Positions 1 to 64,000 of a DNA stretch of 64,000 bases are shown piece after piece. Every line of letters begins with the position of its first letter. The stretch's first letter is position 1. The stretch comes from Saccostrea echinata (taxonomy: Eukaryota), in NCBI RefSeq assembly GCF_033153115.1, contig NW_026889758.1, forward strand, positions 50,034,001 through 50,098,000, read 5' to 3'. The notes under the pieces were generated by a model that was given only the letters and a program-made list of their open reading frames with translations, was not told the origin of the DNA and did no database searches. The position numbers and the translations under genes were made by a program.

Positions 1-1489
1 TTTGAACTTGCTGGAAATCATGGTACCACCCTGTCAATTTTGGCATTCTATCTTTAAAAAAAAATAATAGAAAAAATCCTGTGGGCGCAATTAAAGTGAA
101 TTAAATCTTTTAATCATCCTATTTCCATAGTTAGAACCTGTTTTGAATCGAGATGAGCGTGTTTAAGTGCGATTTTTTCCTCATTTAGAACGAATTCAAG
201 TGTATTCAATTTGCTTTTCGTAGCGGTGACGAACCCCAAATCTACATTCAATTCATTGAATTCAAGTTCTTGAAAAATAAAAATTGCAAGTTTACAAACA
301 GTACAGGTATATAAGTTAGAAATATCTTTTTATGTCTTCTTTGAATATATATGTTTATATATACATTTAATTGTTTCCTCAAAGTACATTCTATATTCGA
401 AAATCAATTTTGTTTATGCTAACTTTGAAACAGTTGTTAAACGTCCAAACTCGCATAATTTCTCACTCCCTTCTCTCTCTCTCTATCTCTACCTTCTCTC
501 TTTCTCTCTCTCTCTCAGGGCGTGGGTGCGTGTGTGTGAGAATATGTGTGTCTGTGAAATAATGTCTAAGGTGTATTTCATATTTTGCAAAGATTGCTAT
601 AAAATATTTACTGATAAAAGAAAAACATACAATATCCTTCATAACTTTTATTATAGTAAGTATACTTATATTTAAAATGAGACAACTTTATGTGCATTAG
701 CTGCCATTTACAAGTTTTTTTAATCTTGACAAAATAGATACTGCTACTAAACCAAAAGTTTCTCTGTTAATTGTATAGATAGTATTTAAAAAATTGATCA
801 CTTTTTTTTCAAAAATATTCATGACAGGATTATCTCGCATTACCTCGGAAAAAATGTCACAAATTGTCTTAATTAATTATAAACTCCAGTTTAAGAACTT
901 TCACTCTATTTCTAAATATCTATGTCATTCTCCTTATTTTCTACACGCATAAAAATGGTAACTGCCCACAGAATTGGTTATTTCTTCATTGTTTAAAAGT
1001 AGACTACAATGAAACATGGGTACTGCAGAATAATACAGACATTACTTGAATCATGCGATGTCTTACAAAATTATAATTTAATATAATTTATATAAAAATG
1101 AGTATTCATTTGTTTTGACAAATTAAAATTGCAGCAATGATGCCTTCCTATTTCTTTTTAAAATAATAAGCTAGGCCTCTTGTATCAGCCGCTTTAATGT
1201 CTCAATTTCTTTACGCATTTTCTCACCTGCAATTTCAATAAATACCTTTTAGTCTACGTAGAAATACGATCAATTTTGGATCATTAACAAGGATTTTGTT
1301 AAGTTGGAAAAGGCAATGACTTTAATTTAACTACGAACGGAGAGGAAAATAGATATTGATTTTAAAAAAAATCAGTGATATTTCAATCATTCGAATTTTT
1401 TACATCCCCGGTTGCAAAGAATATGTTTAACTGTCGGAACCAATGAAGCCTTAAACCCGCATCATAACAACCTAGTAGACTTAACTTCA

Positions 1490-1898
1490 GCTTGGTTACT
1501 CTAAGGAAATATAAGTCAATATTTTAGAAGCCTTACACGTAGGTATTAAATGAATATATCTTTCCATCGGGGGATTTGCTTATGGCGGGTCGATACCCCA
1601 CGCCAGATCGGAGCGCGGCGCACTCTATTTGAATATTCTAGTTACCGGAGATCTTCGGATGGTGGTAGTAGGAGCATGTCATTATCTAAAGGTATTTATC
1701 TCTCAAATCTGTTGTGTATACAATCACCGGCTCTTTAAATGTATTTTTTAAAGACACAGTCCAGGGTCTTGACAATGCACAAATAGTCTAGGATAATTAA
1801 GAGTTTGTGTCGATATTTTCTCTTTATATGTACAGAAGAGTTTTAAATGTTCTCTTCTATGTAGCGTTTACTTGGAGATTTTTCTAACTCACAAGAAG
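1490..1898 (+). promoter_or_regulatory. Putative promoter and non-coding first exon of the 4629-5849 gene
   Basis: Local GC/CpG-rich patch (ggcggg, gcgcggcgc), X-box-like gttaccggagat (~1641) and a strong donor GTAAGT at 1899. Confidence 0.4.
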
Positions 1899-4628
1899 GT
1901 AAGTTTTTTTAAGAGTGATTTTTGTATTATTAATACTCAAATTTGACAAATCGTCGCCAACTTCGTGCTGAAGATTTTAATGTACACACCTGATGAAATC
2001 TTTGTTCTTCCTAACACGAGCGTACCGATTTACAAAGGCTCGGTGATAGATTCAGATACACTCAAGTAACTTCATTTGATATCGGAAATAGTTTCTTTTT
2101 AAAATCTCCGAAATAAAAAAAAAATAATCATATGTGCTGATGATTAAAAAAAACTATTTTTCATTACTTCATTATTCTCCGCACGAAGTGTTTAATTATC
2201 ACTAACGTATAACTTTTCATTTCACGATTTTCTTTGTAAAATCACGATGCCAGGGCCTAGAATCGTTGTTTCATGCCGCAGTTTCGTGGACATCGTTTCA
2301 TTATTTTCTAATTTTAGACGATTCTCGAAATTTCAAATATAAACTGGCAATTCAAAAATACTTAGCTAATATATTTCAGAAATCTTAGTACTACGAAATG
2401 TAGATTTAATCTCAAGTGTAGATACGAGTTACGGTATATATAAAAAGTTTAATAACCTGTTGATGTTAGTTTGGGTCTCTGCGTTGGTAAGCGCATGATA
2501 AACCTTCACACTACGTCTTTGTACTTCTTTTTAAAATACTAAACAACAAGTTAAATTGTTAGTACTTTTTATGTTACAACTCAGACCCAACACGTGACAA
2601 AACCTTAAAGGATATTCTTCTCTGTTTGTAAATATCTCCTTTTCTGTTTGTTCACTAAAAATAATTTAAACCTGTTTTATTTGCACTTGTTTAAAATTCC
2701 CCATTTAATGTTAGTTTTCCAAACTTAAAGAATTGTAACTTTTATTTGCTTTGATCAGGCTGCAAACATGATTTAAAACCAAAAAGTTTGGTACCTTTCA
2801 TTATAAATTACATTTGGAGAATTGAAAGTTACCAGAGACAATCAATTATAGTATAGAATGCCGAAATCAATACATAAATGGCGAAGGACACACGTATCAA
2901 ACTTTGGTTTTATTTGCAAAATTCTCCTTGCTTGAATACTGTTTCACCATTCTGAAACCTAGAAAATTCTAACAATCGCATAAATAAGGCGAGAAGAGAT
3001 TTTTAAATTTTATGGTCTCTAATGAGCTATAGCTGAAATAATTTCCTCAACGGAATGAAAGGCAGATACACAAGATGTTTAAAAATGCATGACAATTCTT
3101 TACCTCGAACTACTTGAAAACTTTTCAAGGGATATCAACTTGGGCATATGTAACCAAAAGCCTTTCAAAGTTTATAGGTCCAATCGATGGTCTTTCGGAC
3201 ATTACATAAGGTGATGAAATACAGAAGGGATTAATAATTCCTGAATTTCGTAATTTTCTACCTGCTCCACAGGTGTGAAGAAATACTCGCTGAGAAATTC
3301 CTGCTTAAAAGTCTGTTGTCCATTACATCAAATGACGATTGTACAAGACATCATAGGAATATATCTTCAAGGCTTGAAATCAATGCCTGACTTGTCTTGA
3401 ATTTTATAAATTTCAAACACTACAAAACTCGAGTATCCACTTGACACAAATGACGGCTTTTATAAGATTGTGTTTTAATGATCGAGAGCATTTAATGCTT
3501 TTAGGAAAATAAAACATCTCACTTTAAAAGAAATGTGGACCGAATTGAGACTTTCATGAATTGGGTGACATGTATGCCTAAGCCCTTAGTTATTGTTTGT
3601 GTCAAATATGTCTATCGCATCTTGTTTTTCTTCGCTTTGATCATTTAAACTAAACAATCGTGTTATCTTATTTTCTTCTACTTATATGTTTTTTTCAATT
3701 GATCTAAATGTTTCAAAGTCATCGCCAAATTTAAAATTTCATTTAATACTGCTGCTATAATTTGTTGAAAAATGTCTTTGCACATTCTGTCGCCTTTGTT
3801 TTTGGTTACTTGGATACTCATCGAGTATCTTGGCTCTTAATAAGTACTTACAACTAATCGTTACTTAAAATATCTGTTTTACTTGCATCGTTGGTATGCA
3901 GCTTTAATAAATAGACTTCTGTGTTTTCATTCTGACAACTTAAACTGTATGATTCCCAAGGATATATACATGTAGCTTAAGTACAAAAAAAGTTAATGTT
4001 TTTGCGTTAAGAAAGCATGAAATCGCCTGAAACAACGGGTCGGATTTCAAGCTGGCATAACTATGTTGCAATACATTATTGAATACCCATTCAGATTTAA
4101 GTGTATTATTAAGCTTAGTTAATCAAGATTCTAAACAGAAGACCTAGATAGACTAAAAGGTTACGAGTCTGCAAAAAGGTTCCAATGTTGTTCCCGTCAA
4201 CATCGTAAACCCGTTTCTGACAATAAGTCAATTACGTTCAAGGTCTAATTAGTTGGTCTAAAACACATTATCACTGTAAAGGCCCCCAGTCAAGTATTAC
4301 ATTATACAAACATAGAAATATACTTCATCACCCAGACATGTATCTAACAAAGGTTTCGATGCGACCTTGTAGTTAATAAAATAGTATTTAAAATTCAAGA
4401 AATAGAATACCAAGTTTTGTAATCTCTGAATAGAAATATTTCGTGATCTCTATTTATCTTAGATAATCAAACCTGCCTATTGTTGCCCTTAAGCTTATAC
4501 AGAAATATTCAGTCTTTCATTTCAGATTAGATTGTCGTCTTATTTAAAGATCCAGTCATCATCAAAACATTAAATTCACAACAGACGTAAGAAGGAAAAT
4601 GGAATTGGAAATCACTTAAATTTTAGTT

Positions 4629-5849
4629 ATGTCTTCTTCGTCAAGTTCAAGTAGTTCTGGAATTTTTCAAACAGAAAATCGTGCAGCAACGCAGATTTCC
4701 CGGCTGAAGCAGGAGTACGATCGGCGACTTTTACATTATGAAAAAGAGTTCGATGTTTCTTTGTCTAGGATGATAAATCGCGAAAGGGGACTGAAAGAGT
4801 CTATGTTAGCTTATACAGAACGCATGCGTAAGATGACCAACACAAAAAATAGTGTCGAAGGGATGTTATCCAATGATTCACCGTTATACGTAAGAGCAAA
4901 ACATATTCCAAAGATACCTTTAACCAAAAATAAAACCAGGAGACCAGCATCATTTGATGAACTTATAGGCAAGAATGCAAAGTCAAAGTCAAATAAACCC
5001 CGGAGAGACAAACCAAAATCGGCTTCAAGGCTATCCCTCCCCTCGTTACCGGAACGATATAATAAAAATTCCCATCAAGTGAAAATCAGTTTCGTAAGTG
5101 CTTCAGATTTGTACGATATAGTGGATTTTAGTATAAGAAACAAGGGAAATAAGGAGGACACATTGAGATACATAGAAATGGATAATATTCATAATCACAC
5201 GCCCTCCCCTACAGGTCGCCCGCTGCCTGGTGCAGGGAATAGAAAGGCTTCTAGGAACATTAGTAAAAGTGCCAACAATGAATCGCCCACTCCTAAAAAT
5301 CCTAAAGACTTTAGTACTTTGCCAACACTACCACCGATAGAGAGTTCAGAAAAAGAACAAGACTCTGAAAATTCAGACACCGATAGCGATAGCTTAGACT
5401 TAAATAAAGCAAATGTGGAGGCTTTCAAAAGAAGGCCGAATCGTGCCAAACGTATGCAGATAAATAAACCAGATCTAGCAGATATTCCTGAAAATGACGT
5501 GGCGTCTCAAAAGAGATCGGCAAAGAGTGAACGAACACTGCCTTCCCCACCTCCCAAACAGTCACCAAGAAATGTCCTTAATCTGCAATCCCAGCTCGTG
5601 GCCATTCCAGAACACCAAACTCCGAGTGATGAGCTGTTGATTTTTGACAAGAAAAAGGTGGGGAAGTTACCCCGTCGAGAAAATGGACAGAATGTTACGC
5701 CTATGGTGCGACTGGAGCCATTTAAAAATGTCTTAAAAGAGCCAGAAGATAATACGGACCAGCATTTAAAAATGAAATTGAAAGCCCAAAAACGATTTAA
5801 AAAGTTGATTTTTCTCCGAGATGTTCCGGATAGACACCATCGATTGTAA
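4629..5849 (+). CDS. Uncharacterised 406-aa protein with an N-terminal coiled-coil-like segment and a basic, Ser/Pro-rich disordered remainder; single coding exon
   Basis: Long ORF in AT-rich DNA. Acceptor tttcatttcag| at 4525 just upstream, candidate 5'UTR-exon donor AAG|GTAAGT at 1898/1899 near a CpG-rich patch (1560-1680), AATAAA at 6241. No recognisable domain. Confidence 0.75.
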   Translation: MSSSSSSSSSGIFQTENRAATQISRLKQEYDRRLLHYEKEFDVSLSRMINRERGLKESMLAYTERMRKMTNTKNSVEGMLSNDSPLYVRAKHIPKIPLTKNKTRRPASFDELIGKNAKSKSNKPRRDKPKSASRLSLPSLPERYNKNSHQVKISFVSASDLYDIVDFSIRNKGNKEDTLRYIEMDNIHNHTPSPTGRPLPGAGNRKASRNISKSANNESPTPKNPKDFSTLPTLPPIESSEKEQDSENSDTDSDSLDLNKANVEAFKRRPNRAKRMQINKPDLADIPENDVASQKRSAKSERTLPSPPPKQSPRNVLNLQSQLVAIPEHQTPSDELLIFDKKKVGKLPRRENGQNVTPMVRLEPFKNVLKEPEDNTDQHLKMKLKAQKRFKKLIFLRDVPDRHHRL

Positions 5850-8581
5850 TGCTTGTTGAACAGTTTAAACTTCCCATTACCTCATACTGTTAAATCATTA
5901 AATCTTCTAATGTTGTTCTAAAGTTTATCTTTTATGTTTTGATTGGTAATGGTGCAGAGATAACACTTTATTCTGCTTGTGATGTACTGCACTGCAATAC
6001 ATGGTTCTATATACTCTTACAAACACTGCAGGAAATTTGCACCTTGTATACCTTTAACTCACACAATCGAAGGTCGCATTACCGCACTTTCGAGATAACG
6101 TGCATTATTTGACGAGAGATTTATTTCATGTTTTTATCTTTCAGGTGTCAAAAATCTCCCGACTTTCTGTTATCCTAAACATATCCTGAAAAAATATACC
6201 AAGTCTTTATAAATGGTTTATCTCTTCTTGTAAACCAATCAATAAAATTTCTCTTGAATAGTACGAAAACCAATTTTACCATAATTTTAACCATTCAGCG
6301 TTCAGATTTCTTTCGCTCAGACAAGACGTGCAGTAACAGTTTTCAAACAAATATTGTTGCGTACTTTGTGAACCGTATTTTTTTTAATTCTGTCTGGGTG
6401 TTTGTATTTATGAAATCGAAACAATTTTCTCTGAAAATAAGTGACATTTTCCTTATTTTCTATTTGAGGCGTGGTTCTGTTCAAGGTATTCAATAAGCAC
6501 TGTCCGTAAAATTCTTACCGAAGACATAAACATAATATCAAGAAATTAAATATAAATGGAATTGCATAAGAAGTATTCATATGCTTTCTAATCATAACTG
6601 TCATCTTTAAATGTTTTCAGATAAATAGTGTTAAATGGGGAGTACAGATCATCAAAACTGATAGCTTCTAACTGATTATTAATGAAATTAATATGTAAAA
6701 TTTGTCATCGTATGATTGGCTTTCCTGATGGGAGCACGGATTAATTAAAGATTCGTTCATTGGTCCACATTATACCCGTTAACCGCGATTTGTCACCATC
6801 ATATAAGGGTTTCTTACTTCAAACTAATTCACTTAAGAGTTTCTCAGAGGCATCGATTCGTATAACGTCTGCATTTTTATTGTGTTTACTTGAATTTCAA
6901 GATTACATAACTTATAAAAGGAATCCTTCAAAATAATTTACTTTCAGTTATTATTTCCTAATTTTTCAATTCAGTTGACATTAGAATTAATAGAAAAAAC
7001 ATTCTAACTCTTTTTTAATGAGTTCCGTGGGTAAACTCTTATTGTCGTTGAGAGTTCTGTAAATATGTTTTACGGAACGTTTTGAAAGCAATTTTCCAAT
7101 GCAATGCATACGCTTTTCATCTCTAATTCACTTCAATACTCGGTAAACGTTATTTTTCATTTATTTATTTTCACTGAATACAAAACGATTATGTTTCTAA
7201 GGCTACTTCCTCTGCTAAAGGCATCTTAATCACCAAATCAGTATATGTTATGTTTTTTTTTTAATTGTAAAAATAAAATTTGATGACAGTCAGCTGTTAC
7301 AAAAACGAGAGTAAAACGAGAACCATTTTATCATAATGACACAGTAAAACATACGTCTAATCAGCATGAACAAAATGTAGAGAATGGTCTGCAAACATGC
7401 ACGGTCTAAATGATAATGATGATAAAAATCCTGATTTATGTGGATGTTGCATATCTTTTTAATTATCAATTAATGCACCTGCATGCGACTAATATTTCAG
7501 TAGCAAATCAAAGCTCTTTATTTCACTCATTAACGATTTCCCGAAGGAGAAAACAATTGTAAGATTGTATTAGCTGCACCGAAAAGATTGAAAACTCACA
7601 AAAGATTTTCTACAAATTGCTTGCATACACCGGTACCGATTTTATTACCAAATACACACGTTGAATCAATTTTGAGTAATTCAAGCACTTGAGTTCATGG
7701 GGTTTTTAAATTGGCATATTCATTTGAAAGAAGTTTCAAAGGTCAATGAGAACTCAGATGAACCTATTATATGCTTAATTTTTTGCTAAATCAATTTAAA
7801 TCTATCAAATCTATTAAGTGTATTGATTTGAACTTTATATTTTAGACGAAATTTATTTTCATGACTTGTACTTTATTTTCTCAACCTTGTAGCATTAGGT
7901 GGTTTGAAATACACTCGGATGTATGTGCACGTTTTATTCAGTGTATAAGATGTATAAAGTTAGGATAAAAGAATGTATTTTAAATAACATAAGGGTAATT
8001 CACAAAACCTCTTTTTGATGCATGTGTTGTGGTTTTGCCCTTGAAGAGACTTGCTATTTGTGGCAGAAAACCAAGAAAAACTCCTTGGCTTTCAGTGTTA
8101 TGAGGGACGTGGGCAGCCAACAGTTCCAGTATGTTAGAATCCCCAAAACTGGGTCAAGGCACTTTAATGAAAAGTGGCTTCCCCCAAACATTAAAAATAT
8201 GAGCGTTTTATGAATTACGTGACACTGAAGTTTTTGTAAATTTTTAATTACAAATCCTTAAATAAAAGTTTATGTCAAACAAATCAAGAATTTTCAAAAA
8301 CAATACACAGCACCTGACCTGAGGCCTGAACGCTGGACTGAAAGGACATGTACATTTTGGTAAAAGGTTATGTACTCATTAAAATCATAAACATGTAATA
8401 ATCAGTATGTCCACTAGATGTAGGAATTCAGAAAAGATTTTAAAAGATATAAGGAATTTTCACAATATGACAACCTTAGCTCCATTTTGAGTCCTGAACC
8501 ATGGGCCTGCGGGCCACAACTTTTATAATTTTTTTATAGACGGAAAAGTGTATATTATAATTATGTGAACAGTTTTCCTGC

Positions 8582-9319
8582 TAGCTGTAGATCTGTAGCG
8601 CCTCGCTGAGGCCAGCTTTAAAATAATATTTCTTTGCCCTCTCCCGACTCATGATGAAAAAATTGGGTCGGTAGGTAGGTTGGATTTTTTTTCCACATGA
8701 AATTTCAACATCAATGCTGAATTTTCAAAATCTATTTTCCGGAATGCATAAAAAAATTGTTTCATGTAGTTAAAAAAAAGTTTTGAGTCGGGCCATTCTT
8801 AGCCAGTCGATCGGGAGAGGGCAATCAAACAATTTTTTAAAGATGGCCTGATCTGAAAGAAGACAAAAAACCTATCGAAAAAGTGTACATTTTTGTTGCA
8901 AAAAAGTGCGCTGTTTCTCTATTTATTTCTCCGTATGTTTCAAAATATAACTTGTGTTCCTTTCATATTCTTTTACCACTTCCACAACAAAACTGCATGT
9001 ACAAGTCGAACCGAATTGTCTTACCACCAAAAATGGTAGTATAAAAGGCGAAATTTTCGATGGTCTCAATTTCAGGTCCAGGAAGGCTATTAATAACAGT
9101 TTTGTGGAATGTTTGCTGTTTAAGTAGTACAAGAATATGTTAGGAACACGTGGTTAGTAATACTTTGAGATGGCAGCGTAAATATACAGAGAAATAAATC
9201 GAGAAACAGTGCACTTTTTGTGTTAGATATACACTTTTTTCAATGGGTGGTTCTGTATCTCTCTGGTCGTCCGTCTCAGTTTTTTTTTTCCAGACCAGCG
9301 AGCTACAGATCTGCAGCTA
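8582..9319. mobile_element. Non-autonomous AcademH-like DNA transposon
   Basis: TIRs TAGCTGTAGATCTGTAGC / GCTACAGATCTGCAGCTA (TAG...CTA termini) and a perfect 9-bp TSD ttttcctgc (8573-8581, 9320-9328). Confidence 0.75.
8610..8848. mobile_element. PIF/Harbinger-type MITE (239 bp) inserted in the left TIR of the AcademH-like element
   Basis: TIRs GGCCAGCTTTAAAA..TTGCCCTCTCCCGA / TCGGGAGAGGGCAA..TTAAAGATGGCC and a 3-bp TSD TGA (8607-8609, 8849-8851). Confidence 0.8.
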
Positions 9320-12300
9320 TTTTCCTGCTAATGTCCATGTGTAGAGAAGAAGATTTTCAAAGATGTAATGTATTTCAAAATATTATGACTTCAACACCTT
9401 GCGTTCTGCTAATTGCGTTACTTATAAGATTGGAAGATCCAGAATCTTTGTATACAATTCCCAACATATCAGGTGCAGAAGCCAAACTAAAACTCAATCA
9501 TTAAAATAGGTAAGAATTATTAACTTTAATGACTGTAATCTCACATAAATGGACTTCGTATGTAGACTGATACATGCGATTAGGCTCGATAAAAGAAATG
9601 AATAAAAACTCGATAACACTTTTAGTTACCAGTCCGCTAGTCCAAGTTCAAAGCAGTATCTACGCACAAAACGAGAAAACAGTTTTTATCTAAGTCTGCC
9701 TAATTCTAGGAGGAGAAATTTATATCCTTACCGATGAATTTAGACTTTAGTTAATTAAATTGACATTAGAATTAACAAAACAATTCCGTTGTGTTTGTAA
9801 ACAATTGCGCTGGAATTCATTCCACTACCCCTGCCAAATCTGCGTAAACAAGCAAAGTTGACAGCCAGACCGAACGGAATTTAAGTAATTAATGTATTTG
9901 TAACCCGTCTCACTTAGTGTTCTAACCCTATTACACGTAATCTTCGTCATTTTGTTTTATCTGCGTTGGCATTAAGATTGATTTTTAACTTAAAGTCCGA
10001 AGACAATTTATCAATGTAGTTATTAGAGTAATTATAAGGTGTCTTCTGGCACGTAACGCAAATATGGACAGACAGAAAGAAAAGAGCTACGTTTATTTTC
10101 TTCGATCTATTCAAATGAATCTCATTCCAAATTATGTTTTTATTGCATATTAGTAAACAAATATGAAATATGTATACTTTGAAATAAATGCGACGACCTT
10201 CTAAATTCAAACCTTTATCAGTAACTAAAGGCAAATGCAACCTGTTCCATTAATTTGAATGCAACTACAGAAATGTTCGATTCAATATAATTTTTTGTCC
10301 ATTTACATTTTAGAAAAAGCAAACATATTCAAGCTTATTATCACAAGACAATATTAGATTTGTTTTCATTATAGATCAAAAGGCTTTACATAACAAATAG
10401 TTTTCCTTTAATATCTATCAGTATCTAGTCAAAGACTACAAAACTTTACTGATTTAAATAAGTCCAGTAATTTTATTAGTCAGTTCTATTAAGGAGGTTC
10501 GATCCTGAGCTTTTGAACAGATTTTGTTCTAGACCTTTATTTCTAAAATTCTGCATCATTTATAAGTTCTATCATTAAATCTGGATTCTACAATGTAAAT
10601 TAAACTATATCCAAAGAAAAAACCGCGTTTAAATTCCATTCAAATAGGATTAAGCCAGGAACTTTATTTTGTGGCGGAAGGTTTTTTAGAAGAAAATGAT
10701 CAATTTTTCCCTTTTGAAATATATACAGTACTGTTAAGTTTAGATTCCTATTTTTCCATGCTGGTTGCAAACAGAGCTGTTTTTTGCAGTGAAATGTTTT
10801 ATGCTGGTTCTGAAATATCTATCAAATTATTTCTTATGAATTCTTTCATTATATTGTGACAAATATAGTAAATATATTCTGAAAGTCCAGGAAGAAATTG
10901 AGTCAATTTTAACGTAAAAGAACTAAGTACGTTACGTATTATTCGAAGGCCCACAATTTTTCGTATTTTGATATACACTTTTGCAAAAATATACCTACTA
11001 TGTATATGTAGAAGAAGATTGGTAGTTTTCATATATGCATAACAAAATTTCGCAAGTACGTTGATTAGAGGCATTCACATGATTTAAACATCCGTTCTTT
11101 CCGGAAATTGCTATTTTTTCCACTATTTTTACAACAAATTCCCAAAACTGAAGTAGTGCACACTCCTCGAGCAAAATAAAACATATATATTTGAAAATAA
11201 ATTGATAAAAGACAAGCAAAAATAATGGTAAGAATTTGCTCGAGGAATGTGCAGTATGTTATTTTTGACATTTCATGACTATTTCCGGTGGCGGATACCG
11301 AGTTAGTCGAGGGGCGATTTCTTATCAAGGAGTTATAATAATGGTGTATTTCGTGTAATAATGTTAAAATATAAATTTATCATTGATTGACTATATTTAT
11401 ATTGCTCATACAAATATATTTTTCATGAAAATAGCATAAAAGCTAAAAAAAAAAATGTTTATAGAAATGACAAATTGCAATATTGTTTTATACAAATAAG
11501 CCTTACACTTGATAAATGCTGCCAGGAAGAAGGGAAGAGATCAATTTTAATAATATACTAAATAAAAATGTTCAGCTAATAAATGATATCACTTAAAGTA
11601 TTATTGCAGAAAAGAAAATGCTTAAATCCTAGCCTTTATTTTATTTTGCTACTGAAACGGCCTAGTTGACTTCTGCATGTATGTAAATAAATTACGCAAT
11701 AAACTCAAAGATGACGTCACAATAGGTCCCCTTGCAACTCGTACATTTTTTGTAAAGGGGGGAGGGGGGGATAAATTCCCAATCTTTTGGATGCCGTTTG
11801 TCAGGACTGACCAGATCAATTAATATTCTGAAGTCTTGTATATTCAGTCATTTATACAAGTGCACGGTTGATGCTTCAATATATTTTCAGATTTTATAAT
11901 TCCACGCACAGCGTGTTGCATCTGCACAAGTTTATATTGTAGACATTGCCTGCTGTTAATATTATGCATATAAAAAAAGGCTCATATATCACCTAGTAAA
12001 ATTTATTTTTTACCCGTATATTCTACTTAAGATCATTCCACATATATACCATGCAGATTTGTAATTTCTTATCTGTCGAGGATCCAGTGACGTTAAAAGA
12101 AGACTGGAATGAGAAAGCGACAGAAAGGTCCAAAAAAGAATTTCTGTCAAAAAAAAAAAAAAATAATAAAAAAATAAATAAATAAATAAAAAGCTGTATC
12201 GGACGAAAGGTTCACTTTTCAGCAACTACCTGTCACTAAATTATTTCACCCCATTACGGCGATGTATGTGTATCACACAATTTAATATAAGTACTGTGGA

Positions 12301-12598
12301 ACAAAATTATCAGTCAGTGTGAACAAGTCTGAAAACAAGTTATTTATCTGGCACGAAGAGTCAGGGGAGCAGGGCCCCTTCCCACTTTTTTCCCAAACCT
12401 CGAAAATGATCATTCCAAGGCTAACCCCCCCCCCCTCCCTCTTTTTGCTGTAGCATAGGTAAAGTTAAGGAATTTGGTGTATTGGGGGAAAATTGGTTGT
12501 GAAAAAATAATTGTGAAAAGAAGTTTGAACTTTCCGTGACACGGGCCCTCGGTTTTTTAAGGTCTCATCCGAAAGACCCGAAACTTTCACTTCAAAGT

Positions 12599-12896
12599 GG
12601 GTCGCCCGCGTGGCGCAGTGGTCAGAGCGTTTGCTCTAGAGTCGCGGAGTAAGGAGTTGATCCTTACATCGGAGGTTCGAATCCCACTGTGGGATGTGAG
12701 ACCGGTCCTTCGGATGAGACCGTATAATCCGAGGTCCCGTGTCTCAGTAGGTGCTGGCACGAAAAAGATCCCTCACTGCTCAATGGCCCTCAGTGCCAAG
12801 TATAGGTCAAAATTTTCAGCTCTCCACCGGCAAGTGGTGGCGTCTCCATATGAGTGAAAAATTCTCGAGAGGGACATTAAACAACAATAAACAAAC
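12599..12896 (+). mobile_element. Full-length tRNA-derived V-domain SINE (BivaV-like)
   Basis: A box TGGCGCAGTGG (12611), B box GGTTCGAATCC (12674), long variable-arm hairpin gtaagga/tccttac, V-domain CCTTCGGATGAGACCGTATAATCCGAGGTCC, and an A/C-rich tail. Confidence 0.85.
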
Positions 12897-12986
12897 ACCT
12901 AAGCACAGGCACTTGTTCCGTATACGGGGCACCCCTACTTATAAGTAGGGGTCGCCCTCATACGAAACAAGTGCCTGTGCTTAGGT
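12897..12986. repeat. 90-bp near-perfect palindrome (hairpin)
   Basis: Perfect 21-bp outer arms acctaagcacaggcacttgtt / aacaagtgcctgtgcttaggt and a perfect 22-bp central palindrome acccctacttataagtaggggt. Confidence 0.9.
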
Positions 12987-25086: not shown

Positions 25087-27323
25087 ATTTGTGTATGAAC
25101 TTACGTGACTGTGATATTACATTCCATTTTTTTTTTAAAATATTTGAATTTATATTTATATAAAAATATTTATGAGTCATTTCTTATTTATACATATTTT
25201 ACATTTTATACATTTATACAACTTATATTTGATGTTGGTGCTATTCATTGTTCAGTATTTGCCCAACGTCGTTTTACTTGAAAGAAATACTAAGTATTCA
25301 TGATTGTATGTGAACTCATCCATGACTCCCTTGAAATAAATTTTCAAATGTGATTTATTTTTGCTTTCTTCTCTGTTTAATAAAATAAGTTGTTTACTTT
25401 GACAGCTGTGACCGTGTAAGTCCTTTGGGGACTTAACTGATTTTAATTAACTAAGAAAAAAATAAACAAATAAAATCTTAGAAGTTCTGAACATTTAACA
25501 TTCACTTTTATAATGACAGCGATTTTCCGGATCTGATTATGAAACCTCACCTGGTTTCTTTTTTAGTCTAAATTCGATACATCCGATGTCGATTTTGTGC
25601 TACTGTACGAAACGATTTATCATTTTCTTGTTAAAAATGATTAGAGAATGGCCAAATTGAACAGTTGAAAGATAAATGGTTTGATTTTTTTTTATAAGTT
25701 TAAATGATACTTTGATATGATAACTATAATAACATCCACGGACCGATTATTATCACTTGATCATCAAGTTGATGGATATAACATGTAAGCACAGGGGCTT
25801 GCTCCCGGCTTATAATAATTTATGAAGGACATAAACAACGTACCTTACCTACTGATAATTTTTCAAGATATTCTTAATTTAAGATTATAGTGCCATCAGA
25901 TGTTCGTAGGCAAAAAATCAGCATGCATTACCGGAGGTTTTGAAAAGATATCAATTGATGAAAATTTCAAAGAAAAATATACAAAAAATACTAAACATAT
26001 ATTCTAGATGTTTTGTTTATCCAAAGTTGTTTTAGAAGAAGTGTACAACAGCATATATAGACATTAAATTATAGCACACAGTTCCTTTAAGTATTGGAAC
26101 TCTTTAACTCCAGGGAAAAAGACAATAAAGTTCAAACTACGTTGTGTATGTCCTTAAAAAAATCACATACGTATTACCTAAACAACAGTATTACATATAT
26201 GACTTTTTAATAAATCATAATTACAAGCCTGGAGCAATCCCCTGTGGTGTAAGGATAGGGACAGTACAGTTGTTTCCTAGTAGCGAATATTTGCCAGCAT
26301 CGAATAATATTTTATTTAAATATTCTTGAAAAATGAGGGGTTTCAAAATTTCTTACAAGGTGAATACAATAAAAGGATTAACATTTTACCCCTGTGTAGT
26401 GTCTTTGTAGCATATGAATGATTATTTTCCACAATATTTACAAAACTAAAAAATGAATTCAGAACTAGGAAAATAGGGAGGTGTTGTAAATGACATCTCT
26501 GTGCCTGTACCATTCAAATTTGGTACCACTAATTTGAAAAGCATAGAAATACAAATAACAACCAAGAACATTTGGAACTTCGACCTTGTAGGTTGAGTGC
26601 ATGACAACAACAAACCAATTTGCTACTGGTAAAACAACTGTATTCAAGTTGATCCCTTTGCAAGACCAATCTCAGTTGTAAATTCCAAAAATACTTTTAC
26701 AAGAAAATTTTGAGTTTATCAGGACGAAAAATTTTGAAAGGAATTGCTGACAGGTATGGTCTATTGCAAGAGTGACCCTTCTTTTTATTGTTTCAAAATT
26801 TTATAATGAAAAGGGGATTAACTCAAAAATTTTCTTCATAAAGAAAATTGAGTTATTATCAATAAAATTGATCAACCAGTAGGACAGTAGCATTTAGACT
26901 AGTGTGGCAGTGCCTGAGAAACTAAATCTTATTTTTGGGGCTCTTCTATACATTACCAATTTTATTTTTAACACTTGCCAATGGATAGTAGCAGTAATCA
27001 GATAATGTTGGGGCTTTCTTACATATTTAGTGTAGATATACTTTCCTCTGGGTTGAAATTCCATGGGTTTATGTTTCCAGTTTAGTTTTCTAGTCCAAAA
27101 ACTAATGAATTTGTATGCAGTTACAATTCAACTAAACATATAGACTGGAAATTAAAACACTAGTTACATGTAGTTGATGAGAGATGTAATTGACCCTTTA
27201 TGTTATTCATGTCTTACAAAATCTGTGCATCCATAGTTTTTCCATGTACAATGTGGTTTTTCAAATCTTGAAAAATTTTCTCAATATTAAACAAATATAA
27301 TAATTAAATTTTAACAGTGATTT

Positions 27324-28929
27324 ATGGAGTCCAAAGTAAAACAGAGAACAAAGGAATGGTTTGACATACGTCAATCAGTTTACCTGACATCATCAAAGTT
27401 TGGAGATGCTCTTGGAGTTGGAATGGGTAAACCTTATGATTTCTTCCTCTCCTTGATGTCAGATGATAATGATGAAGATGAGGAAGAAATAATGGAATCA
27501 TCACATACACAACATGGAATAACGATGGAGGAGATCATCCTGGAATGTTACCACCTTCTGACAGGGCACAAGACAAGGGAGTCTGGTTTTTGGGTGTCCA
27601 GGGACAGGATCCTTCAAGATCTGATAGGTACATCTCCAGATGCAGTCGTTGTGGATGATCAAGAGGAAGACATTGGGTTGTGTGAATTTAAGGCTCCTAT
27701 ATACAGAATGTACAAGACAGATAATACAGTACAGGGTAATTTAGTCATTTATATTTGTAAATACAAGGTAAATTCTAAGAGCAAGGTATTTACATTTGCT
27801 AGTGCAAGTCAAAAATTTCTTTGTACATTTTTGTACACACAGTTTAGTGCAAAGAATCTTCTGCCCAACAAGACATATTGTTATAACATATTATTGAAAG
27901 TAGTAACCTTTTCTTATCTCCTGATCTAATATTAAGCACTGCATCCAAAAAAGAAGGGAAAAAAGCCTTGGGAACCAAACCTGTCTATTATTTCTACTAT
28001 ATCTTTATTTGAAAAGTGGCAATGATTTTCTTTACAATTTCCATTATTTCAGGTATACCTCGACATTATATGGCCCAGATACAGGGGCAGCTGGCCATCA
28101 CAGGACTTCCATGGTGCAATTTCTTGGCTGTTTGTAAAAATACAAAAGAAATCATGTTAAAAAAAGTATATTTTCACCCAGAATACTGGAACAATGTAGA
28201 AAAGATTCTGAAACAGTTCTGTTATGCTTTACAGGTAAGCTGTGCAGCACAAAAGGTGTTAGTACACATATGACAGGCATTATACTTACAACTTTGAATA
28301 CAATCATTTTATATTCACTTACAATATATTGTAATAAACTTAAGTTCTGTGCACATACATGTACATATATCTTTAAAACAAATATGGGAACTTTTAATAC
28401 AGAAACTATGTATCTTTAGATAAAATAGGTGAATATTTAAAGCAGAAATTCGATTTTTATAATAAAGGTCAAATTAACAATATGATTGTCTAACAATTTT
28501 AAATAGAATTGAATAAGTGTTGACAAACTCCTTGATATTGTTTTTTTTTTTTTCAAATACATGTATGTAATATAAATCTTATTCACTCTGTATGAGTAGG
28601 ATGCCAGATTGAGGAAAGAGTTGGGTTATGATCCACTGGATTTTGAGGGAGCAAGGAAACTAGAAACTTGGCCAGTACAAATAGATTATCTACCTGGTGA
28701 GCTGTCAATCAAAGTTGAGGACCTCCTCCAAATTGACAAACGCAAGCGCTTCAGTGGTCCATCCAATGTTTGGCTGTCATTTGATTTCCTGATTGGTCAG
28801 TCTTATTCTCTACCTCCTTGTTTACAGGAATATGCCCAAAAAATGATTAACGAAGTGGATGAACAGTTAAGATGTAAGAGAAGGAAGATCGAAGAGCAAA
28901 CTGTTGTTAACGCAAATGGACGATCATGA
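27324..28929 (+). CDS. YqaJ-like / lambda-exonuclease family PD-(D/E)XK nuclease, 307 aa, three coding exons
   Basis: Exons 27324-27735, 28053-28234, 28600-28929 (924 nt, phases 1 and 0 consistent). Motifs QRTKEWFDIR, LTSSKFG, HGITMEE, GTSPD, CEFKAP, YMAQIQGQL, WCNF. Probable upstream UTR exon ending at 26753. Confidence 0.88.
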
Positions 28930-30572
28930 TAATTTGAGTTATTTGTAATCATTCACAAATTTCATACTAAATTATATTGTTCCATTTCTAAATTTGATTA
29001 ATACTAGGGAATGAATTGGACATCTCTAGCATTCTGTGATAATATCAAACAGTTTGACACATGTTGAATCTAGATTTAGTGAAAGCTTTGTCTGGGCTTG
29101 AAGGTCAAATTGTTTAAATGTCATCTAAAGACATTAAAAATATAAACTTTTTTTATGATCTGAAGATATACTTGACATGTACCAATATCTATGTACTGTA
29201 CTATATATATATTATAGTATATAATCATAATATATATTAATAAATTGTAATTGAATTTTGACATATTACATGTTAAACATGGTAAACATGCTCTTACCCT
29301 GTATTAATGTTTGTAATTCAAAAATAAATCTGTAAGATTCATTTCCTAATGATGCTAATTTGATGATATTTAAATAGAATAGATACAGTATTATGATAGT
29401 ATATATAAGGTCATTAATAACAACGTATTTGTTCTTTCCATCTGTCCATTTAGTATATGTAAATAATATACGAAACTCAGTGTTCACTTACATGTAGCAA
29501 CAATTGTGTTAAAATAATTCAAACCTCTCTCTTTGACCTTGTTATTTGGACAATTCTTCCTCTGGGCACCATGGATCTCTGCAGTAAGTTTGAAAGTGAA
29601 AGGTTCAAGAGGTCTTTTAACATGTCCACAGTTTAGCTCACACCTATTACTGTCATTGACCTTTAGAGTTAAGATCATGCCACATGCCTTTCTGTGGCAA
29701 AGATCAAGTGGTAATTCTCATAAACTGTCTATAACTTAGTTTAATCATCATTTGTCTTTGTTCATGATCTTTTAGACCCTCAAAATCAGTGTTCTTTTGA
29801 TGACCACCTTGCATTTCTGTTGCAAATAAGAAATTGAAAATATAAGTAAAGTCAAACCTTGTTATCTAGAACTTGATGGGACCAAGAAAAAACTTCTAAG
29901 ATGTCCAAGCATTTGAATAAGTGGTTGGGACTTCCAAATCACTTCATCATATCCATGGTATTCGAGATATCAGTGTTTGAGATATCTATAAATTTTACAC
30001 ATATCATTGCCTGTGGTTTGACCTTAAATGTTTTGACCTAGAAATCAGTAGGCTTCTTCCTCTTGCTCTTATACATCTCTCTGCATCTCTCTGCAACATT
30101 GACATGAATTATAATATGGGCCAGCTTCTACAGTTCCTTGCAACTTTGATCTGAGGGGATAATTAATATAGAGAGGAAAATAATTTTTAACACATTCCAT
30201 ATATTCATTTATCTTCTTCAGTTGTAATCTTGTATTCTCAACTACCCCCCCCCCCTCCTCAAAATCCTCACCACAAGTACAAAAACCAGTTATAATGGTA
30301 CATATTCCCTTGCAAACTTTGTTATTGGGGGATAATAAATGGCATTTTTATGTCAAAGTATTTATGAGAATTTTTTTTTTAACAAATTACTAATTGAAAC
30401 TTCAGTAATCAAAATAGCAAATCTTATGTTCACATTAATTTATTGAAATGTCAATAATGACAATTTACAATAATAATATTTACATGTACATTGGTATGGT
30501 TCATCACTCATGATAATGTACAGAACACAGACTGAATATTTACTGGAGTGACAGTTTTTTTGTGACTTGAAT

Positions 30573-33500
30573 TTATCTTCTGTAGCGATATCGTTTAAAA
30601 TGGAACCACAGTTGGAAAATGTTATTCTGAAACTGACAACGAAATCCATGTTTGTAAGAGTATTCCCACTCTCTGTGTACAATTTTGAAGGCAATGTCCT
30701 GAAAAGTAAAGATACATGAAAAGCTTTGTTCCTCATCTACGAATTTTGAGACATTCATCGACATTCTTTGAATTAATCAGGAGAGGAAAATTTCAGGGTT
30801 GAACAATGTTTTCCTTCGTTGAAACCAAGAATGGGAGACATAACAAGCAATAACATCTGAAATTATGCACTTTCCTCAAACATAGTTTGAAAACATTACT
30901 TTAATTTTTCATTTTAACATAGTGCTCATAATTGTGTAATTATACACAATGAAAAAATTCATTGCAGTTTTTGAAAATGTGTAGTAAAAAGTACATTGTG
31001 CTTACTTCATAAGGTGGCCCAGCATGAAATCTTAGAACAGCAAAATCTTTGTTGTCTTCTATAGGTGTCTGAAGTAGAAACATTCATTAATATAATTATA
31101 CACAGGCAAGGATGTTTTTGGTCGAACTGAAGAAAAAACTCACAATATTGTAAGGAGATATTTGTATCTTCATATTTTTGTAAAATTCAGTTACTTACTA
31201 ATGTGTACTCGGGGGTATCTGTCTTGTCAATCAAATCTGGATAAAATATCTGAAAATAAAAAAGGAGACCCATGTCCCACAAAGCTACCTGATTCATCAG
31301 TTAACAAAGTTTAAAGGGTCATTTCATGACTCTAGTAACTTATGGTTGCTTGTGCAGCAAATTGTAATCTTGCTGTTCTGATATAGATTTTTTTATGAGT
31401 TTTGTTTCTTACATAACCTTTGTCAAACTGTGATTACCTAGTCCTATTGTGGCCCAACCCAAGCTATGAGAACCATGGTTTCTCCACAACATCAGGATGT
31501 ATGCACATTAAACTACGTGTATCTAAATGTAGCTCTGCTGTTCTTGAAGAATGTGAGATATTGACTAATTTTTAAACATTTACATCATCTATTTGCAGCC
31601 CCACCCTAGCCTGTGGGGCATGATATAAACAAGCATAAATCTACATTATACGAGAATGCTTATGTATAATGCTAATGCAAACAGTTGTGACTCTGCTGAC
31701 TCTGAGAATCAAAAAGTTAAAAGATTCTTTTCCATATTTCAAATATTAATTTTGAACCCCCTGTTGTGAACCCACCCTGCCCTAGGGACCATGATTTGTA
31801 TAAATTTGAATCTATTATTTGAGAATGCTCACCAATTTTTCAACCACTTATGAGCTGGCTATAAATTTTATTTGATGAAATACAAAATTCATTCATGGAA
31901 AAAGTTTTTTAGAATGATAAAAATTAAAAATGTGTCTGCAACATATACATGTACTGTATTCAACAGTATATTGATAGGTATTAAACTAAAAAAAAATTCA
32001 ACATTAATTGTGATACGGATAAGGTTTGATTTCAGAATTATATCCTCTTTGCATAAGTAATACATGTAAATGAAGAGGTACCAGTAATTGAATGAATAAG
32101 TGCAAAATAAAATGAATGAAAAGTAATACATGTAAATTAAGCAGTATTGTACATTTTACACAGCTTAATGTTAAGAAAATCCTACCCTACATGTATTTTA
32201 CAATTAACTAATAATTTCCCCTAAGAATGGAGTAAAGCCCTTCATTTGAGCAAACTTTAATCCTCCTAACCGAAGGATACATGTACTTTGTACAAGATTT
32301 GGTTGAAATTCTCATGGTGAATCTGAAGAAAATGTCAAAAAGTGATTTGATAACAGACAGATACATGGAATGATAGATGGCTAACAAACAAACTTCAATC
32401 AGAAAAAAATCACTCAAGCCCTAAGCTCCTGTGAGCTAAGAATGAAACATGAATTTAAAGCAATATGAGCTGCATTTTTGAGAATTTTATTTTGCTGTTA
32501 AAATGTGCTGTTATGATGTAACTGTATGTAACTTAAACTTTTATGATCAACTAGAATAAAATAAAGTATTAAATTATTAAAGTATTAAAGTATTAATGCA
32601 GCTAATAAAAGTGTTCCATTTAAACCTGCAAAATTTACAAAATCACAACGAAAAAATAAACAAAGACCAAAATGGATGACTACAGATTGCTTACTCCTAC
32701 GAAAAGAAGTTAGAAATTTAGGGAAGAAAGTACACAAATATCCAAACAACTGTGAACTAAAACATGCCTTTGCAAAATGTAGAAAAGATTATAATAAACT
32801 AAGGAAAAGTCTTAAATCTAATTTTTACAATAGTATTGCAGAAGAAATTAACACGCTCTCGCCACAAAACTCCAGTAAATTTTGGAATAAGATAAAAGAA
32901 AATAAATCAAAGAAAACTAATGCAGAAACAATTGGAATTTCAGAATTCGTTGACCACTACAAATCCTTACTGAACATTCAATATACTGATGAAGAGAGCT
33001 TGAAATACAAGTACACTGAACTAAATACTGAACCAAATCCATTAGACTTTTTGTTTACTCAAGATGAAATAGAACAAAGCATTTTAAAGCTGAAAAATGG
33101 TAAAAGTGCTGGGCCTGACTTAATTTTAAATGAGTTTATTAAAACAAACAATACTACCCTTTTACCTGTCCTTACAAAACTGTTTAATATTCTACTTAAA
33201 AATGGAAAAATGCCCAAAGAATGGAACCTTTCACTTATAACATCATTATACAAAAATGGTGATCCTAATAATACAAACAATTATAGGGGTCTCAGTGTTG
33301 CAAGTTGTTTAGGAAAACTTTTTACAGGCCTTCTACAGAAACGCTTAGATAATTATCTTGAGTCAAATAACCTACTAAGTCAATATCAATCTGGATTTAA
33401 AAAAGGTCATAGGACCACTGACAATATATTTGTACTAAAAACACTTGTAAACAAATATCTTTATACAAAGAAACAGAATTTATATGTGTGCTTCGTAGAT

Positions 33501-36500
33501 TTTTCAAAAGCATTTGATACTGTGTGGAGATCTGCACTTTTATACAAATTGAATAAAAAGGGTATTGGTGGTAACTTTCTCAAACTTTTGACAGACATGT
33601 ATACAAATACATACTATTCTTGTAAAAAGGACAATCAAATGAGTGAAAAATTTAAAGCTAATAGAGGAGTCAAACAAGGTGATAATTTAAGTCCAACACT
33701 TTTCAATATCTTTGTTGATGATTTTGTGAATTATCTTAAAAATGTAAGCACATATCCTGCATATCTAGATACTATGCCAATAAATCATATGTTTTTTGCT
33801 GATGATCTGGTCCTTGTATCAGAATCAGAAGTTGGTCTACAAAACTGTATAGATGTTTTAGGAAAATATTGTTCAGACTGGAAATTGTGTGTTAATATGG
33901 ATAAAACAGATGTTATGATTTTTTCAAGAAAAACAGATGATGAAACATCATTTAGATTTTATTACAATCACCAAATGATTAACATAACGAATGAATATAA
34001 ATATTTGGGTGTTGTGTTCAGATCTGATGGAAAAATGAAATTTGCAGCTGAACAACTATCAGAATGTGCTAGGAAAGCATATTATGCTATTAAATCAAAT
34101 TTTCCTGCAAACATTAATTTTTCAGCTGAAATTATGTTAAAATTATACCAGTCAATGATAATACCAATTATTACATATGGATCTGAAGTATGGATAACTG
34201 ACTTCAAATGTGATTTAATGTCTTCAGACCAATTTCCTTTTGAAAAAACACAACACTTAATATTTAAAGACATACTAGGGGTACATAGAAAGGCATCAAA
34301 TCTTGCTGTTTTATGTGAATTGGGTCGTTTTCCTTTGTACTATTTATGTTATGAATATATGTTTAAATATTTTAAGAGACTTAAGGAAATGGAAAACAAA
34401 CATGATTATAATAATTATTTAGTGATTTCTGCATTTAAAGAAGACAAAAAACTTGTATCTAGAATATCTTGGCAAAGAAAACTGTCTTCATTACTACAAA
34501 AATTAAATATCACTTCTTTGGATATTTCTCACACAACCTTGAAAAACAAATTACAAGAGCATTACCTAAACAAGATACATGAACAACTGAAAAATATAAG
34601 CAAATCAAACTCTGGAAAGTTAGCTTTTTATAGTAAAATTGTAATTCAAAATGAATACAAATTGCAAAGTTATTTAAAGCTGCCTTTAAAGAAAAGTTTT
34701 AGATCTGTATTAACAAAATTAAGGATCAGTGCCCATCCATTATATATTGAAACGGGCAGATACTGTAAACCCCCTATTCCTAGAGAAAAACGTTTATGCT
34801 ATTCATGTAAATTATTTATTGAAGATGAAAAACATTTTGTTCTATACTGTTCAAAGTATGACCAATTTAGAGGCAATTATACTGATATATTTAATGTAAA
34901 CACATATACTAGTGATAATCCCATTAGAAAAATTGTCAATCCTACAAATATTACAACTGCTAGAAGGATATGTTGTTTTTTGAAAAAGTGCTTTGACACC
35001 AGAAAAGAAAGTCAGCAATGAATACTTAGAAATATGTGAATATACTCTACATTATTTTGTTCAACTCACATTTGTCACTTTGTATATGTATGTATTATTC
35101 TTGTTAATTCGTTTTATGTCATGACTGTATGCCGACATGGTAATTGTCAATAAAGTGAATTGAATTGAATTAAATTGTTACAGAATGTACAATAGAATGT
35201 ACAGTATTATATAAGAAATCAATATTGTACAGGACCACAATAATGTAATTTTGCTTCAATCAAAGCTTATAAATAGTTCTTCCGTCGCAAATATGAACAA
35301 CAGACGTTCACAAACATTCTTTTTTCTGTCACTGAAATAGTTAATTACAATTTTGCGACAAAAAAATTTCGACATCAAAGTTGCAGCTCATATTGCTTTA
35401 ATATTCAATATGAATACCCTGTACCTGTAAAATTAAGAGTTATTGGGTGTCAATATTGTAATGGAATAAATTCTTACATTAAATTTGTATCCCTGTACAA
35501 TCTTGGGTGGAGGATTATCAATGTCATAATGGGTCTGATTGTACTTGTTCCACTCAAAGCCAGTGTGAACTCGGTTAAAGAACCGTGGTTTACGAGGACG
35601 ATACTTGTCAGACCATAAAAATTTCTGGTGCTCCGTAGGAATTTCTACACTGAATGTTGCCTCATCATCATTCATTCCCTCCCTGGCTTTCTTCTCAAAT
35701 TCTGTCTCTCCATCCAACTAAAGTGAAATACAGAATTTATCATATGACTTAACTATGAAGCTATTGCAACTGTACCATGACCTATCCAGTAAATAACATG
35801 TAAACTCTACCCTGAATTAGATAAACTAGATAACACTTACAACTACTGAAAGCAAATCTTGACCAGTTAAATGGATATCAACTACAGCTAATAATTTTAC
35901 TCTTACCCTGACTCGCCCTGTTGATAACACTTGCTGCCTGGCCAGCTCCAGTTTTCTCATGTCATCTGTGGGGTCATACACAACAGTATCAATCTCTAGT
36001 TCACTCGGCCTGAGTAGTTTAGGGGAGTAATTTCCAGCTTCATAATCAATGTAAGATTGATCCTCCAAGTCTTCTTCTGTAATCAGTGCCTCATCACTGT
36101 AACAATAAAATAAGTTGTAGTTTATCATGCCTTATCCTCATTATCAAATCATTTCATACACTATGTGTTGTGGTTTTCAACTGCATGTCACAATAAATAT
36201 TCAAGAAAGGAAAATCATCAGCGGGGCATCAGCGAATAGATTTTATGTCATATATATTATTATATTATTATATATTTTAATGTAGATGTACAATTACATA
36301 ATCTATAGTTTATTAATTTATTTATTAAAAGATGTTAGCTCTTATGTACTCTTGAATTTTAGGTCTCATTTGGAAATTTTTTTAAAAAATTTGTATCTCC
36401 AGTAGACCTGTTCTCAGTGTTTAATAAGGTAGTTTCAGTTAGGATCTTACTCTTCATCATCTGCCTCTGTACTAGGTCCAGGACGGGGCTCCTCCTCCCC

Positions 36501-37559
36501 TGGCTCTGTTTTGACAGCACTGGTGGATGGTCCTGGTGAAGGTTGGTTCTCTCTGGTATCAGGAGGGGCAGGAGATTGGGTCTTACTGCCAGAGGGTGCT
36601 GGTGACAGTCTCCTGAGACCAGAGGGCGCTGGTGATAGTCTCCCAAGACTAGAGGGGGCTGGCGAATTCCTTCTGTCTGGTGTGCTGTTGTTGCTGCTAC
36701 CCCGAGACACACCAGAGGGAAACAGAGGACCAGAGTCAATTCCTTGCTGTAAACATTGAACAGGATTATTTGTAAAAGGAAAGGTACTGTATAATTTGAG
36801 TGCAGGACTCTACATGTTACATTTTTATTGTACAACATAACTAGAATTTGATTACCACAATATTTTCAAATTTTAAAAAGCTCACATATTTGTACAATAT
36901 AAAAGAATACTTTTTATAAATTATCTAGAAGTTTATTAATTATCTCAGATAATTTCAAAAAGGTTTTAATTTTGTGGTCTTACTCTGTCACACCTAGTAA
37001 AAATAAAACCCTATTCAATATAGGAATGTACATGTAAAGAATACTTTTTGTAGATATAATTAAAGAAAACAACATAAACTAAGTAATCTTTTCTTAAGGC
37101 TGCAGACTAACCTCTTGTTTCAGTTTGAAGAGTTTCTGTCTGAGATTTTCTTGGTGCCTCTCCATCAGTCTTGTTCTGGCCATGTGTGCCTTCAGCTGCT
37201 GAAGTAGTGACTCCCAATATCCTAAAATAAGTAGCAATGAATAAGAAGACATGATCTTATCTTATATCCACAGCCTCATAATGCATATCCAAACTCTCTC
37301 TCCATGTTGTATATACAATTGTACATTTATTTCACTAATCTACCGGATATATCATAAACACTTGCCATACTCCTTATCCACAGGTATTATCCAGTAAAAC
37401 ACTGCCCATTCTCTTTCCCTCTTGCATACACTTTCAAATTGCATATGTAATCCACTGAACCACTGAACCATGTTTATGTGTACCCATTATCCAGATTTTA
37501 AAAATGTATGATTGCTAAGCATGGACCCTTGCAATAATACACTACAGAACACACACTCT

Positions 37560-37594
<35 letters not shown>

Positions 37595-40500
37595 TGTGGG
37601 GTGTGTATGTGTATAGTGCACACATATATAATGCAGCCAGTAAACCTACTTCTAATCTTTCTCCATCTTGTACATGATCCACTGTACATCTACACTCTCT
37701 TTACCTTTGATATGTATAAACATCAAGGATACTCACCACCCCTCTCCACATGTATATAATCCAATTACCTAAATCCACTCCCTCTCCACTTGTGTATCAT
37801 CCACTAAAAAAAAAATCAACTCCCTCTCTACTTGTGTATAATTCACTTACCTATATCCTCTCCCTCGCCACTTGTATAAAATTCACTTATCTATATCCTC
37901 TCCCTCTCCTTTTGCATATAATCCACTTACCTACATCCACTCCCTCTCCTCCTTGTAACTTCTTTTTGATCTGTTCCTCCAGTAACATCAGTTGATTTGT
38001 GGTTTTACCTTTGAAGATGGACTGTACTTCATTGCTGACTGATTCATTGATTCTTTCTCTTCTGTCCTGGTAATCTAAATAACAAAAATTTATACTGAAG
38101 TGAAGCCAGTCTACATTGTATACTCTTCCAAATAACGGTTTCAGTTTAGACTAATCAACAAAACAATATATATTTTACAAGTGTTTTCTCAGTTTTGAAA
38201 TTTACTTTCAGATTGAAAGTAAATTAAACTTGAATAATATTTGGTTTCCAAAAATTGTGATTAAATATATTCGAAAGATTAGTAGAGATTTAACATTGAT
38301 GAAATGGATATATAAGCATAATTATTTTTTTGAATGTAAAAATGTTACAACATATCATGCACAAGATTTAAATAAACCAATTTTTAATTTTCTTGTTCAA
38401 AGTGAAAATTAACCAATATATATGAGACTAAGCCTATATAGAATTGATGCAGTCAAGTTACAAATTTTATGTACTCCAAGACTACTTCCTGTGACAGCTG
38501 TGGTATTTTTTACATGACTGATAAATAATGTTTACCCCTCTGACTTGAATCTAACTTCCTGAGTTGAGCCAGTTCATCATTAGCAATAGTAATGATATCC
38601 CTCCAGTACTCCACATTTTTCCCTTGTTCAAGTTCCAAATAGACTTTAATGTCCTCTAGTAAATCTTCCAGATCTGCTATTGTCAATCCCTAGAAATAAA
38701 GTGAAATCATTTTGTATATACATAAAAAATATAGGTACACATATGGTAAAAGCATTCCTGAGAATAATCAATAATTAAGTTCCTGGTATATAAAAATGTT
38801 ACGATACACATAAGAGAATATCAGCATTTTATAGATTTAGGACATAATTTAAGACAAAGAAGCATTTTATAGCCATAGCAATAGGCAATTAACTGTGAAT
38901 ATATAGTGATTTAACAAAAAAATAAGTTACATATATGTAAGAATACAGGAGACTCTTAATGTCTTACATAGAGATAAGTATATGGCTCATGCATTTCCAC
39001 TGCAAGATCATCATCTTCTGCACTGATGTATTTGGCTAACAAGTCAATTGGTTTAGCTACAAAAGATTTCATTTAAATGTATGTATGAATCAAAAGCCTT
39101 CTAATACTCTTTCCTTTTGCAAAATCCATAGCCAGATTTTTCTCCTTTACACACATTAACACTCTTTTTTTTACTTTCTGAGGAAACTATTTCGGACTTT
39201 AGCACTGGGTGGATACTGTTAAATAAACAATGGAATTAAAAGGCAACTGTCAAGCTCCTTTAACTTAATGATAATTTAAATTTTAAAAATATTTAAATAA
39301 AAAAAATCATAAATACCTCTGCCATCCTGTATTCGTATCTTTGATCTGAGTTTGGCTTGGTTTAAATGAAACTGAAAGTCAAAAAAAAAAATCAAAGACA
39401 AGTTTAAAATACATGTATTAAATATTCACTATGTGAAATGGCCAAAATTGCACTGAAAAATACTTTTTCACTCTAATTTAAGAAATTTCCAATCGCAATT
39501 ATTTTATAAGATTTACACAGAAATTGATTTAACTTACACTATCTTCTTGTTTTTCCCACACTCTGTAATATTCGGACTCTTTCTCTCTCTGCATTAATTC
39601 CTGAACAGAAATTAACAAATAAGAGCTAAACAATACCTTATTACTGATTCTGCATGAATATATCTCTCTCTACAGGTCAGTCTTTAAACTGTAGCTCATT
39701 TTGTGAAGGAAACTTATGACATTTACTGTTTTATCTACAGTATACTATTTTTAGAACTATATCTAGCTTACCCGCTCCTGTTCTCTCTCCTCCATCTGTC
39801 TCTCCCTTTCTTGTCTCCTCTTCTTGACCTTTTCTAACTCTCTCTAAATGTGTTTGAAAAAGTTAACATTTGAAAGCTTTTCAATTCACCATCCTCAACT
39901 GATATCAAACAAAATACATGTATATCAACAATTTACATTCTAAGAAAAGAATAACTCTCTATCATCCCCCCTTTTTACCCCTTTTCTTTCTTTCTTTTTT
40001 TTTTTTTTTGTAAATGAGGGTAAATATATATACTTGTACAATGTAAATTTAATTTGCAGATACAGCAAAACCCTTTATGCATATATTACTCAATGTTCCA
40101 AAATATAATAAAATATAAACATGATAAAGCCAAAAGATATAGTGTTATTTTTTATAACTGAATTTACATTTTAAACTTTTAGAAACAACATTGACTCAAA
40201 TGCTATGCAATAATATTCATTACAAATCATATATCTACAAAATTTAAAAGATTTTTCACACTCTTAACATCAAATAATGTACCGTAAATATGTATCTTTC
40301 TCCTCCAGTGAAAGTCTGAGTTGTTTATTTTCACTTTCCCTTTAGTTCACTTACCCTACTTTCTTCCAGTTTCATTTTCTGGTGTCTGTGGATTTCGTCT
40401 TCATTCATGTGCTTTTTTCCTTCCTTTTCCATCTTTTTGTTCCAAACAAATGTATCTAAGAGATGCTCATCTCCAAATGGATTGTCTGCATTTGTGTAAC

Positions 40501-43500
40501 CCTAAATTAAACAAGCAATATTATATAATGATTATTTCATCAGACTTCAAATTGTAAATTTTATCTAAAAATGGATTGTATATATACCAAATAGTCTTTG
40601 TCCCAACCCATCTTTTCCTTGCGTCGTCTTTCTTTTGCTTCTTTTTTTGCCAATCTTCTGGCTCGTTTTTCTTCTGGTGTTTCCAATGTCTTCATTAATT
40701 CTTTCTCTCGTCTATTACAAAAAGCAATTTTGTGTTTCATTTAGTATGTCTCAAAATAAACCCTGCTTGACTTATTTCAGCAAGTCAAAATTACTTATCA
40801 CAAAATATTTCTATTGCCTTTTATGTGAAAGTATGCTGCATGAATTTACTTTAAAAGACTATAAACCCCCACTTACTTTCTCTCCTCTTTATTTTTGAGA
40901 ATGGTTTCAATCTTCGATTTCTCCATATTTCTGATGCGAGATGAACCTCCATCATCATCTGATTCTGACTGGGAGCTGGAAGGTGTCCGATGCCTCCTTT
41001 TTTTGTGTGAAGTCTTTGATGAACTTTCATATTTGTCCCTTTTTCTGGAATGTGACCGTGACCTTGATCTACGTTGCTCCACTGGTGACCTTGATCTGTG
41101 TTGTTTCACAGGTGATCTTGACCTTGACCTATATTTTCTTGGAGATCTTGTTCTTGATGAGTCTGAATCAGATTCTGATTCACTGTCTGACCTACAAAAT
41201 AAAAAAATCAAGTATAAACAATTTCCTGTTATGTGGTTAATGTGGATGCATTTGATTGATTGATTGTATGTTGTTTTACGTCCCGTTTGAGAATTTTTCA
41301 CTCATGTAGAGACATCACCATATACCGGTGAAAAGCTTCAAATTTAGACCTTTACTCAGCACTCAGGGCCATTGAGCAATGAGAGTTCTTTATTGTACCA
41401 ACTCCTACCGTGACACGTGGCCTCGGTGTTTATGGCCTCATCCAAAGGACCCGCAACTTTCACTTCAAAGTGCTAAGCGCTTGGTGAAGGAACAGTTGCT
41501 ACCTATTAGTATTTTTTATCGACTTAGGTCAGTCAAGGCTGTGATTCGAACACACGACCTTCCAATCACGGAGCGAGCACTTTACCGACTGAGCTACCTT
41601 GATGGTAGGATGCATTGAAATAAAGGATCAAATTCTGCTGATCATCATTAGGCCTAAATAGTTTCTCATTTTCAAGTAATTGCACTTCACAAAAAAAGTC
41701 TGTCACTTTGTGAGAAAAAAAAATATAGTCTAAAAGAAGGATGTTTTGGTGTTATGTCTGCTCTGCTTCATCTGACTGGTCAACAATACACAATTTAAAT
41801 ATGGATGTTCAATATAGACTAAAAGAGACTAGGAAAACATCTCCTGACAGAATTCTTGCAAAAATTTTATTGTTAATACCATATTGCTTTGGAAATCTGC
41901 CTCTCACAGAGGGGGACCCGTTTCTTGATAAAGTTTTGTTTCTTACTATAATTTTTAACTATACCGTACATGGCAAATTCTAATAAAATATATACAAACT
42001 GATGACAGTGAGTGCAGCAAACTTCATAGATATTGTCTGAAGCATGAAAAATTTACTAATTTCTGTCAGATGGCACACACGGTGAAAGTAATACACTTGT
42101 TAATGCATATGTGGGTTTTTCCAACATCCACAGGTCATTCTATAAATAACATTGATGTTCCGACATTATGTGATTCAATAGTTAAACAGATAATTTTAAA
42201 GTCATTTTTTAGCATAAATATGCTCAAAATAAACATGTCCAATAAATATTATCATTGTTTATTTACTCTATGAACTATGGGCAAATACTTAGTTCAAGCG
42301 CACATGCTTGACCCACATTCAACAGCTTACGTTGAATAAAAAAATCAGACACCAATGTACTTAATATGTTGTCACAATATTTATATGTAAGCAATGATGC
42401 TACATAATGTGCACCCTTTTTGTTTAAAAATGACTGTAAAAGTAGGGACATCCCCAAAATAAAAAAAAATGTAGTAAATAAAAAAGGGGGAGGGTCACTA
42501 GGGTCTATTCAATTTGTAGAAAGCAAGAATAACACAGCACATAAATATGATAAAAAGACAGTGGCTTTAGAGGAAAATAAAATAGAACAATTTTTTTGTG
42601 ATTAGATCTATTTTTATAAAAGAGAACTCAATTGTTTAGGTTTTTTAAAAGTTAACTTGACAATATATTCAAAATATAACATTTAAATTTAAAAAAAAAA
42701 TAAAATTAATGATGCATTTGTATTTTTCATTTAAATATAAATTCAGATACATGCACAAGTAACTCAACGAGACACGCCGTGCGCCGTCAATTCGGCAAAA
42801 TTCCCCCCATGCATTAAAAATTTTATGGGGAAAACACTGGACAATGTGTAGGAATGGAGGAAATTTGGATTGAAATCTGCACATATTCTTCAGAGAAATT
42901 TTTATCAGGCCATGTGAAAAATTCTAAATTCCAAATAATCCTTTGCAGTGCATAACAACATGGTGGCTTTGGCATAGCAACAACTTACTTGAGAAAAATT
43001 ACAAACATGGATTTGATGCAATTTCCTGCCACAAAATTATGGTTTGCATCCTCAGTAAACATGACTTTGTATGTGACGTCATGTTATCATCACTTAAACG
43101 GCTCAGCTATTTCTGATTTTGTGGGGAAAATCCGAGAACTTCGGAATCTCAATCCCGATGTATGGGGACTGCAAAGTTAGAGATATCGATTAAAGAAAAA
43201 GATGAACTTACAACCAGTCTTCGACAAATCCCGGGAGTCCGAAGCCTGGGACCTGGTAAAATTGGAAGCGGGCATGTGGAAATTGCATACTTACAAGCCC
43301 AAAGGGCATGTAAATTCTGAGGCCTAAGCCTCCGTATTATCAAATTAAATAATACCAGTAACATTAAATGTACTTTAAAGTCTGATTTTTCATCTACAGT
43401 GGAGCACCAAATAGAATTTTGACGATAGTTTATTCTACCGCGATTTCCAAGGAACTCTTTTGCAAAGGAGACACAAAAAGTGTACAGGTTGAAAACAATA

Positions 43501-44175
43501 TTAATGGCGAGACAATAGATCGACAGAAATGGATTTCGGATCATTTCCATGGCATGAAAAGGCAAATAAGAATAAAATTACTTGACAAAATTCTGGGCAT
43601 GTAAATATTTGTTCGGGCTAGCGTAATAAGTGGTTAAACCTGCCCGAAGGGCATGTACTGAAAAAAAGATTTGGCGAAGACTGCTTACAACACACAGTAA
43701 ATGCAGACTAAAGGAGTCTACTGAAAAGTGTAATGTAATAAGCAGAATACAAAAAACGACACTTGAAAGGTGAAGAGAGTTGTAGAATAATGATTAATGA
43801 TTACAAAAATAACTGTGCTTGCCCTAACGGTTTCACCATCGAATATTAAAGAGACATACGAATGGGATTGATGGGTAAATCACATATTTTTTTCTTTTTA
43901 GAGAAGTTAATTATGTAAGTTATATCTTGGTAAAGGGGGGGGGGGGTAATGAAGAAGATCACACTTCGTTCAGGCATTGGTCTCTTTTTCAGGTGCCTTT
44001 GATGCATTTTCATTCAACAAACCAGAGACATATAAAAACCATATATCTCTGAACAAACGAAATCTGTGTCCTTCAGTTCTGCTACTTAGAATCGTTTAAA
44101 ATGAGAGATGGTTTACCTTTCGTATTTCTTCTTCTTATGGCGATGTTTTTCTTTAGATTTCTTTTTGCTACCCAT
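30573..44175 (-). CDS. CACTIN: Cactin (spliceosome C*/P-complex factor), 765 aa, 17 coding exons
   Basis: Exons (minus) 44175-44117, 41191-40877, 40711-40588, 40501-40355, 39843-39772, 39600-39538, 39371-39317, 39056-38968, 38689-38536, 38074-37931, 37221-37112, 36746-36451, 36096-35907, 35717-35478, 31249-31199, 31068-31006, 30698-30573; all GT-AG, 2298 nt in frame. Hallmarks: RS-rich N-terminus, GYTNADNPFGD, RIQDGRAKPIDLL, KYRPRKPRFFNRVHTGFEWNKYNQTHYD..NPPPKIVQGYKFNIFYPDL, FHFKRYRYRR. Confidence 0.97.
31259..32439 (+). mobile_element. Non-autonomous Helitron/Helentron-type element with degenerate satellite-like (Cg170-type) units, in cactin intron 14
   Basis: 5' box aaggagacccatgtcccacaaagctacctga, repeated units with cccacccta/ggggcatgat/gaatgct, acagacag microsatellite, 3' box aatcagaaaaaaatcactcaagccctaagctcctgtgagctaa. 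Confidence 0.6.
32590..35171 (+). mobile_element. 5'-truncated non-LTR retrotransposon (RTE-X/CR1-group-like LINE), antisense in cactin intron 14
   Basis: Open frame from ~32592 (..NKQRPKW..) to 35021, no endonuclease domain, short 3'UTR with AATAAA at 35149 and a (TGAAT)n tail. Clade assignment is inference. Confidence 0.9.
32676..35021 (+). CDS. LINE ORF2 fragment: reverse transcriptase plus C-terminal CCHC-type zinc motif
   Basis: KSAGPD, NYRGLS, QSGF, FVDFSKAFD, GVKQGDNLSPTLF, FADD, YKYLG, and CYSC..EDEKHFVLYC; uninterrupted for 781 aa. Confidence 0.93.
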   Translation: MTTDCLLLRKEVRNLGKKVHKYPNNCELKHAFAKCRKDYNKLRKSLKSNFYNSIAEEINTLSPQNSSKFWNKIKENKSKKTNAETIGISEFVDHYKSLLNIQYTDEESLKYKYTELNTEPNPLDFLFTQDEIEQSILKLKNGKSAGPDLILNEFIKTNNTTLLPVLTKLFNILLKNGKMPKEWNLSLITSLYKNGDPNNTNNYRGLSVASCLGKLFTGLLQKRLDNYLESNNLLSQYQSGFKKGHRTTDNIFVLKTLVNKYLYTKKQNLYVCFVDFSKAFDTVWRSALLYKLNKKGIGGNFLKLLTDMYTNTYYSCKKDNQMSEKFKANRGVKQGDNLSPTLFNIFVDDFVNYLKNVSTYPAYLDTMPINHMFFADDLVLVSESEVGLQNCIDVLGKYCSDWKLCVNMDKTDVMIFSRKTDDETSFRFYYNHQMINITNEYKYLGVVFRSDGKMKFAAEQLSECARKAYYAIKSNFPANINFSAEIMLKLYQSMIIPIITYGSEVWITDFKCDLMSSDQFPFEKTQHLIFKDILGVHRKASNLAVLCELGRFPLYYLCYEYMFKYFKRLKEMENKHDYNNYLVISAFKEDKKLVSRISWQRKLSSLLQKLNITSLDISHTTLKNKLQEHYLNKIHEQLKNISKSNSGKLAFYSKIVIQNEYKLQSYLKLPLKKSFRSVLTKLRISAHPLYIETGRYCKPPIPREKRLCYSCKLFIEDEKHFVLYCSKYDQFRGNYTDIFNVNTYTSDNPIRKIVNPTNITTARRICCFLKKCFDTRKESQQ
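37735..37955 (-). repeat. ~40-bp tandem repeat (about 5 units) spanning the cactin exon 10 / intron 10 junction
   Basis: Plus-strand unit ~ataatccacttacctacatccactccctctccacttgtgt. The unit at ~37920-37950 contains the real donor. Confidence 0.8.
41252..41610 (-). mobile_element. Full-length V-domain tRNA-SINE in cactin intron 1
   Basis: Reverse complement has a tRNA head (GGTAGCTCAGTCGG, GTTCGAATC), a V-domain and an (AATC)n tail. The 3' half is homologous to the SINE at 12599-12896. Confidence 0.85.
43215..43683. mobile_element. hAT-type MITE (469 bp) in cactin intron 1
   Basis: TIRs CAGTCTTCGACAAAT / ATTTGGCGAAGACTG, perfect 8-bp TSD CTTACAAC (43207-43214, 43684-43691), subterminal GGGCATGT repeats. 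Confidence 0.85.
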
Positions 44176-45455
44176 TTTCGTCAAATTCGTATGTCTATCG
44201 TAAAACGTAAAACAGGAACTTTACATTTGAATACTAAATTTAGAATCAAAAACGTCTCAATGCACTTTATCCGGATATCAGAAATCGCACCTGCGCCTTT
44301 TTATCTCACACAATATAACTATAAATCAGTTATTCTACAAAAATGTGACCAAATAACTTTTTTTTTAAGTCGTTAAACAAATTTACCGCTGTAACATCAT
44401 TATTATAATATGAATGACTTAACATGAATATATGTCGTCGTTTTTTGGTTGTTTTTTTTTTTTTTTAAATTAATTTTTTGTTTTATTTTGTTTTTGTTTT
44501 TTATTTGTTTGTTTGTTTGTTTGTTTTTAAATATGCAGTTAAAGTTTGACACGAACAAAATAAAATGTTTAAAAACCTAAATCTAACACAATAAATCTTG
44601 AAGTCGCTTCACTCATTTACAAATTTCATGACGAAATTTTCAGTTGTGCAAGCGTTCCGATTAATTGCATGGAATATTAAAGAAAAGTTTCTTTCCCTAT
44701 ATAATAAGAAAACAAACCTCTTCTTGCAGAGAAATGCTTGGATCTTAATTGTTTCGTACGATATCATAGTATATCGCAGCAAATCAATTAACTTCCGTAG
44801 TAACGTTTTTATTTTAAACCATGCAGATACGACAATGAACTGGAACCTACCTGAAAATGACCACGGAACCTAATACGATCGATTCTACTTTCGAGTCAGA
44901 TAATCAAGACCATTACATTTTCGACATGACAAAATGAATTGCACAAAAATTGTTCGCTCTTTTAAAAATTTAACTTCCGTAATTTTTAATTAATACTTAA
45001 TTCGTTCCAGACTTCAAAAGTCATGTTATTACACCATTATACACCCAACAAAGTTTGTACCTTTATCAATTTCGTCATTAAATATTGTTTAAACTAAGCA
45101 TTAATTTCCTTAACATTGCCTTCTGGCTGCGGTGTATCGAAATTGTTGTATAAGTTAATTTAAAAAAAAGTTAAAGTGGATTTTTTTTTTCAAGTGCACT
45201 GATACAATGTATGTCCTTTAAGGAATAATGTTGTTCAGTTGGCTATTTTTAAGCAACATTCCCCCCCCCCCCCATGTTTTATACCCTGAATTGCTTCAGG
45301 TCTATGTTTTATCTTAGAATGACTGAAAATTTACTGATATACTACTGAGAAAATTACAGATAAATTGGACATAATTAAATAATTCAGTTCATAAATTGAA
45401 CAAGTTTGGCGTTGTACACGTTACCATCATCTTCTGCATTAAAAGGATTTTAATG

Positions 45456-45458
<3 letters not shown>

Positions 45459-45496
<38 letters not shown>

Positions 45497-45497
45497 A

Positions 45498-45540
<43 letters not shown>

Positions 45541-45541
45541 A
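45459..45541. repeat. Compound microsatellite (GA)n-(AAAT)n
   Basis: Direct reading. Confidence 0.95.
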
Positions 45542-45835
45542 AGAAATCTAATTGATGATTTGAATTAAATATGTCATTATGGATTAAAAGCTGAACTATA
45601 GCTTTAGTTTATTGTCCATAAACTATTTTCCGATTAAGAGATACTGTACTACTAATACAACTGTTTGGATGTAAGGTGTTGAATGAGGACTGGAAAAAGA
45701 ATTAGGAAATATTGAAACTTGTGACGTCAAGATCATTATGACGTCACAATTTCCAAAGGTGTAGGCAACGAATGTCGGAAGCTTGTTGTGCTTATGTGAC
45801 AGATTATATATTGGTGGAAATTTTTCCGAAACGGG

Positions 45836-48800
45836 ATGAATATCTGCGATCAGGTTAGTGATTTAATACGGTTGTGGAATATAGTTTACATTTACATATA
45901 TTAGAGTACTAGTATCTTGCATTTTTTATTTAATGTAATTGATTTCGGCCTGAAATTTAGGACAGGAAATGTGAATTTTTGGGCGTTTTTGGCTACTATG
46001 CTTGAACTCAGAAAAATAAAATATTTTTAGGTGAAAAAGGACTTTGTCTAACAGAGAAATAAAGATGCCTTAAGTATATTTCTATTTCCTTGGTCATATT
46101 TGATTAATTGTATATGTGCACTATGTTAGGTACATTTTCATGATTTTGATATATAATTCATTTGTTGATTAATAGATTTGAAATTGGGGAATTGGTAAAT
46201 TGGGTATAACAGCCAAATTTCAACCGATGTTGCAACGAGGGTTTAATAAATCACTAAGTATCTCTAAATATTCGTAGCCAGTACATAAGAAACTACTTGT
46301 TTGATAATGGATCACTGATTCGTCACTGTTCTTTTAACGTCACAATATCAATTATGACGTCAGTATGTTTGATGTTTTGACAACGAATGGCGGAACATTG
46401 TAGTCATATTCTTTTCGATGATTCTATTCTGCAAAAGTGAAATTGTGTCTGGAAAAAGCTATGATAAGTGTTAACCAGGTTAGTTATCAAGCCAGTAATA
46501 GGCAAAATATGTTCTTCCAACATTGGTGGGCGTGAGTTTAAGGTTTTGATTTAGTTTGCTTACTCATGTTTTAAAAAATTATATCAATATCAGTTTCAGT
46601 CATGATAAATTGAAACCAGGTAATAATATATGATGTCCTACATATTTATGCTTTGGTATTTTACCATATGTGCGACACTTTATAATTACTGATATTTACA
46701 TGCTACCCCCCCCCTTTTTAAAAATTATAAGACGCTGAATTTTTAAAAGTGTTTCTTGTAAATGATTAATATGTGTCTTGTCTTTGTAGAACGAAACTGA
46801 AACATTGGATTTTGGGAAAGAGGCTGTTAAAAGTGTGGTAAGTGCAGCTATCAAATATGAAAAACCTACAAAAAAAGGGGGGGAGCGGTGCTACAAAATA
46901 CACGAATCGAACTTTGTTGCTAGGTGTATAAAATAAAGCAATAATTGATATTTCATAAGGGATTTCATGCTAACATTTATTTCCAGGATGAGAAGTTGGC
47001 TATTCTCAAATTCCACTATAGCTGGGCTGAAATGGTAGAAAGGGTGGAAGAGGAGAAATTAAATGAAGAAAAGGTGAGATATAAAAGTCTTCCTCCCAAA
47101 ACTTGTTCTCGGTAACTATTCTTATTAATTGGTTCTAAATATTTTGTTCCTCGAATCTGGAGAAAGAGGGTTAACACATGAAATAACAATGCACGGAGTT
47201 TTGTTTTGTTTTTCCTCAAATTTATCTTTGATAATCAAAACTAAAATTTTAACATTTTTCAAACGACGTTTCAAATTATTGAAACTTAATGCACACTTCC
47301 TCTTGTAGAATGAAACCCAACTGAATTTCGGGGAAGAGATTAAGAAGACTGTGGTAGGTGATTTTTTTTGTACTGATCGCCTTTGGAATTAATATATATA
47401 CATGTATATATATTAGTGTTGTCAACGAATAACCGGTTAATCGTCAAACGAAGCGAATATAGGTTAGTAAAGTTGTTACTCGGTTACTCGGACATAGACA
47501 CAAAAGTAGAAAAGAAATATTATTTTGTTCATAAATTAATACTTACATATGTCCCTCATTTTATTTACCGTTATTTAACGACTCAGTTTTCACAGTTTAT
47601 CTAATTGATGGCTTATATTTCTAAGGAGTGTATATACAAGTTTAGAAGATCTGAGTTAATTATTAATGACCTCACTTAAACTGTGCGAGTCTGCATTACA
47701 AGATTAAAGAAGATGCCTCCACAGCATCAAAAACGTATATTCCGAAACATTTTAAAAGAATTTAAATCTGTAACGCGCAAAAATACTTTAAATAGAATTA
47801 ACATACACCGGAACATAACTCTTAAACCAGCATATAGGATATCCTGCAAAATGTTCAACCAACTTTTACGGGATATTTGAGAACAAATTTGTTAGGAAGC
47901 TTTTGAATTTTACAATAAAAAATAAATTACAGGCCGGTATTTAATGATAAATAATGGAAATTGTAACGACGTTACAAATATTACAGTTAATATTGAATAT
48001 ATATACCGCAAGCAAAGGATGTTGGAGGTCTAAAGAGAAACCATCCGAGTAATGGGGTAATCGATCGGAAAAGTAAGCGAGTAACAGGTTACTAAAAATC
48101 GTTTTGACAACACTAATATATGTAATTAAATTAAAGTAATTACATCTAAATTTAAATTTTAGGAAGAACATTTGGCCATTCTAAATTTAAAAGATGAGAT
48201 GGTTGAAAGGAAGGAAGGAAATATAAAGACAAAAGCAAAACAACGAACATATATTAAACCGAAGAAAATGAGACATAACAAAAAGTTAAGAAAGGAGAGA
48301 GAGGAGGAAAACTTGAAGAAAGAGATATTGAAAAAACAAGTGGAGATGTTGAAAAAGGAAGTAGAGAAGAGATTAAAGACAGATGAGAAAACTAGGGAAA
48401 ATAGAAGAGAGAAATTAGGGTCAAAAGAGAAAAATGAGCAAGAATCAGGAACAGAAAAAGAGGACCAGAACAAACTAAAAACAGAAAGAAAGGAGAAGAA
48501 ATCAGAGGTTGACAAAGCAGTGATGAAGTCAGAGGACAAAACACCTGAGGCTGAACAAAGGATTAAAAAGTTGGAGGCAGAAAAGAAGGGAGAAACAAAA
48601 GAAAGCAAAGAGGGGGAGATGTCAGATATGGAAAAAGATACAGAAGAGAAAATAAACACACCAGAGAAAGGCAAGGAGAAATGGAAGCCAGATACAGAGG
48701 AAAGGATAGACACATCAGAGAAAGACAATGAGAAGGAGAAATCAGAAACAAAAGAGAAGATAGATACATCAGAGGTAGACAAATTGGAAGAGAAGTCAGG

Positions 48801-61024: not shown

Positions 61025-62320
61025 CTAACAGCCACACGGAAAATTAGGTTGACACCTACCAGTGTTTTGGTCGCAAAAACCTGAAAAATGTTAAAATAGA
61101 TTGTATTAAACCAAAGAACAGTCTTAAAATTAAAGGTTAATTTCAACATGCTTTTAGAATACTTTTTGAATATCGATATCGTATGATACTGTATCGATGT
61201 AAAATGAGCAGAAATTGTGTCACCATATATAAAATCGCAAACAAATACATGCATGAATACACTTTTTTGGAACATTTTAACCCCGTCGAAAATGCCTAAT
61301 TAGCTACAATGTAAACATTGTTTATTATATTTTTAGTTGATCTGTTAGAGCATGCTGATTTTTTGTTTTCTCGGTCGATTCTATTTTTTTTTTTTCATTA
61401 AAAAAACAAAAGAAAGACAATTCAAGCATGCATAACGGCTTTAGATACGATCTAATAAATAAGAAAAATTGAGGTTTTAAAAAGTCGGGTTACCAGAGAA
61501 AATGTACACTATCACCATATGCCTTTTAGACCCCCCCCCCCCAAAAAAAAAAACATTTCTGAAGATAGTAAGGACTGATTGAATCTCTATCTTTAACCAG
61601 ATTTAAATTATGTTAGGATTTTCACTGTATTCTGTCCGTTACTTTTTTTTTATAACTATCATCCAAAAAGATATCAAAACATAATTCCCTTCCAACTTAG
61701 TTGGCAGGGATGACTTTACCAAATATCAGTCACCATTCAAGTGGCTGTACGGAGATGGAAGGGAGGTGCGACATTTTATGAGAAAGTCAGAGTTATTTGC
61801 TTGCATAAAAACATATACGATCTTCCATGGTTTGTGGTTTGATATTACACTGTATTTTAATCCAACGAGTTGCGTGATTCCTAGCTGTCCCCGAGCCTTG
61901 GTGAGGGGATAGAAAGTACACAACTCGTTGGATAAAATCATTTCCAACAACAAACCATGGGAGAATCATTTTATCACATGTTTTCAAATGTTTTACATTG
62001 TTTTGGTATATGAATCCATTTTATTTGACTTCATCACTTTCACACAAAAATATTGTGACACCATAACTTCGTGTTGATATGAAAACGATATTTATTTATA
62101 TGACCGAGATCCACTGTATAAAGGAGAAAACATGTGATAAATATATTCCGGTATTTAAGGAAGAAATTCAATAGCTATATCCAAAACTTGAAGTTATACT
62201 GTATAATCTGGGTTGGAACAGTTTATGCTTTATACCTGTAAACCGCTACGCGGTTTATAAATACAAGTTAACTGTTCAACCTAGGTAACTACAATTATAA
62301 CTACTATAATATACATGTAC

Positions 62321-62377
<57 letters not shown>

Positions 62378-63125
62378 AATTCTGATCCGAAACGAGTTTT
62401 CAGCTTCTTGTGAAGCATTCATACCAGGGTGTCCAATGGGGGTTGACAGCAATTTGCTTCTCTTTAGAAATAGGACCACTTCCTCAAATTTCCTTGACAT
62501 GTGAGAAGAGTCAATGAAATGACATAGTGTTGGCAGGTCGTACACTGTGGTGTTAAGGCCCAGTTCTACTCCATTACTAATGCCATCGCCATCAGAATCG
62601 GCTAAGCACAACTCCTTTGTAAACAGATGACGACTTCTTTGAAAATCCTGGAAAGAAGACACATTAATAAAATCTCTCATTTCTTGACATTAAGGACATA
62701 TTTTTCAATCCATTTATTCATTTCACTTTAATTTTTTTTTGTGCCAGCCAGAATCATTTTTATCAAATGAATGTGTTTCCATTAAAGATAAAAGCATAAT
62801 TTATATATTAACAAACGTTTCATAATTTTCATAATTCATTAACTCTTAAGTATATTTAAACCAGTACCTCTAAAGTTTTTTCAAGAGATAATTTAAAAAA
62901 AAATAAAAAGAAACTTATTGGGTCAAGTAGAAGAAAAAAAGTACTCACTCTGCCAAAGTCATTGAGAGGGGTTGATGACGGCCCAGTGTGTCCGACACGG
63001 CTCCAGACGCGCCCGGGACAGCACGGATGTGGGACTCTGTCTCCGTTTAGGATGTGTTCCTTATACCATGAGTGGAAGTGGGCAACTGTCACTAGTAAAC
63101 ACCATATTAAAAGCTTGAAAAACAT
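61025..63125 (-). CDS. Temptin-like secreted protein, 151 aa
   Basis: Exons 63125-62949, 62647-62425, 61080-61025 (456 nt in frame). Signal peptide plus temptin motifs ILNGDRVPHPC, VGH, LNDFGRDF, LCLADSDGDGISNGVELG, HPG. AATAAA (minus) at ~60899. Confidence 0.88.
62323..62375. repeat. (TA)n microsatellite in temptin-like intron 2
   Basis: Direct reading. Confidence 0.95.
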
Positions 63126-64000
63126 GTCTGGTTAGATTGCGATGAAAGAATAAATGTGATGCTCCGGTTTGATAAAAATGGAAAAACGTACATCCGTCTG
63201 TCAAAATCTAATGACGCTTTTCTTCTGATGGGTTTTTCTTCGCCTGTCAGTGTAAAATGATGGGATTGTTTATTGTCTCGTGCATAGACTTCTCTTTATT
63301 TTAACCATTGTACCTGTGTTGTTTTCTAATTACTTTAAAAGAAGTTCTAATGAAAAGAAAATACAAGTATCTACCTTATAAAGGTTTGAATCTTGATTTT
63401 CTTAAAATAAAAATCAGCAACAACCGAGATGAATTTTTATCGGGAGCTCGATTCTAGTGTTTCAGAATTAAGTCAGAGACGTAACTTTAAACTAAACAGA
63501 AGGAGTTCGTGCAAATCTTTCGAATGTTGTAAGGGGGGGGGGGGGTAATACCTGTAGAGGCAAATCTTATTCCTTATCATCCTGGGTATAAAAGAGGAAT
63601 GCATATTTTGGAAGATTCTATTCAAGATATCAATCGTGTCTTTTTAAAAAAAGGCTTCAAGATATATATACTGTTTTATATTTTCGTAATTAAGTGTTTC
63701 ATAGAGACATCTTGATAAATAGGTTTCAAAAGATGTTAATTAACAATATACACGGAAATATTTTCAATGTAACGGATTTCCCTCTTTAATGATTATAAAT
63801 CTCGTAACCGCGACCTTTTTTCTCTTGTTAAATACCAAAAGATAATGGACAAACAAGTTGGTAACTTATCTGATTTTGACAATTCTAATCTCTCTAGCCG
63901 TATAACGGACCATTATATGTCATTAAGGAACGATAAAAAGACGGCGTGACGAGACAAGGACAATTAATTACCACAAAAGGTGGATAATAATTCTCACCTG

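Follow-up and report, generated by a model that had tools for sequence, protein, structure and literature searches.

The 64,000-nucleotide stretch of Saccostrea echinata DNA analysed here (the window) contains a real, ancient and uncharacterised host nuclease gene, which belongs to the known YqaJ/lambda-exonuclease family and has a wider range than first proposed. The original prediction had presented it as a host gene rather than transposon cargo, and as a candidate new system of molluscs. The first part stands: the gene is transcribed, single-copy and under purifying selection, and we consider it very probably an ancient gene of the host, not cargo. The second part does not. A molluscan novelty is contradicted by orthologues found in five choanoflagellates and a sponge, and instead of a new system the gene represents a variant of a known family. 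Papers on animal genomes, in the excerpts cited here, count YqaJ genes as cargo of transposons or endogenous viruses (PMC4482050, PMC9587614, PMC10225492, PMC7826175), the last two being bivalve genome papers in which YqaJ is treated as transposon- or virus-related. The gene described here departs from this pattern: it encodes a conserved host enzyme that predates animals and is concealed among at least 150 look-alikes. It would add a 5’-end nuclease to the DNA-handling kit of the animal ancestor, it calls for caution with Pfam YqaJ counts, which combine host genes and mobile cargo, and it provides a defined target of 300 residues amenable to study in choanoflagellates, sea stars and oysters.

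Gene structure, transcripts and neighbourhood

The nuclease gene lies on the + strand and consists of three coding exons with GT-AG ends, the joined frame of which (924 nt) encodes 307 amino acids followed by a stop. The exon containing the start codon (27318..27735, coding from 27324 to 27735) encodes residues 1-137 and the first base of the G138 codon, i.e. the N-terminal part of the nuclease core. It is followed by a 317-nt phase 1 intron within G138 (27736..28052), by an exon encoding residues 138-198 (28053..28234), which carries Q146, a WC motif and the long last helix of the core, by a 365-nt phase 0 intron after Q198 (28235..28599), located at the same position in other animals, and by the last coding exon (28600..28929; residues 199-307), which encodes the family-specific C-terminal extension and a KRRK motif at 28876-28887. 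The three spliced exons that had been predicted are borne out by sequence contigs: both introns are spliced out in one contig each of runs X1 and X3 (study P1) and X5 (study P2), and contigs of a related organism join both introns in run X6 and the second one in run X7. The runs are presumed to be RNA and consist of contigs, which report splicing and not tissue, level or transcript ends; the contig joints nevertheless excise exact GT-AG introns.

The contigs of X1 and X3 also reveal a 5’ non-coding exon missed by the original prediction (25583..25678, + strand, start approximate), which ends at 25678 and is joined to 27318 by removal of a GT-AG intron. It contains three upstream ATGs and a fourth at its very end. 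Splicing brings this last ATG next to a TGA, giving a start-stop (ATG-TGA) in the 5’ UTR that lies 3 nt upstream of the main ATG, in the same frame, and may dampen translation. The 3’ untranslated region extends from 28930 to the contig limit at 29514 (+ strand), with polyA-type hexamers at 29133, 29239 and 29323.

As predicted, the gene sits tail to tail with cactin, the C-terminal open frame of which occupies 30573..30776 on the - strand (CactinC E 9.2e-16). The nuclease contigs extend to 29514 and those of cactin to 30455, and thus no overlap is seen between them. The reported absence of terminal inverted repeats (TIRs) and transposases also held: between 24000 and 33000 no convincing TIR pair was found, the 25 longest of 103 pairs being 70-88% AT-rich matches, and no transposase hit was obtained in any of the 11 window ORFs scanned. 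This is qualified by an 810-residue LINE-type reverse transcriptase frame (32589-35018, + strand; RVT_1 E 1.3e-37) lying antisense between cactin exons. The same 11 ORFs yielded no hit to a single-strand annealing protein gene, the nearest genes being cactin and a multi-VWA gene (22823-25083, + strand). Other neighbours are a long repetitive Lys/Glu-rich frame (48163-51090, + strand), a C2H2 zinc-finger gene (53843-57367, - strand) and a temptin-like exon (62279-62689, - strand). Short repeats at about 25825-26157, within the 5’ intron, and at 29850-29984, in the gap between the nuclease gene and cactin, attract many unrelated contigs; the first holds an 88% inverted repeat (25819-25842 / 26138-26161). 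Neither cactin nor the VWA gene was hit in 51 loci elsewhere (L065-L115), the family loci among them being only 1-7 kb long and none of them a bivalve chromosome.

Active site and predicted fold

Exon 1 alone matches the Pfam YqaJ profile PF09588 with 48.3 bits (E 1.7e-12), and the full-length homologue P0001, to which the closest species-assigned relative (Crassostrea virginica LOC111130584) is 81% identical, does so with 70.9 bits (E 1.8e-19), both above the gathering cut-off of 22. The family assignment is thereby confirmed. The curated cut-off of the phage-type subfamily TIGR03033 of NCBIfam (68.05) was not reached by P0001 (45.2 bits), nor by the sponge orthologue (23.2) or two choanoflagellate ones (43.9 and 52.1).

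The lambda-exonuclease motifs that had been listed (R16, T22, S24, E69, SPD at 104-106, EFK at 121-123 and Q146-x-x-x-Q150) were all found in place, and HMM alignment to LHK-Exo of Laribacter hongkongensis (3syy) matches them to residues of a characterised enzyme. LHK-Exo is a processive trimer with a phosphate pocket formed by R12, T17, S19, S100 and Q137 and catalytic residues E68, D102, E112 and K114, according to the excerpted text of its structural description (PMC3239189). W12-F13, R16, T22 and S24 (27357..27395, + strand), which align with LHK-Exo W8, F9, R12, T17 and S19, are predicted to form the 5’-phosphate pocket and base contacts, with S104 and Q146 (LHK-Exo S100 and Q137) completing the pocket. 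The catalytic motifs (27528..27692, + strand) place E69, D106, E121 and K123 opposite E68, D102, E112 and K114. All nine pocket and catalytic positions of lambda exonuclease and LHK-Exo are therefore present in the oyster protein. Among 48 aligned rows, D106, E121 and Q146 are found in all 48, K123 in 47, E69 in 46, T22 and S24 in 45 each (three gaps) and R16 in 43 (one K and four gaps). Two sequences near the Octopus orthologue depart from this pattern: P0031 and P0052 have lost E69, and P0031 also K123. They are possibly pseudo-nuclease copies, as judged from their sequences, and these losses would make the activity dispensable in some lineage.

Two further features of the original prediction, an acidic insert (D47-E55; 27462..27488, + strand) and the C-terminal KRRK (K291-K294), were located as described. 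The insert is of variable length, modelled with low confidence, and corresponds to the α3-α4 loop at the channel exit of LHK-Exo, where Arg55 may be in contact with the 3’ strand as it leaves (PMC3239189, in the same excerpt). In most animals the loop, 13-34 residues long, is acidic; of the two choanoflagellates checked, one has a neutral loop. An acidic, variable loop in place of a basic one may mean that threading of the 3’ strand is altered or excluded. The KRRK had been read as a nuclear localisation signal (NLS), but only 7 of 29 full-length rows have a basic cluster at the C-terminus, and 2 the exact motif, leaving nuclear import of the family as a whole unsupported. In almost all animal members the first conserved motif comes only a few residues after the start, so that a targeting peptide or presequence would have no space.

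The structure model is that of P0001, which shares 95% identity with the oyster protein in exon 1. The model is confident (pLDDT 93.9, pTM 0.87) and has the lambda-exonuclease fold: its best structural match is LHK-Exo (3syy, 3sz4, 3sz5; Z 18.8, rmsd 2.9, 184 residues aligned), followed by phage lambda exonuclease, or Red-α (1avq, 3slp, 3sm4; Z 17.2, rmsd 3.0, 189 aligned), which shares the pocket and catalytic pattern, and by mimivirus R354 (5yet, 5yeu; Z 15.0, rmsd 3.7, 221 aligned), which is alike in motifs as well. Foldseek is concordant (E 1.6e-10 against 3syy), and at the sequence level only LHK-Exo and R354 (HMM E 9e-9) are matched in the PDB. Much weaker fold matches are Epstein-Barr virus (EBV) alkaline nuclease (Z 11.0), MGME1 and Exo5 (Z 8.5-9.0) and Dxo1, Rai1 and Dom3Z (Z 4.8-5.6). 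Despite the common fold, the oyster protein is only about 20% identical to LHK-Exo and lambda exonuclease, and differs from both in being encoded by an intron-containing eukaryotic gene and in carrying a conserved extension of about 100 residues. The human enzymes EXO5, MGME1, DXO and the nuclease domain of DNA2 (Z 4.8-9.0) belong to the same PD-(D/E)XK superfamily and are host enzymes acting at 5’ ends, but at about 10% identity and with much lower Z scores they are not orthologues.

The extension is modelled confidently within the full protein, where the prediction packs it against the core; modelled in isolation, it reaches a pTM of only 0.34. Since it is confident in the full model and does not fold alone, it probably wraps the core instead of forming a domain of its own. 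For the isolated extension Foldseek found nothing at E <= 0.001, Pfam did not match the window row (single weak hits only among 18 rows) and Atlas scores all stayed below 0.9, while an Atlas search with the full C. virginica protein returned generic YqaJ clusters only. These null searches do not demonstrate a new fold.

Orthologues, selection and transposon-borne relatives

Orthologues were found in 26 animal species of five phyla (11 bivalves, 5 gastropods, 2 cephalopods, 4 echinoderms, 2 hemichordates, 1 annelid and the sponge Corticium candelabrum) and in the choanoflagellates Codosiga hollandica, Salpingoeca macrocollata, S. punica, Hartaetosiga gracilis and Choanoeca flexa, with one locus per species among the matches listed. 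The Codosiga orthologue aligns over its full length with 35% identity. None was seen in chordates, arthropods, nematodes or cnidarians among the species-assigned hits (30 proteins checked by name, two of the searches being word-limited). When 1.84 billion representatives were searched exhaustively with a profile, 11,520 hits passed E <= 0.001 but only 45 passed E <= 1e-30. Among relatives on 50 viral contigs, the best one is 33% identical over the core in its best segment, no best segment exceeds 35% identity and none extends beyond residue 209; a phage collection gave 56 records, the 25 listed being 24-32% identical over the core only; and a scan of prokaryotic genomes gave 27 pattern matches, none confirmed. 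In databases the orthologues are annotated as ‘uncharacterized’ or ‘YqaJ viral recombinase domain-containing’. No paper on an animal-choanoflagellate orthogroup was found in the openly accessible literature searched, and six orthologue gene identifiers had no associated papers; one source, as excerpted, records the YqaJ-type family in Eukaryota with no detail (PMC3424549).

Trees were built on the core of about 200 residues only. In the most careful one, 71 rows were retained from 104 length-filtered cores after removal of near-duplicates and surplus rows. Eighteen animal rows group with three further rows (support 99/98), and this animal clade groups with the five choanoflagellates and four further rows (97/82), while four of five transposon-type rows from the oyster’s own genome fall in a distant clade (100/99). 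When the three and four further rows were left out, in a 40-row subset, animals and choanoflagellates lay on one side of a branch with support 98. An AU test on these 40 rows rejected a clade of animals with transposon-type YqaJ (p 0.0076) but did not reject one uniting animals, choanoflagellates and transposon-type sequences (p 0.085). The careful tree departs from species order in that the choanoflagellates fall in two parts and the sponge is long-branched within echinoderms. A quick tree of 168 rows supports the wider animal-choanoflagellate group at 84 only. In that tree, the deep branches of which are weakly supported, a giant-virus MAG row and two rows that we take to be plant-like from a motif are placed elsewhere, and the special closeness to plant and giant-virus YqaJ that had been suggested was not found. 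Giant-virus YqaJ proteins are also longer than the oyster nuclease. Stand-alone YqaJ proteins of plants, algae and protists (e.g. At1g67660) are likewise host-encoded lambda-type nucleases, but fall in another clade in the trees, the plant label being presumed from that motif, and have no match to the tail profile described below. Six divergent sequences (P0172, P0173, P0177, P0183, P0195 and P0196) branch inside or beside the animal-choanoflagellate clade and could be other protists or viruses that acquired the gene. Two stand-alone YqaJ genes on gene-dense eukaryote-like contigs (L097 and L099) fall in a separate clade.

Because the C-terminal tail was left out of the trees, it provides independent support for the animal-choanoflagellate group. 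A tail profile built from animals only and run against 316 proteins finds the sponge (E 2e-17) and three of the five choanoflagellate species (E 4.7e-6, 5.4e-5 and 0.0023); besides P0172 and P0075, from the family clade, no further protein falls under E 0.18. We propose, from sequence comparison, that animals and choanoflagellates form one orthogroup with a shared C-terminal extension.

Gene structure was compared across genomic loci. A GT donor directly follows the Q198 codon in 31 of 32, although 27 of these loci come from one group of close relatives and are not independent. The G138 intron, judged from read-through proteins, is confined to oyster-like sequences. In many other animals residues 1-198 are encoded by a single exon, which suggests intron loss. 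Three animal loci (L113, L115 and L105) have several extra introns, one of them after Q148. Selection was estimated on 20 of the 27 close-relative animal loci, near-duplicates having been removed, using pairs with dS between 0.1 and 1.5: the median dN/dS is 0.15 (0.09-0.28; 171 of 190 pairs). Of the 26 differences listed between the oyster gene and that of the related organism, over partial cover, 23 are synonymous, against 22% of sites being synonymous; in comparisons of the oyster gene with distant animals, dN/dS is saturated.

The gene is also single-copy. In the genome searched (923 Mb, 425 contigs) the only DNA match is the nuclease locus itself, with no dispersed near-identical copies, and the next-best protein match is 28% identical. 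The latter lies within a 1346-residue single frame (L002; G000:C12:12890943-12894332) in which a YqaJ domain precedes a transposase-like RNase H domain; it has a long tree branch and is possibly KolobokE-like or another fused transposase. By contrast, YqaJ cargo of the ISL2EU (PHIS) and KolobokE types, a member of the same Pfam family, is abundant and multi-copy in this genome. The Pfam YqaJ profile has at least 150 matches (150 of 150 scored, from 282 candidates), the nuclease gene included. Among 12 YqaJ loci compared, six belong to one family (L005-L009 and L011), 98-99% identical, apparently young and spread over several contigs, and two more pairs are 97-99% identical. One sampled locus, L013, faces a DDE_Tnp_4/HTH_Tnp_4 ORF, and a YqaJ gene facing a transposase is the ISL2EU layout (PMC4482050, as excerpted); KolobokE transposons likewise carry a YqaJ-type nuclease (PMC9587614, as excerpted).

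Proposed function and its alternatives

On balance, we favour, by a modest margin over even odds, an uncharacterised choanozoan 5’-phosphate-dependent 5’-to-3’ exonuclease that processes DNA ends in genome upkeep. By analogy with LHK-Exo and lambda exonuclease, R16, T22, S24, S104 and Q146 would hold the 5’ phosphate, D106 and E121, together with E69, would coordinate two Mg2+ ions, K123 would activate water, and the 5’ strand would be trimmed stepwise to leave a 3’ overhang. On the same analogy the enzyme may plausibly form a trimeric ring, which would make it processive. In the model, the extension packed on the core may tune the oligomeric state or bind a partner. In Red/RecET-type modules the exonuclease is accompanied by a strand-annealing protein; as no such partner gene was recognised nearby, among the 11 window ORFs scanned, the enzyme more likely serves the repair or clean-up of the host than a self-contained module. 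A role in upkeep is favoured because the gene is steadily single-copy and under purifying selection, a better fit, we infer, to housekeeping than to an arms race. Against this reading stand the use of the same fold by RNA and single-strand enzymes (EBV alkaline nuclease, Exo5, MGME1, Dxo1/Rai1), the non-conserved KRRK, the acidic exit loop, the imperfect species order of the careful tree, the loss of E69 in two sequences and the deep link to transposon-type sequences that the AU test does not reject (p 0.085). More speculatively, and in our judgement improbably, a choanoflagellate-like ancestor may have bequeathed to animals a lambda-type exonuclease that is ring-shaped and processive and stands for a pathway so far unrecognised, be it repair of the single-strand-annealing type or the destruction of linear DNA from invading viruses. 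Loss from vertebrates, insects and nematodes would then explain why it escaped notice, and the acidic exit loop and the C-terminal wrap would act as a built-in brake.

The strongest competitor, although we think it unlikely, is a cell-autonomous defence or scavenging nuclease acting in the cytosol or nucleus on foreign linear dsDNA, such as that of giant and herpes-like viruses or ingested or transposon DNA. Every species-assigned carrier is aquatic, the protein opens straight at its core with no conserved NLS, the four upstream ATGs could keep translation low, and the PDB title of mimivirus R354, the third structural match, assigns it to a virophage-resistance element. Whereas expansion and variability are frequent among immune genes of oysters, this gene shows one locus per species, a dN/dS of about 0.15 and no sign of expansion. 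If defence were nonetheless its role, the enzyme would be relevant to oyster antiviral biology.

An enzyme of RNA or DNA-RNA hybrids, trimming or decapping 5’-monophosphate ends in the manner of DXO/Rai1 or herpesviral alkaline nucleases, is less probable still. The fold and phosphate pocket are common to EBV alkaline nuclease and, weakly, to Dxo1/Rai1/Dom3Z, an RNase activity is listed for the viral alkaline exonuclease family (PMC3424549, as excerpted), and the acidic exit loop is unlike that of LHK-Exo; but the nearest structures are dsDNA exonucleases, with far higher Z scores, and the only sequence hits in the PDB are LHK-Exo and R354. We give little credence to an organellar (mitochondrial) DNA-maintenance nuclease similar to MGME1 or to the phage-related exonuclease of plants: MGME1 and Exo5 share the fold and a homologue of At1g67660 is found in the tomato chloroplast stroma proteome (PMC10493611, as excerpted), but the animal proteins lack room for a presequence and the plant-like rows, so labelled from a motif, fall in another clade.

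Recent transposon or virus cargo, or domestication of such cargo within molluscs, is hardly credible, since the dispersed YqaJ copies that share the genome, one of them facing a DDE_Tnp_4 transposase, are set against a single-copy gene with no TIRs, a common intron position, sponge and choanoflagellate orthologues and the AU rejection at p 0.0076. Capture by molluscs is refuted by these orthologues, only a pre-choanozoan capture being compatible with them: domestication, if there was any, predates the split between animals and choanoflagellates, with no donor identified.
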